64,000 nt of DNA from a phage. Below are positions 1-64,000 of this stretch, piece by piece. Where the stretch lies: NCBI GenBank assembly GCA_022901335.1, contig GCA_022901335.1_3641.1; one strand, written 5' to 3'. Position 1 is the stretch's first letter. Every line of letters begins with the position of its first letter. A model generated the notes under the pieces. The model saw only the letters and a list, made by a program, of their open reading frames with translations, was not told where the DNA came from and made no database searches. The translations under genes were made by a program, and so were the position numbers.

Positions 1-1
1 G

Positions 2-553
2 CCAATAGCTGAAACTACGTTTGATGACGGAGATGTGGAGAGATACCCTCTTATCTATGACGTTCCAATTCAGGTGATGTCTGCAAACAGCGGAAAGGCA
101 AGGTTAACACTTCCTATTAAGGCTGGAGATGTTGTAGGATTACAGTTTTCAGAGAGAAATGAAAACAATAACGACGATCAACAAACTCACGGCCTGTTTC
201 CAGGGTGGGCAATCACCTCTGTCCATTCAGACTCAAACGCTTTACAGATCGATCCTGATAACGTAGAGTTATGGAATGATAGGGTTTATTTTAAACTGAC
301 ACCTTCTGGCGATTTTGAGCTTCAAACACCTGGTGGGACATTACGGTGCGACAGCAGCGGGGAGTTTTCTTTCACTAACGGGGCTGCCAATTTGCGAGCT
401 GCTGTGGATGGGAATATCAGAATGAATGGTGCCACAATAGACCCATCTGGTAGAATTATAACTGCTGCTGGTGTGGATTTGGATTCATTCTATGCAGAAT
501 ATAAAGGTCATACCCACTCTTGCCCTGATGGCGAGACAAGTGGACCGCACTAA
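2..553 (+). CDS. baseplate central spike protein, P2 gpV-like (5' partial; frame is open to window start)
   Basis: C-terminal HTHSCPDGETSGP resembles the P2 gpV / Mu gp45 HTHxHPGD-SGGT terminus; position at head of a baseplate cluster. Confidence 0.45.
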   Translation, partial: PIAETTFDDGDVERYPLIYDVPIQVMSANSGKARLTLPIKAGDVVGLQFSERNENNNDDQQTHGLFPGWAITSVHSDSNALQIDPDNVELWNDRVYFKLTPSGDFELQTPGGTLRCDSSGEFSFTNGAANLRAAVDGNIRMNGATIDPSGRIITAAGVDLDSFYAEYKGHTHSCPDGETSGPH

Positions 554-565
554 TAGAGGGCTTTC

Positions 566-1282
566 ATGGCTACGCTTTATAGTGATATATTGATGGACCC
601 ACAAACAGGCGATTTGGCGATAGACAAAGGTCTTGAGTTGATAGATTCAAACCAAGTCAGTCTGCGCCAGCGCTTGTGGATGAGGTTTAATACGTGGAAA
701 GGGAGCTGGTACTTCGACGAGTTGTTTGGCTTCCCTTATATGGACTTTCTCAGTAAGAAGGTCATGAAGACTGTTCTTGATAACAAGATTATGGAAGTGG
801 CAAGACAAGAGCCGGATGTGCTAAACATCATAAACTTCCAGTCTACCATGGATCGAAGATCGAGAACATACCAAGCGTTCTTTGAGGTTGTTACCAAAGA
901 GAACGAGATTGTAAGGCTGGCTTTCGTAGGTCTTGATCAGTTCACCTACCCACAGCCTGATTCTGGGACAACCTCTCTCTGTGATGATGAGGGTTGGATT
1001 AAGTGGGCTAATAAACTGTACTATCTGATCAACTTCAGGTTGCCTAGAACCGGAGATGCCACATGGTGGAACCAGTATGCTGGTCCTGAGATGGAAAACC
1101 CGATCCCTGTAGGCTCTCTGTTGACTCAGGATAAAGATCTGCTGATGACTGAGGCAGAACAAACCATTAACCGCAATACCTGGATGCTTGCTCCAGATGA
1201 GCGCGAATACTCTGGTGTTATTGCTACCTCCAATGATGAGGCTATTGCCAACCAGTCTGGTCGTGCTATTGATGTTAACTAA
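566..1282 (+). CDS. baseplate wedge protein with gp25/GPW-like N-terminal domain
   Basis: RBS GAGGG; N-terminal LYSD...WKGSWYFDELFGFPY...QEPDVLNI matches the T4 gp25 / P2 gpW fold signature; extra C-terminal domain. Confidence 0.5.
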   Translation: MATLYSDILMDPQTGDLAIDKGLELIDSNQVSLRQRLWMRFNTWKGSWYFDELFGFPYMDFLSKKVMKTVLDNKIMEVARQEPDVLNIINFQSTMDRRSRTYQAFFEVVTKENEIVRLAFVGLDQFTYPQPDSGTTSLCDDEGWIKWANKLYYLINFRLPRTGDATWWNQYAGPEMENPIPVGSLLTQDKDLLMTEAEQTINRNTWMLAPDEREYSGVIATSNDEAIANQSGRAIDVN

Positions 1283-1291
1283 GGAGAAATC

Positions 1292-1960
1292 ATGGCTGTA
1301 GCTTATCCTACAATACCAATTCCAGATCTTGAAGATGCAGAAACAGTCCTGAGTGATGACTTCTTGGTTGTCAACCAGACTGATGGGACAAGAAAGGCTA
1401 AGATTGATGATGTTGTCAACGATCTTAGCATTACCAAGATAGTCTATTTCACAGAGGGTGGTTATCTTAAGAGCAAGAAGGACTTTGCTTATGACCCAGA
1501 AACTAAGCGCTACTACACGTGGAACGGGGATTATCCTAAAATAATCCTCCCAGACTCCACTGTAGAGGGTGCTGGAGGTGTGTCTGCAAATGCCTGGTCT
1601 GTTTTTGGTGAGCTTGCTGCAACTTCTTCTGGCAGAATAGTTGATTACGGATCTATCGGTGGTCAGCTTGATATGGATCTTGAAGTTGCGGATACCTTTA
1701 AGGTTCGACTAACTTCAAATACCACAATCTCTTTTGAAAATCAAACAGAAGGTCTTGAAGGGGTGGCGAGAACTATAACTGTATGCATTACTCAGACCTC
1801 TGGCGGCAACAAAGTCTATTGGCCTGGTAATGTTAAATGGTCCTACGGAAGAGATCCTATCCTAACATTTACAGCTGGTGCAACAGACATTTTCAAGTTG
1901 GAAACCTACGACAACGGGTTAACTTGGTACGGGGCACTGATTATCGCAGGAGCTATCTAA
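1292..1960 (+). CDS. tail fibre-related protein sharing N-terminal domain with the 1266-aa fibre
   Basis: RBS AGGAG; first ~110 aa (DDFLVVNQTDGTRKAKIDDVV...FTEGGYL...DFAYD) paralogous to N-terminus of ORF 4595..8395. Confidence 0.5.
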   Translation: MAVAYPTIPIPDLEDAETVLSDDFLVVNQTDGTRKAKIDDVVNDLSITKIVYFTEGGYLKSKKDFAYDPETKRYYTWNGDYPKIILPDSTVEGAGGVSANAWSVFGELAATSSGRIVDYGSIGGQLDMDLEVADTFKVRLTSNTTISFENQTEGLEGVARTITVCITQTSGGNKVYWPGNVKWSYGRDPILTFTAGATDIFKLETYDNGLTWYGALIIAGAI

Positions 1961-1961
1961 G

Positions 1962-4559
1962 ATGCGTATTCAACACAACATTGATAACGTATTTCAGATG
2001 ATTGAGGGGCACAGGAAGTGCCTCGATAACAACACAGGTATTACCAACACACCTACACAAAATAAGCTAGTAAACCCTGATGGTCTTATAGCTGCAGGGT
2101 GGGCAGGTAATAAGATAAATAACGATTGGGCAATGCATGAGTCCCAAGCTGTGTTGATTCTGGGATACATTGAAGCATACAGGGCATCGAAAAGCGATTT
2201 CTATCTGGATAGGGCAAAAGATGCTTGGGAAGCTTACAATAGTCATCTTCTGGGTGCATATGCAGTAGAAAGTAAAATGCAAAGATTGTCCCACTACCCT
2301 CTATCCACAGATGGGGTTCCATCACATGGTGGGTTTAAAGATGTGGTGGTGTCTTTTACCAATGGTAGAGGAAAAATCCCAGCTGGATCTCCGACATGGG
2401 GGGAATACCTGGACAAGGCATTCCAAGCGTATAACGGCGTGTTAGGAAGAAACACTGTAGACTCTGATGTTTACGGTGGCACAGATGCTAACCCAGATTG
2501 GACAACATCCGGATTAAGTTGGTGGGTTGAGTGGTATATAGCATGGGATGGTAACCGCTATTGGGCTAACGGTAGCATAGCCGACAGTGGTCATACGTCT
2601 GTAGAGTTCGGCACAATCCAATTACAAGATAAGGGTGTTACAGGAAGCCACAAGGTAACCTATTGTGTTAGATTACCTCAAGAGCAGGGTGGATCGGTGA
2701 TACCTGTAGGATCCCCTGTAATTGTAAATCCCATAAACGTGGTTGCAGATAATCAGGCCCCAGAGTTGGACGGGGAAGAAATGTGGTGTGACGCTTGTTA
2801 TCAACTCTACACCTTGACAGGTGAGGAAAAGTATTACACCGCGTTTGAACAGTCTTACAACAAGTTGCTTAATTTCAGTGATATAAACGCCTACGACAAA
2901 CTGTTTAGAAAGACCACGTTGATTAAGGCACCGTTTACAGATGGTACTTGTCTTGTTGCAGGAACAGTTCCTGCCATGAGCAGGGACAGTGACGGGTATA
3001 TCAATTTTAGAATGAACGCACACCTGCCTTGCGAAATAATTCAAAAAGGGACTACATACAAAATAGGCAGAGATGCTGAAATTGTTATGAATTTCGGAGG
3101 AGAAGGGGTTCTGTTCCAGCCACATTTCATCCTTAATGATGGCAACAATAACAAAAAACAGTACAGGATAGGGGTTCCTTTTGGAGGGGCAGAGGTAACA
3201 GAAATAGCTGCCAAGGTTACTGATTTCGTAGAGGTAGTTGGTAAAGACGGTAATCCGTATCTCTTACCTAAAGAGGAAAACATTGTCGTAAGCGGTGGCG
3301 CTAGTGTTAGTATGCAGTATGATACCGACATTTACAACCACTCTGACAACTTCACCCGTTGTAATATAGCAAGAGGTAAAGTAACTTTCAATTTTGGGAG
3401 AGAGATTTCTTTAAACTCAGTAACTTATCGATCAGATGATGAGATGGTAAGGGTCAAATTTCTTGACAAAGATAGGTGGTTATGGTATGCTGATCTATAT
3501 GCCACTAATGGACAATGGATAACAGAAACTCTTACTCTAGGAGATTTCAAACTAGATCCGACACAACCTCATCACACCGAAGAAGAGATTAAACCTTTCT
3601 TTGCTAATCCTAAGGGGCTCACCTCTGTAGATTTCAGCCTAAGCGACAGGCAGATAGGTAATGGCTTGTTTGATCTGTACTGCGTAAACACGCTGCCGCA
3701 GTTCTATATTGCAGATAGGGATGCTTATCTAATATGGTTTAGCGTATGGATGGCAAGCAAGACAGAATCAACCGCTAAGGTTGGTGATTGCTATGTCAGA
3801 AACTACAAGCAAGGTGCATACAGGCACACACCGGGTGTGTTCCCTGCCGGAAAGGTGATAGATAAGGAAAACTATCTCTTAGAGGAAAAGCCAAATTGGC
3901 CCTACCCTGGCATGCAATACCCAGCAATCTACTGCATGGGTGCAGAAAACATAGATCGCCATAGATTGTCAAATACAATAGGCTTTCTGTATGACGCTCA
4001 AGTCTGGTATAATAATACATTTAAGACAGAGGGTCCAGTTGCCTCACGTTATGTATGGCAGAGAGGTAATGAAGGGTTGACTGGTTGGTGGGAGATGGTA
4101 GATAACTCTAAGCTCCAGTCAAGATCTTTTGTTGCTGCGTGCCGCACAATATATGAGCTCAAGAAACATAAAGAACCTGTTGATGAAAGGCTGTTCCTGT
4201 TCTGCCAGAAATGGGCATGGTTCCTCAACAGATTCCAGTCATCTCATTCAGGAAATCTACCTACAGACTTTAACACCTCGGGGGGATATTCTTATCAGGA
4301 CAGAGGAGACAGGATGTGGGTGGTAGGTGAATGGCTTGCAGGTTGCTGCTGGCTAGGTCTGTGCGGGTATTCAGAGACAATACCTCAAATAGATATTGTT
4401 GTAGAGGCCTGTGTGAAGCTACTGCAAAAGCACCACTTCATTAATGGGGATAATGTTTTAAACGGCTGCTGGGCAGTTTCTGATCCGGTTGGCTATCACT
4501 CTGGCGAAATCCTTCGCGGTCTGGGCCTTTATGCTCAATACCGTGGATTGTACCTTTAA
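1962..4559 (+). CDS. large virion structural protein (baseplate/fibre-associated), function unknown
   Basis: 865-aa ORF in structural operon, tightly packed with neighbours; no diagnostic motif recognised. Confidence 0.45.
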   Translation: MRIQHNIDNVFQMIEGHRKCLDNNTGITNTPTQNKLVNPDGLIAAGWAGNKINNDWAMHESQAVLILGYIEAYRASKSDFYLDRAKDAWEAYNSHLLGAYAVESKMQRLSHYPLSTDGVPSHGGFKDVVVSFTNGRGKIPAGSPTWGEYLDKAFQAYNGVLGRNTVDSDVYGGTDANPDWTTSGLSWWVEWYIAWDGNRYWANGSIADSGHTSVEFGTIQLQDKGVTGSHKVTYCVRLPQEQGGSVIPVGSPVIVNPINVVADNQAPELDGEEMWCDACYQLYTLTGEEKYYTAFEQSYNKLLNFSDINAYDKLFRKTTLIKAPFTDGTCLVAGTVPAMSRDSDGYINFRMNAHLPCEIIQKGTTYKIGRDAEIVMNFGGEGVLFQPHFILNDGNNNKKQYRIGVPFGGAEVTEIAAKVTDFVEVVGKDGNPYLLPKEENIVVSGGASVSMQYDTDIYNHSDNFTRCNIARGKVTFNFGREISLNSVTYRSDDEMVRVKFLDKDRWLWYADLYATNGQWITETLTLGDFKLDPTQPHHTEEEIKPFFANPKGLTSVDFSLSDRQIGNGLFDLYCVNTLPQFYIADRDAYLIWFSVWMASKTESTAKVGDCYVRNYKQGAYRHTPGVFPAGKVIDKENYLLEEKPNWPYPGMQYPAIYCMGAENIDRHRLSNTIGFLYDAQVWYNNTFKTEGPVASRYVWQRGNEGLTGWWEMVDNSKLQSRSFVAACRTIYELKKHKEPVDERLFLFCQKWAWFLNRFQSSHSGNLPTDFNTSGGYSYQDRGDRMWVVGEWLAGCCWLGLCGYSETIPQIDIVVEACVKLLQKHHFINGDNVLNGCWAVSDPVGYHSGEILRGLGLYAQYRGLYL

Positions 4560-4594
4560 CATAGGGGGCTGTTTGCCCCCTTTCAGGAGAAAGA

Positions 4595-7500
4595 ATGGCT
4601 GATATTAAAGTTGTCAGAATCGAATCTCTTCCTGCCACTACCGCAGTGACAGAGGATGATTACCTGGTTGTTCAACAACCAGACCTGACCCGTCGTGTAA
4701 AAATTGGCGATGTTGTCCATGTGGATGGGACTGTTTCTCATGTAATCTCCTTTAAGGAAGGTGGTAAGTTAAACGGCCCAATGGATTTTGCCTACTTCGA
4801 AGAGGAAGACCTCTACCTGCGTTGGAAAGGCGAATTTCCCCACACTGTTCCTGCACTATCTTCACCGTACTCCGATGGTGGGATTACTGACGCTGCATGG
4901 ATGGTATATACAGATCCGTCCTTAAGGGAGGAGCTGGAATCTACCATTGGAGCATCTATGATCATGACAGCCGAAGGGCAGTCTGTCCAGGATGTAATGG
5001 ATGTTACTGTTCAAACAGCTAACGATGCTAAAGCACTTGCACAGCGTGTGGATTTTGGTACAGTGCACACTGTAGGTGATGTTATTCACCTTGATAACTT
5101 TGTGGGTCCTGCAGTTATTGAAGAGGGAAGAACCACCAACTACCCTTCTGTAGCAGCTGGTGAAAAATTTCTGAACGGTGTGGTATCTCGTCGTGATACT
5201 ACAACTGTTGATGGTATTTTCCGTGGCGCTACCTCCGGATCCATGTATACCATTGCAGTAACCAATGGTGTAGCAACAACAAAAAGAATAGCACTTCGTG
5301 ATGAATTTAAACGCCTAGAGGCAAACAGCCCAACAAGAACAGTTATCCGTGCTGGAGATGATTTAAACACGGCAGGGTACTTGCAGCTTGATGCAACAGG
5401 CCGCTGGGGTATGTGGAACCAACAAACAGCCTCGTGGCAACCTCTTGCTATAGAGCAAGGCGGTACAGGAGCCAGGGATGCCGCAGGTGCACGTATTAAC
5501 TTAGGGGCTTTCTATAAGCAACGTGCAGCCCTTGAGCCAAATTTCAATATCAATAACTTGACTGGTAATCAGGATGGTGTATACTACCAGCCGATGACTG
5601 CTTATGCAACCGAGGCAAATGGTTACCCTGCAGGTTCTGGTGCTGGTCACTTGATTGTTTGGCAGAACAATGCTAACGGCGGTACAGGTTGTCGTCAGGA
5701 ATACTATCCGTTCTCTAACGTAGATGTTTGGTATTTGAGAACCTATCAGGCCAACACAAACCAGTGGACTGCATGGCAGCCTATGGTCAGACCTCGTAAC
5801 GATGATACCTTTAGATCGCACATCGGTCTCGGGTCCAGAAATGCCCCTACTTTTGGGCACCTTTATCTGTCTCAAAGCACTGCTGAGGTTAAGTCGCCAT
5901 CAGGTATTCTCCATGGGGATAAATACGGCGCTGACGGTGTCCTTGAGCATGGATATCGTATCTACTCTGAAGTAAGAAATGATAATAAAGCTTGGTTAAC
6001 AATCCACCTGCATAAAGGTGCAAAAGGATCTGAAACTCACAGATATTTAGGTTTCTGCGAAGACGGAGTATTAGACTGCCCTAAATACATGCAGGTTGGG
6101 GATCTCACTGGTCAGCTGACAAACTGGGGACTTGGAGAGTGGATCCGTAGTTCAGGGGCAGAAAGAGGCTTCTGGGGGTCCAAGAAAGCCGCCAAGATGG
6201 TTGTCTGGGATGGTGGGATGGACGAATCCGGTAACGGCACTCTGGAATGGGGTGTTTATAACAACCGGAAGGCCAAGTGGGAACCTTTACCTCAAGCCGC
6301 AGGTGGCACTGGAGCTACAACTTTAGCAGATGCTCAGAATCTGTTCAAAGTTCCTATAGCAGCAGGTGTAAAAGACTTCTTAACACTGCCAAGAACCGCA
6401 GGGATGGAAGATGGGAAATACTACCCAATTATCGTTAGAACAGATCCGTACTATGCCCCAGCAACTGGCACTGATATTACCATAGTTACCAGATCGTCAT
6501 CCGGCGGTGACCCTATGAACTGTGCTACCTTACAGTGTCACTATAGAACTGGTGGGTGGACAGACAGAGGAGACTCTTTCTACGGGGTAGTAAATTTCTA
6601 CCAGAATGAAAAAGCACTTCTTGGGATGGTTGCTCCAACAAGGGGTAAACAAGAGTATGTTGCTTTCTATGTAGAGGCTCGTGCTTTCCCTGTCAGCATA
6701 TACGCAAGTAGAAATGTTGTCGAAGTGTTTACCAGAGAGCAAGATTACCAGGTCGGGGCTGTAACAGACAATCAGGATGGGGTTAAGTTCGTTGCACCTC
6801 TTCAATCAGCAGACTTGAATCTAGCTGTTCTTGGAGATAACAACACCAATACCAGACCTATTGTTGACTTCAAAGGTACTTCAGGGTTCTACACTGGCGG
6901 CGGCACACAGTGGCACTATATAGGCACTGCTGAACGCTATGCTGTGATGAGCAAAATGAATATGCCAAAAGTCGAGCTATGGGCAGACGGTATTGACTAT
7001 TTGTGCTACGGCAGTCCTAGAAAGGCGTTATTCTCTAATGCAGGATTCCAGTGTGCATCCGATGGGACAGAGGATCTTACTAACGGTACGTTTACCTCTA
7101 AATGCGGTAATGGTGCTGGTCTCAAAGGTCAGGCAGAGTTTAGATCTACTCCGGAAGCGGGTCAAGTTATTGTTCGCGATGTTGTAGGCACAGCTCATAG
7201 ATTCTACAACTTCAACAAAGATGGCACTTTCTCAGCTCCTGGTGGTTTTGTATGCCACACAGGTGCAGACTGGAACAACCAGTTCGGGAATAACAACCCT
7301 TCTAAAATAATGGCTGGTAACGTCAACGGACCTGAAGGTTCCATGGTTGTAGCAGGGTTGTCGGTTGGTTTTTCTGGAAACTACGCTTTCCAGATGGCAG
7401 GTCGTTTAGACCAGCTGTATACTCGTTCCATAGAGCAGGGAAACCACAGAGCGTGGAACAAAGTTATTCAGCACCGTGGTCAAGGGTTGGGAACTAATGA

Positions 7501-8395
7501 CCTTAACGACTACAAAGGAGATAGAGAGGGTTTTTATCATCAGGAGGCCAATGCTCAAGCCGCACTTGATAGAAACTACCCATGCTCTCAGGCAGGTACT
7601 CTCCTTGTCTATAGAAACTATGCCAACGTTCCAGAGAGTTGCGTACAGGAATATACAACATATCTTGGAGAAAAATTCCTGCGTTATGGGACAACGATAG
7701 GTGGTGTTTTCACATGGGGCCATTGGCAGCAGCTTGGCGGTAAGGGTATCACTTTAAAAACTCAAGGGTCCAATCTTGAACCTGAGTTCACAATACACAC
7801 AGGTGGTGGGACGGATGTTACCAACACTTCCAACATGCCTTCTAATACAGGCAGGTTGTACTATTGGGGTAATGGCGCTGATAGGAAGAATGTGCTTGAG
7901 TTTCAGATAAGTGATAACTCAACAGCCTCCAGCTGGGTATTCCACTGCGGAGCTAAGGCAGATGAGGCTAAATCAAGATATTTTGCTGTCAACGGCACGG
8001 TAGAATGTACCACTGTTAGCCAAAGTTCCGATAGAGACCTGAAGGATAATATAGAGGTCATACCTAACGCTCTGGAAGCAATTAGAAAGATGAAAGGCTA
8101 TACCTACACCTTGAAAGAGAATGGTATGCCTTATGCAGGCGTGATTGCTCAAGAGGTTATGGAAGCATTGCCAGAGGCAGTAGGATCTTTCGTGAAAAGG
8201 AAGGAAATAGAAGGTCCTACTCAAGACGGTATTCCTCTGATGACCGAGGAAAGGTTCTATAACGTTGACTACGCAGCTGTAACAGGCTTGCTTGTCCAGG
8301 TTTGCAGGGAACAGGACGATAAAATAACCGCCCTTGAGGAGCAGGTTAAAAAATTGACAGAGGTTGTTACTGGATTGCAAGAGAAACTGAAGTAA
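4595..8395 (+). CDS. long tail fibre protein with C-terminal peptidase-S74 intramolecular chaperone domain
   Basis: RBS AGGAGA; C-terminus SSDRDLKDNIEVIP...YTYTLKENG...GVIAQEV...VDYAAVTGLLVQ is the endosialidase/T5-pb1-type autoproteolytic chaperone signature (from ~8024). Confidence 0.8.
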   Translation: MADIKVVRIESLPATTAVTEDDYLVVQQPDLTRRVKIGDVVHVDGTVSHVISFKEGGKLNGPMDFAYFEEEDLYLRWKGEFPHTVPALSSPYSDGGITDAAWMVYTDPSLREELESTIGASMIMTAEGQSVQDVMDVTVQTANDAKALAQRVDFGTVHTVGDVIHLDNFVGPAVIEEGRTTNYPSVAAGEKFLNGVVSRRDTTTVDGIFRGATSGSMYTIAVTNGVATTKRIALRDEFKRLEANSPTRTVIRAGDDLNTAGYLQLDATGRWGMWNQQTASWQPLAIEQGGTGARDAAGARINLGAFYKQRAALEPNFNINNLTGNQDGVYYQPMTAYATEANGYPAGSGAGHLIVWQNNANGGTGCRQEYYPFSNVDVWYLRTYQANTNQWTAWQPMVRPRNDDTFRSHIGLGSRNAPTFGHLYLSQSTAEVKSPSGILHGDKYGADGVLEHGYRIYSEVRNDNKAWLTIHLHKGAKGSETHRYLGFCEDGVLDCPKYMQVGDLTGQLTNWGLGEWIRSSGAERGFWGSKKAAKMVVWDGGMDESGNGTLEWGVYNNRKAKWEPLPQAAGGTGATTLADAQNLFKVPIAAGVKDFLTLPRTAGMEDGKYYPIIVRTDPYYAPATGTDITIVTRSSSGGDPMNCATLQCHYRTGGWTDRGDSFYGVVNFYQNEKALLGMVAPTRGKQEYVAFYVEARAFPVSIYASRNVVEVFTREQDYQVGAVTDNQDGVKFVAPLQSADLNLAVLGDNNTNTRPIVDFKGTSGFYTGGGTQWHYIGTAERYAVMSKMNMPKVELWADGIDYLCYGSPRKALFSNAGFQCASDGTEDLTNGTFTSKCGNGAGLKGQAEFRSTPEAGQVIVRDVVGTAHRFYNFNKDGTFSAPGGFVCHTGADWNNQFGNNNPSKIMAGNVNGPEGSMVVAGLSVGFSGNYAFQMAGRLDQLYTRSIEQGNHRAWNKVIQHRGQGLGTNDLNDYKGDREGFYHQEANAQAALDRNYPCSQAGTLLVYRNYANVPESCVQEYTTYLGEKFLRYGTTIGGVFTWGHWQQLGGKGITLKTQGSNLEPEFTIHTGGGTDVTNTSNMPSNTGRLYYWGNGADRKNVLEFQISDNSTASSWVFHCGAKADEAKSRYFAVNGTVECTTVSQSSDRDLKDNIEVIPNALEAIRKMKGYTYTLKENGMPYAGVIAQEVMEALPEAVGSFVKRKEIEGPTQDGIPLMTEERFYNVDYAAVTGLLVQVCREQDDKITALEEQVKKLTEVVTGLQEKLK

Positions 8396-8402
8396 CTGTT
8401 CT

Positions 8403-8432
8403 GCCCTCGCTTCGGCGGGGGCTTTTTGTTTG
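8403..8432 (+). terminator. rho-independent terminator (GCCCTCGC-TTCG-GCGGGGGC + T-run)
   Basis: GC stem with TTCG tetraloop followed by TTTTTGTTTG immediately after the fibre stop. Confidence 0.6.
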
Positions 8433-8434
8433 TA

Positions 8435-8463
8435 TTGCGTATTAACTCAAAATCTGGTAAAAT
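8435..8463 (+). promoter_or_regulatory. sigma70-like promoter TTGCGT-N17-TAAAAT
   Basis: hexamers with 17-bp spacer; shares CAAAATNTGGTAAAATA with promoter at 13706. Confidence 0.45.
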
Positions 8464-8494
8464 AGCTATCATGATTGTTTAACCTGGAGGCACA

Positions 8495-9085
8495 ATGTTT
8501 TTATGGGAAAGGCCTAGATACCTTCCAGATATTAGATTGGAGCTGCTGGCAGATATTGTTACGTTTAAAAGTCCGTTTACAGGTAAAACGCAAAAAGTAA
8601 CCTATGCCACACCTAACTGGAAAGGCACTTTGACGGTTTCCAATATCAGCGAGTCACAGTTGCTAGAGCTTAAGAGCTTTGTTGATCAGGTGTATAAAGA
8701 TGGAAACATCTTTCTTATTAAAACTTACGGTCACTCAGTTACAGCTAATGAGCCAATCGCCCTTGGGCCTACTGGTAACGACGATTTTTTGAAGACGGTT
8801 GGGTGGGAGCCAAACAGAGACATAGCCAGAGCTGGGGATAAAATATCTGTCAATGATGAATTGAAAGTGGTAACAGCTCCAGTGCGTAGCGATGGTGTTG
8901 GGTCTGCTGTTATAAGCATATCTCCAAGACTTAGAAAACCTATTGCCGCAGGGGATACTATGAAGATAATAACTCAATCCCCAAAGGGTAGGTTTCATAT
9001 CAGAGATATTTATAAAATTAAGCAAAAAGTCGATGCTATGCAAAAAGGTGATAATATAGTTATCACCTTCTTTGAGGATTTCTAA
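8495..9085 (+). CDS. minor tail protein (lambda gpL-like position)
   Basis: RBS GGAGG; first gene of a four-gene set ending in a J-like fibre; no motif recognised. Confidence 0.45.
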   Translation: MFLWERPRYLPDIRLELLADIVTFKSPFTGKTQKVTYATPNWKGTLTVSNISESQLLELKSFVDQVYKDGNIFLIKTYGHSVTANEPIALGPTGNDDFLKTVGWEPNRDIARAGDKISVNDELKVVTAPVRSDGVGSAVISISPRLRKPIAAGDTMKIITQSPKGRFHIRDIYKIKQKVDAMQKGDNIVITFFEDF

Positions 9086-9086
9086 G

Positions 9087-9638
9087 ATGATCAGAGCGCC
9101 ATTAGATAATTTATTTCTTGAAAAGCTGGAGCTTGATGGTGTTGAGATCTTAATTGCTGCAAAGCTGGAGCTACCGACAGGAACTGTCAGGGTGTGCTCA
9201 GGCACTGGTGTTGTAGTAATTGAGGGGCAACATTTTATAGGGATAGGGGGATCAGCAACATTAACTGCTGTGTCTGAGAAAGATGCCACCAACTTCGGAT
9301 CTGTGGTAGCAACATTGAACGGGTTTGATCCTAAGTATGTGGGTGATCTGCTGAAGACGGAGTATTCTGGTTGTCGTGCCACGTTGTACATTACCGCTAT
9401 GGAGAATGGTCTACCTGTCACAACTAATGGCTTGTTTGACGGCCTTATAACAGATATGGCTATTCAGACAGGTGAGAATAGTGCTTTGTCCATATCCATC
9501 TCTTCCATCTTCAACAGTTGGTTAAGAGGTTTTCCTTATCGGTACACGGAGGAAAGCCACAGCTCAAGAAACGATAATGACAGATTTTTTAAATATGTGG
9601 ATCAGGTGGCGAGCCGCCCGATCATTTGGGAGGTTTAA
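9087..9638 (+). CDS. tail assembly/minor tail protein
   Basis: ATG at 9087 after RBS GAGG (track start 9072 is TTG); stop overlaps next start (TAATG). Confidence 0.45.
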   Translation: MIRAPLDNLFLEKLELDGVEILIAAKLELPTGTVRVCSGTGVVVIEGQHFIGIGGSATLTAVSEKDATNFGSVVATLNGFDPKYVGDLLKTEYSGCRATLYITAMENGLPVTTNGLFDGLITDMAIQTGENSALSISISSIFNSWLRGFPYRYTEESHSSRNDNDRFFKYVDQVASRPIIWEV

Positions 9639-10063
9639 TGAGCACACACCCTCGTTTAGTGGATTGGCAAGAAAGATTGTGGAAAGTGTTTGACGAAGAG
9701 GCCACCATACCTTTTGAATGGGGATTCCACGATTGTTGCACCTTTGCGGCTAAGTGTGTTGATGCCCAATACGGAACAGATTTTCTTTCCAACTTCGAAG
9801 GAACGTATAAAACAGAGTTGGAAAGCAAAAGATGGTGCATGCTTCGTTTCAAAACTACACACCTGCCTACTATTTTTGATCTCTTTATGACTCGGCTGGA
9901 TACTCCTAAACAGGTTCAGCGTGGAGATATTGTCATTTTCGAAGGTCTGAACGGCCTCACCGCTGGTGTGTTCTGGAACAACCAGATTTTGGCGAAAGGT
10001 GATAAAGGGGTCTTTATGTTCGATATGAAAGATTCTATCGTTGTTGATGTCTGGAGGTATTAA
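9638..10063 (+). CDS. tail-associated protein, possible Cys-His (NlpC/P60-like) peptidase
   Basis: ATG 9638 overlaps upstream stop; FEWGFHDCCTF Cys motif; sits where gpK/gpI-like genes precede gpJ. Confidence 0.4.
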   Translation: MSTHPRLVDWQERLWKVFDEEATIPFEWGFHDCCTFAAKCVDAQYGTDFLSNFEGTYKTELESKRWCMLRFKTTHLPTIFDLFMTRLDTPKQVQRGDIVIFEGLNGLTAGVFWNNQILAKGDKGVFMFDMKDSIVVDVWRY

Positions 10064-13000
10064 TGCCAATTGCAATGATTGATAACATCGTTGCTTCTGC
10101 AAGATCTTCAAGTTATGACTGGAACGCATCCAAGGCAGCTCTGGCTGACAGCCTGAACACTGTTACCACCAGAACTCTGGATAAGATTTTTGAGGGCAAC
10201 AAATCTTACAGAAGTCAGCAAGATAGACAAAAGCTTCTCAGATCTTCTGCTGCACCCTGCTCTGTAGTGTATGGGAAGACACGTACGTCTGGACTGCTTG
10301 CGTTTTTGGAGCAGGATAGCGACAGAACCCTCCATTGTGCTATTGTTCTTGCCAATCACCCTCTGGAGGGTATAGAAGATATACTTATCGACGGTAATCC
10401 TATTTCCTCGTATGGAGATCTGGTATCGTGGGAGCTACATAACGACAGAAAAACATCTGATCCTTTCATGGGTACACACTGCCCATCATGGTCACCTGAC
10501 ATGATAGGTAGAGGGATTAGTTGGCTACGTGCCAGTTTCAAGTTTGACCCTAACAAGTTTCCTTTTGGGTTGCCAAACGTTACACTCGTTAAGGTTGGTA
10601 AAAAATGCTATGATCCTCGTATCAGTAAAGAGGTGTACACCAATAACGCAGCCTTGGTGATCCTAGACTATTTAAGAACGTACCTTAAATGTCCTGACGA
10701 AACCATCAACTGGGAGTCCTTTAAGGAGGCCGCCAACATATGCGACGAGGCGGTAAAAAACGCTGACGGAACCAGTGAGCGACGTTACACCATTAACGGT
10801 GAGTTTGACATGGATGAGGCCCCAGCAAGCATTATGGCAGAAATGCTGAAAGCTTGTGGTGCAGATCTCAGCTATGTAGCTGGTAAGTATGGTTTGCTGG
10901 TTGGTGCATACTATGGCCCGGCAACAATGACACTGAGTGAGGATTGTGTCTGCGGTGAGGTCAAGATCTATCCGGAAGCCTCATTTGACAAAAGATCCAA
11001 CACAATAACTGGCAGATTCACCAGTCCTACCAAAGGGTATTCTGAAACAGATTTTCCATCAGTGTTTGTCCCAGAGTGGGTAGAGAAGGATGGAGAAAGA
11101 AAGATAATCGATATAGACTATCGCTTTGTTACCAGTCCTTATCAAGCTCAGCGTGTTTCTGCAATCTTCCTAAGACGTGCCAGAGCTGGCAGGATTATTG
11201 AAGTCACCTGCAATATGCGAGGTTTCAAATTTAAACCTGGTCGTTACGTTACAATGGACCTCCCAAGTATTGGTATAGTGGGCCAAGAAATGAGAGTTCT
11301 TGAATGGGAGTTTACCAAAAAGGGTGGTGTCAAGGTAAAACTTCGTCAAGATGCTAAAGAGTGGAATGATGCCACAGGACAACTTCCGGATTCTGGCGAT
11401 GTAGATATTCCAATATCTCCATCTGGTGTAGCTCAACCGCAAAACTTCAGATATTCCGTTCTCCAAGCTGGAGAAGTAACTCACGGTGTTTTGGCTTGGG
11501 ACAACGTTGGGACCTACGCTCAAAATATTGTGCAGGTAAGAAAGAACGGAGAGATTGTTTGGACAGCACAAACAGTTGAGCAGTTTGTCCGAGTAGAAGG
11601 CTTGACCAAAGGGTCATACACAGCAACCGTGGTTGCAACATCTTATAAGGGTGGCGTATCTCCGGAAGCATATTGTGAGTTCAACATTCAGGCACCTGAA
11701 GCTCCGGTTTCTGTGGAGGTTAAACAGGGATACTTTGCTATTACCCTGATCCCGCACAGCAGAGACTTGGCTAGTGTAAGCACCCAGTACGACTTTTGGA
11801 CATCTGGGATGACAAGATTGCCAGATACCAGTGATGCAACCGTTACTTCAAAAGCCACTCGTATGGGTGTTGGTTCAACTTGGACATCTGAAGGTCTGCA
11901 GAACGATAAGATTTATTACTGGTATATCAGGACAACAAATGCTTTTGGTTCATCTGCTTTTGTGGAGTGTGCAGCCCACTGTTACACATCCATAGAAGAT
12001 CTTATGCCACAGATTGATGCTGAGTTCAAAAAGACAGAGACTTATAAAGAGCTTACCGCCAATCTTGATAATGCAGTCAAGGAAATGGATAAAAATGTTG
12101 GTGCAGTCAATGACCGTGTTACTAGCATTTTTGAAGAGCTTGGGGATACAATAGAGGGTGTTGTCAGAGAGACGACAGAAAAATTTACAGGGGTTAATGG
12201 AGAAATTTCTGCCCTTAACAGTAAGCTGGTAGCAGCTCAGCAATCCTTTGACGATAAACTTGCAGCAGAGTCTGGTAGGCTTGGGTCACTAATCGAGACA
12301 ACAAATAGATCAACCGTTGATCTTGTTAATCGTAAAACTCAAGCATTGAGTGAGCAAATAACTGCAACTCAAGGTACTCTGCGGGAAGAGTTGAAGAACA
12401 CTGAGAGCAAACTTAACTCCTCTATTCAAGAAACCAACAAGGCAACAACCGATCTGCTAAATAAGACAACGGAAGCTATTAAGCAGGATCTGGTGGCAGC
12501 TACAGGGAAGATCACCAAGCTGGAAGATGATGTGCAGAAAGAGGTTGCCAATCTGCAAGCATCTATTCAAGAAACTAATAGTACAACAGTTGATCTTGTT
12601 AATAATACAGCCACAGCGATCCGTCAAGAACTTACCTCTGCAAAACAAGAAATTGTTGACGAAATGGGTAATATTGATGAGCTCAGGGCTACAGTATCTA
12701 ATACCTCTAAAGCTGTAACAACACTTGAGGGTAAAATAGATGCTCAGTGGGGAGCTAAGATTCAGGTAGACTCCGCAGGGAATAAATATGTTGCAGGTAT
12801 CCAGCTGGGGATGGAAGGGTCTGGAGGCCAAGTTCAATCCTACTTCATGGTTAGTGCAAACAATTTTGCGGTATACAACCCTGGAAATGGAACAGCAACC
12901 CTTGCTTTCGCAATCAAGAACAACCAAGCGTTCTTGAAAGACGCTTTTATAGAGAATGGCACGATCTCCTCTGCCAAGATCGCACAAGAAATTTCGTCAA

Positions 13001-13662
13001 ACAACTACGATGGTAACGGGTACCATCAATACGGTTGGTATATTAACAAGAACGGGCACGCCCAATTTATGGATGTGTGGGTGAAAGGCAACATCAACGC
13101 CAGTTCTGGTAACTTCACAGGGGCAGTTAACGCCACTAGTGGTACCTTCCGTGGGGATGTTTATGCCAATAATGGTAGCTTTAGAGGCACCATAGATGCA
13201 ACCGGAGGTACATTCCGTGGTCGTGTAGAAGCTTCTGTTATCCGTGCTAACCAGTTCGAAGGTGCAATAGTTGCACACAGGACTTACGGGGATTGTGCTC
13301 CAGTATATAACTCCCAGCAAAGGGTTTGCCGTTGGAGGTGGAGATACGTAGATAACGTTTCAGGTCAGGGTAAGAACGTAACATTCTTCTTTAAACTGAA
13401 TGGTACTCTTGCCAGCTCCCAACTGAATGCATGGATAGCTGGTCATCAGATCCTTGCTGGCAAGAAGTATTTTAACGACAACAACGGCATGTGTGCGGTA
13501 GGGATAACAGGTCTTGGTGAACAAACTATAGACATTGTTATCGAGATTTACACACCGTGGTCAACGTCGAGCGTGACAGGTGTCACAATTTCCTGTCCTA
13601 CTGTGATAGTAAGTCGTTCAAACTCTAGCTTCCAGGGACCTTGGAACGAGTCTCACGACTAA
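10063..13662 (+). CDS. central tail fibre / host specificity protein (lambda gpJ-like) with fibronectin-III-like domain
   Basis: 1199 aa; N-terminal gpJ-like region (…CYDPR…), FN3-like segment (YTATVVATSYKGGVSPEA), coiled-coil stretch, C-terminal GTF/GSF repeats. Confidence 0.55.
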   Translation: MPIAMIDNIVASARSSSYDWNASKAALADSLNTVTTRTLDKIFEGNKSYRSQQDRQKLLRSSAAPCSVVYGKTRTSGLLAFLEQDSDRTLHCAIVLANHPLEGIEDILIDGNPISSYGDLVSWELHNDRKTSDPFMGTHCPSWSPDMIGRGISWLRASFKFDPNKFPFGLPNVTLVKVGKKCYDPRISKEVYTNNAALVILDYLRTYLKCPDETINWESFKEAANICDEAVKNADGTSERRYTINGEFDMDEAPASIMAEMLKACGADLSYVAGKYGLLVGAYYGPATMTLSEDCVCGEVKIYPEASFDKRSNTITGRFTSPTKGYSETDFPSVFVPEWVEKDGERKIIDIDYRFVTSPYQAQRVSAIFLRRARAGRIIEVTCNMRGFKFKPGRYVTMDLPSIGIVGQEMRVLEWEFTKKGGVKVKLRQDAKEWNDATGQLPDSGDVDIPISPSGVAQPQNFRYSVLQAGEVTHGVLAWDNVGTYAQNIVQVRKNGEIVWTAQTVEQFVRVEGLTKGSYTATVVATSYKGGVSPEAYCEFNIQAPEAPVSVEVKQGYFAITLIPHSRDLASVSTQYDFWTSGMTRLPDTSDATVTSKATRMGVGSTWTSEGLQNDKIYYWYIRTTNAFGSSAFVECAAHCYTSIEDLMPQIDAEFKKTETYKELTANLDNAVKEMDKNVGAVNDRVTSIFEELGDTIEGVVRETTEKFTGVNGEISALNSKLVAAQQSFDDKLAAESGRLGSLIETTNRSTVDLVNRKTQALSEQITATQGTLREELKNTESKLNSSIQETNKATTDLLNKTTEAIKQDLVAATGKITKLEDDVQKEVANLQASIQETNSTTVDLVNNTATAIRQELTSAKQEIVDEMGNIDELRATVSNTSKAVTTLEGKIDAQWGAKIQVDSAGNKYVAGIQLGMEGSGGQVQSYFMVSANNFAVYNPGNGTATLAFAIKNNQAFLKDAFIENGTISSAKIAQEISSNNYDGNGYHQYGWYINKNGHAQFMDVWVKGNINASSGNFTGAVNATSGTFRGDVYANNGSFRGTIDATGGTFRGRVEASVIRANQFEGAIVAHRTYGDCAPVYNSQQRVCRWRWRYVDNVSGQGKNVTFFFKLNGTLASSQLNAWIAGHQILAGKKYFNDNNGMCAVGITGLGEQTIDIVIEIYTPWSTSSVTGVTISCPTVIVSRSNSSFQGPWNESHD

Positions 13663-13671
13663 CCTTTAAAG

Positions 13672-13698
13672 CCCCGCTTCGGCGGGGTTTATTTTTAT
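13672..13698 (+). terminator. rho-independent terminator (CCCCGC-TTCG-GCGGGG + T-run)
   Basis: perfect 6-bp GC stem, TTCG loop, TTTATTTTTAT. Confidence 0.6.
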
Positions 13699-13705
13699 GC
13701 TCAGA

Positions 13706-13734
13706 TTGACTATTGTTACAAAATTTGGTAAAAT
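13706..13734 (+). promoter_or_regulatory. sigma70-like promoter TTGACT-N17-TAAAAT
   Basis: hexamers with 17-bp spacer upstream of GTG-initiated baseplate gene. Confidence 0.5.
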
Positions 13735-13767
13735 ACCTTGTAGAGATTTTCATACCGGAGGAGTGAC

Positions 13768-15258
13768 GTGGCTAAGTATGGATTGACAGAGGCTGGTTTC
13801 GTTATACCAACCCTAAATGACCTAATCGTTGAAACTAAGCAAAGCCTGATCCGTGCTTTTGGCGAAAACTTCAACGTACAGAGTAACTCCGTTGCAGATA
13901 AGCTGACCACTATCTTCAACGAGCGAGAGTATCAACTTATTCTTATGGCAGCATCTGTATACGCATCACAGACGCTGTATGGGGCAGAAGGTATTTACCT
14001 GGATGAGCTTCTTGGAAGACAGGGTATTTACCGAAGAGGCCGTTCTAAATCATCAGGTACCTGCCAGTTGACAATCAACACAACTGTGCCGTACAATATG
14101 ATTTATGATTCCAAAACTTATACGCTGGACAGTGGCAACTTTGTTCTTAGCAATGATGTGCAGGTGGCAGGGAATCTTATTGCCCACAGAATAAATGCTC
14201 CAGACCTAAGGATTGGTAAATACAACTTTCAAATTACCAACCAGACAGATGGAAGTATCAAAACAAAAAGTCTGGTTTTAACAGATAAGGCTCTAGACTC
14301 TTCTGATCTGCCAAGCTTTTACGGAGAGATTAAGCAATTCATTGTCGATAATACAACCCTGTTGAACGACGATTTGATTCAGATCGATATGTTGACAGGA
14401 ACGTTGTGGATAGGGTACAATTCGAATCTTGATCAAGTTGGACTTAACAGCAGAGTAGATTTCAGAGTATCCCCGATTGTAGGGGAAAGAACTATCACAC
14501 TGGATGTTATCGCTAACGAGGCTGGTGAGCTGTCAAGAGAGGCAGAAACCGTGACAACAATGTCACCTACTCCCAGTGGATTTATCAAGCTTACCAACCG
14601 AGAAAGATTCAATGAGGGCAGGGATGTTGAGAAAGACTCAGAGTATCGCTTAAGAGCTTCCAGCACAAAACAGTTAACATCTAAGGCTACCCGTCCTGCA
14701 ATCCTTAGCGCTGTAAGCGAGGTGAAAGGTGTTGAGAAAGTGAGAGTGTTCTCCAACAACACCGATAAAACTGATGCTAAAGGTATACCTCCTTACAAGT
14801 TCCAAGTGGTTGTGTTTGGTGGTGCAACGGAAGACATTTGCCAAGCACTTTACCAAACTATAGCCTGTACGAACAGGACTTATGGTAATATTTTCTACGA
14901 TGTCACTACATCTGACGGTCAAACTGAAAGAATTTATTACTCCAAGGCAAACACCTACCGCCTGGATATGAGAATTACCTACTCCGGTGCTGCGCTTTCT
15001 ACAACCGAAAAAGATGCCATTATAGAGGCTCTTTTGCAGGTTGTTAACGGACTGGATGTTGCAGATACGTTGTATAATATCCAATTGGTAGGTGCTGCAT
15101 CTGCTGCTGTGTCAATAGGCAGATTTAATAGACTGGTAATTCAAGTTAAATCCGTAGGAGCTTCTGATGAAGCTTACACTACAAACGATATTGTTGCGAA
15201 CATGACCGAGGTGTTTGACCTCGACGAAAGTAATATAACTTTCCAACAAACTATTTAA
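13768..15258 (+). CDS. baseplate J-like protein (P2 gpJ / T4 gp6 family)
   Basis: GTG start with RBS GGAGGA; N-terminal MAKYGLTEAGFVIPTL...FGENFNV...S pattern typical of Baseplate_J. Confidence 0.55.
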   Translation: MAKYGLTEAGFVIPTLNDLIVETKQSLIRAFGENFNVQSNSVADKLTTIFNEREYQLILMAASVYASQTLYGAEGIYLDELLGRQGIYRRGRSKSSGTCQLTINTTVPYNMIYDSKTYTLDSGNFVLSNDVQVAGNLIAHRINAPDLRIGKYNFQITNQTDGSIKTKSLVLTDKALDSSDLPSFYGEIKQFIVDNTTLLNDDLIQIDMLTGTLWIGYNSNLDQVGLNSRVDFRVSPIVGERTITLDVIANEAGELSREAETVTTMSPTPSGFIKLTNRERFNEGRDVEKDSEYRLRASSTKQLTSKATRPAILSAVSEVKGVEKVRVFSNNTDKTDAKGIPPYKFQVVVFGGATEDICQALYQTIACTNRTYGNIFYDVTTSDGQTERIYYSKANTYRLDMRITYSGAALSTTEKDAIIEALLQVVNGLDVADTLYNIQLVGAASAAVSIGRFNRLVIQVKSVGASDEAYTTNDIVANMTEVFDLDESNITFQQTI

Positions 15259-15269
15259 GGCGGCGAGAT

Positions 15270-15956
15270 ATGGCAGAGATTAAGTCGGATGTTAACCACA
15301 TCCACGCTCTGCCAGATTTTGTTCAGGGAGGTCTTGACTACCTACCTGGAGATTTTCTGGCTGAGAAGGTTAATTTAGTCACATTCTTAACCGTATACCT
15401 TAAAAGGTTGGAGGATGTTGATAAGATGCTGGTAGGTTTGGCTGAAGGAAGATTGCTTAACAATGCCAGCGGAAGATACCTTGACGAAGTTGGTAATCAA
15501 CTTGGTATTCTTAGGAATGGACTTTCAGATGCTGATTTTCGTGCCACACTAATTATTCAGCAGGCCGCAGCATCAAGGGGCGGGACTCGCGAAGATGTCA
15601 TCTCCACCTTGCGACAATTGTTCGGAAGAGACAATTTCGATACGTGGAAAGGAGACAACTTCAGGTTTGACATAAATATTAGAAAAACTTGCTTTGACAT
15701 ATTGCAGTCTATCGATCAGATCTTAGATATGCTACCATTACCTTGTCATTTGCGTCTTACAGAATCGCAAGGGCAAGCTTTTGGTTTTGAAGGGGACTCT
15801 ACAGCTCTTGGCTTCGGATCAGTGTGGGAAGAAAGCCAATTCGGAGTTGGTGGGCTGGCTACTTTGCTATATGTTCCTGACGTAAGACCTGATTGGGACA
15901 CCACAACCATTTATTGTGAAAGTATTACAGTAAACGCAACTAGACAGGAGGGTTAA
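15270..15956 (+). CDS. baseplate protein (P2 gpI / DUF2612-like)
   Basis: follows J-like gene; LDEVGNQLGILRNGLSDADFR motif resembles gpI-type baseplate proteins. Confidence 0.4.
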   Translation: MAEIKSDVNHIHALPDFVQGGLDYLPGDFLAEKVNLVTFLTVYLKRLEDVDKMLVGLAEGRLLNNASGRYLDEVGNQLGILRNGLSDADFRATLIIQQAAASRGGTREDVISTLRQLFGRDNFDTWKGDNFRFDINIRKTCFDILQSIDQILDMLPLPCHLRLTESQGQAFGFEGDSTALGFGSVWEESQFGVGGLATLLYVPDVRPDWDTTTIYCESITVNATRQEG

Positions 15957-18028
15957 TGGCAACAGCTGTTTTTAAACCTTACCGTGATTACTCTACAATG
16001 GCTGCACAGTTTCATTACCGAACAGTTCAGGATACTGCCGTTCCTGGTAGGGATTATAATCATGTTGAGGGCGATGTAACTATCCCAATTGGGGCAACCA
16101 GTATTGAGATCCCCGTGGAAATTGTTGACAAATTACCCAACAGGTTGCCAAGAAGCTTCTTTATGGAGTTTTCATCAAAATCTCAAGGGGTGATGATTGG
16201 AACACAAAGGGCGAAATGTACAATAGTTTCAGATGAGAATCTTGACAGGATATCTTGGGATACTGTTGAGGAGAGAATGTTTCACCCAAGGTATTGGGTT
16301 ACAACTACTCAGCAGACTGAAAGTACCTGTATTGTTGCAGATAACAACTGTTGTATTAACCGTTTAGTGTCAAGAACATATGGAGGTATGGCTGGGTGCA
16401 TTTGGGAAACAGTTGACAAGTATGACCATTTCGGTATTGGGTTTGATGATCACTATGAGATGAGAAACACCAAGCTTTGGTTCAGAATGTCAATAACCAA
16501 TGCCAGCAACTTCTCCACCCCTGAAAAGATGATTATGACTGTAGACCTTGTTGATGGCACAATCATCTATGTTCCTTTAGCTCAATATGCTGTCAGCATC
16601 TCAGAGGATAAGAATGTTGCAGAGATTCATATTGATTTCGAGGACTGCGTCGGGATGGATCAGAACAACAACATGATGGGTGTTGATCCTCGACAGGTGA
16701 GAAGGATTTTAATACCGCTTATGCCTAAAGACTGGGTAAGTAATAGCACAGACCCGAGAACGGAAAATGTAGAGTGTGAGTTGCGCCTAGATCTGCTCCA
16801 GCCAGACACAGGCTGGAAAATGATGCAACTTAACAATATTCAGGTTAAAGAGCACGACGTTGGGATCTGCACCGCATATGACGATATGTGGAACGTATCT
16901 CCTTTAAGGGTGTTGAACAATATCAAGCGTCTGGGCTATACCGGAACCATAAACCATTATGTTGGTATGAGTCATTATTATGACTACACATGGTCAGGAA
17001 CCCAATGGTCTATAAACAGAACAGGGGCGCTAAACGCTGCAGCTTATAAATGGCATGATGATTTTATGTACAATGCCAAACGACATAACTTCGACGTTAT
17101 GCAATCTGTAAGTTTTGAGCTTTTCAGCGATGCCTGCCCGTTGGAATGGACCCAAAGAGACTGGAACGATAACTACGCTAAAACAGGGTATACACCTTGT
17201 AGCTACCTCCTGTCTCCAACCATTGAAGAGGGTATGAATTTCCTTACTGCAGTATTTAAGAATTTTGCATCAGCCGCTATGAGAAACAACCTGCCAGTGA
17301 TTATGCAGGTTGGTGAACCGTGGTGGTGGTACAATACCGATACTCGTAGACCTTGTATTTATGATTACCCTACAAAGCAGGCGTTTTATGATGAGACAGG
17401 TGAGTATGCATTAGATATTGGGACTATTGACGATCCTAAAACTGGCGGTGTTTACGACAAGTATGTAGCATTTTGTCGTGGTAAGCTTGGCGCTCGTATT
17501 GCGGCTATTTCAAAGGCAATAAAGGCACACGCTGCATCAGCTCAGATGACAGCTTTGCTGTTTTTCCCAACCATCATGGAAACCGAGCTTACGCAAAAGC
17601 TGAACCTTGCTGACCAATATAAAAAGGAAGCAGGTGCTCTTGATTTCTTCTGCACCGAGTGCTACGATTGGGTGATGCAGGGGGGTATTGAAAAGGCAAA
17701 AGAGTCTGTAAACATACCTATCGTTAAGTTAGGTTGGCAACCGTCTGAAATACAATACCTTGCAGGGTTCGTTCCTAGTAAAGAGCTTGCTCCGGTATAT
17801 GGATACGACCCAACTAGGAATTACCAAGAATTTTTATGGAGATGTATTTGCGGAAACATGGCAACTATAGAGTATAGATACCCTGAGGTAAAACAGTATG
17901 TGTGGGCATACCCGCAAGTAATGTCTGACAGCATCACTGTTACCGCTAGAGATTCTACCGTGCTTCATATGGGGCAGGTTGCTCTGAAAGGGTATGTAGA
18001 AGATGTTGTCCCGCCAGACTTCTCATAA
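15956..18028 (+). CDS. structural protein with Calx-beta-like N-terminal domain, possible glycanase
   Basis: AVPGRDYNHVEGDVTIPIGATSIEIPVEIVD resembles a Calx-beta motif; rest unassigned. Confidence 0.4.
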   Translation: MATAVFKPYRDYSTMAAQFHYRTVQDTAVPGRDYNHVEGDVTIPIGATSIEIPVEIVDKLPNRLPRSFFMEFSSKSQGVMIGTQRAKCTIVSDENLDRISWDTVEERMFHPRYWVTTTQQTESTCIVADNNCCINRLVSRTYGGMAGCIWETVDKYDHFGIGFDDHYEMRNTKLWFRMSITNASNFSTPEKMIMTVDLVDGTIIYVPLAQYAVSISEDKNVAEIHIDFEDCVGMDQNNNMMGVDPRQVRRILIPLMPKDWVSNSTDPRTENVECELRLDLLQPDTGWKMMQLNNIQVKEHDVGICTAYDDMWNVSPLRVLNNIKRLGYTGTINHYVGMSHYYDYTWSGTQWSINRTGALNAAAYKWHDDFMYNAKRHNFDVMQSVSFELFSDACPLEWTQRDWNDNYAKTGYTPCSYLLSPTIEEGMNFLTAVFKNFASAAMRNNLPVIMQVGEPWWWYNTDTRRPCIYDYPTKQAFYDETGEYALDIGTIDDPKTGGVYDKYVAFCRGKLGARIAAISKAIKAHAASAQMTALLFFPTIMETELTQKLNLADQYKKEAGALDFFCTECYDWVMQGGIEKAKESVNIPIVKLGWQPSEIQYLAGFVPSKELAPVYGYDPTRNYQEFLWRCICGNMATIEYRYPEVKQYVWAYPQVMSDSITVTARDSTVLHMGQVALKGYVEDVVPPDFS

Positions 18029-18040
18029 TCAGGAGATAAA

Positions 18041-19081
18041 ATGTCAAAACCTAGTTTTCCATTAGAGATTTGGGCAGAGGAGGATCAGGTTCTGCCTAAC
18101 ACCCACAGACAGAACAGGCTACGCCCGATTGATGATTTGTGGAGAAAAGGTTGGGATCTTGGTCAAAAGCCCTCATGTGAAGAACTTAACTATATTTTCA
18201 ATATGCTTGGAACTTGGGCAAAATATATTGCTGACGAGCAGATCCCCGCTCAAGAAGGCCGTTATCTGGTACGTGATAATAACCTGAGTGATCTTTTGAA
18301 CATTCCTGTTGCCCGTAGAAACCTTGGGATTATTACTAAGGAAGAGGCAGATGCCAGGTATGTAAAAGTTACAGGTGATACAATGACAGGCCCATTGGGT
18401 TTGCAACGTATCAACTTTAAAGCTGCCGAGACAGATAAGGCTTGGATAGAGACAACTATTGGCCCAGATAAGACAACTCTCGACTTCGGGTTAAGTGATA
18501 ATATTGGGTCGTTTGATGATGGTAGTACATCTACAGTAGATGCGTTTCGTTGGAGATTCCAGCCAACTCAGCCGGATATTAATCCAGAGTTCACTTTGAT
18601 GTACCTTAACGCGATCACGGCTAACCGTGCGCTGTTGAAAGTGGTCGGCAATGTTGAAGTTGTCGATAACATGAGGTGCAATAACCTTACTATCAGCAAT
18701 ACAGCAACATTCACCAACTGCAATGTAGCTAGTCAGTTGACGGCTGGGTCAGTATATGTCAATGGCGGTGCAAGTTGTGACAGTATGGTTGTAAGAAGTC
18801 AGCACTGTGTTGTCGGTAACAGAAATGTGGTGCGATCTGTGAATGGAGTGACGGCTAACGGTAACGGTGATGTAACAATCACTATCCCGCAGACAGGTGT
18901 GCAAGACATCAGAATCGGTGCAAGACTTGTTGACGGCGTTTCTGAATCTCCAATTCGCAACGGCTACGTTGTCACAGGCTGGCATTTCGGTGACAAAAAA
19001 GAGATGCGTGGTTCAACCTACTGGGCAGGACCTTTACAAAAACTTGTAAACGGTCAATGGATCACTGTTAATTATGCATAG
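18041..19081 (+). CDS. tail fibre protein (paralog A)
   Basis: RBS AGGAG; paralogous to 20096..21139 (shared N-terminus and C-terminal QKLVNGQWIT motif). Confidence 0.55.
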   Translation: MSKPSFPLEIWAEEDQVLPNTHRQNRLRPIDDLWRKGWDLGQKPSCEELNYIFNMLGTWAKYIADEQIPAQEGRYLVRDNNLSDLLNIPVARRNLGIITKEEADARYVKVTGDTMTGPLGLQRINFKAAETDKAWIETTIGPDKTTLDFGLSDNIGSFDDGSTSTVDAFRWRFQPTQPDINPEFTLMYLNAITANRALLKVVGNVEVVDNMRCNNLTISNTATFTNCNVASQLTAGSVYVNGGASCDSMVVRSQHCVVGNRNVVRSVNGVTANGNGDVTITIPQTGVQDIRIGARLVDGVSESPIRNGYVVTGWHFGDKKEMRGSTYWAGPLQKLVNGQWITVNYA

Positions 19082-19095
19082 ATCGGAGGACTAGC

Positions 19096-19680
19096 ATGAA
19101 AATACTTCAAGAGTTTAAACTTTACCAACCGGGATCTGGCGAATACCACGCCAACAAGGGTACCAAGGAGCTGACCCCTCAAGAGGTTGAGGATTACACC
19201 GCATACACTGGGTATTTTTTACGTAATGATGATGGCGATTGGTATGTGCAGTCACGAACATTGCGACAAGAAAATCCGGGTTGTATCTTCCTACTTGTTG
19301 ACGAGAAGGGAATTCTTAAGACATCTACAGAAGAACCTGATGCCTTATGGCCTGCTCCAGGTCTTCGTGTGGTTATCGCCAAAAAAGAAGAGGTACCAGA
19401 AAACATTATGCTTCACCACGACGCTTTGCGTTTAGTTGGTGATGAATTTGTCACAGATAATGAATTCTTTGTTCAACAGGCAGAGGGTGTCATCGAGACA
19501 GAACTTGCTTGGGCTACTGCTAGAATTGGTGCCTATCAAGACATGATTGACCTTGAATATGATCTTACTGATGACCAGAAACGTAACATCAGAGATTTGA
19601 AAATGTACAGGGTAAAACTTCTTGAAATAGATACATCTAAAGCCCCTGACATTTTCTTCCCGGAGCGACCTACCCTCTAA
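19096..19680 (+). CDS. tail fibre assembly chaperone (Tfa / Caudo_TAP family)
   Basis: C-terminal YRVKLLEIDTSKAPDIFFPERP matches the tail assembly chaperone signature. Confidence 0.7.
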   Translation: MKILQEFKLYQPGSGEYHANKGTKELTPQEVEDYTAYTGYFLRNDDGDWYVQSRTLRQENPGCIFLLVDEKGILKTSTEEPDALWPAPGLRVVIAKKEEVPENIMLHHDALRLVGDEFVTDNEFFVQQAEGVIETELAWATARIGAYQDMIDLEYDLTDDQKRNIRDLKMYRVKLLEIDTSKAPDIFFPERPTL

Positions 19681-19691
19681 GAGGAGGTGTT

Positions 19692-20006
19692 GTGGAGTTG
19701 GATTTGGCGGCATTGTACGGTATCTGTATGGGTACCGTTGTCCCGATCTGTGTATGGGCTTTCAACCAGTGGCACACCAAATGGAAAGGCATTTCCCAGA
19801 GGTTGGATGAACTGGAGAAAGACCTCATCTTAGTGAAAAACAGTATGGTTACAAAAGATAGACTTGATTCCGTTATCGAGACCCGGTTAAGCAAGCTAGA
19901 GGCAGATATTAACGACCTTAAGCAGGATGTTAGGACAGATGTTTCCGGTATCCGAGCTGATGTACAAAAGATCTTGCACATGCTTGTAGAGCATAGTAAA
20001 AGGTAA
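19692..20006 (+). CDS. small membrane protein with coiled-coil, possible holin-like
   Basis: GTG start with RBS GAGGAGG; one hydrophobic helix then coiled-coil; directly after Tfa as holin t follows gene 38 in T4. Confidence 0.35.
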   Translation: MELDLAALYGICMGTVVPICVWAFNQWHTKWKGISQRLDELEKDLILVKNSMVTKDRLDSVIETRLSKLEADINDLKQDVRTDVSGIRADVQKILHMLVEHSKR

Positions 20007-20014
20007 ACAAAGGT

Positions 20015-20048
20015 CAGAACGGAAAGGACTCCGTTCTTGCATTTTGTT
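20015..20048 (+). terminator. rho-independent terminator (AGAACGG/CCGTTCT hairpin + T-run)
   Basis: 7-bp stem, 8-nt loop, TTTTGTT; overlaps the -35 of the next promoter. Confidence 0.5.
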
Positions 20049-20065
20049 CTCTAAAGTGTTAAAAT
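20037..20065 (+). promoter_or_regulatory. sigma70-like promoter TTGCAT-N17-TAAAAT
   Basis: hexamers with 17-bp spacer upstream of fibre paralog B. Confidence 0.45.
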
Positions 20066-20095
20066 AGTCCTAAGGAATTTTCTCAGGAGAACGTG

Positions 20096-21139
20096 ATGAC
20101 TAAACCAGTTATCCCTCTTGATATTTGGGCCAATCAGGATGTTGTGCTTGAAAATACGGGAGAGTTGAATAAGTCTCAACCAAAAAAAGAAGAGAGATTG
20201 AAAGGTTGGGATATGACACAAAGAATGGCATGTGAAGTTGTTAACTTTGAACTTCACATGCTTTCTGCGTGGTTAAAGCATTTAACAGAAGATGTTGTCC
20301 CAGGATGGGATAATAGATTCTTAAGGGTCACTAATAATCTGGCAGACGTTCCAGACAAAGCTGCTGCACGTCAAGTTCTCAATGTATACTCGCCTGAAGA
20401 AATGGACGATCTATATGTTGACAAGTCTGGAGACATAATGACTCAGACTCAAACTTTAGGTCTTCAAAGAATCGAGTTTGCATCTGCGTCAACAGACAAT
20501 GCGGCAATATATACCACCATAACTCCAGACAAGACGACAATGGATTTCTGGATTATGGACAACATCGGTGGTGCTGACGGCACAGATCTTGATGATCCTT
20601 CTCACCAAATAGACGGGTTCCGTTGGAGATTTCAACCTTCTGGTGGGCAGCCTGTGTTTTCGGCTATGAAGCTCAATGCTATAACTGCCAACCGTGCAAG
20701 ACTGGCTATCCAAGGAAATCTTGAATGCAATGATGCAAAAAGCTCCTCTGCAAATGCTAATGCGGTAACGATACCTAGAGCCACTGTTAATGGACAACAA
20801 TCCTGCGGAAGCGCTCAAATAGGTGGAAGAGTTGATTGTAACGATGAAACAGTCAGGGGTCAATATGCAACAGTTGGTGGAAGAAACGTGGTCCGCAGGG
20901 TAAATGGTAGTAGCGCAGACAGTAGTGGTAACCTTACTATTCCTATGCCTAGTAGGGGTGTTGAAGATGTAAGGATAGCAAACCGTTTCAGAACCACCTA
21001 CAGAGAATCAAGAGTGTACCCTGGGCATGTAATGTGCTCCGGCAATTACGCCTATAAACACCCGTATCAGGGCGACTATTGGACTGGAGCTATTCAAAAA
21101 TTTGTAAACGGTCAATGGATCACCATATCTTATGCTTAA
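20096..21139 (+). CDS. tail fibre protein (paralog B)
   Basis: ATG 20096 after RBS AGGAGA; paralog of 18041..19081. Confidence 0.55.
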   Translation: MTKPVIPLDIWANQDVVLENTGELNKSQPKKEERLKGWDMTQRMACEVVNFELHMLSAWLKHLTEDVVPGWDNRFLRVTNNLADVPDKAAARQVLNVYSPEEMDDLYVDKSGDIMTQTQTLGLQRIEFASASTDNAAIYTTITPDKTTMDFWIMDNIGGADGTDLDDPSHQIDGFRWRFQPSGGQPVFSAMKLNAITANRARLAIQGNLECNDAKSSSANANAVTIPRATVNGQQSCGSAQIGGRVDCNDETVRGQYATVGGRNVVRRVNGSSADSSGNLTIPMPSRGVEDVRIANRFRTTYRESRVYPGHVMCSGNYAYKHPYQGDYWTGAIQKFVNGQWITISYA

Positions 21140-21148
21140 AGAGGGTAA

Positions 21149-21415
21149 ATGAAATTAACTCAGTTTTTATGGGGACTGGTTGCAGCATCTGATGACCCTA
21201 CAAAAGTGTCCCAATCTAAGCTATGGTCAAACATAGGCATGGCAGTGATGACTGGGGTTTTTATTCATATGGGGTACAATGATACGCTTCCTGAATGGTA
21301 TGCGTGGATATACGCACCTTCAGTAGCCTGCCCCCAGCTTATTAGCAAATTCATCTCGCTCCGGTGGGGTTGCCAGCACCCTGACCACGTTAAAAACGAA
21401 GAGCAAAAAGCTTAA
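21149..21415 (+). CDS. small membrane protein
   Basis: RBS AGAGGG; hydrophobic helix SNIGMAVMTGVFIHMGY. Confidence 0.4.
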   Translation: MKLTQFLWGLVAASDDPTKVSQSKLWSNIGMAVMTGVFIHMGYNDTLPEWYAWIYAPSVACPQLISKFISLRWGCQHPDHVKNEEQKA

Positions 21416-21424
21416 GGAGAAATC

Positions 21425-23170
21425 ATGGCGCAAGACATGACAAGCTTCGAGCAGGCGGTAGATCAAGTAATTGTTGATTCTGAACGTTTGCACTTGATTG
21501 TCAACGGTAACGCTGTGGATGAAGTTGTCGTAGAGGATGGGACCACCATCCCTACGGTACGAAAAGCCATGCTTGACACCCTTTATTTTAAAACGCCACC
21601 AATCCCTTGGGCGTATGGTGCATCCACAACAGTTTTTAACCAGTTGTATGAGTTTAAAGGGGATACAGGCCCTCAGTGGTGGTACGCCCCAGCAGCATCA
21701 AAATCTAACCCGGTTAGGATGCCAGCAGATCCTTCACAATCTCCGAACTGGAGATTATATACCGATTCTGCAGTAATGGCAAAATACTACGCAAAACTTA
21801 ACAGCCCAAGATTCGAAGGTGACCCGCGAGTACCTACACCTCCAATGGATGATAAGTCCGAGTCTATAGCAAACACAGAGTTTGTTGTTGACTATGTGGA
21901 TAGCATATTTAAAGCCATGGAGGGGATGAAAGTTACTGTAGGGTCTTTGGTGGTAAAAGGTCTTACAGAACTTGCTAACACTATAGTTGGTGGCACCCTT
22001 ACCTTACACGGGCCTGTTAATGGAGCGGATTCTACTGCACGCTTCAGGAACCTAATCCTTACTGCAAATACTTCTACACTAACTTTTGCGTGGAGCGATC
22101 CTAAGCATGCAGACTGGAGAAGCACAGAGCTGCAACCTCATGAAGTGGTCACCCACAGAGTTATAGCTGACACTATAACTTCTGGGAAACCAGTGGCTAA
22201 TAACAACGATGTGCATTTTGATGGTCTAGGTAATAACTTTTTTGACTACGTGTACATTCGTGGTAACTCCATGAAGGCAGCAACCGAACCGACATTGCAG
22301 GTTGATGGGACCACCAGGGTTAAGAACCTTGAGGTGACAGGCACCGTTACAGGGATAACCTACTCTGTAGATGGCACCATGATCTACCCTAGCTATATTG
22401 AAAGCACGGGAGATGCACTGATCAATGGAGATTTAGAGGTTGGCGGATCTATAGTCATTCGTGGCACAGCATCTGTCCAGAACATATCTTTAAATACTCT
22501 GAGGGTGAATGAGCGTGCCACTTTTGAAGGGGAAGGGCTTACCGCCAACAAAGGTACGATTACCGAGCTGACAACCACTACTCTAACTGCAACAACTGCA
22601 AACTCTGAAAACTGCAACGTTACCCGCAACTTGCAGGTAAATGGAGATGTTAGTTTAAACGCAGCAGGTACGGGAACCACTTATCTTCACAACCTTGAAA
22701 TATCCGGCACGGTGACTGGGTGGCTGCCAGACTTCTCTAATGTCAACTTTGTCTGCAATGGCATTAACTCCAGTGGTAAGATAACCACCTCTCAAGAAAT
22801 TGAGGCTGGTAAAACTATTACTGCCCCTACTTTCCACGCAGGGAAGGTAGATTTTGATTTAGAGGAGGTTGACGCATCCAGTGGGACATGGACACCTAAC
22901 GGGCAGGCCAGCATGTATGTTGTCCACGCGAAAGGGGATTTTACAATAGGACAGTGGCCTGGGACATCAGCGGAAGATAAACCTTATCCATTCACTGCAG
23001 TTATCTATGTCATTCAGGATGCTGTAGGTCACAACGTGACTTTGCACGATAAGTATGCTATCCTGTCGGCAACACCTGTTATTAACAACAAGGCTAACAG
23101 TGTTACCTTGCTGCAATTAACGTATTGTGGTGTTGGTGATATTGTAGACGTAGTAATTGCACAACGTTAA
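21425..23170 (+). CDS. side tail fibre protein (P2 gpH / lambda Stf-like)
   Basis: RBS AGGAG; SPRFEGDPRVPTPPMDDKSESIANTEFV matches the conserved fibre N-terminal motif; repetitive beta-rich C-terminus. Confidence 0.6.
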   Translation: MAQDMTSFEQAVDQVIVDSERLHLIVNGNAVDEVVVEDGTTIPTVRKAMLDTLYFKTPPIPWAYGASTTVFNQLYEFKGDTGPQWWYAPAASKSNPVRMPADPSQSPNWRLYTDSAVMAKYYAKLNSPRFEGDPRVPTPPMDDKSESIANTEFVVDYVDSIFKAMEGMKVTVGSLVVKGLTELANTIVGGTLTLHGPVNGADSTARFRNLILTANTSTLTFAWSDPKHADWRSTELQPHEVVTHRVIADTITSGKPVANNNDVHFDGLGNNFFDYVYIRGNSMKAATEPTLQVDGTTRVKNLEVTGTVTGITYSVDGTMIYPSYIESTGDALINGDLEVGGSIVIRGTASVQNISLNTLRVNERATFEGEGLTANKGTITELTTTTLTATTANSENCNVTRNLQVNGDVSLNAAGTGTTYLHNLEISGTVTGWLPDFSNVNFVCNGINSSGKITTSQEIEAGKTITAPTFHAGKVDFDLEEVDASSGTWTPNGQASMYVVHAKGDFTIGQWPGTSAEDKPYPFTAVIYVIQDAVGHNVTLHDKYAILSATPVINNKANSVTLLQLTYCGVGDIVDVVIAQR

Positions 23171-23179
23171 TATATCTAA

Positions 23180-23204
23180 CCGCTCCTGACGGGGCGGTTT
23201 TCTT
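23180..23204 (+). terminator. rho-independent terminator (CCGCTCC-TGAC-GGGGCGG + T-run)
   Basis: 7-bp stem with one G-U pair followed by TTTTCTT. Confidence 0.45.
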
Positions 23205-23218
23205 ATCTGGAGAACACA

Positions 23219-26200
23219 ATGCTTCCAATCCCTTTGCTAAAACTTGGTCGTCATTTCCTCGATAAGAGGGGTGGAATTAAGGAACTTGCTGTTCTGTCAT
23301 ACCCAATAGACAACAGTGATGGTACAAGCAACACAGTATCCTATGTAAATAGCTTAGCTATACTTTTTGATGATGGTCAGCTTAATATTACTGGCTATAA
23401 TAGGTTCGGAGAGTGTCGGACTGGAGATCTTGATACAATAAACTATCCTAATGAGGCAGCTTGGAACGTAGACCATGTTTGGAGAGCTGACCGTGCATTT
23501 GTAATCCGCACATTCGATAATAAATTTTTCTATATTGGTTGCACAGCTGGTCTTATCGGATCGGAGGCAGCAGGTGGAAACGATGTTTGTGTCAGAGAGT
23601 GGACACCTTTGCCGGAACAGATCGTAACAGGGTTGCATTTGGACACCCATCCTGAGAGACTTGTTGAAGTAATGGGTGGCGTAAACAATACAGTGTGGGT
23701 AATTGCTGCACCAGAGGCTGATGGTATGCTTCACCTGTACGGCTCTGGCAATAATACTTACGGCTCTCTTCATGTTGACAAAAGTCAACACGCTACTCCA
23801 GTTAAGATCGGTGAAACATCTGAAAGTCCAGAGACAGGTCCTTGGAAAAATCCAAGAATTAATTGTGAAGTTCATGACAACTCGGTTATTTTTGGTGGTC
23901 CTAACGGATTCTGGATTGCAGGTTATGATTTCTTAAGAAATAACAGCAAAAACACACTAGTTTATCCAGCCGAGCATGTGACTCTTGACCAGTTTAAAGG
24001 CATCCCGGTGGGCGAGACATGGAAAGGGTTCATGTGTGGGCCTAATGGTGCAATTATAGCCACAGAAAGGATGCACAAACCTGATGACCAACAGCTTGTT
24101 AATGTGTTTTATGGTCAGGATGTTTGGGGTGACGACACGTGGAGAAGCCTTAACATCACCTATACCCATGAAGTAATTATGGCTCGCGGGTACGGGACTA
24201 GTGGAATTTTCTTCAATAATGGTACAAAACAGTACCGTGGTTTCTCCAGAAACCTGTGTAACGATATTGGTGCTCAATCTGCTAATAATAATCCTAGGGC
24301 CAATTTTATTCATTACAGAGCGCTGGCAACAGCTAAGTTTGTTGAACAGACAGAGCCAGTAAGCTGGACAGAAAGCGTTTATTTTCAAGGGATCCACAGG
24401 GAAGGTTTCTTAGGCACACTCTGTGTGGTAAATGGAAAGCTTTGGTGGTCAGGAATACCACGTGGTAGTTTTTCAGGATCTAATAACCTCTTTGGTGGCA
24501 GACTTAACAGCCAAGGGTTCACAGAGATTCCGGAGAATTGGTATAAAAATGTCCCGGTAGACAGTTGGGGTGTTGAGGATATTTTCGACGTTAACGGTGT
24601 TAGCAGCGTTAGCAATATTTACATTGGTGACACGGTCAAGATGAAGTTGAAGCCTCAGCCAGAGGGGGCTACGTTCATTATTGACAAGATTGAACTGGTA
24701 AATGCTGCAGGTACGGTTGTTACAGATGCAAATTACCAATTCTCCACCAACTGGAACCACGGCGGGGCCAACGAAGTTGTTGTTACCCAGTATAACAGAA
24801 ATGTTAACAGACGTGGCCTGTACTCTGTAAAAATAACCTATCATGACAAGCATGGCACAGGCAGAACCCATACGACAAGGACTTTGAACTGGAACACCAT
24901 AGTTCCTGCGTATCCGTCCAACGGCAAGTGGCATACTGTCGGTAGAAACAAACAGTTCCATGTCAACGATACTGTATACTTCGGGCTTAACGCAGCTCAA
25001 CCTGCTGTAGAAGGCGATACATCGTATATAGTACGACTCCATAGAATGGATGCCGGGTCTGTAACCTACGATGTGACTCAGGAGATCTACGATCAGAGAC
25101 GTACCACGTATGACAATGTTGTGAAAACACAAGCCTTGTGGGAGTTCAACCCTAACGGCAGAGGCGGTAAAATGTTGCAGGTCAACGAGCAAAACGGGAC
25201 ATCGTTGACTGTCCATGAACATCCAGATCCTTGGCCTGATCCTGGAAAACCTAACTCTGGTGCTCGTACACTGAAAATTGTTAGCCATGATGCAGGATAT
25301 TTCGGAATACGCTGGGAAGCCACAGTAAGATATGCCGACGGGACAACAAACAACATAGGGATCACCCTTGGTGGCACTAGTGAGGATAACTCCCTGAAAA
25401 TTGCCTACACCCCTAGGGGCATCTCTATTGACAACATAGATGTTGTTCGCAACGGTTACGGCGATGTGAATGTCAAAGTTACTCTTGGCGAACATCTTGG
25501 TGGGGAAAGGATCATCATGTATGCCTTTGATCATGATCCGCGCACCAATGGGACTTATGCAAATCAGGCATGGAGTTATCTGATAAATGCACCTGAGCCG
25601 AATACTAAAGAGTTCTACTACGGTATGAAGCGAGATGTGTGCAAGAAAACAGGAACACATGACTGGATTGCTATCTGCGTTAAAGATGAGCGCACAGCTT
25701 GGGATGAGCCTGTTAACAGATGGTTCATAGGTATTCCTACCAGAAGTGATAAGTATGTCGCAGAATATATTGTATGCATGGGCGGTACCAACCTAAACAT
25801 GTGTTGGAACGAAGATGTAAACAAATACTCTGATTATGACTATATGAGGGATTACTCTTGTAATTTGTGGTTTAACCAAACTACAGGTTACCCTCCGCGT
25901 CAGGCAAGGGTAAATCCTGCAATCTTTACAGATACGCAGGTTTTCTTGACAAAACAGGCCAACGAGGTCCAGACCTTCAAGAACAAATACGACCCTAATA
26001 AGTGGTTCTATAACTGCTATGGGGCATTTTTCTGGGGACCTGGAGAATTACCTGGTGGTGGCTCTTGTTTTGAGGCTGCAACTTACGCCAGTGACAGATT
26101 TATGGGCCAGGTCAAGAAATACAAGATAATTCCAGGGCCTGAAACTTTAGGCAACGCTGTCGACCCCTATATCATCATGAGTGATCTAAGATCGAACATG

Positions 26201-28855
26201 GATGGAACATCCATATCTATGCAAGTTCCGGTAACAAACGGATACAAGCGTGTTGTGATGATCATTAAGTGCGATCTGATAGGTAAGCAAGTTCTTGCAG
26301 AGAACGGAACTTCCACCCACCTATTTGAGACTGCTCTGCACTATCAGTTTTCTGATTCACCTTTTGCAGGGGATAAGAGAATATCTGACACAGACGCTGT
26401 GCGATGCAAGAAATTTATGCTAGGTGGTGGGTGGTGGTGGTATGAATTTGACTTAACAGACAAATTCACCGACACGTCTAAAGTAGTGACGGGGCTTCGT
26501 CTAGACCTTGGCGAAAACATGCACAAAAGTGTTTGTGATGGCACCTACGGTGACCCAACAATCTACTTAAAGTATGTCTCTTTTGAGCACCCAGAGGATG
26601 TTGTTTATGGTCCAAAACTGAGACTGTTTGGCAATTGGATTGCTAAAGACAGGGTAGGTATGGGCAAGAAGGTAAGAGGCTTCTTAATGGATGCCGGTAC
26701 AGAGGACATGCTAGTCAATGCAGTGTGGCCTGAATTACCTGGGACTCAGTGGAACAACTCAGCCAAATCTATAAACTGGTTCAATATCCACAGGGCTATG
26801 TGGACAACCAACTGTTACCTGTGGAAAGAGCTGAATGACGGCGCTTTCGGGTTCACAGGCGGCAGAAGAATGGCAATCATTTGCTGGACAACGTTGCAAA
26901 GATGTTATGACCATGACTACGAGATTGGAGGTAGGGCATGGAAAAATATTAGGGATAGAATCATAACCAACTTTGCAGATCCTAACGGTGGTGGAGCGTA
27001 TGGCTTCGACTGCAGCAGGCTCATCCATTTGAACGGATCCTCTGCCTACAAGAAAGAAGGTTACTCTGGGTCTATGATAGAATGGGGCCTGGTGAAAGAT
27101 GCTCGCGTGCTGATGGGTCAACAACTTGCTGCTGCAATAGGTCCTAATGCAGTGCAATCTGTTAAACCTGCGTGGTTTGATATCCCATTGTGGTCATCCG
27201 GTACACCAGGAACTGCTGCAATCAACCCTACCACGGGGGATCTGGAAATCTCTTGGGAGGACTTGAAGCAGGTTGGAGGCTGGGATAAAACAGGGTATCA
27301 GGTCCAGTGGTGGAGGGCTGATGGATCTTTAGCCGCTGATGAGTTTGTTAAGGACAATTTCTACACCATGTCCTCTGCAAAAGCACAGCAATTATTTGGT
27401 CAGGCCACTCCGTCAACGATCACCATGTCTATGTGCTGTAAAGACAACAGGACTGGAGCTTTGGGGCCAAGGGTTGCTAAGGTTTTCTCAGGTATTAAAT
27501 GGAATCTCCCTGTTCAAAGTGTTTCATGGAAGCAAATAGGTGATAACAAGCTGCTGGTTACCCCTGCCTGTCAGTTCAACGCAACTCTTAACGTTGATCC
27601 TGCTGTTGCGGCAAACTCAGCTAAAGCTTCTGACTTCTCTGTGTCTAACACTGCTATGGCAGATGTGAGGAAGATTGACACGCTGAACGCCAGAATTACC
27701 TGTAAAAACACTTATGGCACATTCCAGATCATCAACAACTTCACAGATGCTGATTCTAAGGTAGTGAGGACAGCAAGCCAGACTTTGAGTTTAGGAACTC
27801 TGGCCTATGCGGCCCTGATCACTGAACAGTCGGCAACACTCCAAGGAGGTGGTGTAGGCAAGTCCATTACAACACCTGTGTGGAAGCCAAATGAGTGGGT
27901 TGTGTTCGATTTGACTGTGGACTTCTCCAGTGATAATAACTGGACATGGGTAAGGAATTGTTTGTCACAGTTGATGGGCGGTCCAAGCTCCATTAGCGAT
28001 AGTCACGACTCTACTGACCCGAGCGTGTTCCAGGTGGGTAAAACTCACCCAGAGACTGGAGAAACGTTGCCTGACAGGAAGTATGCTTTGGTTTGCATCT
28101 CTTACGGGAAGGCAGATGTCACCTTCTCAGGGACACACACTTATAACGGAACCTACAACTTCTCAAGGAAGTATAGTCTCAAAGCAGGGAACATTGTAGA
28201 CGAGGTTGGTGTGCTGTATAATCCAGGTAACGGCATAGGGATTGTGGGTGGTAAACTGCAGATGCAGGAACCTTCTATTACCCCTTCCAACGTATCCGGT
28301 ATTAGAAAGACTTGGGAAAGTAATAATACCAACATTGCAACAGTGGATGCTGCCACAGGGCTGGTAACATTTAAAGCTACTGGGAATGTCACCATAAAGT
28401 TTGTAGTTACTGATGATGCAGGGCGCAAAACGTCTTCAACATCTTTTACTGTCAAACAGATGGCACCACAGTGGAGAATGTGGATAGGTACAGCAACAAA
28501 CGGGGCATACCCTAATCCGGCAGGTACTTCTGGTATGAAGACTTTCTCTACAAGCAAACCGATGGAGTACGGCAGCGGTCCTAAGGTAGGGCAGATGGTG
28601 TACTTTGGTGCGTATATTCCTGAAATTATAGGGCTTCCGAGAAGTCAGCTTCAGTTGCTGTTTGGGGCTGGTGTTGACGATCTTGCCACTTTCGGGTATA
28701 GCGACAACATCGAGGCTGCAAGGAGTTCAGGATGGGTAGGGTTCAGAATGGAGTCTGGAAAGGAAGGCAGGGTTCTAGGGACAGCCTCTATAGGTGTTAT
28801 GTTCCCTGGTGACCAGCAGTATCGTCTAGAAGCCTACGCAACCTTTTCTCGTTAG
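23219..28855 (+). CDS. giant virion-associated protein with C-terminal Ig-like (Big_2-type) domain
   Basis: 1878-aa ORF with RBS GGAGAA; Big_2-like segment (...IATVDAATGLVTFKATGNVTIKFVVTDDAGRK...). Confidence 0.55.
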   Translation: MLPIPLLKLGRHFLDKRGGIKELAVLSYPIDNSDGTSNTVSYVNSLAILFDDGQLNITGYNRFGECRTGDLDTINYPNEAAWNVDHVWRADRAFVIRTFDNKFFYIGCTAGLIGSEAAGGNDVCVREWTPLPEQIVTGLHLDTHPERLVEVMGGVNNTVWVIAAPEADGMLHLYGSGNNTYGSLHVDKSQHATPVKIGETSESPETGPWKNPRINCEVHDNSVIFGGPNGFWIAGYDFLRNNSKNTLVYPAEHVTLDQFKGIPVGETWKGFMCGPNGAIIATERMHKPDDQQLVNVFYGQDVWGDDTWRSLNITYTHEVIMARGYGTSGIFFNNGTKQYRGFSRNLCNDIGAQSANNNPRANFIHYRALATAKFVEQTEPVSWTESVYFQGIHREGFLGTLCVVNGKLWWSGIPRGSFSGSNNLFGGRLNSQGFTEIPENWYKNVPVDSWGVEDIFDVNGVSSVSNIYIGDTVKMKLKPQPEGATFIIDKIELVNAAGTVVTDANYQFSTNWNHGGANEVVVTQYNRNVNRRGLYSVKITYHDKHGTGRTHTTRTLNWNTIVPAYPSNGKWHTVGRNKQFHVNDTVYFGLNAAQPAVEGDTSYIVRLHRMDAGSVTYDVTQEIYDQRRTTYDNVVKTQALWEFNPNGRGGKMLQVNEQNGTSLTVHEHPDPWPDPGKPNSGARTLKIVSHDAGYFGIRWEATVRYADGTTNNIGITLGGTSEDNSLKIAYTPRGISIDNIDVVRNGYGDVNVKVTLGEHLGGERIIMYAFDHDPRTNGTYANQAWSYLINAPEPNTKEFYYGMKRDVCKKTGTHDWIAICVKDERTAWDEPVNRWFIGIPTRSDKYVAEYIVCMGGTNLNMCWNEDVNKYSDYDYMRDYSCNLWFNQTTGYPPRQARVNPAIFTDTQVFLTKQANEVQTFKNKYDPNKWFYNCYGAFFWGPGELPGGGSCFEAATYASDRFMGQVKKYKIIPGPETLGNAVDPYIIMSDLRSNMDGTSISMQVPVTNGYKRVVMIIKCDLIGKQVLAENGTSTHLFETALHYQFSDSPFAGDKRISDTDAVRCKKFMLGGGWWWYEFDLTDKFTDTSKVVTGLRLDLGENMHKSVCDGTYGDPTIYLKYVSFEHPEDVVYGPKLRLFGNWIAKDRVGMGKKVRGFLMDAGTEDMLVNAVWPELPGTQWNNSAKSINWFNIHRAMWTTNCYLWKELNDGAFGFTGGRRMAIICWTTLQRCYDHDYEIGGRAWKNIRDRIITNFADPNGGGAYGFDCSRLIHLNGSSAYKKEGYSGSMIEWGLVKDARVLMGQQLAAAIGPNAVQSVKPAWFDIPLWSSGTPGTAAINPTTGDLEISWEDLKQVGGWDKTGYQVQWWRADGSLAADEFVKDNFYTMSSAKAQQLFGQATPSTITMSMCCKDNRTGALGPRVAKVFSGIKWNLPVQSVSWKQIGDNKLLVTPACQFNATLNVDPAVAANSAKASDFSVSNTAMADVRKIDTLNARITCKNTYGTFQIINNFTDADSKVVRTASQTLSLGTLAYAALITEQSATLQGGGVGKSITTPVWKPNEWVVFDLTVDFSSDNNWTWVRNCLSQLMGGPSSISDSHDSTDPSVFQVGKTHPETGETLPDRKYALVCISYGKADVTFSGTHTYNGTYNFSRKYSLKAGNIVDEVGVLYNPGNGIGIVGGKLQMQEPSITPSNVSGIRKTWESNNTNIATVDAATGLVTFKATGNVTIKFVVTDDAGRKTSSTSFTVKQMAPQWRMWIGTATNGAYPNPAGTSGMKTFSTSKPMEYGSGPKVGQMVYFGAYIPEIIGLPRSQLQLLFGAGVDDLATFGYSDNIEAARSSGWVGFRMESGKEGRVLGTASIGVMFPGDQQYRLEAYATFSR

Positions 28856-28863
28856 CAAGGGGT

Positions 28864-28898
28864 AAATAAAAAGGGGCCAAACGGCCCCTTTCTTTTTA
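28864..28898. terminator. bidirectional rho-independent terminator between convergent blocks
   Basis: 8-bp stem AAGGGGCC/GGCCCCTT, loop AAAC, A-run on one side and T-run on the other. Confidence 0.65.
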
Positions 28899-28901
28899 TA
28901 A

Positions 28902-29102
28902 TTAGTAATACTCCCAACATGCTCCATCTTCAGACGGCTTGACGCGCTTACCTTTATGGTCAACATAGGTATAGCCACAACCTTCACAAATAACAGGTGC
29001 TGCATAGCCTTCCTTCCACTGATCCTCAGTGATCAGACCTTCCAAATCTTTGCAGTCAAAGCCAAACAACTCTTCAGAGCAATCTTTACAAAAATCAGCC
29101 AT
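28902..29102 (-). CDS. small zinc-ribbon protein
   Basis: 66 aa with CxxC...CxxC Cys pairs. Confidence 0.45.
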   Translation of the reverse strand: MADFCKDCSEELFGFDCKDLEGLITEDQWKEGYAAPVICEGCGYTYVDHKGKRVKPSEDGACWEYY

Positions 29103-29105
29103 TTC

Positions 29106-29588
29106 TCAGTCCTCGCATTTAACAAATTTTTCTACAGATCCACCAAGCACAGCTTGTTGCTTGATGGCACTCTCTTCATCATAGTGGATAGACTTATGTT
29201 CCGTACCTCCAAACTTGCCTGTGTGGAAGGTGTGCACCCAAATCTCTTTAGGAAGGGATTTATTCTCTTCTTCCACCAGCTCCCATATACCCCACAGGTG
29301 GTCTGTAATATCTTTGATGAAATATCCCTCGCCAAGATTTGTATTCACACTATAGGCTGATTCGTGGTCTCCACAAATATAACGGAAGGCGGTGTACTCT
29401 TTCCCAGGTGTGAAGTGGGTATCCATCAGTATAGCTGTTAAAGAATTCGGGTCTCGAAAGCCCAAGAACTTTAGTTTAACAATTTCGACGTTCACACTTG
29501 CAAGATTATCCATGACAATCTCCTCTGCTTGGTTGATGAGATAATCATATATAAATCTGGTGTTGATGTCAAGCTTAATTTTAAGCAA
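29106..29588 (-). CDS. hypothetical protein
   Basis: 160-aa ORF packed in the minus-strand operon. Confidence 0.5.
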   Translation of the reverse strand: MLKIKLDINTRFIYDYLINQAEEIVMDNLASVNVEIVKLKFLGFRDPNSLTAILMDTHFTPGKEYTAFRYICGDHESAYSVNTNLGEGYFIKDITDHLWGIWELVEEENKSLPKEIWVHTFHTGKFGGTEHKSIHYDEESAIKQQAVLGGSVEKFVKCED

Positions 29589-29676
29589 TTTGAGAGGGTA
29601 TTTTATTCAGGAGGGTAATCTCACAGGGTAGGGCAATTTATGAAGGCACAGGCCTCGTTTGAGGCCTTAAAATAGG

Positions 29677-30057
29677 TTATGACACTTTGACGTAGCGCTC
29701 TGACAAAGCTGGGAAGCCAAAAGCAGTACCTATACTACCGTATGCTACCCACCATTGAAGTTCATCGTGACACCATTTTCCGATCAGAAAGGTGCTGGGG
29801 TAGCGAGTCAGTATTTTGGCATAAGCTTTAGGGTCTGCATCCTCTGGGATAATGATACTTGGAACATCTTTGTTATGACCACAGCAGCAGTTTAGAGTTT
29901 TCAATCCTGCCGCCCATAGACTCATGATAGGCTTAGCCATACACTTATCAAGGCACACACGTTTTTTGCCGTCACGGAGCTTTTTAGGCACATCAACGAT
30001 AACATTTTGATGCTTGGCACCTTTCACTTTCCAATTATAGGATTTACACTTGCACAT
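29677..30057 (-). CDS. Cys-rich putative metal-binding protein
   Basis: 126 aa with CKC...CLDKC...CCCGH cluster. Confidence 0.5.
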   Translation of the reverse strand: MCKCKSYNWKVKGAKHQNVIVDVPKKLRDGKKRVCLDKCMAKPIMSLWAAGLKTLNCCCGHNKDVPSIIIPEDADPKAYAKILTRYPSTFLIGKWCHDELQWWVAYGSIGTAFGFPALSERYVKVS

Positions 30058-30087
30058 TTAATCAATCTCCATCTAGAAAGCAATACT

Positions 30088-30258
30088 TTACTTAAAATCT
30101 TTGTCACCTATTACGATTGCACGAATCCACTCATTGCGATGTTCAATGGCGGTAAGGTGTAACATAATGCAGTGATTGTCATTACCAAACACGGTGCGGT
30201 AAGCTTTAGCAGCACCATGATATAACTTCCACATCAGGTAATGATATCTTCGCCTCAT
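30088..30258 (-). CDS. small hypothetical protein (56 aa)
   Basis: below the 60-aa track cutoff; ATG overlaps upstream stop as ATGA; fills an otherwise 200-bp gap. Confidence 0.3.
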   Translation of the reverse strand: MRRRYHYLMWKLYHGAAKAYRTVFGNDNHCIMLHLTAIEHRNEWIRAIVIGDKDFK

Positions 30259-30734
30259 GGCTCTTTCTCCGGTTCAGGATCTGGGTAATCTTCAATAATA
30301 AAAGGCCATCCGTTCCGCTTAGCCTCAGACTTGTACTCAATCTCCTTCATTGCAAACTCTAACTGATTTTTAGCCGGAATACATGCCGGAGAATCATCAA
30401 TCCAGATATCTGGGTAGATATCAAACTGCGCCAGGTAGGCTGCCTTCTGAACACCGCCAGTATAAAACACACCAACATCGAGCTCCTTGCGCCAATACTC
30501 AATGTCTACGTTGTCTTGAGTGATGAATCGGAAAGTCACAAGGTAGACTGTCCACCCTTCCTTTTTCAAGTCCCTAATCAGGCGGGAGAAGATGAAAGGA
30601 CTCGCATTAAATGTTCCATCAAAGTCAATGGCAATGATGTGTGTGCCGTGGCGAGTCTCGTATGGATTGCTTGTGGTAAGATTACTGTAGTTAAAAGGAA
30701 CTTCTTCCCCGCAGTAGCTGTAGTCCATATTCAC
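30255..30734 (-). CDS. HAD-superfamily phosphatase-like protein (possible nucleotidase)
   Basis: motif I IIAIDFDGT (DxDGT) and downstream WIDDSP acidic motif. Confidence 0.5.
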   Translation of the reverse strand: MNMDYSYCGEEVPFNYSNLTTSNPYETRHGTHIIAIDFDGTFNASPFIFSRLIRDLKKEGWTVYLVTFRFITQDNVDIEYWRKELDVGVFYTGGVQKAAYLAQFDIYPDIWIDDSPACIPAKNQLEFAMKEIEYKSEAKRNGWPFIIEDYPDPEPEKEP

Positions 30735-31006
30735 ACCTTCTCGTTGATAAATTTACGGGCTGTTTGGTGAGTTGTTTCTGCTGTCTTCAGAATGATATTA
30801 ATTTTATTGTCAAGATCATTCATCTCTGCAGTTAATTCAGGAATCTCTCCAGTATGCATAGTGAAATCATACATAGACATGCCCAGAATCTCATTGATGC
30901 GACGGTTGCATTCTGCAGCACGCTGGTTCATTTTCCAAGCTAATACCAAAGCCTCCTGCGTAGCCTCTAGTGCAAAGTCTAATACGTCGGCCTCTTCTTT
31001 CGTCAT
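30731..31006 (-). CDS. hypothetical protein
   Basis: 91-aa ORF, overlap-coupled to downstream gene. Confidence 0.45.
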   Translation of the reverse strand: MTKEEADVLDFALEATQEALVLAWKMNQRAAECNRRINEILGMSMYDFTMHTGEIPELTAEMNDLDNKINIILKTAETTHQTARKFINEKV

Positions 31007-31063
31007 CTCAGTCTCTCCTGTTGTATTGTTGGTAGGTGTATGAATACCTTATAACTCACCTTT

Positions 31064-31630
31064 TTATTCAAACTGCAATAGTAAGTCCACCACCGCGCTA
31101 GGTCTGTCAACAAATTCCCCAGGTCCACATGCCCACAGAGGGTATCCGTCTACATACCGCCAAATCCAACCTGCAGTGTGTAGCTCAAGCAGGGCAGTAC
31201 CGTCCTTACTGTCAACCACCCTTTCCCACAGTGTTGGGCAGCGAAGCTTGAGAATCGGATCACCCCCCTTATACCCATCCATGTAGATACCCATTGCAAA
31301 GTTCAGCATCATCTTTTTGTGCACTGATCTCTTATTGAGAGTGCTCATCACTTCCTCTTTGTGAATGTTTGTAAGCTTCTCCCTGGCTACCCGCAGATCG
31401 TTGCAATCATTGTTCAGAAGATCTTCCAGGCACTTGATCCGAAGGTCGTGAATGTCTTTGTCGTGTACCGTTGGCACAGGGTCGTAGCGGTATAGCACTG
31501 TTGATACAAGGTTGCTCGGGTGTGGGTCTGACAGCAACCCATAACCCCAATACTCTTCTGTATCTGAAAGGACAAGACACCCAATGTCTCTGTCAAGCTT
31601 TCCTGTGTTGTAAGCCACATTGACCGCCAT
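31064..31630 (-). CDS. hypothetical protein
   Basis: 188-aa ORF in operon. Confidence 0.5.
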   Translation of the reverse strand: MAVNVAYNTGKLDRDIGCLVLSDTEEYWGYGLLSDPHPSNLVSTVLYRYDPVPTVHDKDIHDLRIKCLEDLLNNDCNDLRVAREKLTNIHKEEVMSTLNKRSVHKKMMLNFAMGIYMDGYKGGDPILKLRCPTLWERVVDSKDGTALLELHTAGWIWRYVDGYPLWACGPGEFVDRPSAVVDLLLQFE

Positions 31631-31632
31631 GA

Positions 31633-31878
31633 CTATAGCTCCACTAGCAAAGTGCTTTCAAAGTGCCGTTCATGCAGACCGTTGTAAGGGACCACTTCCA
31701 CAACGCCATCACGGACATACGGGGCCATCATGGTGGCATAATCCCCAAACGGGTTGGTATTGTCACTAACCACAACCACCTTCTGCCCTTCCTTGGCAGA
31801 GTGCCAAATAGACCTGCACTTCATCAGGTGTTCGAGAGCTCCAGGTAAAATTTTGTTACGTTCTTTACGGGTCTTCAT
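31633..31878 (-). CDS. hypothetical protein
   Basis: 81-aa ORF. Confidence 0.45.
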   Translation of the reverse strand: MKTRKERNKILPGALEHLMKCRSIWHSAKEGQKVVVVSDNTNPFGDYATMMAPYVRDGVVEVVPYNGLHERHFESTLLVEL

Positions 31879-32324
31879 AACAGGTATAGCTCCTTATGAA
31901 AGTGGTCTTTTAATTTCTCACTGAGAAACCTTTTGATACCTTCCTCTAAAGTGTTTTCGATATAGTCCAGCTTAACTGCTTCGATGGACATATCATAGAT
32001 CGCCAGCTCTAAGCTGTCAAGTCCCATCATAGCATGAACCATAAGATTTTCATCTTCAGATACATTCAGGGGACTTCCTATAACATCTGTAGGGAGGATA
32101 GTTTCCCAATTATTCTGGGGGGTAGTTCTCCCGCCATCCACTTTACGGCGCAGTTCGAAGGTGTTCTTAGTGTAGAACACTTCATAAGAAACGATACGAC
32201 TATCGCTCTCATAATAAACGAAGTTCAGGTAGGAGCCTAGCCGCAGTCGGCAAACTTCTACCCCAAACCATTGTTTCTTATAAGAATTCAGGCTAATGCT
32301 ATCGCATTCACGTTTGCTCAACAC
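31875..32324 (-). CDS. hypothetical protein
   Basis: 149-aa ORF, overlap-coupled. Confidence 0.5.
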   Translation of the reverse strand: MLSKRECDSISLNSYKKQWFGVEVCRLRLGSYLNFVYYESDSRIVSYEVFYTKNTFELRRKVDGGRTTPQNNWETILPTDVIGSPLNVSEDENLMVHAMMGLDSLELAIYDMSIEAVKLDYIENTLEEGIKRFLSEKLKDHFHKELYLL

Positions 32325-32339
32325 GGCTCTCTCCTTTTG

Positions 32340-32573
32340 TTAATCTTCGTAAATCAGGATTTCTGCTTTAGGTTTTCGTGCTTTCAGGTCCAGCTCTATC
32401 CAGTGCACCATAGCTGTTTCAAGAAAAACAGCTTGGATGCATCCGTCCTCAGCGTGCCCCACCAACATAACAAGATCTTCACCTTCGTCATCTGCATCAC
32501 GAACATACAGAATCTCTCCAGATTCAAAGTCTTTCACAACCTGATTGCTGGATAATTTACGAATTTTTGCCAT
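32340..32573 (-). CDS. small protein, divergent member of tandem paralog family
   Basis: 77 aa; weak similarity to the three 87-aa paralogs upstream. Confidence 0.4.
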   Translation of the reverse strand: MAKIRKLSSNQVVKDFESGEILYVRDADDEGEDLVMLVGHAEDGCIQAVFLETAMVHWIELDLKARKPKAEILIYED

Positions 32574-32574
32574 A

Positions 32575-32838
32575 TCAGAAACCCTCTAAAAAGCTCTTGT
32601 AGAAAATAATTTCAGTGTCCACACCTGTCACGATCTTATCGTTTCGGATCTCATCGGTAAGATAGGTGTCAAAACGCAGAACCTGTGTGGTGTTGTCACA
32701 CATCCACTCAGCTGTGACCATTGCGAAAATCTTAGCATCTTCATTATCTGGTGTGAATGTTACCACCTCACCGCACTTAAACTTTTCGATAGGCTGAGTG
32801 TTAGCTTTCGGTTCTGCGATAGTGATTTTTGTGGTCAT
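32575..32838 (-). CDS. small protein, tandem paralog family member 3
   Basis: 87 aa; shares CGxVV...VTGVDTEIIF core with neighbours. Confidence 0.5.
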   Translation of the reverse strand: MTTKITIAEPKANTQPIEKFKCGEVVTFTPDNEDAKIFAMVTAEWMCDNTTQVLRFDTYLTDEIRNDKIVTGVDTEIIFYKSFLEGF

Positions 32839-33101
32839 TATTCTCCTCCTTCTTTCGAATAGCTTGTCTCTCCAAGGATGGTAATTTTGGTATCAAGCTC
32901 TGTAACTTTCATGTTTGGCGGCAGATCGTACAACTCATTATTTTCTAAATCGAATCCCCACACACAATGTTCTCCTGTTTTGACAATCATAACTATGTTT
33001 TGAATGCCGTCTCCGTCGCAACTTACCACGGTCCCACACGGAAAACTGTCTGCACGCTTTTTGTTCTTCACCTTAGAATTGAATACAATGCTAGTAGCCA
33101 T
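32838..33101 (-). CDS. small protein, tandem paralog family member 2
   Basis: 87 aa; MATS..F.SK.K.KK..S..CGTVV...VWGFDL...VTELDTKITILGE; ATGA overlap with neighbours. Confidence 0.5.
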   Translation of the reverse strand: MATSIVFNSKVKNKKRADSFPCGTVVSCDGDGIQNIVMIVKTGEHCVWGFDLENNELYDLPPNMKVTELDTKITILGETSYSKEGGE

Positions 33102-33364
33102 TATTGTTCCTCCACCATAACTTCGCCAAGAATTTCTATGCAGGCATCCATTTCTGTAACAACCAAACTGTGAGGTAGTTCTACAAACACCTTTCTGAAC
33201 AGGTCAAATACCCCAACATATATGTTTGCAGGATGTGATTTTACAACAAGTGCTGTATTCACATCCCCAAGTTCATCAACAAACATCACCACAGTGCCTA
33301 GAGCTACTGAGGACAGATACTTCTTAGTTTTACGGTTTGATGCAAATTTTAACTCTGTTGCCAT
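33101..33364 (-). CDS. small protein, tandem paralog family member 1
   Basis: 87 aa; MATELKFASNRKTKK...GTVV...VGVFDL...VTEMDACIEILGE. Confidence 0.5.
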   Translation of the reverse strand: MATELKFASNRKTKKYLSSVALGTVVMFVDELGDVNTALVVKSHPANIYVGVFDLFRKVFVELPHSLVVTEMDACIEILGEVMVEEQ

Positions 33365-33379
33365 AAATAGCCTCCTCTC

Positions 33380-34861
33380 TTACTTAGCGTACTCGATTAA
33401 TTCCACAGTTTTCCCAAAGCTCGGGATATAATTTTTATTATACCCTTCAGTGAGAACCCATAAAGTATCGTACTTTTTCCACTTGTTGTCAACAGCCTTT
33501 TGTTCAAAGTTATGCTCAAAGTATAGGTCGGTCAGGACGATGACATCTTTTGCATTCGGTATGTTGGCATCCAGATACTCGAACACGCAAGCAGCTGTTG
33601 TGCCCCATGTTGAGTGGACCTCATAGTTGATCATTTCGTCTATGTTGCCGCGAGTATATACTTTAACCTCTCCGACTTCAGTTGACCAACAGAACATTGT
33701 AACCTTAAACTCTTTATACAGATTGCACAATCCGGTGATTTCATTGAACATTTTCTTTAAAGTTCTTTGAGAGATCGAGCCAGAAACGTCTAAAGCTACC
33801 ACAATATCTATGGTGTTTTCCGGATTACGACCAGGAACAATAACGTGCTGGTTCTTGTTTATAGCCCCAACTTTTCGCATTGTGCTGGTCAAAGACCCAG
33901 ATCGGCGACCAGGTTTTCTGTAGGTCAGTTCGGCCTTTCTTTTAGACAACATGCGTTGCTTGATGATGTCTATATAATTGATTACAGGCTTACCTCTATT
34001 CTTGACAAACTCACGAACCGCCTCAGGGCAACGGCCTCCGGAAGCTTGCATTGCTGCCTCCAGCATGTCACCAGAGTCCTGCATGGCCTGATCTTTATCA
34101 GATTGGCTTATTACAGGTTGTGGCTGATCATACCCCATAGCTTTTCCAAGATCATCACTGGTGCCACCGTTACCACTCATGTGATCATCGGTTTGTCGCT
34201 TATCACCTTGAGAGTTCTCACCTTTACCGCTCTTACTTTTACCGTTATTCTGATCTCTTTGCTTATCAAGAACTGCATAGACGTTCTCAGCAATCCATCC
34301 ATGAAACTTCATGTCGCAGTAGCAGTTAGCTAAGAAGCCAAAAGGCTTGCCTTTCACGAACGTAGTGCTTTTCCCCTTCGGGAAGAAAACACAAGGAGGC
34401 TTGCTAAAGTCAACCACAAGACCTGTGTTGATAACGTGATCACAAGCAATATTAAACAGTTCCGGCTCAAAGCTCTTACCACGGACCAGGTGATCACAGA
34501 TAATATGCCCCACCTCATGTGACAGAAGAAAGGCCACCTCTTTCACAGATTTGGGGGAATAGAAAACCTCAGCCATCTCAAACTGCTTGTCAGTTAGAGA
34601 AGCCTTAAGAATAGCCTTGCGTTCATCAGCCAATCCCATAATGAACTCAGGACTGTAATAGATGCGTTTATGGTCGGTTGCCATGGTGGAGCACCATGTG
34701 TGGTTTTCTACGAACTGCAACCCTGACAGTAGTGTGCCATAGAACGGCAGCTTTTCAAGGAGATACATACGTGCAGCCTGCAACATTCTCAGGGCATCAT
34801 CTTTCTGCGAGGCAATGATTTCTGAACTTCTGCTATCCATTAAAACTCCAGAAGGGGCCAT
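33380..34861 (-). CDS. VWA-domain protein with N-terminal HExxH metallopeptidase-like domain
   Basis: HEVGH motif in N-terminal half; MIDAS-type DVSGSIS in C-terminal half. Confidence 0.6.
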   Translation of the reverse strand: MAPSGVLMDSRSSEIIASQKDDALRMLQAARMYLLEKLPFYGTLLSGLQFVENHTWCSTMATDHKRIYYSPEFIMGLADERKAILKASLTDKQFEMAEVFYSPKSVKEVAFLLSHEVGHIICDHLVRGKSFEPELFNIACDHVINTGLVVDFSKPPCVFFPKGKSTTFVKGKPFGFLANCYCDMKFHGWIAENVYAVLDKQRDQNNGKSKSGKGENSQGDKRQTDDHMSGNGGTSDDLGKAMGYDQPQPVISQSDKDQAMQDSGDMLEAAMQASGGRCPEAVREFVKNRGKPVINYIDIIKQRMLSKRKAELTYRKPGRRSGSLTSTMRKVGAINKNQHVIVPGRNPENTIDIVVALDVSGSISQRTLKKMFNEITGLCNLYKEFKVTMFCWSTEVGEVKVYTRGNIDEMINYEVHSTWGTTAACVFEYLDANIPNAKDVIVLTDLYFEHNFEQKAVDNKWKKYDTLWVLTEGYNKNYIPSFGKTVELIEYAK

Positions 34862-34873
34862 TGGCCCCTGTTA

Positions 34874-35914
34874 TTATTTAACGTGTTTGAAAATACCTGC
34901 CAACTCGGTCATTGTCATGCGGGTGGTCTTCATAAGATCTGTCATAGCTTTCTCCATAATTGGAGATACTACCATAAAGTTTCCTTTAGTGAAACCTTTA
35001 TTCCAGTCGGTCACCAACAGAGGTTTAAGTCCAGCTCCAAGACGTTCACCAGTTAAAGCACAGCATTTGCGAATATACGAACTCTTAAATTGGCTGAACG
35101 ACAGATCAACTTTCATACCTACATCGTAGAACGTTTGACAATAGAAAGTGTAAGCTTTGGCAATCTCAACATCATCAGGTAGTGCAGGAACCTCTTCTGT
35201 AAGCTCCTCTTCGACCTCCTGAGTCTCTTTTTCCTCTTCATGCACCTGTTGCGTCATTTCTTCAATCTCTTCTGTGATAGGCTCGTTTACAATGTCGGAA
35301 ATGTGCTTCTTGGGTGCACGATAAGTAACTTTAGACATCGGTAGCATATCTTCCTCCTCTTCTTCGTCAAAGAGTGCTAGTTTATCCTCTTCCGTTCCAT
35401 ATTGCAAGATGAAATCTTCAAAAGTATAATCACCTTTCAATTTCTCCATACGCTCTTCGCTCAGGTGGAGCATCATCTGCTGGACAATTTTTCGATCAGT
35501 TTCGTCTTTAATCAAGACTGCAGTCTTTTTATCTACCAGACAGTCCTTTAGAGAGTTGCATCTCAATCCCACCACACAACAGTTATCAACCGCATAAGGA
35601 CCTTCATCATCTATCCGCTCCAGAGATGGGTAGAAAGGATTTCCCAGCCCGTTTTCATCTGTGTGCATGTCAAAAGGTATAAGGGTATAGTCGCATACTC
35701 CATCTCCTAAAAGTTTTTTACCAAATAGGAGGTATTCTTCCCATGACAGGTCGAACTCTATATCTCGTTTCCGTGCGTTATTCTGTTTGCGTCTATATTT
35801 TTTGAGCAAGCGCTCTAACTCTTCCGGTGTATAATATTTTTCAAGATTCATGAGTCGTCTCTCGTGCTCTGTAAGTGAAGAAATCGTATCAATTGTCTCA
35901 ACAGATGTCAACAT
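34874..35914 (-). CDS. protein with two HNH-like (S-x-E/D-R-I-D type) domains separated by an acidic linker
   Basis: ATG at 35914 (track start 35917 is TTG); DIEFDLSWEEY...SLERIDDEGPYAVDNCCVV and a second similar unit; poly-E linker. Confidence 0.45.
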   Translation of the reverse strand: MLTSVETIDTISSLTEHERRLMNLEKYYTPEELERLLKKYRRKQNNARKRDIEFDLSWEEYLLFGKKLLGDGVCDYTLIPFDMHTDENGLGNPFYPSLERIDDEGPYAVDNCCVVGLRCNSLKDCLVDKKTAVLIKDETDRKIVQQMMLHLSEERMEKLKGDYTFEDFILQYGTEEDKLALFDEEEEEDMLPMSKVTYRAPKKHISDIVNEPITEEIEEMTQQVHEEEKETQEVEEELTEEVPALPDDVEIAKAYTFYCQTFYDVGMKVDLSFSQFKSSYIRKCCALTGERLGAGLKPLLVTDWNKGFTKGNFMVVSPIMEKAMTDLMKTTRMTMTELAGIFKHVK

Positions 35915-35924
35915 CAAAAACGTG

Positions 35925-35953
35925 TTGACTTTACTCTAACTCCACAATATAGT
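35925..35953 (+). promoter_or_regulatory. sigma70-like promoter TTGACT-N17-TATAGT in divergent intergenic region
   Basis: near-consensus hexamers 40 bp upstream of the 35994 ATG, 10 bp from the minus-strand gene start. Confidence 0.55.
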
Positions 35954-35993
35954 GCACCCATTCGAAAGAAAACTAACATAGGAGCACTTACTT

Positions 35994-36899
35994 ATGGCAA
36001 ATCTTAACAGTTTTAGTACGCGGTGGAAACAGGACATAACAACCAATCTTTCAGCTGGAGACATCCTTTCTGCAATTTACGAGGCTTTAGATGATAAAGC
36101 TACTTCAAAAGCGGTTTGTACCAACCCACTAATTCCTGTAGTGATGAAGGTTATTGAGCGTAGATTGGTATCTGGGTCTGATAAGTGGACATATTTAGAT
36201 AATGAAGGACACACCTATTCCAATGGGTACGTCGATATAAAAGTAGAATACGCGGTATCATACCGCCGGAGCGGTTCTGTAACTTTCAACTTCTCTGGAG
36301 GTTTTCGATCTCTGGCTACCTCACCTTTTGTTTCCTCAGAGGAGAAGTATGAGCTGCCATTTCTTTGGATGATGGCTAACGCGACAGGAAAAACCCCCGT
36401 TAGCATCCGAGTAAAATACAACTACAACGGATCTAGTAAGATCTATGCCGAAAGTGTCTCAGCAAGTTTTTATTTTGTGATGGGGGATGGAATCCTCAAA
36501 CATATAAAGATGTGCGATATGCATGATGTTATAAATGAAGTGACTGATAAGAATGTTCTAGTGAAAGACCTCAACAATTTTTATACACCCGGAGACTATT
36601 ACGTCAGCCGTCCACTGTGCATCTTTAATGCCGCACACCCTCTAGGTGAGTATTTGATCGCCAATAGCGATATTGCCAATAACCGCTTCGAGGTAGCAAG
36701 AGTTCAGAATGAGGTATTGACATCTTGCAAGAGCGGTGATAAGTTTACCGAAGAAGAGATGGGTGTTTTAGAAATGATGGGATATAAGTGTAGCCTTTGG
36801 GTAGATGAGGTGTTTAATGATTGCATCTATGGACAGGATATTTACCCATTAAAGAAGTATACTGATTCCAGTTTAATTTACGCGGAGATTTTACTATGA
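35994..36899 (+). CDS. hypothetical early protein
   Basis: 301-aa ORF with RBS AGGAG. Confidence 0.55.
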   Translation: MANLNSFSTRWKQDITTNLSAGDILSAIYEALDDKATSKAVCTNPLIPVVMKVIERRLVSGSDKWTYLDNEGHTYSNGYVDIKVEYAVSYRRSGSVTFNFSGGFRSLATSPFVSSEEKYELPFLWMMANATGKTPVSIRVKYNYNGSSKIYAESVSASFYFVMGDGILKHIKMCDMHDVINEVTDKNVLVKDLNNFYTPGDYYVSRPLCIFNAAHPLGEYLIANSDIANNRFEVARVQNEVLTSCKSGDKFTEEEMGVLEMMGYKCSLWVDEVFNDCIYGQDIYPLKKYTDSSLIYAEILL

Positions 36900-37168
36900 T
36901 GAAGGCATGTGGTAGTGTATACTATGTGGGTGAAAATGTTCAGGCAGACAATGTGTGGAAATCCATTAAGTCCACCACCGATGATGCCTTCTTGAGCGGG
37001 TTATGTTTCCCCAATCCAGGGGACATCCTTCCTCACCCTGGAGATTTTGTTGTTAACAAGATGGACGGTTATACCGTGTGCCTGATGGTTGAAAAAATCT
37101 TTTTAGACACTAGACACAATCACCGTCTTGTGTTAAAATTTCAAGAATGTAAAATGACAATTGCCTAA
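36896..37168 (+). CDS. hypothetical protein
   Basis: 90-aa ORF, overlap-coupled. Confidence 0.45.
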   Translation: MMKACGSVYYVGENVQADNVWKSIKSTTDDAFLSGLCFPNPGDILPHPGDFVVNKMDGYTVCLMVEKIFLDTRHNHRLVLKFQECKMTIA

Positions 37169-37181
37169 GGAGGCCTTACCG

Positions 37182-37538
37182 ATGTCTAAAGCTACTTATC
37201 GTGCAGCTATTTACTGCAATGAACACCCCATCAATAATGATGGTCACTGCCTTTTTAAAGAAAATCAGTTGGGCTGTATTGTCCTACCTGATGAAGGGAA
37301 AGGTTATCTGATTGCATTGACAGGGTTCGAGCCTGAAGCTTTGGAAGCCAATCTGGACTATCTGGTAGAAGAGGGTGCTGCAGACCTGGTTTCCAATGGA
37401 CTCGCCATAAGCCTTGACGAGGTGGAGCGCTTCATGGGCAATTACCGTGTAGTGCGTGAGTTTACTATCGAGGTGGAAACTCCAGAGTGGGGTAGCACTG
37501 AAACTAACGCCGAAGAAAAAGAAGAGGAGGTAGAATAA
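37182..37538 (+). CDS. hypothetical acidic protein
   Basis: ATG 37182 after RBS AGGAGG (track start 37161 is TTG). Confidence 0.45.
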   Translation: MSKATYRAAIYCNEHPINNDGHCLFKENQLGCIVLPDEGKGYLIALTGFEPEALEANLDYLVEEGAADLVSNGLAISLDEVERFMGNYRVVREFTIEVETPEWGSTETNAEEKEEEVE

Positions 37539-37795
37539 TGAAAGTGCAGATCTTGACTAATGCCGAGAAGATGTTTATTGAAGATACACCTTTTGAAGCT
37601 GGTGAGCTACAGTTCGTTTATTTTGTTGACTTAGATAAGGTGTTCCCTGCACTGAATCTGGGTCTGGATGAAGTTCCTCATAAAGTTTTGTGCCAAGTTG
37701 TTCGTGCCTTAGCGGCAGATGGGGATTTCCACACCCTTGAAGATATCCAGACCTACGGGTATCTTGAACTGCAACGAGAAGAAGAGGTGGACTGA
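37538..37795 (+). CDS. hypothetical protein
   Basis: 85 aa, RBS GAGGAGG. Confidence 0.45.
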   Translation: MKVQILTNAEKMFIEDTPFEAGELQFVYFVDLDKVFPALNLGLDEVPHKVLCQVVRALAADGDFHTLEDIQTYGYLELQREEEVD

Positions 37796-37797
37796 TA

Positions 37798-38178
37798 ATG
37801 GCCCGGTGGAAGACAACAGTTGACCTTCATGATCAGTGGTTAGGACGCATCGCTGAAGACGGGAAACTAGTAGAGTGGGACAATAAGCATGTTAGCGAGT
37901 TGGCAAGCATTGTGGCTGGCAAGTTACGCTCCAAGTTCCCTGAACAACTGGATCCTGATAGTTCAAAGTTCGATCCTGAGTTGGAGGATGTTGTATACTA
38001 CTTCGATACCGTGGATGACTACGATGCGTGGTTTGCAGCACGGGAGCTTTACCCACAAGGCTCTGCTATGCGCCAGATGGAAGAAGATTATCCTCCGTGT
38101 GAGCAATTCAATAGTGCAATGACTTGCCTCTATGATTGGGCAGATAAGAACCTTGTCTGGATTCGGACTGCATTTTAG
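37798..38178 (+). CDS. hypothetical protein
   Basis: 126-aa ORF. Confidence 0.45.
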   Translation: MARWKTTVDLHDQWLGRIAEDGKLVEWDNKHVSELASIVAGKLRSKFPEQLDPDSSKFDPELEDVVYYFDTVDDYDAWFAARELYPQGSAMRQMEEDYPPCEQFNSAMTCLYDWADKNLVWIRTAF

Positions 38179-38222
38179 TGGGCAGGAATGGCGGCAAGGA
38201 TGCTGCTTAAGGAGTAGTAGAA

Positions 38223-38492
38223 ATGTTATACCAGCAATATGAACTTCGTGCAGAAAAAGAGTTAAATTTTGACAAAGATATTCACAGATATTATTATGGG
38301 AAAGTTAGAGGGCAAGCAAGAAAGTGTACTCCAACACTCTTTTATGCCAGCAGACGACTAGCGCCAGAAGAGGCAACAGCAGAAAGGGTTGCGTACAACT
38401 GGAGAGTCACGTATGATATTGACAGATTCGATGTGATATCTGTTTTGGAAAACTTTGAAAACACTTACACACAAGTAGAGGACTTTTACTAA
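38223..38492 (+). CDS. hypothetical protein, coupled to AAA+ gene
   Basis: RBS AAGGAG; stop overlaps next start (TAATG). Confidence 0.45.
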   Translation: MLYQQYELRAEKELNFDKDIHRYYYGKVRGQARKCTPTLFYASRRLAPEEATAERVAYNWRVTYDIDRFDVISVLENFENTYTQVEDFY

Positions 38493-39676
38493 TGTCAAGA
38501 AACGTATTCGAAAGTGGTCAAATCACTGTCCGTGAGTTGCCAGCTATTATTCAGTTTGCCCAACGTCATAGCCGATCTGTCCTAATTTTGGGACCAATGG
38601 GTGTGGGTAAAAGCCAGGTGATGAAGCAGATCGCTGATAATATGTTCGGTGAGCGAGATGACAACCTTGTTGACGTGCGACTGTCAGATAAAGATCCTGC
38701 CGACTTATCTGGGCTACCTATCCCTGTAGAAGCGGATGGAACTACACGTACAGTGTTTGCAATTCCAGAATTTTGGCCTGCGGATCCTGACTGGAGCGGA
38801 ATTATCTTTCTGGATGAGCTCACTCATGCAGATAACTACCTGCAAAAGGTTGCAATGCAAATTATGCTTGACCACAAGTGCGGCACCTATGCATTCCCTA
38901 AGGGTTCTGTTTTTGTGGCTGCGGGTAACCGTTCTACAGATGGTGCGGTTCTTTCGGCGCTCGAAGCCCCTCTGGCTAACCGTTTTATCATTGTAGAGGT
39001 TACAAGCAATGCAGAGGTGTTTATTGAGGACTACGCATTCCTTAATGGGGTGCACTCCTCTGTAATTGGATATCTGAAAAGAGTTCCATCAGCTATCGAT
39101 AATTATGAGGCCATGGCTGAGATTAATTGTCCATCTTTTGCCACACCGCGATCTTGGGTTGCTGCATCTGATATCTTGCACGATTTTGACAGCGGTATTA
39201 TTTCTGACGCTATGGCCCGTGTTCTTCTGCAAGGTGCTATTGGTCACACTGCAGCGGTAGAGATCTGGACATACCACACCAAGAAACGCAATTTACCGGA
39301 AATCGGTCGGATTATGGCAGGTGGCTGCAAAGAATACGTAGGCCCTAAGCAGCCAGACATTTTGTGGATTCTTGGATCTGAAGGTTGTATCGCTATTCGT
39401 AATATGATGGAAAATGCAAGTATCTCAGACGAAGATCTTGTCAGCTGCGTGGCAAACTTCCTCGATTTCCTTTGGGAAAACTTCAAGGACGAGAACCGAG
39501 ATTTTGTATTCTCAGTCTTTATGGCGATGATGAAACCTAATGCCTTAGGAAATGCCTTGCTTATCGGTAAAGGTCGTGACAAGATTGTTGCTCAGCTGAT
39601 CAAAGCATACCCAAACCTGATGAAGATTGTAAAAGAGTTTGGTGAAGAGTTTAGCGCCATTTTGGCTAAAGCTTAA
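38492..39676 (+). CDS. MoxR-like AAA+ ATPase (AAA_5-type)
   Basis: Walker A GPMGVGKS, Walker B IIFLDEL, sensor motif LANRF. Confidence 0.65.
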   Translation: MSRNVFESGQITVRELPAIIQFAQRHSRSVLILGPMGVGKSQVMKQIADNMFGERDDNLVDVRLSDKDPADLSGLPIPVEADGTTRTVFAIPEFWPADPDWSGIIFLDELTHADNYLQKVAMQIMLDHKCGTYAFPKGSVFVAAGNRSTDGAVLSALEAPLANRFIIVEVTSNAEVFIEDYAFLNGVHSSVIGYLKRVPSAIDNYEAMAEINCPSFATPRSWVAASDILHDFDSGIISDAMARVLLQGAIGHTAAVEIWTYHTKKRNLPEIGRIMAGGCKEYVGPKQPDILWILGSEGCIAIRNMMENASISDEDLVSCVANFLDFLWENFKDENRDFVFSVFMAMMKPNALGNALLIGKGRDKIVAQLIKAYPNLMKIVKEFGEEFSAILAKA

Positions 39677-39685
39677 GGAGGTTGT

Positions 39686-40066
39686 ATGGCTAAAGTAGGT
39701 AAGCGGGGAAACTACCTGGTGGTATTGACCGAGGAGCCGGAGAAGGAGTACGAATGCAGCTCCACTTGCGTGATCGATATCCGAGAAAAAGATGTAGATG
39801 AAATCTGGTTTAAAATATTGGACGCTTGCGATAGCAGTGATTATTTCTTCATCTATGTCAACGATAAGGCTGGGTTCTTCCATGACGACGGAGAGTTGCC
39901 GTATGAAATCTATGAACTTGTAGAGGCTTGCCATCGTGGAGATGCGGAGTTGTTTGGCTTACGGCTGAAAAGCGGTAAATTCTTCTATCAAGATGAGTGC
40001 ATGAATCTTCATAACTTTGTAGAGGGAACTTGCAACGATGGAGAGATTTTGGCACACTACGATTAA
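39686..40066 (+). CDS. hypothetical protein
   Basis: 126 aa, RBS AAGGAGG. Confidence 0.5.
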   Translation: MAKVGKRGNYLVVLTEEPEKEYECSSTCVIDIREKDVDEIWFKILDACDSSDYFFIYVNDKAGFFHDDGELPYEIYELVEACHRGDAELFGLRLKSGKFFYQDECMNLHNFVEGTCNDGEILAHYD

Positions 40067-40078
40067 TTTCTAATACCA

Positions 40079-40105
40079 CCCCGCTTCGGCGGGGATTTTC
40101 TATTT
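40079..40105 (+). terminator. rho-independent terminator (CCCCGC-TTCG-GCGGGG + T-rich)
   Basis: same hairpin as at 13672, followed by ATTTTCTATTT. Confidence 0.55.
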
Positions 40106-40114
40106 GGAGTTATT

Positions 40115-40615
40115 GTGAAAATTAAGATCTTTGCTATTATTTTGAGCGCATTTTTATCGCTGCCTGTTGTTGCAGCACCAAAACAAAAAGTATATCATAC
40201 TTGCAAGCCCTCAGATACTAAGGAAAACATTTTGGCATGTAATATCTACAGGGAAGCTAGAGGGGATGGCACGATGGGTATGCTGGCATCTGGGTTTGCC
40301 ACATTAAACAGGAAATCTCACCCTAAATACCCAGACACTATAAGAAAGATTGTCTACCAACCTAACCAGTTTTCGTGGACAAACCACGGCAAAACTTTTA
40401 AGGTGACAGAAAAAGATTCATGGGATCACGCTAAAAGTCTTGCAAAGATGCTTCTAAAGGTCTATAATAACAACCATGTTGCATACATGGCTATGGATAT
40501 AACAGGTGGAGCAACACACTACCATACAACCAAAGTACGACCGAAATGGGCAAAAAAGATGCAGAGGACAGCTCAATTCGGGAGCCATATCTACTACAAG
40601 GAGCGCAATAAATGA
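40115..40615 (+). CDS. secreted cell-wall hydrolase, SleB/CwlJ-like (Hydrolase_2 family)
   Basis: GTG start with RBS GGAG; signal peptide MKIKIFAIILSAFLSLPVVAAP; ILACNIYREARGDG...ATLNRKS...VYQPNQFSW. Confidence 0.6.
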   Translation: MKIKIFAIILSAFLSLPVVAAPKQKVYHTCKPSDTKENILACNIYREARGDGTMGMLASGFATLNRKSHPKYPDTIRKIVYQPNQFSWTNHGKTFKVTEKDSWDHAKSLAKMLLKVYNNNHVAYMAMDITGGATHYHTTKVRPKWAKKMQRTAQFGSHIYYKERNK

Positions 40616-42594
40616 TTGTAAACAGTAATGAAACTAAAGCAGTGCTAACCGGAAATATGGAGGTCACCAGGGGCTCAATTTCTCTTAACAAAGAGACTTT
40701 TGGGCTAATCATTAAAGGGATTTACGAAGATAAGGTGCTGGCAAGCTGCCGTGAACCAATCTTCAATGCTGTGGACTCTCATGTTGAGTCTGGACGGGGT
40801 GATGTGCCGATCATTATTCACTCTCCTACAGACCTTGAACCATACTTCTTTGTGCAGGACGTTGGATTGGGCATGTCAGAAGAGATGGTCCGCAACACTT
40901 TCATGAACCTCGGTGAGTCAACCAAGCGCAACAGCAACGCTCTGGTTGGCAATAAAGGTGTTGGTTCAAAGGCTCCGTTCAGCATGGTGGACACTTTCGA
41001 TGTTATCAGTGTGCACAATGGTATTGAAAGCACATATCTATTGTTCTTGGATCAGGGTATCCCAAACGTTACCAAGATCCGCGAGCGGAAGACTGAAGAG
41101 CACAACGGGGTAAAAGTTCAGTTCCATGTTAAGAAAGAGCATGTCCTGAAATATCGCACTGCTATTGCATCGTGCTTACGCTATGCGAAGTTTCCGTTCA
41201 TCGTCACCGATCCCATGACCAGTAAGATGTTAGAAGGTGACAAGGTTGAGGCACAGTATCATTACGAGAAGGATGGCTGGAAAATGACCATCCTGAAAGG
41301 TTATACCAGTTCTGATGAGAGCCGTGTTGTGATGGGTCACCAACCTTACCGCTCCAAGTTCCTGGAGACATTGACCGATTACCCTGCAATCTGCGTGGAA
41401 ATTCCTATTGGGGATTGCAATATTAACCCTGGGCGTGAATGGACCATAGAGGGCCATGACGACGGTGGATTCCAGGATCGCCTGGAGGCATTTGTCAAAG
41501 AAGGTATACGTCTTCGCGGGGCAGAAGTTGTTGCAGAACTGGAGACGGCAAAAACCTCCGCAGAAGCACGTGAAATGATGAAGAATAGTGGAGTGTTCGG
41601 ACACATCTTCGGCAAGAACTTTATGTGGAACCGTTGGGAAGAAACAGGGCTTGGCGACTTAGGCGATTGTGAAATTTTCGCTGGCGGCTTAAATAAAGGC
41701 CGCATAGACTATGCTCGTTACGGAAAGTCGGAGTTCTTACGAGGTGTATACCTTGTATTTAACGACGGAGACGGCAAATATAACCGGAATAAGTGTAACT
41801 ACTTAAGCGAGATCACCGGACGCAACGTTTTCTATTGCCGGAACACGGATCTGGTGAAAGAGTTTAAAGAGGCGGCACACCATCCTTTCTTTGCAGATAC
41901 GGTCAAATTGTTATCGGAGCTTCCACGCCGACCTGCGAAGAAAGGTGAAACCAAAACTCGTTACAAGCCAGGCTACTGGGTTAAGAAGCTTAGAGAGGAT
42001 GGCTACTTCCATCGTGAGCGCCTCACGAAGGCAGAGTTCAAGAAGATTAAGCATTGCATCCCTTATGAGGGGGATATCCAACGGGGAAGCTGCTGGCTGG
42101 GCCAGATGAGTAACATCTACCAGCAAAATTATGACCGTGTGCGTGCTGCACTCCAGATTCCTGAAGGTGAAGATCTGTACCTGGTATCAGAATCTCGTCT
42201 GCTTTGGACTGATCCTGATTGCCAGTATGTTACAGAGAAGAATGTGGAACATTTGTTGAAAGAGGATGCTTGGAAATTCTTACTGACTCGCGCAGCAAAT
42301 GAAACTTCATATGACAGCCTGTATAGACAATTAGGGAAAATTATCCCCATGCAGGATTTTGGAAATTATCGGCCACATTTCCACAAGTGGGAAGGTAACA
42401 CCGCGTGGAAGCACAGTGAGCTAAATCATCGTGCCAAAATCTTAATCGCCAACCGGGTTAAGTGCGGGAAGGCCTATATTGCAAGATTGGAAAAGAAATA
42501 TCCACTTTTGAAGCATGTGGGCTTGAAATATTGGGACACTCCTGCTATGATTGAATACCGTGAACTGATCGATACAAAGAATAACATCAAATAA
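40612..42594 (+). CDS. rIIA: rIIA-like protein (GHKL ATPase fold)
   Basis: N box REPIFNAVDS, G1 VQDVGLGMS, G2 VGNKGVGSKAPFSMVDTFDVISVHNG align with T4 rIIA N-terminus. Confidence 0.75.
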   Translation: MIVNSNETKAVLTGNMEVTRGSISLNKETFGLIIKGIYEDKVLASCREPIFNAVDSHVESGRGDVPIIIHSPTDLEPYFFVQDVGLGMSEEMVRNTFMNLGESTKRNSNALVGNKGVGSKAPFSMVDTFDVISVHNGIESTYLLFLDQGIPNVTKIRERKTEEHNGVKVQFHVKKEHVLKYRTAIASCLRYAKFPFIVTDPMTSKMLEGDKVEAQYHYEKDGWKMTILKGYTSSDESRVVMGHQPYRSKFLETLTDYPAICVEIPIGDCNINPGREWTIEGHDDGGFQDRLEAFVKEGIRLRGAEVVAELETAKTSAEAREMMKNSGVFGHIFGKNFMWNRWEETGLGDLGDCEIFAGGLNKGRIDYARYGKSEFLRGVYLVFNDGDGKYNRNKCNYLSEITGRNVFYCRNTDLVKEFKEAAHHPFFADTVKLLSELPRRPAKKGETKTRYKPGYWVKKLREDGYFHRERLTKAEFKKIKHCIPYEGDIQRGSCWLGQMSNIYQQNYDRVRAALQIPEGEDLYLVSESRLLWTDPDCQYVTEKNVEHLLKEDAWKFLLTRAANETSYDSLYRQLGKIIPMQDFGNYRPHFHKWEGNTAWKHSELNHRAKILIANRVKCGKAYIARLEKKYPLLKHVGLKYWDTPAMIEYRELIDTKNNIK

Positions 42595-42604
42595 GGAGAC
42601 CAAG

Positions 42605-43810
42605 ATGATTTTCATCTACGAACATTTCAAAACCCGTAAAGAAGCACGAGACCGCCGTGCAGAACTTGAGAAGAAGGGTTTCACATGTGCCATTGAGAAA
42701 GGCGACACAACCTGGACACTGGCAGTTGGTGCCCCAGAGTTGTTCGATCCTGACCGTGACAGCGTCTGCTACACCCGTGAGGATTTTGAAACCCGCGAAG
42801 AGGCCCGTTTATTTCGATACGGTCTGGAAGATAACGGTAAGTACGCTATGATCTTAGATTTAGGCGAAGGTTCCGTTAAACGTTGGGGCGTGGTATACCC
42901 ACTGTGTGTTGTTCACGGTGTGGGGTTCACTGGGGTAGCAATCAAGTCAGAAGAACCTTTAGTAGAAGTCAAAGATCCGGTGCTGGAGGTGGTGAGCAGT
43001 GTGTCTCAGCAACAGACTCGAAGCATCGAGCCTTTGGTAGTTATTTGTGGTGAACTCCTCCAGATCACCTGCAACGAAGGCATTTTTGAAATTCGCCGCA
43101 GCGAAAGTGAGGAAGTTTACCAGAAAGTCTTCGACCATATCTCTGTTCAGGAATATGATGAGGCAATTGGTGAAATCCTTGTCTGGCTGGAACGCAAGAA
43201 TGAGTTCACCACACTTGCAGACAACCTGATCATGAAAGATGGTAAGCTCTACTACTACGGTGTAGAGATGCGATCCACCATTGCAAAGAAAATTGAGAAA
43301 GATTATGCAGACGGAACGCTGGATGACCGCTATGTGAAATTCCTCGTTCGCCTGCTACGCAATCCTTCTGCAAAATCTGTAAACATGCTCTACGATTTTA
43401 TGCAGGCCAACGATATCCAGATTGCAGAAGATGGTCGAATCATTTGCTACAAAGGGGTTCAGTTTAACGGCAGCAAGTGGGTGGATTGGCACAGTGGTAA
43501 AGTTCCACAATACCAGGGTGCTTTTGTATCCATGCCTCGTAACTTTGTAGAGGATGATCCGGAAGCTGCGTGCTCCTATGGCTTACACTGCGCCAGCAAA
43601 GAGTATGCAAAGAGCTACGGCACTGTAATGACTGTTATGGTTGATCCTGCAGATGTGGTTAGTGTGCCATACCAACACAATAGCGCTAAGTGCCGTGCAT
43701 GCCGCTATGAGATTGTGGTAGCTCCGGAAGCACGCAAAGATGGAGACCCTATTGAATATGTAGTTGATCGTGACGGTAACACTATCGACATTCTTTACGA
43801 GGAGGCGTAA
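42605..43810 (+). CDS. rIIB: rIIB-like protein
   Basis: C-terminal LYDFMQANDIQIAEDG...SYGLHCASKEY...VMVDPADVVSVPY...CRACRYEIV parallels T4 rIIB; adjacent to rIIA. Confidence 0.7.
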   Translation: MIFIYEHFKTRKEARDRRAELEKKGFTCAIEKGDTTWTLAVGAPELFDPDRDSVCYTREDFETREEARLFRYGLEDNGKYAMILDLGEGSVKRWGVVYPLCVVHGVGFTGVAIKSEEPLVEVKDPVLEVVSSVSQQQTRSIEPLVVICGELLQITCNEGIFEIRRSESEEVYQKVFDHISVQEYDEAIGEILVWLERKNEFTTLADNLIMKDGKLYYYGVEMRSTIAKKIEKDYADGTLDDRYVKFLVRLLRNPSAKSVNMLYDFMQANDIQIAEDGRIICYKGVQFNGSKWVDWHSGKVPQYQGAFVSMPRNFVEDDPEAACSYGLHCASKEYAKSYGTVMTVMVDPADVVSVPYQHNSAKCRACRYEIVVAPEARKDGDPIEYVVDRDGNTIDILYEEA

Positions 43811-45180
43811 TGGAAAAAGGGCAGTATGATGTAGGCACAGATGCTGCCCTCGTTGCAATCATGAGCGGTGAGAATGTCTTCGTTTCAGGACCCGCAGGTT
43901 GTGGGAAGACGTACCTCATCAACATGATCCAGTCAATGTATGGAGACTCTTGCATAACGGTTGCCCCGACAGGGGTAGCCGCTTTAAACGTTAATGGAGC
44001 AACAGCACACCGAACCTTCGATCTTGCAGCAGGTGTGAGCATGGAGTCAGACTGGACCGCAATAAGGGCAAAAACAGCAAAGCCTTTGAAAAGCAAGGCA
44101 TTTACCATCCTAATTATCGATGAAATCTCTATGATCCGTGCTGATAAGTTTATAGAGATGGATAGGAAACTCCGCTTCCTTCGAAAAAATGACAAACCTT
44201 TCGGAGGCATACAGGTCATATTGTTTGGCGATTTTTACCAGGCACCTCCTGTTGTCTCTTCTATGGAGAAGGAAGCCTACTTCAACTTCTACCATACGGA
44301 CCTGTGTTGCTACACCGAATCTTGGAAAGAACTTGACCTCCACAACATAGCTCTAATAGATCAGTTCCGACAGGAGTCTATTCGATTTGCCACAATGCTC
44401 AACTGTGTTCGTGAGGGTCGTCGCATAAAAGAGGTTGTAGCAGAACTTAATGCTCGCTGTTACAAAGGCGGTGTACCAACAGACGCTCTCACAATTTGCG
44501 CCACCAACAAACAAGCGGAGGAAGTGAACAGAAGGTTCTATGATGCCATCAACGCCCCAGAGAAGGTATACACTGGTGAAATGAAAGGTAAGTTTCCCTC
44601 CACCCTGCCAGTTGAGCAGGAGATGAAGTTGAAAATTGGCATGAAGGTTATGATAACCGCCAACGATGTTGACCCGACGCACAAAGTACCTTATTATGTT
44701 AACGGAACACGTGCCACGATTGTTAAATTTAAGAACAAGGCGGTGGTGGTGGAGCTTGAAGATGGAACACAGGTTGACATAGAGCAAAGGTTGTGGGAGA
44801 ATAACGAGTATAAGCCATCTCAAAGATACAACATTGCAGAAAGGAAGATGGAGAAGTTTATAGAGAGGGTAGTGATTGGATCATACAGGCAACTTCCTCT
44901 GAAATCTGGGTACGCCGTAACATCTCATAAAAGTCAAGGACTTACGCTAGATTGTTACAACCTGGACCTTGGAAAGAACGGAGCTTTCTCTCCTGGGATG
45001 ACGTATGTTGCTTTGAGTCGAGTTAAGACAATACAAGGAATAAACTTGTTGCGTCCACTAAGAGAAGTTGACATTATTGTTGACCCGCGAGTCGTAGAGT
45101 TTTACAATACAACATTCCCTGACTTAGACAAAATTGTCAGGAAAGATTTTGAAACCAGAGCAGAAGAGGGGGACGTATGA
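43810..45180 (+). CDS. Dda/Pif1-like SF1 DNA helicase
   Basis: Walker A SGPAGCGKTY, motif Ia TVAPTGVAA, motif II LIIDEISM, GDFYQAPPV, motif VI TSHKSQGLTLD. Confidence 0.75.
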   Translation: MEKGQYDVGTDAALVAIMSGENVFVSGPAGCGKTYLINMIQSMYGDSCITVAPTGVAALNVNGATAHRTFDLAAGVSMESDWTAIRAKTAKPLKSKAFTILIIDEISMIRADKFIEMDRKLRFLRKNDKPFGGIQVILFGDFYQAPPVVSSMEKEAYFNFYHTDLCCYTESWKELDLHNIALIDQFRQESIRFATMLNCVREGRRIKEVVAELNARCYKGGVPTDALTICATNKQAEEVNRRFYDAINAPEKVYTGEMKGKFPSTLPVEQEMKLKIGMKVMITANDVDPTHKVPYYVNGTRATIVKFKNKAVVVELEDGTQVDIEQRLWENNEYKPSQRYNIAERKMEKFIERVVIGSYRQLPLKSGYAVTSHKSQGLTLDCYNLDLGKNGAFSPGMTYVALSRVKTIQGINLLRPLREVDIIVDPRVVEFYNTTFPDLDKIVRKDFETRAEEGDV

Positions 45181-45518
45181 GTTTGTGGAGAAATATAGTT
45201 AACTACGTGTGTGGCAATCCAACTCCTGAAGAGAAGGATGTTGTGATTCACGATTTTACTAAAAGATCTCGTGAAAAAGACCTGCTGCTAACAAAGGTGG
45301 TTGATAAAGATCCTGCAGTCGGGGACTGGGCAGGTTTTGCGTTTACATCGGACAAATACACCTTTAACAAAGGTGACTATCTTGTTGTAGATTTTAACGA
45401 AGACATTGAGGGTGCTGAACCTTACTATCAGACCCTTATTATTGCAGGGTGCGTTGATCTCTCTGCAGGAATGCACAGTTTGATTCTTTTTGAGCTTGAC
45501 TCTGAAGACCTTCAGTAG
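45177..45518 (+). CDS. hypothetical protein
   Basis: 113 aa, overlap-coupled. Confidence 0.5.
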   Translation: MSLWRNIVNYVCGNPTPEEKDVVIHDFTKRSREKDLLLTKVVDKDPAVGDWAGFAFTSDKYTFNKGDYLVVDFNEDIEGAEPYYQTLIIAGCVDLSAGMHSLILFELDSEDLQ

Positions 45519-45578
45519 TAAGATGTTAGTCTAAAGGGGAGGCACTCCTCCCCACAAAAACTAAGGAAGCACTAAACG

Positions 45579-45881
45579 ATGAAACGTTATAAACCATACA
45601 CTTTTGAAATCGATTTCGAACTTGACGATATGTTTACTGTGGAAGCTCAAGCAGTTGTCCAGTTGCCAGACTCGGAGTGCCGTGACTCTGATGTTGACTA
45701 TTACGGATTTAGACAAATTACCGATGTGCGTGTTTACCACAACGGTGAAGAGGTGGACTTCCACCAACTACCAAACGATATGCGCCACTTAATTTACAAA
45801 CGTGCAGCCCGTGAACTAGAGTCCTATCTGGATGCAGCGACGACAGCAGCTGCATTTGCTGAAGAAGTTGGAGGTTTCTGA
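45579..45881 (+). CDS. hypothetical protein
   Basis: 100-aa ORF. Confidence 0.5.
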   Translation: MKRYKPYTFEIDFELDDMFTVEAQAVVQLPDSECRDSDVDYYGFRQITDVRVYHNGEEVDFHQLPNDMRHLIYKRAARELESYLDAATTAAAFAEEVGGF

Positions 45882-46276
45882 TGATTACAGGTGTGAAGAT
45901 TATCCAATACCACTTAACCAAATTGGAAGATGCTGAAAAAGAGCTTGCAGAAGTTCTGAATAGTGGATATACTTTGCTATCATGCGCCTGCTCAGATACC
46001 TACGCTGTGTGGACACTTACCCGGAAGGAAGAGCCTGCATGGGTCTTGGTGCCAAACCCTAAGATTATTAGTGAGGTGGATGACTACCCTCAGGACGGTC
46101 TGCCAGAAGACTGGGTAGTATGGGAAGGTGGTGAAAACCCTGCACCAGGTAAGTGGGTAAAATATAAACTACGTAGTGGTGCACAGTACGCTGACTACTC
46201 TGATAACCTAGACTGGAGTCATTCTTCACTAGGATCGTCTGCAAGTTCATATGATATCGTTGCTTTTCAGGAATAA
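45881..46276 (+). CDS. hypothetical protein
   Basis: 131 aa, ATGA overlap. Confidence 0.5.
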   Translation: MITGVKIIQYHLTKLEDAEKELAEVLNSGYTLLSCACSDTYAVWTLTRKEEPAWVLVPNPKIISEVDDYPQDGLPEDWVVWEGGENPAPGKWVKYKLRSGAQYADYSDNLDWSHSSLGSSASSYDIVAFQE

Positions 46277-46288
46277 GGAGAAGGTGGT

Positions 46289-46771
46289 ATGTCAGATTTT
46301 ATGTGGAAAGTTGGTTATTCCTCCCCTGAAATGTGTAAAGCCTGTTTTGTGAAAATAGGTCGCGAAGATATCGACAAAGTGATCCTTAAGTTTCGTGATG
46401 TGGCTGTGATCGGCAACCGAGTGCTTAAGCACTTAAAGAATCTGAAGCTCACCAAAAAGAAATTCTTCGGACTTTTCGAAGAGAAAGTTGATGCTTGGAC
46501 CCATTGCATTCAGGAAGCTAAATCTCACTACAGTGCCATCATTACCCCAGAACGGGTAGCCAAGATGGAAGGATTCATCAACAGCACAGAGTTTGAGTGC
46601 CTGAAAGCTGCACTTGATAGTTATCCGAAATGCCTCAAGCACTTGGACAAGTATGTAGAAAAGGATGGGGAAATGTATCTAACCCTGGACGCATATTATG
46701 AGATGCAAGAAATTTTAAATTTAGATTTGACATTGGTATCCACCGAGTATACAATAGGTATCCGGGTTTAA
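46289..46771 (+). CDS. hypothetical protein
   Basis: 160 aa, RBS AAGGAGAAGG. Confidence 0.5.
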   Translation: MSDFMWKVGYSSPEMCKACFVKIGREDIDKVILKFRDVAVIGNRVLKHLKNLKLTKKKFFGLFEEKVDAWTHCIQEAKSHYSAIITPERVAKMEGFINSTEFECLKAALDSYPKCLKHLDKYVEKDGEMYLTLDAYYEMQEILNLDLTLVSTEYTIGIRV

Positions 46772-46777
46772 CACTAG

Positions 46778-46806
46778 GCCCTGCCCGAAAGGGTGGGGCT
46801 TTTTGC
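46778..46806 (+). terminator. rho-independent terminator (GCCCTGCCC-GAAA-GGGTGGGGC + T-run), copy 1
   Basis: 9-bp stem with 2 G-U pairs, GAAA loop, TTTTT; identical hairpin at 58545. Confidence 0.55.
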
Positions 46807-46822
46807 ATTAGGAGACAGCAAA

Positions 46823-47587
46823 TTGAAATTTATCTACAAAGAACACTACCACAAAGGTGTTGTGTGGAGTCTGTTTGACGGGTCTGGTGGTGCAGTCATT
46901 GACTGGGCAAAAGCTGGGTACCTGTGCCTGTGCTTTAATGCAGAAGGTGCTGATCACGGCAGTTATGCAGAGGTGATAACCGATCATCCCAACATTCACT
47001 ATGTGGATTATTGGATTGACCCATGGTTCCCTCAGGAAACTTTTTGCATGTACCCAGCTCCAGACTTTATTCTTGCATTTCCTCCGTGCACGCATTTAGC
47101 GGTATCAGGTGCTGCACATTTTAAGAAAAAGCTGGCTAAGGATCCTTTGATCCAAATTAATGCTGTAAAGGATGCTCGGGTTGCGGAAGAACTGGGAGAG
47201 ATTTACGATTGCCCGTGGCATGTAGAGAATCCTGTTGGTGTTATGTCCACACTGTGGCGCAAACCTGATTACCGTTTTCATCCTTCTGACTATGGCGGGT
47301 ATTTACCGGAGGATGATGTAAACCCCTGGTTTCCTGAATTTATAGCTCCACGTGATGCCTATCCAAAAATAACTTGCGGCTGGATAGGTAATGGATTTAT
47401 AATCCCGGCCACAAAACCTGTCCCGCAAATAGTTGACGCGGTTAGCGGGTATTCCATGCAACACGCCAAGCTGGGCGGAAAGAGTGCAAGAACGAAGATG
47501 ATCCGAAGCCTCACACCACGTGGCTGGGCAAAAGCCGTATTCTTAGCAAACGAGCCTGCAGTAAGGAGAAGGGCAAATGGTTGTTGA
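46823..47587 (+). CDS. short C5-cytosine-methyltransferase-like protein
   Basis: TTG start after RBS AGGAGA; motif I-like LFDGSGG, PC motif FPPC, ENV-like ENPVG; lacks a recognisable target-recognition domain. Confidence 0.4.
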   Translation: MKFIYKEHYHKGVVWSLFDGSGGAVIDWAKAGYLCLCFNAEGADHGSYAEVITDHPNIHYVDYWIDPWFPQETFCMYPAPDFILAFPPCTHLAVSGAAHFKKKLAKDPLIQINAVKDARVAEELGEIYDCPWHVENPVGVMSTLWRKPDYRFHPSDYGGYLPEDDVNPWFPEFIAPRDAYPKITCGWIGNGFIIPATKPVPQIVDAVSGYSMQHAKLGGKSARTKMIRSLTPRGWAKAVFLANEPAVRRRANGC

Positions 47588-48251
47588 CTGGAGCAAGTAT
47601 TTCACCTATAGCGACGGCAAACTGTTCTGGGCGTATACCGCAAAAGCCGGAAGGGGTAGGATCATACATTACGCAGGTGAGGAGGCCACAGGCACAGATA
47701 AAGATGGCTATAGAGTAATAAATGTGTCAGGTGTTGGAAGTGTTCGTAGGCACAGAATAATTTGGGAGATGCATTACGGAGAGATACCTGAAGGTCTTGT
47801 TGTTCGGCACAAGAACGACATAGCAGGGGACGACAGGATAGAGAACCTAATCCTGGGGACACAAGGTGATAATGCACGAGACATGATCTACAGTGACAAG
47901 CTAAACATTAACAATACCTCAGGGTATCGTGGCGTGCGCTATCATAGAGGTATAAAAAGATGGACTGCATCTGCTGGAGACATATACTTAGGGTGTTTTA
48001 AGACAAAAGAGGATGCAATTGCATGCAGAAAGTTATGGGAGAAAGGAAAATTCGTCCCGCAAGAATTAGATGTTAGAAACACTAGCGGTGTAACAGGGGT
48101 GTTCTATGTGCCGAGCTCTGGAAGGTGGAGAGTCCGAGTGCAAAGCGGCAAAAAGAGAAAGAGCTATGGCACTTACAACACTTTAGAAGAAGCAAAAGCT
48201 GTAAGGGATAAGGTGATGAAAGAGATTGAGGAGTTTAAAGATGGGGAATAA
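47577..48251 (+). CDS. HNH homing endonuclease with two AP2 DNA-binding domains
   Basis: HNH_3 motif HRIIWEMHYGEIPEGLVVRHKNDIAGDDRIENLILGTQGDN; AP2-like SGYRGVRYH...W and SGVTGVFY...GRWRVRV...YGTYNTLEEA. Confidence 0.7.
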   Translation: MVVDWSKYFTYSDGKLFWAYTAKAGRGRIIHYAGEEATGTDKDGYRVINVSGVGSVRRHRIIWEMHYGEIPEGLVVRHKNDIAGDDRIENLILGTQGDNARDMIYSDKLNINNTSGYRGVRYHRGIKRWTASAGDIYLGCFKTKEDAIACRKLWEKGKFVPQELDVRNTSGVTGVFYVPSSGRWRVRVQSGKKRKSYGTYNTLEEAKAVRDKVMKEIEEFKDGE

Positions 48252-50319
48252 GTTTATACCCTCTGCATATAGCCGCTATGGAGAACCTAACCCAGTTGCA
48301 ACAAGATACAAAAGCGGAGGTAGTATGAAACGAGACTATCGCGATGAAAAAGAGGTTGAAACTGTAGAGACCGTTTTAGAAAATACTAAAATTGTCCCTG
48401 TCCCACAACAAAATATCGGTCTGATGGCTGCACAATATTTTGGTGTGCGATCAGCATTGTCCCAAGAGGACGGTGTGACAGTAACTGCAACATATTTCCC
48501 ATATTACGACCGCTACGGAAATCTATCTGGCTTTAAAAAGCGTGATTGGTCTAAGCCAAAAGAGCAGAAAGGGCACTGGTCTGTAGTGGGCATCGTAAAG
48601 GCCAACTCCCAGATGTTTGGTCAAAAGCTGTGTGCATCTTCCAACAACCGTAAGCAGATTAACGTTTGTGAGGGAGAAGGTGATGTTATTGCAGCATGGC
48701 AGGCTGCATATCAGATACAAGTAAAAGGGATTCTCACCAACGCTAAAGCCCCGGCAAAGGTGAAGCAGTGGGCTAAAGAGGTCCAGGACGGGATCGACGC
48801 AGTTATCAACGGTGGTGATCTGGCAGGAAAACCCTGCCTACCTTTTGTTGGAATTAACTGTGGATGTGCAAACGCAGTAGATACTTTTGCAAACAATGAG
48901 AAGTTTATCCGTAGCTATGGAACAGTTGTGCTGGCAATGGATAACGATGCAGCTAACGAGGTAGAGAAGCAAAAACACGTCATTAAAGGTGTTGAGGCTA
49001 CGCACAATATCGCAGCATTTTTGATGGCTGATAACGTTTACCACGTAGAGTACCCTGGTGAAGTAAACGATCCTGACGGTGTAAAAGATATCCGTGACAT
49101 GCTAAAGGCTAAAAAGCTGGAAGATATTGTCAACATGTTCCGTCACCCAGTCAAATATGTGCCCGATGCTGTATCTGATTTAGAAGACTTCTCCATTGAA
49201 TCTCTTCGTAAGAAGACTTCTAATGGCGTAGATATCAGCGCGGAGTTCCCTAAATTGCAGAAGATGCTGAAAGGACTCCACAAAGGCACCTTGATGATGC
49301 TGACAGGCCCATCTGGCGGTGGTAAAACAACTGTAGCCAAGAAACTAGAACACTGCATTGCAAAATACTTGATGGATCCGACATGCCCTAAAGCCGATGA
49401 TTATGAAGAGGATGATCGCCTGTGTCTGATTCACCTTGAAGAGGACCCTGAGGAAGCAATTAACTCTCTATACGCCAACCAGTTGGGGTTTGATGTTAAA
49501 GAGTTTGTTGAAGACCCTAGTCAGTTCCTGACTGATCAGGAGCATGCTGAGATTCACCAATCTTGGGCCAAGGCTGGAAAAATCAAAGTGTTCAAGCATT
49601 TTGGGTCTATTCCTGTAGATGAGTTGATCACTAAGCTTAAACAAATGGTGTGTCTGTATCACTGCCGTTACATTGTGCTGGATCACCTGTCCATGGTAAT
49701 TTCAGGGCTTAATGTTAAGGATGAGCGCAAAGAACTTGACATGGCTATGACGCAACTAGCCGCGTTCTGCAAGCAGTTTAATGTATTTATCTTGGTGATC
49801 GCTCACCTGAAACGCATAGAGATTGTGCCTCCAAAGGACAAGGATGGGAATCCGTTACCTTTCTGGTATCCTGTACGAAAAGAGAACCTTCGGGGTAGTG
49901 CCGGATTGGAGCAACTTAGCTGGGTAGTTGTTGGGGTGGAGGCAGAAGAGATGGTGGATCGTTCCCGTGGACGTGTCCGACTGGTAGGTCTTAAAAACCG
50001 CCCAGCAAAAACGTTAGGCATTGCGGATACCTTAGTTATGGATCCCCACACAGGTAAGTTCCATGATGCCAGCAACTGGTACTGGGACAAAGAAATGCAG
50101 ATGTTCACAGACGGCGAAGGTGGGGAGGTTGTTTGGAGACCTCAAGCTATGTTTGAGGATCAAGGGCACGCAGTTGTAGAAACACCTGTAGGTAGGGTTG
50201 TGGCTGATAAGGTTGTAACTCCTACTGTTAACCCTGTTGACACACAAGAAGATCTCCCGTATGATGATCCGTCCTCTGACCATGTTCCCGGTTTTGAGGA
50301 TGATGAAACACCTTTTTAA
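48241..50319 (+). CDS. primase-helicase (Toprim primase + DnaB/T7 gp4-like helicase)
   Basis: ATG 48241 after RBS GAGG; Toprim CEGEGD and LAMDNDAANE; Walker A GPSGGGKTT; Walker B-like IVLDHL. Confidence 0.75.
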   Translation: MGNKFIPSAYSRYGEPNPVATRYKSGGSMKRDYRDEKEVETVETVLENTKIVPVPQQNIGLMAAQYFGVRSALSQEDGVTVTATYFPYYDRYGNLSGFKKRDWSKPKEQKGHWSVVGIVKANSQMFGQKLCASSNNRKQINVCEGEGDVIAAWQAAYQIQVKGILTNAKAPAKVKQWAKEVQDGIDAVINGGDLAGKPCLPFVGINCGCANAVDTFANNEKFIRSYGTVVLAMDNDAANEVEKQKHVIKGVEATHNIAAFLMADNVYHVEYPGEVNDPDGVKDIRDMLKAKKLEDIVNMFRHPVKYVPDAVSDLEDFSIESLRKKTSNGVDISAEFPKLQKMLKGLHKGTLMMLTGPSGGGKTTVAKKLEHCIAKYLMDPTCPKADDYEEDDRLCLIHLEEDPEEAINSLYANQLGFDVKEFVEDPSQFLTDQEHAEIHQSWAKAGKIKVFKHFGSIPVDELITKLKQMVCLYHCRYIVLDHLSMVISGLNVKDERKELDMAMTQLAAFCKQFNVFILVIAHLKRIEIVPPKDKDGNPLPFWYPVRKENLRGSAGLEQLSWVVVGVEAEEMVDRSRGRVRLVGLKNRPAKTLGIADTLVMDPHTGKFHDASNWYWDKEMQMFTDGEGGEVVWRPQAMFEDQGHAVVETPVGRVVADKVVTPTVNPVDTQEDLPYDDPSSDHVPGFEDDETPF

Positions 50320-50377
50320 TGTTTAACCAAGAGTGGGAGGGGTAGTACAACCGCCTCCCCTTTAAGGAGAACTGTAT

Positions 50378-53300
50378 ATGAGCATGTGGTCTTTCGATTT
50401 TGAGTCATCCGGTTTGCTGGAAGACCCAGATCTTTATTATCACTGCGGCCTGTTTAAAGAGTTGAATAAGAACCGTTTTATGCTGTTCCTTCCTCTGAAT
50501 GACCGCACACACTACTCCGAGGAGGATATAGAGAAGGCTAAGAACTTTATTCTGGCAAAGAAAACTCTTTATAAGGATTTTGAAGTTCGCATAGCAGATT
50601 TTTCAGAGTTGGAAGGTTGGCTTACAGGCAATTCTGACTGGTCACCCACAGCTTTGAACTGCCACAACTGCTACAGCTACGACTTTATGCTGATGGAGAG
50701 ATTGTCCGGTATTCATTTTGATATGTTCCGTGATCCTAAGTGCATGGGGACTATCAACGACCACCAAGTTAATCTGTTTGATACGTTGGCGATGAGCCGA
50801 ATCTTGTGGCCTGATCGCCCTTTACCAAAAGGTTGTCCGGACTCTGTATTCAACCCGGTTACTAAGAAAATGCAGCCTGTTGGTCCTCACGGCCTTATGG
50901 CATGGGGCTACGCCCTTGGTAACCAGAAAGTTCAAATTGATGACTGGCGCGATCTTCCGTTGTGGAAGTATGTGGATCGTGTATTCGAGGACGTTATCAT
51001 CCAGGAGCTGCTCTGGAAAGAGCTGGTAGCGGAATCAAAAGGTGTATTCTACGGCAAATCTGACATGCAGAACTTTATGTACGATCCAGCCAAAGAGAAG
51101 CCGAAAGGGTTCAAGAAGATCACCTGGAAGAACGCATTACGTCGAGGAATGCTGCAGCACTTCCTGATGGAGCTGCAGGCCCGTCAGGGTGTATACTTCG
51201 ACATAGATGGGGCTATTGCTTTACGTGACCGTTGCGATGCGTGGATGAAAGAAATCGCTGATCGTGTTGAACCACAACTGCCTTTAAAAGAGCTGTCAAT
51301 GTCTCAGCGGCCCAAGTTCCCTGAAAAGCCGTTTAACCAAGACGGGACAATCTCTAATAATGGTTGGAAATGGTTAAAAGATAAGCTTGGCTATCCTGTA
51401 GACATGAGTGCTTTAGAGTTCAAAGCCCCGCCTAAGCGAGCATTTACCTCTACAGGAGATGTCAGTAAGATGGGGATAAAATGGTGTGAAGAGATGGGCT
51501 GCAAAGACCCCGATAAGATGGCTGATTTCTTGAGAGGCTATATTAAGGGCACCTCCACACCACAACCTTTACCTAAAGAGCTAATGGATCAGGCAATAAG
51601 TGATCTACAGCAGAAGCGAATGCCGGACTGCAAGATACCTATGAAAATCAGCAACCAGGACGACATTAAGCGATACCTGATCAGTGCTGGTTGGCTTCCA
51701 ACAATGTGGAGAACTAAGGATGTAACTAAAGACAGCAAGAAGAAAGCTCTACCTGATGCAGATGTTGATGCACGAGTATATGCATATATGGACGAGCTTT
51801 TAGAGTCAGAGTATTGTGACCTGATTATCAACTTCTGGAACAAAACTGATGCTAAGTTCCAGACAACCGTGCACAAGTTCCGAAGCTTTCCTAACTCCGA
51901 AAGGATTAAAAAGGAAGTATTCGGGAAAATACGTAGAAAAGCTAGGGCACTTATTACTTCTCCGCAACTGAAAGATACGTTTGGACACCTATGCCCTAAT
52001 CTTGAAAAATTGAACGGAGAGATGGCTAAAGATATCGTCTTGTGGTTATCATTGCGAAACCGCAGATCGGTCCTTGATCCAATCAAGGAGGATAAGGTTG
52101 ATACTGGTCTTCTTAATCACCCACGTTTGAAGATTGACCATAAGCTTCCTGCTAAAAGTTCTGGATTAACAAACACTTCCCGACAGAAACACAGTATTTG
52201 TGCAAACATGCCTAAACCATCTCCTAAAGTGGTTATGGGTAAAGAGATGCGTAGTCTGTGGGGTGTTCCTCCAGGATACTTTGAGATCGGTATTGACGGG
52301 TCCAACTTAGAGCAGCTTATCGGGGCTTGGGGTGCCTTTGAGTTCGACAACGGCCTGTATTACGATGTTGTAAGTAATGGCGATGCACACTGTTATTCAG
52401 GAGATACACAAATTCTCACGGAGAAAGGGTGGGTGAGGTTTGAAGATCTTGATCCGGGAACACAAGTGTTCCAGTACGATCACAGCACCTCGTCAATGAA
52501 CCTTGTTACTCCATTAAATTACGTTAAGCGTAGTTATTATGGGGATATGTATCATTTCCACAACAGTAGTGTGGATTTTATGGTTACAGATCAACACCGG
52601 ATGCTGACTGTGGATCACAGAAGCAATAAATTGTTTGAAGATTTGGCAAAAGACCTGAAAGCAGGTAAAGGGTCTAATTCAGGAAGAAGGTTTATCCATG
52701 CGGCAGAGTTTTATGGGAATACAGCCTTATCTCCTGCCCAGGTTAATTTGCTTATTGCTATTCACGATGATGGGCACTTGCATACAAATAAGGACGGCAG
52801 CATCGTGTGCAGGATTCAGGTCGGAAAGGGAAGAAAAGTTGCAACGCTTTTAGATACTTTTTCTGCTCTAAGCCTTAGTTATGTAGAGCAGAGCGGGAAA
52901 ACCACAAAAGGAGGCTTACTGGCGAGAAGGTTCCAATTCCACGTTCCGTCCTGGGTATTTGAGTTTTTGGACAGCAATAAGGATTTCACCTACAACCTGA
53001 TGAACCTTGATAAAGAATCTAAAAACCTGTTTATAGCTTCTTTATCTAACTGGGACGGGTGGGTATCTTCCGAAGGTGGAAAGGTTGCTTACTACTCTCA
53101 GGCCGAGTGCAGGAAGAAATCTGTAGAGGTGGTGTCTGCGCTGGCTACTCAGTGTGGTTTACGGAATAATACGGTGGCGATTCACAAAAAAGGTCGTGCC
53201 GTGCAGCACAGAATCACAATTGGTAGCAAACAAAGAGCAGGGTTGCTGACACTATCTAAAGAGTCTGTCGAGGTGAGCGGTTCTTTGGTTTATTGCGTTA

Positions 53301-54124
53301 CCGTCCCTTCTGGAGCAATCATTGTGAGAAGGAATGGTAAAGTGGCAGTGTGCGGTAACTGTAATAACGCCAAAGCTTACTCTTCTGTAGCAGGCAAGGA
53401 GATTTCCCGTAACGACGGTAAACCTATCACGTATGGGGTTATGTACGGGGCACAAAAAGATAAAGTTGCAGATATGCTGGACATCTCTCCAGAGTTGGGA
53501 CAAAGGGTAATCGATGCGCTTTGGGATGCCAACCCTGGTCTTAAGGGCCGTAAAGAGGATCTGGAGAAATTCTGGGAAGCAACGGGTAAGAAGTTTATCT
53601 ACTCTTTTGATGGTCATGCCATCTGGACCCGATCTAAACACTCTTTACTTAATGCATACCAACAGAATGGTGGTGCATCGCTGTGTGACTTGGTTGGGAT
53701 ACTTATGCACCACCAAATGGTGAAGCGTGGGTGGTACGATGAAGGTGTTCGTCGTATTATCTATTACCATGACGAATATCAGCTTCAAGTACCTGACACA
53801 CCGAAGTATAAGACTGTGTACACCTTCGACACAATTGAAGAATTGGAAGCATTTAAGGCAGAGCAGGAGGCCAAACTTCATGTGTTCGACGGTCATAAGT
53901 ACAAAAAGGCACGCAAGGATGAAAACGGAAACGAAGTGGTTGACAGAGACGGAAACACGGTGTACGATCCTATCCTGAACGATGACGGAAAGCTTGAACT
54001 TATCTGGAGTCCTGTGGGCGAAATGGTGGTACATTGCTTCTGGCAAGCTTCTAAAATGATGGGAGTCCCGTTCCAGATCACAGGTGAATACTTGTGTGGT
54101 CGTAATTGGGGTGATTGTCACTAA
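50378..54124 (+). CDS. family A (T7-like) DNA polymerase with intein insertion
   Basis: Exo I FDFESSGL; motif A IGIDGSNLEQL; motif B RNDGKPITYGVMYG; motif C YYHDEYQLQV; about 323 aa inserted between A and B. Confidence 0.85.
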   Translation: MSMWSFDFESSGLLEDPDLYYHCGLFKELNKNRFMLFLPLNDRTHYSEEDIEKAKNFILAKKTLYKDFEVRIADFSELEGWLTGNSDWSPTALNCHNCYSYDFMLMERLSGIHFDMFRDPKCMGTINDHQVNLFDTLAMSRILWPDRPLPKGCPDSVFNPVTKKMQPVGPHGLMAWGYALGNQKVQIDDWRDLPLWKYVDRVFEDVIIQELLWKELVAESKGVFYGKSDMQNFMYDPAKEKPKGFKKITWKNALRRGMLQHFLMELQARQGVYFDIDGAIALRDRCDAWMKEIADRVEPQLPLKELSMSQRPKFPEKPFNQDGTISNNGWKWLKDKLGYPVDMSALEFKAPPKRAFTSTGDVSKMGIKWCEEMGCKDPDKMADFLRGYIKGTSTPQPLPKELMDQAISDLQQKRMPDCKIPMKISNQDDIKRYLISAGWLPTMWRTKDVTKDSKKKALPDADVDARVYAYMDELLESEYCDLIINFWNKTDAKFQTTVHKFRSFPNSERIKKEVFGKIRRKARALITSPQLKDTFGHLCPNLEKLNGEMAKDIVLWLSLRNRRSVLDPIKEDKVDTGLLNHPRLKIDHKLPAKSSGLTNTSRQKHSICANMPKPSPKVVMGKEMRSLWGVPPGYFEIGIDGSNLEQLIGAWGAFEFDNGLYYDVVSNGDAHCYSGDTQILTEKGWVRFEDLDPGTQVFQYDHSTSSMNLVTPLNYVKRSYYGDMYHFHNSSVDFMVTDQHRMLTVDHRSNKLFEDLAKDLKAGKGSNSGRRFIHAAEFYGNTALSPAQVNLLIAIHDDGHLHTNKDGSIVCRIQVGKGRKVATLLDTFSALSLSYVEQSGKTTKGGLLARRFQFHVPSWVFEFLDSNKDFTYNLMNLDKESKNLFIASLSNWDGWVSSEGGKVAYYSQAECRKKSVEVVSALATQCGLRNNTVAIHKKGRAVQHRITIGSKQRAGLLTLSKESVEVSGSLVYCVTVPSGAIIVRRNGKVAVCGNCNNAKAYSSVAGKEISRNDGKPITYGVMYGAQKDKVADMLDISPELGQRVIDALWDANPGLKGRKEDLEKFWEATGKKFIYSFDGHAIWTRSKHSLLNAYQQNGGASLCDLVGILMHHQMVKRGWYDEGVRRIIYYHDEYQLQVPDTPKYKTVYTFDTIEELEAFKAEQEAKLHVFDGHKYKKARKDENGNEVVDRDGNTVYDPILNDDGKLELIWSPVGEMVVHCFWQASKMMGVPFQITGEYLCGRNWGDCH
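52391..53359 (+). mobile_element. intein with LAGLIDADG homing-endonuclease domain inside the DNA polymerase gene
   Basis: block A CYSGDTQILTEKGWV after extein GDAH; block B TDQH; LAGLIDADG-like LLIAIHDDGHL and FIASLSNWDGW; ends VAVCGN before +1 Cys. Confidence 0.65.
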
Positions 54125-54173
54125 TGTAAACTATCAACACATGGAAGTGTTGTTGAGCAAAGAGGAGACTTTT

Positions 54174-54458
54174 ATGGTAGTAGAACCAACAAAAACATTT
54201 ACATCTATGACTATCCCTGTTATTATGCAGGTGGAGTGTGTTCAGGTATCTCAAGTGTGGCCTGGTACCAAAATCCCAACAGGGCCTGATTTCTTTCAGG
54301 TTGGGAAAGTGTACAATGTCTGGAAGGCACCAGATTGTTACCCTTTCATCAAAGATGACCGTGGAATGTTGTGGTATCTTGGAAATGATTTGACACTTCA
54401 CCTTGGGAATGTTATTATTGCAGTATTCAGACTTAACAAGAAGGAGACCGATCAATGA
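54174..54458 (+). CDS. small protein, early paralog family 2 (member a)
   Basis: ATG 54174 after RBS AGAGGAG (track ORF 54084 overlaps the polymerase 3' end); shares F.VG..Y......KDD.G..WYL motif. Confidence 0.4.
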   Translation: MVVEPTKTFTSMTIPVIMQVECVQVSQVWPGTKIPTGPDFFQVGKVYNVWKAPDCYPFIKDDRGMLWYLGNDLTLHLGNVIIAVFRLNKKETDQ

Positions 54459-54682
54459 CAACTTTGGTTAAAGCTACTTTTGTAGAAGAAAAGATGACAG
54501 ACCTGTCATTCTTTAAAGAAGGAAATACCTACGAGGTTTATTACGATAAAGCTCGTGCAAACAAAATGATTAAAGACGAGGAAGGGGTTGCCTGGTATAT
54601 CTCTCACCTAGCAAACGGTGAGTATCATATCTACGGAACCACTTTGCTTGCCAAGTTTGTAGTTGTTGAAGAGGACCTATGA
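54455..54682 (+). CDS. small protein, early paralog family 2 (member b)
   Basis: RBS AAGGAGA; FKEGNTYEVYY...KDEEGVAWYISHLANGEYHIYG. Confidence 0.45.
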   Translation: MTTLVKATFVEEKMTDLSFFKEGNTYEVYYDKARANKMIKDEEGVAWYISHLANGEYHIYGTTLLAKFVVVEEDL

Positions 54683-54873
54683 AAGTAAAGTATCTTGCTG
54701 AAGGTATGAATAGGTATTTTACCCTTGGTGAAGAATATTGGCCCTTTACAAACAACGGCGATGTCTACGTGAAAGATAATTTCGGCACGCCGTGGTTTCT
54801 GCACTCTAATGGGCTGGGATACTCCATTTACTGCGGTGCAGTGAACAACACAACTCTTGCAGAGTTCGTTTAG
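54679..54873 (+). CDS. small protein, early paralog family 2 (member c)
   Basis: FTLGEEYWPF...KDNFGTPWFLHSNGLGYSIY. Confidence 0.45.
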   Translation: MKVKYLAEGMNRYFTLGEEYWPFTNNGDVYVKDNFGTPWFLHSNGLGYSIYCGAVNNTTLAEFV

Positions 54874-54883
54874 AGGAGGTAGG

Positions 54884-55255
54884 ATGTTAGTAAAAGGTAC
54901 CCACACAGTCAAACAACGTATTGAAGTTGAGATTGATGATTGTGAGCTGAAGCATATTTTACGGTCATGCTCCAACGTTTTGCTCCTTAGTATTCTTCAG
55001 GAGCGAGCGGAGAACGAGTTCTTAAATGCATTGGCAGGCCGTCCTGGTGACTTCTGTGTGCGTAAGCGTGGTGACAACAAGTCATGGCTGTGGGAAATCG
55101 ATGCCGACTGGGATTACCACAAAAATGAGGGTATAGATGAGCCTATTCGTGAATTGACAGACAAAGAGGTTCAGACGTACAATGAAGTTTGTCATTGGGC
55201 AACACGCCAACAAATTTACCTCGACCCTGTGTGGCTGATTGAAAATAGCCATTGA
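54884..55255 (+). CDS. hypothetical protein
   Basis: ATG 54884 after RBS AGAGGAGG. Confidence 0.45.
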   Translation: MLVKGTHTVKQRIEVEIDDCELKHILRSCSNVLLLSILQERAENEFLNALAGRPGDFCVRKRGDNKSWLWEIDADWDYHKNEGIDEPIRELTDKEVQTYNEVCHWATRQQIYLDPVWLIENSH

Positions 55256-55280
55256 CAAGAAGTAAGATTAGATATAAGAT
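55252..55280 (+). promoter_or_regulatory. sigma70-like promoter TTGACA-N17-TAAGAT
   Basis: consensus -35, 17-bp spacer; upstream of 55332 gene. Confidence 0.45.
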
Positions 55281-55331
55281 GCTTCACACAAACAGATCGG
55301 TGATTTTTAAATAACTAAGGAGACTGCCAAG

Positions 55332-55586
55332 ATGAAAATTACTTTGAAGCCAGAATGCGTTGCAAATGACCGAGCTTTTAAAGATTGCACAGTCGGTGCA
55401 ATTTATGAAGCAGAGTTTTGTGAGAACCCTCTGGTAAAAGCCCTTCTGGAAGAAGGGGCCCCTTTATCACAAGAAGAGATCGATGAGCTGGAAAACTCAG
55501 CACAGTGCCTTACCTTTAAAGATGATGAAGGAGACTCTGTCTGGTGCACTGTTAATGAAGTCGTTTTTGTAAAACCTGAACATTAA
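55332..55586 (+). CDS. small protein, early paralog family 3 (member a)
   Basis: RBS AAGGAGA; AFKDCTVGAIYEA...LTFKDDEGDSVWCTVNEV. Confidence 0.5.
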   Translation: MKITLKPECVANDRAFKDCTVGAIYEAEFCENPLVKALLEEGAPLSQEEIDELENSAQCLTFKDDEGDSVWCTVNEVVFVKPEH

Positions 55587-55589
55587 TAC

Positions 55590-55627
55590 TTGACAACAGC
55601 GATAGGACCTAATACAATGGTCCTATC
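55590..55627 (+). promoter_or_regulatory. sigma70 promoter TTGACA-N17-TACAAT with 9-bp inverted repeat bracketing the -10
   Basis: GATAGGACC (55601-55609) and GGTCCTATC (55619-55627) flank TACAAT. Confidence 0.5.
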
Positions 55628-55649
55628 AAAACGAAAGGGGACCACAACA

Positions 55650-55910
55650 ATGACCAAACAATACCAACGAATTAAAGCCAAGGTTAAGCCAGACTATCTG
55701 GAGAAGGACTCTGCTTTTCGGGACTGCACAGCTGACAAAGTTTACACAGGGGCCGTCCTGTTGAACGATGAACTTGAAGTAGATGTGCTGGGTAAAGAGG
55801 CCGTTATCGAGGATGACAACGGTGACTGTGTTTTCTGCACCACACGAGAGCTAGAAGTCTTAGAATATTTCGGTGAAATCTTCAACTCCTTAGACGACGA
55901 GGAAGCGTGA
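55650..55910 (+). CDS. small protein, early paralog family 3 (member b)
   Basis: internal ATG 55650 chosen because the track start lies upstream of the promoter; AFRDCTADKVYTG...IEDDNGDCVFCTTRELEV. Confidence 0.45.
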   Translation: MTKQYQRIKAKVKPDYLEKDSAFRDCTADKVYTGAVLLNDELEVDVLGKEAVIEDDNGDCVFCTTRELEVLEYFGEIFNSLDDEEA

Positions 55911-56299
55911 TGAAAAATATTTGGGATATCGATATCTTTGAAGCCTCTAAGCTTGACGGTGCTGATGGAGTGATTATGGTGTCTGATGGCAAGGCAACAC
56001 TAACTTCCGGAGATATCATCTATGCCTTGGACGAGCTGGCGCTTCTGAAATCTACCGGTAACACTTTGGAGGAGCGTCTTCAAGGATTCGCTTTCAAAGA
56101 AGGTACAAATACAGCCATGATGTGCACCACACGGACAGTTCAGGTTGGTAACGGTGTCTATATGATTATTGCTGTGTGTCCTAAATTCAGCAACGTCAAC
56201 AAAGATGATGCTGACGCGGTCAACGATGTGGTTGTTCTCTTCGTGGGTGACGCTATGGCAGATCTGATGAATGCAGGAGAAGCAGCAAATGAAGACTGA
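55907..56299 (+). CDS. hypothetical protein
   Basis: 130 aa, ATGA overlap. Confidence 0.5.
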   Translation: MMKNIWDIDIFEASKLDGADGVIMVSDGKATLTSGDIIYALDELALLKSTGNTLEERLQGFAFKEGTNTAMMCTTRTVQVGNGVYMIIAVCPKFSNVNKDDADAVNDVVVLFVGDAMADLMNAGEAANED

Positions 56300-56591
56300 A
56301 AACATCACCCCAGCAGGGTTCTTAAAAGTATACCGTGAACTGCTATATACTACAGAGGACAGTGTTCTAGAGTATCCAGAATATCTTTTGCTGTATAAGT
56401 ATCTGCAGGAGGCTGGTGAAAATCTGCCAGTTAGTGCAGAAGGTGGTCCAAACTGGATATACAGCGCATGGAGAAAGGTTGACATTCTCCCAGACCCAGG
56501 TAAAGATATGGTAGTTTGGCAGCTTATCAACAACATCGGGATTCCAATCTTTGATGAAGCTGTTAAAATCTATTTTGAACTTGACGATTAA
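56289..56591 (+). CDS. hypothetical protein
   Basis: ATG 56289 after RBS AGGAGAAG. Confidence 0.45.
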   Translation: MKTENITPAGFLKVYRELLYTTEDSVLEYPEYLLLYKYLQEAGENLPVSAEGGPNWIYSAWRKVDILPDPGKDMVVWQLINNIGIPIFDEAVKIYFELDD

Positions 56592-56608
56592 TATCAGGAG
56601 ACCTTAAG

Positions 56609-56854
56609 ATGACTGAAGCAGTTGCTCGCGCAGGACAGAAAGTACGTTGTGTTGAAGTAGGTTTTGGTGGCAAAGGGTGTCAAAACTTGACTCAAGGCAA
56701 GGAATATGCTGTTATCTCTGGTGGTGGCGACGAAAGTATTGTGTTCGAGGGCCACATCCTGGATGCTGAAAACTTTGAAATCTTTGACGACGATGGGGAT
56801 CCGATCACCTGCCTGCTGGACGGGAATTGGGGAACTTTCGAAGTGATTGGCTAA
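56609..56854 (+). CDS. small protein, early paralog family 3 (member c)
   Basis: RBS AGGAGA; GCQNLTQGKEYAV...FDDDGDPITCLLDG. Confidence 0.45.
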   Translation: MTEAVARAGQKVRCVEVGFGGKGCQNLTQGKEYAVISGGGDESIVFEGHILDAENFEIFDDDGDPITCLLDGNWGTFEVIG

Positions 56855-56864
56855 CAAATACCTA

Positions 56865-56906
56865 TTGTAATTTACAGAAGGGGATGCTAAAATAGTGTCT
56901 CCTTCT
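56865..56906 (+). promoter_or_regulatory. sigma70 promoter TTGTAA-N17-TAAAAT with inverted repeat bracketing the -10
   Basis: AGAAGGGGA (56876-56884) and TCTCCTTCT (56898-56906), one mismatch, flank TAAAAT. Confidence 0.45.
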
Positions 56907-56937
56907 ATGTTGTTCAAATAAAATCGGAGATTCCATA

Positions 56938-57306
56938 ATGGAACAAATGAACGATCAAGAGTCGGTTGCGATGAACGAGCAAGAACAACCTCAAGAATTT
57001 TTCTTAGGGTTAAGTAAAGATCAAGTGTCTCTTTTGCTAGTGCTTTCTTCTTTCATGGGAAGACTTCAGGAGCTCACACAACAACCGGAGGCTGAACAAT
57101 TATTTCAGGCTCTGCGTGAAGAAGAAAAATATCGTCGTTTGGACTATGCCTTAGGTTGGGTAGCTCAACAACGAGATATGTTGATGGCCCTCTCTGGGAC
57201 CACAAGTTTTGCAATGGGCCTGTTGGCTCAAGTTCAGGACAAATTAATTCAAGCAGGGTTTGCACACACGGCAAACACTAACGAAGAACAAGGAGACAAA
57301 GAATGA
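56938..57306 (+). CDS. hypothetical coiled-coil protein
   Basis: 122 aa, RBS GGAGA. Confidence 0.5.
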   Translation: MEQMNDQESVAMNEQEQPQEFFLGLSKDQVSLLLVLSSFMGRLQELTQQPEAEQLFQALREEEKYRRLDYALGWVAQQRDMLMALSGTTSFAMGLLAQVQDKLIQAGFAHTANTNEEQGDKE

Positions 57307-58529
57307 GCGTTATTCAACAATTCGCTAACCCGATGAATCCGCGTGAAACTGTTTTACTGGCTCACGGCATGATTAAACGCGTCAGCATCAAGCCTATCAA
57401 AGGTGCTGATCCTACAACAGGTATTAAAACCACTGTGTGGCAAGGTAAGAAAATTGAGTCCAGCCACACCATCTCTTTACTGATTTCTGAACTGGATTCC
57501 TCTGATAACCTACTTCAAGGTGGTGAAGAAGTTTGGATCAGTATGGGCGATAAGCTGCTTAAACCGGGTCATCAAGACTCTGTCTCTGTTAAAATTGATG
57601 ACAAGTGGGAAACCGTAACGCCAGGATGGATCGTAAATATCCCTTTGAAGGCAAACGAGCATAACGGTAAGACCTACTACAAAGGCTCACTGGCTAAGAT
57701 GGTTAAGCTGGGTGCAGGAGAGGCTCCAGCAGCGACTCAGCAGCAAAAACAGCAACAAGGTGCACAATCACAAGGCCAGAAGCAGAAACCTCAGCAGAAT
57801 GCCAATCAGGACGTTTTACGCATCTATGGTGATGTGACTCAGATTGTTGGCAACGTGGTTACTGTTAATGACCACAAGATTGGCGAAGGTGCTATGGTTG
57901 TAACTGATGAGCAGCTTAAAGACCTGGTGGTAGGTGGTCGTGTTGCAGCCATTGTTGACAAAGACACCGGAAACATTATCAGTGGTTTCAAAGCCTATCC
58001 TCCTAAGGCAGAGAACGGTACTCAAGGCTCTGGTGGCAAGCGTAAATCCTCTTACGACCCTATCGGTGTGGAAACGGGGCATAGCATCAATGCGTTGCAA
58101 ATCATCCTGGATCGCGGGTTTAAGGTAGACGACCCACTAGGAGTGGCTAAAACACTACACGTAGTCACTATTGAGCTTAAGAAAGAGTATGCTCAAGCCA
58201 CCAACCGAACTGAAGATGAAGTAGGTGCCAGTGTCGGTAATGCGGTGTTGAACGCTTGTCGCCGTATTGACAAGAAAACGAAAGTTGATGATTTTGCAGC
58301 GGCAATTACTGCAGAAGCAAAAGATGTCTTGACTAATCTGGCTGAGCCGTTGTACGATTGGATCAAGAACGGTGCTGGGTCAACTGACCATCAAGAACCT
58401 CAGGCTGCCAAACAGGAAGCAGCTCCACAGCAAAACACTGTAGACGCTCCTCCTGTAAATGATGGGGAAGATGACTCGATGGATCAGAATCCAGCACAGT
58501 ACGCCTTTGATGATGACATCCCATTCTAA
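57303..58529 (+). CDS. ssb: ssDNA-binding-like protein with E. coli SSB-type acidic C-terminal tip
   Basis: ends ...AQYAFDDDIPF (E. coli SSB ends DFDDDIPF); Gln-rich flexible linker; replication-module context. Confidence 0.55.
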   Translation: MSVIQQFANPMNPRETVLLAHGMIKRVSIKPIKGADPTTGIKTTVWQGKKIESSHTISLLISELDSSDNLLQGGEEVWISMGDKLLKPGHQDSVSVKIDDKWETVTPGWIVNIPLKANEHNGKTYYKGSLAKMVKLGAGEAPAATQQQKQQQGAQSQGQKQKPQQNANQDVLRIYGDVTQIVGNVVTVNDHKIGEGAMVVTDEQLKDLVVGGRVAAIVDKDTGNIISGFKAYPPKAENGTQGSGGKRKSSYDPIGVETGHSINALQIILDRGFKVDDPLGVAKTLHVVTIELKKEYAQATNRTEDEVGASVGNAVLNACRRIDKKTKVDDFAAAITAEAKDVLTNLAEPLYDWIKNGAGSTDHQEPQAAKQEAAPQQNTVDAPPVNDGEDDSMDQNPAQYAFDDDIPF

Positions 58530-58544
58530 CATCTAGTTAACATA

Positions 58545-58573
58545 GCCCTGCCCGAAAGGGTGGGGCATTTTTG
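58545..58573 (+). terminator. rho-independent terminator (GCCCTGCCC-GAAA-GGGTGGGGC + T-run), copy 2
   Basis: hairpin identical to 46778-46799, followed by ATTTTTG. Confidence 0.55.
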
Positions 58574-58591
58574 TATAAGGAGATCTGAAAA

Positions 58592-59008
58592 ATGACATTA
58601 GAAGATATCATTGTTAAACCTGAGAACTATGACCAATACAACCTGTCAACTCAATCTGTAGACCTTGGATGCGCCACAGTTAGTGCGTGGCTGGTTAACG
58701 GAAAAGAGCTGGACAAGTGCTTAGAAGCTCACATGTCTGTTAACAAGTTTCTGGATGAAAATACTCACTGGCTGGAAGGTGCAGGCGTATATGCTTCATG
58801 GTTGGAGAGCATGGGCTTTGACTATCAATCTGATGAAGGGTGGTGGAGCTATCTAGCTATCTGTCCAGAAACACTGCAATGCTTCATGAAATACTCTGAA
58901 GATCTTGAGTACCGAGCGGTGGTTGATAGTGCTATTGCCCGTTATAGCCGTAAACCTTTTTCCCATGACATTAAAACTGTGGAAGAATTTGTTGAAGTTT
59001 TCTGTTGA
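58592..59008 (+). CDS. hypothetical protein
   Basis: 138 aa, RBS AAGGAGA. Confidence 0.5.
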   Translation: MTLEDIIVKPENYDQYNLSTQSVDLGCATVSAWLVNGKELDKCLEAHMSVNKFLDENTHWLEGAGVYASWLESMGFDYQSDEGWWSYLAICPETLQCFMKYSEDLEYRAVVDSAIARYSRKPFSHDIKTVEEFVEVFC

Positions 59009-59104
59009 CACAGGTTGAAAGGTGTGCAATTATAACTTCATAAAACGGGAGGACGCGATGAACGAAGAAAACTGGGATGTATAACTAACAGGAGACCACT
59101 GCCC

Positions 59105-59302
59105 ATGATTTATCGAATCCGTGTAAGAGAAGATGCACCAGGCTGTTACTTTGACTGGCGTGGGTGGTGGTTTCTCCACCCAATGGATGGACTCACAGAT
59201 AGAATGCTGGATGCTGCCCTTTATACAGATACCGACATAGGATATAATCTCTATCTGAAGGACGGTATAGATAACGGTCTATTTGAAGCAATTCCTGTGT
59301 AA
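59105..59302 (+). CDS. small hypothetical protein
   Basis: 65 aa, RBS AGGAGA. Confidence 0.4.
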   Translation: MIYRIRVREDAPGCYFDWRGWWFLHPMDGLTDRMLDAALYTDTDIGYNLYLKDGIDNGLFEAIPV

Positions 59303-59367
59303 GAGACTGTGATAGCCATGTTTTATGATCTTCCTGTAGCACCACCTGTTGAACCTGGAGAACTAAG

Positions 59368-59787
59368 ATGATCTATGAAATGCCAAAATTGATCCGTGAC
59401 GATGCCCAAAACCACACCATTATTATGGGTAAACGCATGAATATCCTTTGCCGTAACGATTTCTGTGGTGTAGAATACGTTGCAGACTACTTCGGTGAGA
59501 ATGGTAAACACCCTGTTCAGTTCTTCCTTGACCATGAGGATAACATTATCTGGGAGTTTGAAACTGAAGATATCCGCAACCTCTTCATCTTCCTCGGTGT
59601 CAAGGTTAAGGCCAATTTCGCGGAAGGTGAGTGCGACGATTGTGGATTTTATGAGGTGACAGACTTCTATCTCCCGAGTGGCAAGAACCTTTACTGTGAG
59701 AGTCACTTCGGAAACACCAACATGCCTCAAAGCTGGGAAGAATTTTTCAGTATCGTAGAAGAGGAGCTGGCATACCGTGATTATTGA
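59368..59787 (+). CDS. hypothetical Cys-containing protein coupled to macro-domain gene
   Basis: 139 aa; 3' end overlaps next gene by 11 nt. Confidence 0.5.
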   Translation: MIYEMPKLIRDDAQNHTIIMGKRMNILCRNDFCGVEYVADYFGENGKHPVQFFLDHEDNIIWEFETEDIRNLFIFLGVKVKANFAEGECDDCGFYEVTDFYLPSGKNLYCESHFGNTNMPQSWEEFFSIVEEELAYRDY

Positions 59788-60235
59788 TACTGTAAAGGGA
59801 GATTTAATCTCCCTTTTTAAGAGCGGTGCTGGTCACCTAATCCACGGTTGTAACTGCTTCCACACAATGGGTAAGGGCATAGCAAAACAGATTGCCCGTG
59901 AGTTTCCTCAAGCATTGTCAGCCGACAAAGAGACCAGACACGGTTGCCTAAGTAAACTGGGTGCGTTCTCCCGATGGGAGCACTTATCTCCGAGAGGTAT
60001 TGTCTACGGAATCAATCTGTATACTCAGTTCTACCCAGGGCCTAATGCTGAATATTTCTCAATCCTGAAAGGCTTTGAGCTAGTCAATGAGGTATTCGAG
60101 GGATCGACTTTACCATTCTACATCCCTAAGATAGGGTGCGGCATAGGCGGTTTGAAGTGGGAGCACGTAGAGGACGTTATTAACCTCGCCACTTTTGATA
60201 TAGATATTATCGTGGTGGAGTACAAAGAGTGTTGA
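59777..60235 (+). CDS. macro-domain protein (ADP-ribose binding/processing fold)
   Basis: GTG start; GDL...LIHGCNCFHTMGKGIAKQI and IPKIGCGIGGL align with macro-domain motifs. Confidence 0.6.
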   Translation: MIIDTVKGDLISLFKSGAGHLIHGCNCFHTMGKGIAKQIAREFPQALSADKETRHGCLSKLGAFSRWEHLSPRGIVYGINLYTQFYPGPNAEYFSILKGFELVNEVFEGSTLPFYIPKIGCGIGGLKWEHVEDVINLATFDIDIIVVEYKEC

Positions 60236-60260
60236 CAGCTGACTTTTGAGATGGTATAGT
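60232..60260 (+). promoter_or_regulatory. sigma70-like promoter TTGACA-N17-TATAGT
   Basis: consensus -35 and near-consensus -10 upstream of 60292. Confidence 0.55.
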
Positions 60261-60291
60261 CACCACAACGATTGAGAGAGGGAGCACCACT

Positions 60292-60492
60292 ATGGAGACT
60301 AAAATCTTAATTCTGGCTGTGATAGATACGACCGAAGGGGCCGTGTTCGAATCTGCAGGAGGGTATTTCTACCTGCCCTACGGAAAAATAACTTCCGAAC
60401 CGAGTAAAGATTCAATCCTTAAAGTGTTCCCTTGTGCTTTCTGGCTGGAGATTCTGGTAGAAGATTGCAGAGGATTGGGGAGAGAATTATGA
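60292..60492 (+). CDS. small hypothetical protein
   Basis: 66 aa, RBS GAGAGGGAG. Confidence 0.4.
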   Translation: METKILILAVIDTTEGAVFESAGGYFYLPYGKITSEPSKDSILKVFPCAFWLEILVEDCRGLGREL

Positions 60493-60683
60493 GAAACAAG
60501 AAAGAGCTTTACTCTGGCGAGTGGATCAACGATCAACAGGTCGGAGAGGTAACCTGCTTCAGGTGTTTTACTCGGTACAATCTTAAAACTGCACCAAAAA
60601 GTGTTCCAAAGACTGACGGTTATTACATAAAAGAACCTCATTGCCCAAAATGTAAATGCCGATTGTACTGGAGCAATCTATAA
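60489..60683 (+). CDS. small zinc-ribbon protein
   Basis: ATGA overlap start; CFRC...CPKC Cys pairs. Confidence 0.4.
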   Translation: MRNKKELYSGEWINDQQVGEVTCFRCFTRYNLKTAPKSVPKTDGYYIKEPHCPKCKCRLYWSNL

Positions 60684-60687
60684 GAGG

Positions 60688-60715
60688 TTGACATCTGAAA
60701 ACTGCAGTGTATAGT
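60688..60715 (+). promoter_or_regulatory. sigma70-like promoter TTGACA-N16-TATAGT
   Basis: consensus -35, 16-bp spacer, upstream of 60747. Confidence 0.5.
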
Positions 60716-60746
60716 ATACGCATAAACTAACAGAGAGCGATGTATT

Positions 60747-60938
60747 ATGGTAATTTTTAACCGGGATGGTATCATAGTTAGACAGCACCCGTTCCTTGAA
60801 TACTATCAAATTGAGCAATGGTGCTACGGGGATTGCAGTCACTCCTATGGGCAAAGTTGGGGATATCGTACAGTTTTTGAATCAACAGACCTTGACAAAG
60901 TAAGACAGAAAGTTTTAGAACTTATTAACAACAAGTGA
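60747..60938 (+). CDS. small hypothetical protein
   Basis: 63-aa ORF. Confidence 0.4.
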   Translation: MVIFNRDGIIVRQHPFLEYYQIEQWCYGDCSHSYGQSWGYRTVFESTDLDKVRQKVLELINNK

Positions 60939-60947
60939 GTATGATAT

Positions 60948-61280
60948 ATGGTAACATTAGAAAGACGTAAAGCTATCGCCGTCACACTGGCAGACATCTT
61001 TTGGGATTGCAACTTAAAAGATACCAGAAATTGTGGCGCATCTGTAGATGTATTATTCCCACGGCCCACCATTGTTGCAATGGGAAACCTGTTAAACGTA
61101 ATGTACGGAGCATGGGACAAAGAAGGTGGATTCTATATCTGGCAACCTGACTACAGAGCCTGGAAAGAGGTAAGGGGTGCGGTTGACTTTGGGCCTGCAA
61201 GTGCTAAGATGGATGGCTGGGAAATTTATGTTGGAAACGACATGAAGCTGAAAGGCGAGATTGTTTACTGGTTGCCTTAA
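60948..61280 (+). CDS. hypothetical protein
   Basis: 110-aa ORF. Confidence 0.45.
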   Translation: MVTLERRKAIAVTLADIFWDCNLKDTRNCGASVDVLFPRPTIVAMGNLLNVMYGAWDKEGGFYIWQPDYRAWKEVRGAVDFGPASAKMDGWEIYVGNDMKLKGEIVYWLP

Positions 61281-61300
61281 GAACGTGCAGGAGATAAAGT

Positions 61301-61546
61301 ATGAACAAAGGGTGGACATTCGTAGACGGCGTTAAAAACATGCCTCTTGGAAAGTATATTGTAGCCATGGCAGATGAGAATGGCAAGGTGGATTTCGGAG
61401 TTTGCGAGGTTGTTCTTGCAGGATCTGGCGACTATGTGCACAAAACTGGGATAATTAACGGTCATTTCTACTTTGATTACAACCCTGTTGTGGCGTATAT
61501 GGCTATGCCAGAGTTAGAGCTCCCAAAGGAGGGTGCAGATGTTTAA
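61301..61546 (+). CDS. hypothetical protein
   Basis: 81 aa, RBS AGGAGA. Confidence 0.45.
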   Translation: MNKGWTFVDGVKNMPLGKYIVAMADENGKVDFGVCEVVLAGSGDYVHKTGIINGHFYFDYNPVVAYMAMPELELPKEGADV

Positions 61547-61736
61547 GCTTAAATCTGCATGGAACATCGCTGTGGGGGACGAGATCCGCATCCCAGGTGG
61601 AAAGACCATTATGAAGATATCACGTATCGAGTATGAAGGTGATCGTGTATTTCATATCTTTGCAGAAGATGGTCGAGAAATTTATATACAGGCAGGCTCT
61701 CACATCTATATCCATAAGAAAGGGGACGACAAATGA
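61533..61736 (+). CDS. small hypothetical protein
   Basis: 67 aa, RBS GGAGGG. Confidence 0.4.
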   Translation: MQMFKLKSAWNIAVGDEIRIPGGKTIMKISRIEYEGDRVFHIFAEDGREIYIQAGSHIYIHKKGDDK

Positions 61737-62065
61737 CAGAGATCATCGTTTCAACTGCAGGGTATGTATTCCTGACAATCATTGCGTTGGCTATTCTGGT
61801 GGCGGTGTATGGATTTGTTATCCTGCCTATTCTTGAGACATTTAGCTTGTGTCGGTGTTGGAGAAAAGCTTACGGACCACAACCGTGGAAAGACTGGTTT
61901 CATTTGGTGCGTATAGCGTTCTCTTATGCCTATGATCACTCCAGCAGTGCATGCGTAACCGGGTACCATGCCTACAACTGGAACTGGGAAGGGCTGGGGA
62001 GATGGACTGTTACAAAAACTATACCCTTACGGTTGTATAAAGGAAAGAACACACTGGGAGCCTGA
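61733..62065 (+). CDS. small membrane protein
   Basis: hydrophobic N-terminal helix YVFLTIIALAILVAVYGFVILPIL. Confidence 0.45.
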   Translation: MTEIIVSTAGYVFLTIIALAILVAVYGFVILPILETFSLCRCWRKAYGPQPWKDWFHLVRIAFSYAYDHSSSACVTGYHAYNWNWEGLGRWTVTKTIPLRLYKGKNTLGA

Positions 62066-62109
62066 TATTTTAAGTTATCAGGTTGCCAGAGATCAGGAGG
62101 ATTTCTAAA

Positions 62110-62322
62110 ATGGATTTCCTCCTTTTGATATTTTACCTACCAGGATATTTTAAAATCCTTAGAAAATCAGAAAATGGATCGAAAACTAAAATGGATTTTT
62201 CAGAGCAGGCACGACGAGATGAACCACTCATCCTATCGTCTGCACCATATTCCAGACCACCATTACAGATTTCCCGCACATGCTCACACCCTTCTACTAG
62301 AACTTCCCCCACTTACCTTTGA
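62110..62322 (+). CDS. possible small protein (70 aa) in repeat-rich region
   Basis: ATG 62110 nine nt after AGGAGG; hydrophobic N-terminus; overlaps AAAATGGAT repeats, so weak. Confidence 0.25.
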   Translation: MDFLLLIFYLPGYFKILRKSENGSKTKMDFSEQARRDEPLILSSAPYSRPPLQISRTCSHPSTRTSPTYL

Positions 62323-62375
62323 CCTTTTATAGTAATAATCCAACCACTACCTTGAAGTTGTGGCGCAGCTTTCCA

Positions 62376-62560
62376 AGTACTCGATCTGTTTTTCGTTTCA
62401 AAGATTGAATTTTCTGAAAATTTTTCTCGATAAATTTCTCAGTACTCGATCTGTTTTTCGTTTTCTGAATCGGATTTTCTGGAAATCGTTCCGGCTCTCG
62501 ACCTGAAATTTTTGGGGACGAAATCGATTTTTCGTTTTCAGAAATGGATTTTTAAAATTT
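62376..62560. repeat. three iteron-like direct repeats (core CGATCTGTTTTTCGTTTTC + GATTTTCTG)
   Basis: copies start near 62376, 62441 and 62515; AT-rich non-coding context. Confidence 0.5.
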
Positions 62561-62666
62561 CTATATGGGAATATTTTAGTGGATACTATTTTATAGGAAA
62601 TTGTTACGGAGGGTAATTAGCGTGCTAATTAAATTTATTAAATGCGAGGAGTTCTCATTTAGAATT

Positions 62667-62685
62667 TTGAATGATAATCATTCTC
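62667..62685. promoter_or_regulatory. Fur-box-like palindrome A
   Basis: 15/19 matches to GATAATGATAATCATTATC with ATGATAATCATT core intact. Confidence 0.4.
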
Positions 62686-62784
62686 GTTTGCAGAATAACG
62701 GGCAGGCCTGGTGATTGTCTCCCGGCCCCTACTGCCCCGGCTTGTTATTATAGTAACACACAGGACAAAGAAAGCAAGAAGTTT

Positions 62785-62814
62785 TTGCATAAATTTTTAG
62801 ACGATAATGATAAT
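62785..62814 (+). promoter_or_regulatory. sigma70-like promoter TTGCAT-N18-GATAAT overlapped by Fur-box B
   Basis: -10 hexamer lies inside the Fur-box-like palindrome. Confidence 0.4.
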
Positions 62815-62821
62815 CGTTCTC
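62803..62821. promoter_or_regulatory. Fur-box-like palindrome B
   Basis: GATAATGATAATCGTTCTC is 17/19 to the E. coli Fur consensus. Confidence 0.5.
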
Positions 62822-62901
62822 ATTTCATGCAGCGCCCATCCCCGGTGGTTGTCTCCCCCGTCACCGGTGCCTGCCGTCCTTTCGATAGGTATATTTTGCC
62901 A

Positions 62902-63040
62902 CCTGGCGGGGCCACTGTCAACACTTTTCAAAAAAAAATTTCTAACCTGATGCGCTGACCGCTGCAACCTGGCGGGGCCAGCCTGGCAGGGCCTAACTGA
63001 CCAGGTAGGAGATAATGAAGGCTTGCAAACCTGGTGGGCC
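62902..63040. repeat. four copies of CCTGGYRGGGCC motif
   Basis: copies at 62902, 62968, 62982 and 63030; each contains a CCTGG (CCWGG) site. Confidence 0.4.
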
Positions 63041-63051
63041 TATGCTATAGG
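63023..63051 (+). promoter_or_regulatory. possible sigma70-like promoter TTGCAA-N17-TATAGG
   Basis: hexamers 30 bp upstream of the 63082 ATG. Confidence 0.3.
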
Positions 63052-63081
63052 ATAGGTAACAATTGAAGAGGAGGTACAAAA

Positions 63082-63264
63082 ATGGAAGGTAATATGATCC
63101 CCCTGGAAAATGTAGCTATTAATGACGCTGAGGCTATCGCCCTGGTTGAAAAGGCTATGGCGGGAGCGTTGGAACATAAAGAAGAGTACGAAAAAATGAT
63201 GGTTAACCTGGCAGGGGCGGCGGCTGGAGAATTCTACCCAAAAATAATTTTAACTAATGGTTGA
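63082..63264 (+). CDS. small hypothetical protein
   Basis: 60 aa with strong RBS GAGGAGGT. Confidence 0.5.
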   Translation: MEGNMIPLENVAINDAEAIALVEKAMAGALEHKEEYEKMMVNLAGAAAGEFYPKIILTNG

Positions 63265-63289
63265 CAGCTCGGACAGTTCTTGTTATTCT
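63261..63289 (+). promoter_or_regulatory. sigma70 promoter TGTTGACA-N17-TATTCT
   Basis: consensus -35; leader AGAGGATAAAAAATCATG shared with the next unit. Confidence 0.55.
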
Positions 63290-63342
63290 TACCCTCGCAA
63301 GGTGAACAACACCACACCAATTAACAGAGAGGATAAAAAATC

Positions 63343-63540
63343 ATGAACGCCTACGGAATTAAAGTACGTCGCAACACTCGCCAGGTGGTCACCAATCAAG
63401 TGATTTGCCGGGTGGATGTAACCATCAACAACGGGCAAGGCCTTTATAAATTTCGTCGCGGTCATAGCTATACCCTGCAACAGCTTAACCGTTGCGCCCT
63501 GACAAAAGGTCAGATCAACCACTGGTTTAATAAAAAATAA
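63343..63540 (+). CDS. small basic protein
   Basis: 65 aa, RBS AGAGGA. Confidence 0.5.
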   Translation: MNAYGIKVRRNTRQVVTNQVICRVDVTINNGQGLYKFRRGHSYTLQQLNRCALTKGQINHWFNKK

Positions 63541-63542
63541 TG

Positions 63543-63571
63543 TTGACATATGGTCTGACACAAAATATACT
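63543..63571 (+). promoter_or_regulatory. sigma70 promoter TGTTGACA-N17-TATACT
   Basis: consensus -35; leader AGAGGATAAAATCATG. Confidence 0.55.
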
Positions 63572-63603
63572 GAAATCGCAAAAGACACTAAGAGGATAAA
63601 ATC

Positions 63604-64000
63604 ATGAAAACCACTACCTTTAATTTTGATAATGCGGACTTTTCTTTTTCTGATGTCAAGAACTGCCGCCGTGATCGTGGATTTTACAAGGCTTATAATC
63701 TGGTGGGCCTAGACGATGATAATAATTTGCACGAAGTAGCGGAGATCCGGTACTATGCCGCCGCCAGCGGTAACACTAACTACTGCGTTTTTTGGATACA
63801 CGACAACAAGAATAATAAGTACGGTTATACTGGTGGCAAGGCGAGCGGTCACGGTTATGATAAGGCCAATGCAGCACTTGAAAGCGCGTTAAATGCTATG
63901 GGGATCACTGCCAACGGCTGGATCTATGAAGATGAGTTTTTGTCAGCACTTGCTGCCCACCTGGGGTATAAAAAGCACATTGTGACATGCGCCCACGAAT
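63604..64000 (+). CDS. hypothetical protein (3' partial, runs off window)
   Basis: ATG 63604 after RBS AGAGGA; open to window end; absent from the ORF track because no stop is reached. Confidence 0.5.
   Translation, partial: MKTTTFNFDNADFSFSDVKNCRRDRGFYKAYNLVGLDDDNNLHEVAEIRYYAAASGNTNYCVFWIHDNKNNKYGYTGGKASGHGYDKANAALESALNAMGITANGWIYEDEFLSALAAHLGYKKHIVTCAHE

Follow-up and report, generated by a model that had tools for sequence, protein, structure and literature searches.

A conserved array of three direct repeats in a gene-free module of rV5-like phages: a probable cis-acting protein-binding site

Classical iterons are units of 17-22 bp. The primary origin of T7 is made up of promoters and an AT-rich region, T4 oriF and oriG each combine a promoter with a downstream unwinding element, and the unwinding repeat of E. 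coli oriC is the 13-mer GATCTnTTnTTTT. In phi29, the p4 sites are inverted repeats placed directly over promoters, in curved DNA between the early and late promoters. The stop site of T5 carries paired DnaA boxes inside inverted repeats (bioRxiv 10.1101/866236).

For rV5, the origin was sought by skew analysis, which found only transcription switches, and no promoter or terminator was listed in the gap considered here (PMC3606486). The repeat array described below is absent from the papers on rV5 (including Table S4), Certrevirus and Septuagintavirus. A literature search on the subfamily, covering origin, iteron, terminal-repeat and transcriptome work, returned no description of the array and no experiment on the region. 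Within the literature searched, the array and its subfamily-wide conservation appear to be undescribed; in kind, the array belongs, as a variant, with the repeat-based cis-acting control sites already known, and creates no new category. Collections assembled for phage therapy and food safety often contain rV5-like phages.

Repeat units and the surrounding gene-free module

We analysed a stretch of 64,000 nucleotides (hereafter the window) from a Vequintavirus, an rV5-like coliphage and myovirus. A repeat search of the window identified a three-copy family of 47 nt (62367-62413, 62432-62478 and 62506-62552), with copies starting 65 and 74 bp apart and the outer two sharing 77% and 74% identity with the middle one. 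Copies 1 and 2 can be extended to 57 nt at 79% identity. The exact 24-mer AGTACTCGATCTGTTTTTCGTTT is present twice, 65 bp apart (62377-62400 and 62442-62465), and the 17-mer CGATCTGTTTTTCGTTT, with up to 3 mismatches, occurs at these two places only in 64 kb, for 0.16 expected. Unit cores lie at 62380, 62445 and 62519. In copy 3 the first motif is degenerate (GACGAAATCGAT in place of GTACTCGATCTG); judged by comparison with other genera, this copy is nevertheless a true third unit. All three are direct repeats in the same direction, as they are in seven other phages, and in the complete Gotham genome the core pattern is confined to the array (one occurrence).

An earlier note on this DNA, made from the sequence, had described three copies of a ~40-bp unit. 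The three units are real, but each measures ~65-75 bp and is bipartite: a first motif, GG(T/G)(A/T)CTCGATCG plus a T-tract, is followed by a second, (A)TCGTATTTT or AATGGATTTT, at a constant distance of ~26 bp. The consensus over 24 units from 8 phages reads GG(t/g)(a/t)CTCGATCG..TTTTC(a/g)wwTTc.A.AtCGTATTTT, then, ~20 nt later, A5-6T5-6. The description of the stretch as AT-rich was confirmed, A+T reaching 67% over 62376-62565, where T alone makes up 43% of the + strand.

The array is part of a larger conserved non-coding module of ~0.85 kb, of which the 600-bp region outlined earlier covers only part. In the window the module falls in a gap of 1016 bp (62066-63081), bounded on the left by the final ORF of the upstream operon (61733..62065) and on the right by the early genes, the first of which is 63082..63264. 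Its elements are as follows.

62064-62071 (which overlaps the upstream ORF's stop codon), 62127-62134 and 62144-62151, + strand: three GATATTTT direct repeats
62095..62126, + strand: stem-loop AGGAGGA (62095-62101) / TCCTCCT (62117-62123), then a T-run
62107, 62171 and 62188 (span 62107..62196), + strand: three AAAATGGAT motifs, the sole three sites in the window
62205..62375: rapidly evolving spacer, whose + strand is rich in C and poor in G (58 and 23 of 171 nt)
62374..62438: repeat unit 1, GTACTCGATCTG plus TTTTTCG (core C at 62380), then GATTGAATTTTC, then GAAAATTTTT
62439..62512: repeat unit 2, GTACTCGATCTG plus TTTTTCG (core at 62445), then AATCGGATTTTC, ending in the variable stretch 62490-62508 and AAATTTTT
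62513..62570: repeat unit 3, GACGAAATCGAT plus TTTTTCG (register position 62519), then GAAATGGATTTTT and AAAATTT
62667..62696, + strand: promoter-like element P1, TTGAAT (62667-62672), 18 nt, CAGAAT (62691-62696)
62785..62821, + strand: promoter-like element P2, TTGCAT (62785-62790), 18 nt, GATAAT (62809-62814)
62893..62921, - strand: leftward sigma-70-type promoter P_L, TTGACA, 17 nt, TG-CAAAAT, aimed at the palindromes, the stability minimum and the array

The array stands at the end of a replication-gene operon. On the + strand, this upstream operon encodes rIIB-like, PIF1-type helicase, methyltransferase, HNH endonuclease, DnaB-type primase-helicase and family A polymerase proteins. Downstream of the gap lie small early genes, each with a strong sigma-70 promoter; the flanking blocks are co-directional and of different type. 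Searches of Pfam and PHROGs found no initiator or DNA-binding domain in the flanking ORFs, and the lone domain among the flanking small proteins was a phage zinc-binding one (60432-60683). An ORF of ~275 aa located upstream of the module in five genera was considered as a binder and rejected, having no detectable relative in the window.

At the left edge of the gap, the stem-loop at 62095..62126 is probably the intrinsic terminator of the upstream replication-gene operon. Its stem is near-invariant in the genus, and slur12 carries a compensatory G>A / C>T change that preserves it; the element was missed by a terminator scan because its loop is 15 nt. GATATTTT has 8 sites in 64 kb, 3 of them in this cluster. 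A near-palindrome reported at 62143-62158, GGATATTTTAAAATCC, exists in the window, but its right arm is ATTC in 7/9 related genomes. It is therefore not conserved as a palindrome, and is better regarded as the third GATATTTT direct repeat. The reiterated AAAATGGAT elements also pointed out earlier were found as described, and motifs of this type, (A)AATGGATTTT / ATCGTATTTT, form the second half of every repeat unit.

The right half of the module is rich in promoter-like and operator-like elements, and a purely transcriptional role would fit it equally well. P1 encloses a 7-1-7 palindrome, TGATAAT-C-ATTCTCG (62672-62686), and is followed by GGTGATTGTCTCCC at 62707-62723. P2 is overlapped by GATAATGATAATCGTTCTC (62803-62821), with a second site, GGTGGTTGTCTCCC, at 62841-62857. 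Measured against the consensus that PMC11353095 gives for the E. coli Fur box, GATAATGATAATCATTATC, the P2 palindrome matches at 17/19 positions and overlaps the -10-like GATAAT, and 62672-62686 resembles a Fur box of the 7-1-7 type, placed between -35-like and -10-like hexamers. Such Fur-box-like operators in a virulent phage may hint at iron-dependent control. A hairpin around GGTGWTTGTCTC, downstream of P1, had seemed by eye to covary. It was rejected, since RNAalifold on 10 sequences gave -1.09 kcal/mol with no compensatory pair, and no one register suits all ten.

Promoters were called here as consensus matches. An equivalent of P_L, on the same strand and at the homologous place, was present in 9/9 phages, with scores of 9-11 out of 12; Seunavirus and Mydovirus have an extra leftward promoter directly beside unit 3. 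With the promoter retained in all nine, transcription directed at the array and the stability minimum is, as far as sequence shows, conserved. In the window, the nearest promoter-like hexamers are >100 bp from the array, which itself contains none.

Conservation within Vequintavirus and across genera

The 1.1 kb around the array is 99.5% identical to Escherichia phages of the genus, and matches 122 phage records at 80-99.5% identity. Numbering of the window runs opposite to that of rV5: rV5 promoters at 116444-116472 and 116141-116186 correspond to 63261-63289 and 63543-63571 of the window, which places the repeats at ~117.17-117.36 kb of rV5. Alignment of nine Vequintavirus genomes, 5-13% different over the stretch, gave the following conservation by block.

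62096-62204: 82% invariant columns, few indels
62205-62375 (spacer): 44% invariant columns, 74% mean pairwise identity, indels present
62376-62489 (repeat block): 86% invariant columns, no indels
62509-62565 (repeat block): 93% invariant columns, no indels
62641-62930: 89% invariant columns, few indels
Adjacent ORF: codon position 3 54% invariant, codon position 2 88% invariant

Between the conserved blocks, fast-evolving stretches were found at 62205-62375, 62490-62508 and 62931-63060, the last with large indels. The short stretch 62490-62508 was 63% invariant, FV3 being divergent at many positions there. As measured in this alignment, the repeat blocks are under strong purifying selection, tighter than that on neighbouring genes. 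The patchwork of conserved and variable DNA is what would be expected of a set of discrete cis-acting sites.

Outside the genus, sensitive blastn detected matches to 62625-62778 only, at 71-86% identity and mostly in unannotated DNA, in Seunavirus, Mydovirus, Certrevirus, Henunavirus, Phapecoctavirus and others; this segment contains P1 and its 7-1-7 palindrome. We aligned eight extra-genus loci, with one or two genomes per genus. All eight contained a gene-free module of 0.9-1.3 kb with an identical order of elements. Its first half runs from (T)GATATTT repeats through GAAAT(G/C)G-type repeats and a variable spacer to three long direct repeats; its second half continues with an A+T-rich stretch, 1-4 7-1-7 palindromes in a promoter-like element, GGTGWTTGTCTC, more promoter-like elements and the early genes. 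(T)GATATTT(G/T) was found at the same place in all other genera, in 2-4 copies.

The three-unit array is found at the corresponding position in seven genera of the Vequintavirinae: Vequintavirus, Seunavirus, Mydovirus, Certrevirus, Henunavirus, the W70 (Septuagintavirus) lineage and a putative Avunavirus-like contig of 121 kb, the last recovered by a pattern scan of IMG/VR. An independent repeat search again recovered three units, of 67 nt in PVP-SE1 (spacing 75 and 67) and of 63 nt in Hena1 (spacing 76 and 69). Across 8 phages, cores of units 1 and 2 are 65-84 bp apart and those of units 2 and 3 are 63-74 bp apart, and in all eight measured the distance from the first to the third unit is 139-148 bp. 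Phapecoctavirus, of another subfamily, keeps the palindrome and promoter parts and has, at the array position, unrelated repeats consisting of two 72-nt units 138 bp apart.

The core itself differs between lineages: GTACTCGATCTG in Vequintavirus, GGT(A/T)CTCGATCG in Seunavirus and Mydovirus, GGGTCTCGATCG in Certrevirus, and (G/A)ACTTGAG(A/G)GG in W70 (all four cores) and in units 2 and 3 of Hena1, whose unit 1 core is intermediate (ACTCGAAAGG). The change is concerted within a genome, CTCGATCG being converted to CTTGAGRGG throughout W70 and in 2/3 of the Hena1 units. Three core variants are found among E. coli phages, and one variant is common to an Erwinia and an E. coli phage. Since core variants cross host lines, a host protein is unlikely to be the reader, and since the motif co-varies with phage genus, a phage-encoded binder is indicated. 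The simplest inference is that the array would be read by a phage-encoded protein that co-evolves with it.

Scans of E. coli and other bacterial genomes yielded nothing comparable to the array. Three less obvious contigs from an IMG/VR scan with a two-core pattern were inspected: two were Vequintavirinae, and the third, from a giant-virus bin, carried a tandem repeat with no relation to the array; the other ten, of 83-152 kb, were judged by length. The same pattern gave 38 matches in 185,579 bacterial species genomes, none of them in Enterobacteriaceae; several were long tandem or CRISPR-like repeats, and we take the 38 as chance, so that they would supply no plasmid or prophage analogue. The palindrome region gave one insignificant match against 5426 E. 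coli genomes.

Functional readings of the array

The earlier note held that no convincing ORF spans the repeats. Comparison of nine genomes confirmed this, the candidate ORFs failing on start, stop, frame and codon phase. The start codon of a 48-aa ORF over units 1-2 (62360..62506) is present in the window only, and its 23 variable sites are distributed 7/10/6 by codon phase; an ORF of 34 aa over unit 3 (62512..62616) contains stops in 3/9 genomes, and one of 95 aa (62671..62958) has its frame broken in 4/9. With no conserved start, no open frame and no codon-phased substitutions in the alignment, a protein-coding gene over the repeats was rejected. A structured RNA was likewise rejected, as Rfam contained no family matching the window or the 8 related loci and the folding energies of the repeats did not depart from those of shuffled sequence, with z = -0.16 and +0.71 for the two strands.

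DNA of unusual physical character adjoins the repeats. By nearest-neighbour energies, 62543-62642 (76% A+T), next to unit 3, is the least stable 100 bp of the 64 kb; the least stable 200 bp are 62498-62697 and the least stable 400 bp are 62298-62697. The stretch 62543-62642 is a candidate DNA-unwinding element. Among ~6400 windows scored for AA/TT periodicity at 10-11 bp, 62381-62580 comes second. With its A/T tracts helically phased, the array DNA is probably curved, curvature being judged here from periodicity.

Taken together, selection within the genus, the three-unit architecture in seven genera, concerted change of the cores, helical phasing and the adjoining stability minimum argue that the array is a functional, cis-acting protein-binding site, a reading to which we assign a probability of roughly 0.85. 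The earlier note had proposed a candidate replication origin or regulatory array. A functional cis-acting array is supported by these results, and its sequence is compatible with either role.

A role as replication origin is the reading we favour, with odds somewhat short of even. Origin-like features present at the locus are repeats beside the most easily melted DNA, a conserved promoter facing inward and a location where the replication operon ends. Repeat sequences that evolve in concert are, by analogy, how iterons and their initiators evolve. Of the usual origin features, the search found neither DnaA boxes nor IHF sites, no initiator gene that could be recognised, no excess of GATC and no switch in skew. 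No DnaA box (TTATCCACA / TTWTNCACA, one mismatch allowed) and no IHF site was detected in 62066-63081, which leaves host DnaA and IHF, the partners suggested earlier, without support. GATC occurs at 4 per kb in the gap against a window average of 4.55 per kb; GATCTGTTTTTCG is present in units 1 and 2, and unit 3 and the Hena1 and W70 cores are without GATC. Across the gap, GC skew moves from ~0.13 to ~0.08 and AT skew from ~0.07 to ~0.14, each keeping the same sign on both sides. These shifts are small and uninformative; the flanks hold different gene classes.

Were the array an origin, a phage-encoded protein co-evolving with the motif would bind the three units and wrap or bend the DNA. Binding would stress the adjoining 62543-62642, where the DNA of the window melts most readily. 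Transcription from P_L would enter the region of the stability minimum and the array, and could open the DNA or supply an RNA primer, as at the origins of T7 and T4. The primase-helicase and polymerase encoded upstream by the phage would then take over.

It is less probable, though not implausible, that the array controls transcription or insulates, by binding a phage regulator or an architectural protein that sets the activity of P1, P2 and P_L. It would then separate the replication operon from the early block and time the early-to-middle switch, by analogy with the phi29 p4 sites. The gap does lie exactly between co-directional replication genes and small genes with their own sigma-70 promoters, it begins with a terminator-like hairpin showing compensatory change, conserved promoter-like elements on both strands and 7-1-7 palindromes stand 100-450 bp to the right of the array, and the array is phased and probably curved. 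However, P1, P2 and P_L are predicted promoters, the array contains no promoter-like hexamer and is more than 100 bp from the nearest, and three bipartite units with a fixed 141-bp span beside a stability minimum exceed what a simple operator needs. Far less probable is that the repeats encode a product, either a structured non-coding RNA or a small protein such as that of the annotated 48-aa ORF, a reading we regard as very remote. Several GenBank records annotate ORFs here, the repeat region is downstream of P_L and could be transcribed, and one RNA hairpin is able to form over unit 3; yet the start codon of the 48-aa ORF is variable and its substitutions are unphased, public records disagree on the frames and strands of ORFs in the gap, and folding at shuffled level on both strands and the want of an Rfam family offer no sign of RNA structure.

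The position of the array relative to the genome end was considered as well. Terminal repeats of vequintaviruses measure 458-459 bp (PMC6563267, PMC7471380). In Gotham, counted from the left physical end, the terminal repeat occupies 1-459, the gap ~10.9-11.9 kb and the repeats 11.43-11.61 kb (8.4%), with ~30 small genes between array and left end, transcribed toward the end. A 20-nt probe from the start of the Gotham terminal repeat had no match in the window with <=3 mismatches. A genome terminus or packaging site was rejected, the array lying 11.4-11.6 kb from the Gotham end, once per genome and outside the 459-bp repeat. We consider it improbable, if less so than a coding role, that the array acts during DNA entry as a checkpoint or tether of the kind represented by the T5 injection stop. 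In that case the array, perhaps with the palindromes, would be bound as the genome enters, so that transfer pauses, or the molecule becomes anchored, once the terminal ~8% with the early genes is inside. The 8.4% position at the inner border of ~30 small early genes recalls T5, which stops at 7.9%, in a 1.2-1.7-kb untranslated repeat region conserved above neighbouring genes (bioRxiv 10.1101/866236), and the opening 160 bp of the terminal repeat contain four degenerate copies of the gap palindrome. Nevertheless, two-step entry is known for T5-like siphoviruses only, DnaA-box pairs of the T5-site kind are absent, the terminal block consists of small genes with none the size of T5 A1, and the agreement at 8% is possibly coincidence. 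In its general form, the array would serve every rV5-like phage as a checkpoint in genome entry or genome organisation, the terminal early block being held back or looped off until early proteins are made; this analogy is equally speculative. If true, staged delivery of the genome would be a property not of T5-like siphoviruses alone but also of a large group of phages with contractile tails.

The conserved module offers a concrete, mutable target for origin mapping, for finding the DNA-binding protein, and for replicating vectors or engineering handles. The alignment also corrects public annotations that place unsupported ORFs across the region.

Comparison with known systems

Like the T5 injection stop signal, the locus is a conserved untranslated region of ~1 kb with repeats and palindromes, at the inner edge of a terminal early block and ~8% from the end; as in T5, it is better conserved than neighbouring genes, and related elements recur nearer the end. 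It differs in having no sequence similarity to the T5 site and no paired DnaA boxes, in the location of the array outside a 459-bp terminal repeat, and in belonging to a myovirus. With the p4 sites of phi29 it shares repeated T-tract/A-tract sites and, probably, curved DNA between transcription units of different timing, but its repeats are direct and distant (>100 bp) from the nearest promoter-like hexamers.

Similarity to the 13-mers of oriC is seen in GATCTGTTTTTCG, which in units 1 and 2 matches 9/11 specified positions, and in the presence of three T-rich repeats. In the array, however, the repeats are spaced by 65-74 bp rather than placed in tandem, and no DnaA boxes are nearby.

Iteron origins (lambda ori, P1 oriR, T4 oriE with RepEB, and those of plasmids) resemble the array in more respects. 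Both have non-coding direct repeats in the same orientation, intrinsic bending (probable in the array) and an adjoining A+T-rich, easily melted stretch, both are near replication genes, and in both the repeat sequence is lineage-specific and changes in concert. Unlike iterons of 17-22 bp at helical-repeat spacing, the units of the array are bipartite and 63-84 bp apart; they mostly number three (W70 has a fourth core), and neither an initiator gene nor DnaA boxes adjoin them. Transcription-primed origins, as in T7 and at T4 oriF and oriG, have no counterpart of the repeat array, and P_L is ~250-340 bp from the minimum rather than tens of bp. They are alike in the conserved promoter aimed at an A+T-rich minimum and in the phage's own primase-helicase and polymerase. 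By analogy, the array would merge features of iteron origins with those of transcription-primed origins.

Leftward promoter and left part of the gap

The non-coding gap between the replication-gene operon and the small early genes contains a promoter that is antisense to all flanking genes and recurs at the equivalent position in each of the Vequintavirus genomes compared (9/9). This promoter and the elements around it are located as follows.

62893-62921, minus strand: leftward sigma-70 promoter, TTGACA-17-TG-CAAAAT
62900-62916, 62966-62982, 63028-63042, 63205-63221: repeated motif (A/C)ACCTGGCGGGGCCA
62095-62126: hairpin resembling a terminator, loop of 15 nt
62205-62375: fast-evolving spacer, C-rich and G-poor on the plus strand (58 C, 23 G)

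There is no conserved ORF downstream of the leftward promoter. The promoter's own spacer is one copy of the (A/C)ACCTGGCGGGGCCA motif, and the region between copies at 62931-63060 is subject to large indels among close relatives. At the left of the gap, the hairpin carries a AAAATGGAT motif inside its loop, and its stem shows a compensatory double change in slur12, a Vequintavirus phage. The C-rich spacer could act as a Rho-utilisation-like tract for plus-strand transcripts, or could be the source of a G-rich leftward RNA; the non-coding DNA beside the terminal repeat of Gotham, a phage with known ends, is similar to it in composition.

The module in other genera

Directly downstream of the leftward promoter, non-Vequintavirus genera possess a highly conserved G+C-rich element of ~75 nt (CGAACTACCGGCGATCCACC...GCCCCGCCTTTTCGCCGTGGGGTGGCG), which is diverged in Hena1 (L016) and may be a leftward non-coding RNA. 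It has no counterpart in the window, gave no match in Rfam, and is replaced in Vequintavirus by a second palindrome plus GGTGGTTGTCTCCC copy. To the right of the promoter, the module of Phapecoctavirus, W70 (Septuagintavirus lineage) and an Avunavirus-like contig includes a plausible minus-strand ORF; this ORF is absent from Vequintavirus, where the corresponding stretch is variable.

L013-L015, L017-L020, L027 (e.g., L017 1640-1735): ~75-nt G+C-rich element
L013 about 1790-2090, also L020 and L027, minus strand: ~88-aa ORF (MTNTTLHLMHSLGWQGGTVHQV...)

Upstream genes and matching records

47577-48251: HNH endonuclease with AP2 DNA-binding domain
60432-60683: small protein with phage zinc-binding domain PF23903 (E = 1.6e-22)

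The HNH gene is inserted between the methyltransferase and primase-helicase genes; in PVP-SE1 and Hena1, HNH genes lie directly upstream of the non-coding module. The gene for the PF23903 protein lies upstream, 1.4 kb from the gap; no other ORF nearby gives any hint of nucleic-acid binding.

Matches in the phage collection to this E. coli Vequintavirus region include sixteen GenBank records titled 'Campylobacter phage' whose stated host is Campylobacter jejuni; those listed (e.g., MG065635.1, MG065658.1) are 94-98% identical. Their host labels look doubtful.

Fur-box-like palindromes

62672-62686, 62803-62821: 7-1-7 palindromes, TGA(T/G)AAT-C-ATT(C/A)TCA
62644-62664: degenerate third palindrome
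Gotham (L034) 12-26, 30-44, 128-142, 146-160: four degenerate copies

The window palindromes overlie promoter-like hexamers, and such palindromes are conserved throughout the Vequintavirinae genera examined, as well as in Phapecoctavirus. The four Gotham copies occupy the extreme start of its 459-bp terminal repeat. One window palindrome matches the E. coli Fur box at 17/19 positions. The pattern suggests regulation by iron/Fur, or else by a phage regulator whose site is Fur-like.

Follow-up and report, generated by a model that had tools for sequence, protein, structure and literature searches.

Palindromes in a gene-free region of an rV5-like phage are, as well supported as sequence analysis allows, operators of the Fur type, which suggests that phages of this kind recruit the iron regulator of their host. 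The window, i.e. the whole 64,000-nucleotide stretch of DNA that was analysed, belongs to an rV5-like Escherichia coli phage (Vequintavirus). Its two best palindromes, designated site A and site B, are likely to be bound by Fur. Together with a degenerate third site they appear to represent the rV5-like version of a phased array that is conserved in Vequintavirinae and Stephanstirmvirinae and occurs in T5-like phages as well. The original prediction had pictured A and B as a pair of Fur boxes; both sites are real, but they are not isolated, being members of a family-wide phased array in conserved non-coding DNA.

Both palindromes are located in a gene-free region of about 1 kb that is 99.5% identical to the corresponding DNA of phages bov10K2, JeffSchatz and rV5_ev168. 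The region is A+T-rich (41% G+C) and is bordered on either side by small plus-strand genes whose products fall into phage families without an assigned function. Corresponding gaps, likewise free of genes and about 1 kb long, are present in Phapecoctavirus, Mydovirus, Certrevirus, a Serratia phage and W70. The features discussed below are as follows (positions in the window; strand given where one is assigned).

62066-63081: gene-free region, delimited by the ORF list and the annotation of 99% identical phages; ORFs inside it are not conserved
62367-62552, plus strand: three iteron-like direct repeats with a period of 65-74 bp and a AGTACTCGATCTGTTTTTCGTTT core (repeat family D1/D2)
62641-62659: degenerate third 9-1-9 site, AATGCGAGGAGTTCTCATT, 12.7 bits
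62664-62682: secondary Fur-type site overlapping site A at -6 bp, 13.3 bits
62667-62696, plus strand: TTGAAT-N18-CAGAAT, a possible weak rightward promoter with site A in its spacer (8/12, read from the sequence)
62670-62688: core of site A, 9-1-9 inverted repeat AATGATAATCATTCTCGTT, 24.0 bits
62700-62740: G+C-rich inverted repeat following site A, with an invariant GGTGnTT motif (CCTGGTGATTGTCTCCC, 62707-62723) deduced from invariant columns of alignment A1
62743-62751, plus strand: P2, putative extended -10 promoter-like element TGtTATTAT, unchanged in seven relatives
62785-62814, plus strand: promoter-like TTGCAT-N18-GATAAT at site B (8/12 consensus positions; -35 at 62785-62790, -10 at 62809-62814)
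62800-62818: secondary Fur-type site overlapping site B at -6 bp, 15.5 bits
62806-62824: core of site B, 9-1-9 inverted repeat AATGATAATCGTTCTCATT, 24.8 bits
62841-62857: second copy of CCyGGTGrTTGTCTCCC, the end of the A/B direct repeat (repeat family D8)
62893-62921, minus strand: P_L, sigma-70 promoter-like TTGACA-N17-(TG)CAAAAT directed toward site B, detected by promoter scan (10/12)

Short ORFs have been annotated across the gene-free region by some depositors. In agreement with the original prediction, no credible coding gene was found downstream of the sites, and the possibility of a missed reading frame was checked as well. In several relatives, the 95-aa ORF at 62671-62958 on the plus strand is interrupted by frameshifts or in-frame stops; its variable columns are split 14/15/17 over the three codon positions. 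Given these interruptions and the even spread over codon positions, this ORF is not coding. A 43-aa ORF on the minus strand (62659-62790) was also rejected: it is intact in eight close relatives, but its variable codons lead to amino-acid replacements. No counterpart of it was seen in other genera.

In the frame in which the sites were originally noted, the Fur consensus GATAATGATAATCATTATC is matched at 17 of 19 positions by site B (62803-62821, GATAATGATAATCGTTCTC) and at 15 of 19 by site A (62667-62685, TTGAATGATAATCATTCTC); both the coordinates and the counts proved exact. By chance, 64 kb should hold 0.01 matches to the 19-mer with up to three mismatches, and the only matches of this quality in the window are those of site B. 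Each core is a 19-bp inverted repeat of the 9-1-9 form, which corresponds to a single-dimer Fur site according to Chen et al. (PMC2189734).

To score the sites, a symmetrised 19-bp matrix in the 9-1-9 form was trained on E. coli K-12 Fur-regulated intergenic regions only (fepA-fes, fepD-entS, fepB-entC, fhuA, ryhB, fur, tonB, cirA, exbB, fecI and fecA), i.e. on just 11 sites chosen with the consensus as seed. Host training sites span 11.3-24.6 bits, with ryhB at the top, and the scores of A (24.0) and B (24.8) are as high as that of ryhB and far above background. When ryhB, fhuA and exbB were removed from training, A scored 21.4 and B 22.5 bits, the highest host score then being 21.6. As to the specificity of the matrix, all sites reaching 15 bits or more in 43 kb of E. 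coli DNA fall in Fur-regulated intergenic regions. Only positions 62670 and 62806 of the window attain at least 18 bits, while random 64-kb sequences yield 0.06 such positions.

Further, the sites were compared with individual host operators. Site A core is identical to the fhuA operator and site B core to the exbB operator at 17 positions out of 19 each, and both are one or two bases away from host operators (ryhB AATAATAATCATTCTCATT, fhuA TATAATAATCATTCTCGTT, exbB ATTGATAGTCGTTCTCATT). All three operators were bound by Fur in gel shift experiments of Chen et al. (PMC2189734). With these operators the phage sites share the 9-1-9 repeat (17-18/19 identical), the asymmetric ATAATCATTCTC core, equal matrix scores and a secondary site at 6-bp offset. 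Real Fur sites form clusters of overlapping sites at 3- or 6-bp offsets (PMC2189734). The 6-bp overlap is found at 62664/62670 and 62800/62806 and recurs in ukendt, Mydo, CR8 and KPP-1, this pattern being partly a product of the internal periodicity of the motif. On the contrary, host operators overlap the -35 or -10 element of a defined iron-regulated promoter, whereas the phage sites lie in a gene-free region, have no strong conserved promoter over them and are arrayed at fixed 29-bp spacing.

A and B each open an imperfect direct repeat of the form AATGATAATC(A/G)TTCTC..TGCAG..CC(T/C)GGTG(A/G)TTGTCTCCC. Pairwise alignment of the two units scores 36, the maximum of 500 shuffles being 24. The repeat noticed originally is therefore real, but its length is about 55 bp rather than about 90 bp.

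Comparison with GenBank phage records by sensitive search revealed that the core around site A (62629-62779) is 70-86% identical to DNA in the gaps of Phapecoctavirus, Mydovirus, Certrevirus, the Serratia phage and W70. IMG/VR contributed only three related contigs by composite pattern and two via the flanking protein. Homologous non-coding regions in at least five other genera contain one to four sites each, and arrays are present in all related genera examined. Adjacent palindromes are spaced exactly 29 bp centre to centre in every genus, the sole exception being a distance of 38 bp in CR8, and the 10-bp spacers between them differ in sequence among genera. The degenerate third site of the window conforms to this spacing, its centre being 29 bp to the left of that of site A. 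Sites in other genera score 14-26.5 bits; W70 has one moderate site (14.3 bits). The common layout consists of three iteron-like repeats, one to four palindromes, a conserved block and an extended -10-like element, followed further right by a leftward promoter of the TTGACA-N17-CATAAT type. The conserved block, (G)CAGAAT(R)RC-GGGCA..GGTGnTTGTCT, is contained within G+C-rich inverted repeats.

In 19 units collected from seven phages, information content is high from -9 to +10 and low in the spacers. Between the frequency matrix of these units and that of E. coli Fur the correlation is r = 0.92, while column-permuted controls reach 0.52 at most. There is one systematic deviation: ATTATC, the right half-site preferred by the Fur matrix (56% A and 19% C at the position concerned), is replaced by ATTCTC in 18 of the 19 units. 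Among seven Vequintavirus relatives, a single phage differs in site A, at the uninformative centre base only, and five have T62814C in site B. Where the dyad symmetry is broken, no compensating change is seen in the other half (10/19 mismatches at +/-4). This argues for selection on two protein half-sites rather than on a hairpin, and the idea that the palindrome folds into a hairpin, as RNA or as DNA, was accordingly rejected.

In the complete genome of a 99% identical phage, clusters of sites scoring 15.5 bits or more are confined to two gene-free regions, with about seven sites over both. The second region, outside the window, is a 2.5-kb gap where plus-strand and minus-strand gene blocks meet. 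For Mydovirus KPP-1, a 514-bp direct terminal repeat was reported from read coverage (PMC9862379). This repeat lies in the gap equivalent to the second region, and the sites there score 23-24.6 bits. Reports on termini disagree among related phages, since circular permutation or headful packaging was described for phiTE and BpE1AUH as opposed to the terminal repeat of KPP-1. A genome terminus at the region of the window was rejected. One record ends inside it, but record starts are arbitrary, and the only terminus evidence in the family, that of KPP-1, concerns the other gene-free region.

The original prediction assigned to site B a classic Fur-repressed promoter, TTGCAT-N18-GATAAT. The hexamers are indeed present, but the promoter is weak: the promoter scan did not report it, the last T of its -10 is the T62814 replaced by C in five of the seven Vequintavirus relatives, and no counterpart exists in other genera. 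TTGAAT-N18-CAGAAT at site A may possibly act as a promoter; it is kept in Certrevirus and the Serratia phage, but Mydovirus has CTGAAT as the -10 and W70 lacks the -35. Two other elements, P2 and P_L, are better conserved than the promoter-like hexamers at A and B, and they converge with site B between them. In the alignment, P2 corresponds to TGTGTATAAT of Certrevirus and Mydovirus; in the other phages, its place is taken by AT-rich hexamers resembling a -10. P_L has counterparts in CR8, POP15, Mydo, ukendt and W70, where the -10 reads CAAAAT, CACAAT or CATAAT, so that the two critical positions A2 and T6 are kept. For comparison, the CB7 paper describes only sigma-70-like early promoters, and in the rV5 genome paper no origin was found and no promoter is listed for this region (PMC3606486).

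We also examined whether similar palindromes occur in other phages. In T5, the Fur matrix detects sites at 9473 (22.2 bits), 9577 (26.5), 9612 (22.1) and 9618 (20.0). They coincide with annotated palindromes E, G and I and copies of direct repeat C (injection-stop Repeat Region 3), lie beside DnaA boxes and immediately to the left of the 7.9% nick (9661-9668), and are located at the calculated first-step-transfer shear point, 9618. The T5 region resembles that of the window in having an array of AATGAGAATnATTxTCATT palindromes with short conserved spacers (T5 positions 9473, 9577 and 9612), repeated roughly every 29-35 bp, followed by a G+C-rich inverted repeat and then further direct repeats within a large untranslated region. 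In contrast to the window, the T5 array is situated in a 10-kb terminal repeat, next to the 7.9% nick and flanked by paired DnaA boxes; no DnaA box (TTWTNCACA or TTATC[AC]ACA) was found on either strand of 62066-63081. A 57-bp stretch of a T5-like array aligns with the Phapecoctavirus region at 81%, T5-like sites often have the canonical ATTATC half, and SP01-like contigs contain 29-bp units.

An exact-pattern scan of IMG/VR for the palindrome retrieved at least 120 contigs. Among the matches listed, 72 contigs have further sites of at least 18 bits nearby, and 283 non-overlapping sites of at least 16 bits are found in 982 kb. These matches fall into at least 85 sequence groups with G+C of 0.21-0.57, one of which is T5-like. 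IMG/VR includes proviruses, and some of the matches may precede iron-uptake cargo genes. Since the same motif occurs in unrelated phages, a conserved host protein is a simpler explanation than a lineage-specific phage protein.

On balance, we favour a cis-acting array that binds host Fe2+-Fur and blocks local transcription units in an iron-dependent manner. We infer both that Fur is the ligand in vivo and that a transcript or another cis function is controlled by it. In an iron-replete host, Fur dimers, one per 19-bp 9-1-9 site, would occupy A, B and their -6 partners, and in relatives the one to four sites at 29-bp spacing. Bound Fur would constitute a block next to the iteron-like repeats, and it would repress or obstruct weak local units, namely TTGAAT-N18-CAGAAT and P2 in the rightward direction and P_L in the leftward one. 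The activity of the region would thus vary with iron, and the sites, once present in many phage copies, would in addition sequester Fur. The fixed geometry of the sites with respect to flanking conserved blocks favours a role in cis, exerted either on local units or on access to the iteron-like repeats. Of the original proposal of Fur boxes under iron control, the identification as Fur-type operators is thus upheld by scores, by matrix correlation and by conservation; this is not the case for the promoter and for the small RNA discussed below.

Several observations do not fit this reading easily. No strong, conserved promoter lies over the sites, in contrast to the classical Fur-repressed situation. 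Rigid 29-bp phasing and uniform orientation are not known for Fur sites, in which offsets of 3 or 6 bp are the rule. In addition, 18 of 19 units depart from the Fur-preferred right half, and W70 possesses a single site of modest score.

The main alternative, which we regard as rather improbable, is that the palindromes serve as origin repeats or operators of a dimeric DNA-binding protein made by the phage, e.g. an early regulator or an initiator, with a specificity that happens to resemble the Fur box or deliberately copies it. Dimers placed every 29 bp beside iteron-like repeats would then build an origin or regulatory complex, in the manner of lambda O. The lambda O protein is a phage initiator that binds palindromic repeats at ori-lambda. 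Like the phage array, ori-lambda consists of several inverted repeats of about 19 bp, in tandem and in phase, near other repeats and in A-tract-rich DNA. Unlike ori-lambda, the array is neither contained in nor adjacent to an initiator gene, and its motif is that of the host Fur box. The exact spacing (with its one exception) and the uniform orientation, maintained across genera with diverged spacers, would suit such a protein equally well, as would the vicinity of the iteron-like repeats. It would also account for the preference for GAGAAT/ATTCTC over the Fur optimum, for the lack of conserved promoter overlap, and for the confinement of clustered sites to two gene-free regions, one of which holds the KPP-1 terminal repeat (PMC9862379).

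As for the origin itself, tandem repeats of conserved spacing (the three at 62367-62552 and the 29-bp palindromes) do lie by an A+T-rich stretch. The iteron-like repeats are located just upstream of the Fur-type sites, two of the three contain GATC, and their counterparts (GGGTTCTCGATCG..TTTTTCG..GATCGTATT) occupy the same relative position in other genera. Other marks of an iteron-type origin are missing from the region: it contains neither host initiator boxes nor an IHF consensus, no adjacent initiator gene and no strand-composition switch were found at it, and G+C skew tracks the direction of transcription only (PMC3606486).

Against a phage protein stands the degree of coincidence demanded: the 19-bp site of an unrelated protein would need to coincide with the Fur box at 16-18 positions and with ryhB, fhuA and exbB at 17-18 of 19. 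The motif also recurs in T5-like phages, often with the ATTATC half, and in numerous unrelated viral contigs that differ widely in G+C. No candidate protein was found; a small minus-strand ORF next to the region in distant relatives is absent from the window, and no Fur homologue was detected in the phage genome by tblastn (no match better than E = 3, with an E. coli Fur sequence as query).

Returning to Fur as the ligand, the sites might act mainly in trans, as a sponge in which Fur is withdrawn from host promoters by hundreds of genome copies; Fur titration was also among the possibilities named in the original prediction. The resulting derepression of iron uptake and of RyhB-mediated iron sparing would supply iron for phage ribonucleotide reductases. 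This role is attractive since the phage encodes iron-dependent enzymes of this type; the related genome specifies class I and class III ribonucleotide reductases together with an activase. Titration of Fur by multicopy Fur boxes is known and underlies the Fur titration assay (cited in PMC2189734). The sites equal the strongest host operators, about seven of them are present over the two regions of the related genome, and no convincing promoter is tied to them. We nevertheless consider a pure sponge doubtful, and less favoured than the cis-acting role. Neither phasing at 29 bp nor a constant distance from the flanking conserved blocks would be needed for a sponge, and some relatives (W70, Mydo) have just one or two sites. 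Fur is abundant, with thousands of copies per cell, and titration would therefore require late, high-copy replication.

The original prediction also raised the possibility of an iron-controlled small RNA. Each site would be the operator of a promoter for a small phage RNA, with the two repeats of about 55 bp as paralogous sRNA genes. Both units do open with a site, have promoter-like hexamers and hold a conserved GGTGnTTGTCTCC block within G+C-rich inverted repeats, but the analysis renders this very improbable. No Rfam match was obtained in the window or in five related loci, except for a 22-bit chance match to a thermometer family whose gathering score is 126, and no terminator follows either the A or the B unit. 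Folds are not better than those of shuffled sequences on either strand (z-scores of -0.5 to -1.7). This is also true for the inverted repeat at 62700-62740, the stems of which differ among genera without consistent covariation. The consensus fold has 9 pairs and a covariation term of -0.2 kcal/mol, its stems shift among genera, and it merely reflects complementarity between half-sites and GAAT. Moreover, the -10 at site B is lost in most of the close relatives. A non-coding RNA known from Vequintavirinae, the pseudo-ToxI of phiTE, was rejected as a counterpart: GGTGATTGTCTCC is loosely like ToxI, but pseudo-ToxI occupies a different locus (JQ015307, 106714-106772), between tRNA genes and the terminase gene.

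Finally, the view that the matches are functionless, i.e. chance palindromes in A+T-rich DNA or parts of a coding sequence such as the short ORFs of some depositors, is refuted as far as analysis of this kind goes by the expectation of only 0.01-0.06 such matches per 64 kb, by retention of the sites across genera at 70-86% overall identity with diverged spacers, and by the broken ORFs without codon-position bias.

In the searchable library, we found no relevant report of Fur boxes in rV5-like, virulent or T5 phages and no paper linking first-step transfer with Fur; within this library, the conserved Fur-box element has no prior description. The T5 elements have been described only as repeats and palindromes of unknown function, and Davison's analysis does not mention Fur. 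Rather speculatively, at least two unrelated lineages of virulent enterobacterial phages, rV5-like and T5-like, might share a phased Fur-operator module in which host Fur serves as a structural factor at special genome sites. Because the T5 array lies exactly at the stop point of first-step transfer, two-step injection could owe its long-sought brake or anchor to bound Fur. The module of rV5-like phages, which lies in the gene-free region and close to the terminal repeat, could make replication or early transcription dependent on iron status, or act as a Fur sponge that provides iron for the phage reductases.

Boxes for host regulators are not without precedent in phages. Virulent phages are reported to carry PhoB boxes in the case of cyanophages and CtrA boxes in the case of alphaproteobacterial phages (PMC10976474, PMC9437464), and Fur boxes precede the prophage cargo sitABCD on lambdoid phages (PMC6969025). 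In all these cases, like in the window, sites for a global host regulator are present in phage DNA, so that phage behaviour follows, or in the window may follow, host physiology. The known boxes precede identifiable genes, whereas the window has a phased array with no attached gene or clear promoter in a strictly virulent phage. What appears to be new within this class is the conserved phased array and its unexpected link to the T5 injection stop.

If Fur binds, virulent phages would sense or manipulate host iron status via a conserved DNA module without an attached gene, a logic different from that of Fur boxes in front of prophage cargo genes. A 1-kb region left blank in genome papers or filled with spurious ORFs would acquire a function as well, and the array bears on the unexplained injection-stop palindromes of T5. 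The phages concerned would be rV5-like and phAPEC8-like ones, among those used for O157 typing and therapy, and possibly T5. Iron limitation in the gut or at infection sites might thus alter the efficacy of phages that carry the array.

Site B, one of the two predicted Fur-type sites of the gene-free region (window 62066-63081), sits between two promoter-like elements. These are listed below with other features of the region and of related genomes.

Window 62367-62552: three iteron-like direct repeats of 65-74 bp, sequence AGTACTCGATCTGTTTTTCGTTT
Window 62260-62958: annotated ORFs, in JeffSchatz bas55_0098 to bas55_0100; similar ORFs in NHEP1 and magaca
Window 62743-62751, plus strand, and 62921-62893, minus strand: a converging pair of conserved promoter-like elements, separated by about 130 bp
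Window 62897 and 62963: TGCNACCTGGCGGGGCCA repeat, within 62893-63050
L003 (comparison DNA of a distant relative) 1819-2085, minus strand: small ORF of 62-88 aa with motif LHxLGWQGGTVHQV; equivalents in comparison DNAs L004, L007, L018, L019 and L020
JeffSchatz (MZ501082) 90968-93521, outside the window: second gene-free region of 2.5 kb, where gene blocks converge

In other genera, the interval between the convergent elements is instead occupied in part by a highly conserved block of about 100 bp (ACCGGCGATCCACCTTCC..GTTAGCCCCGCCTTTTCGCCGTGGGGTGGCG), for which Rfam returned no match. Right of this block lies the small minus-strand ORF of distant relatives, which has no Pfam match and no counterpart in the window. 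CCWGG is fourfold enriched in the gene-free region (7 per 1016 bp vs 1.6 per kb across the window). Together with GGSCC, it occurs in the spacers of the promoter-like sites at 62893-63050 and also in those of early promoters of the more distant relatives CR8 and POP15. A Dcm-like cytosine methyltransferase is encoded by a phage 99% identical to the window.

Sets of hypothetical proteins of 30-95 aa annotated within 62260-62958 vary between depositors; at least the largest of these ORFs was rejected as a gene, since its reading frame is not conserved. Sixteen or 17 GenBank records titled "Campylobacter phage", with Campylobacter jejuni as host (among them MG065635, MG065646, MG065655 and MG065658), share 95-99% identity with rV5-like phages of E. 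coli in the gene-free region. These records are probably mislabelled or derived from contaminated lysates.

Fur-type sites were also found elsewhere. The second gene-free region of JeffSchatz contains, along with many other repeats, two pairs of them 18 bp apart, scoring 15.7-18.3 bits with the Fur weight matrix. Those of the equivalent region of KPP-1 (L008 1700-2460), inside which lies the reported 514-bp direct terminal repeat (PMC9862379), reach 23-24.6 bits. In T5 (AY587007, 9473-9640), the matrix gives the injection-stop palindromes E, G and I Fur-site scores of 22-26.5 bits; these palindromes are located at the calculated stop point of first-step transfer, adjoining the 7.9% nick. Davison's analysis of this injection-stop region does not mention Fur. 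The exact palindrome is present in at least 120 viral contigs of IMG/VR (at least 85 sequence groups), a count that pools in any proviruses with iron-uptake cargo genes. Among the matches listed, G+C content ranges from 0.21 to 0.57, some contigs measure 345 kb, most carry further strong Fur-type sites clustered close by, and several sites are positioned at contig ends.

Left of the Fur-type sites, two of the three iteron-like repeats contain GATC. All three are accompanied by at least four copies of AAAATGGATTT, and this arrangement, to which 62102-62200 also belongs, may represent an origin or another cis-acting site.
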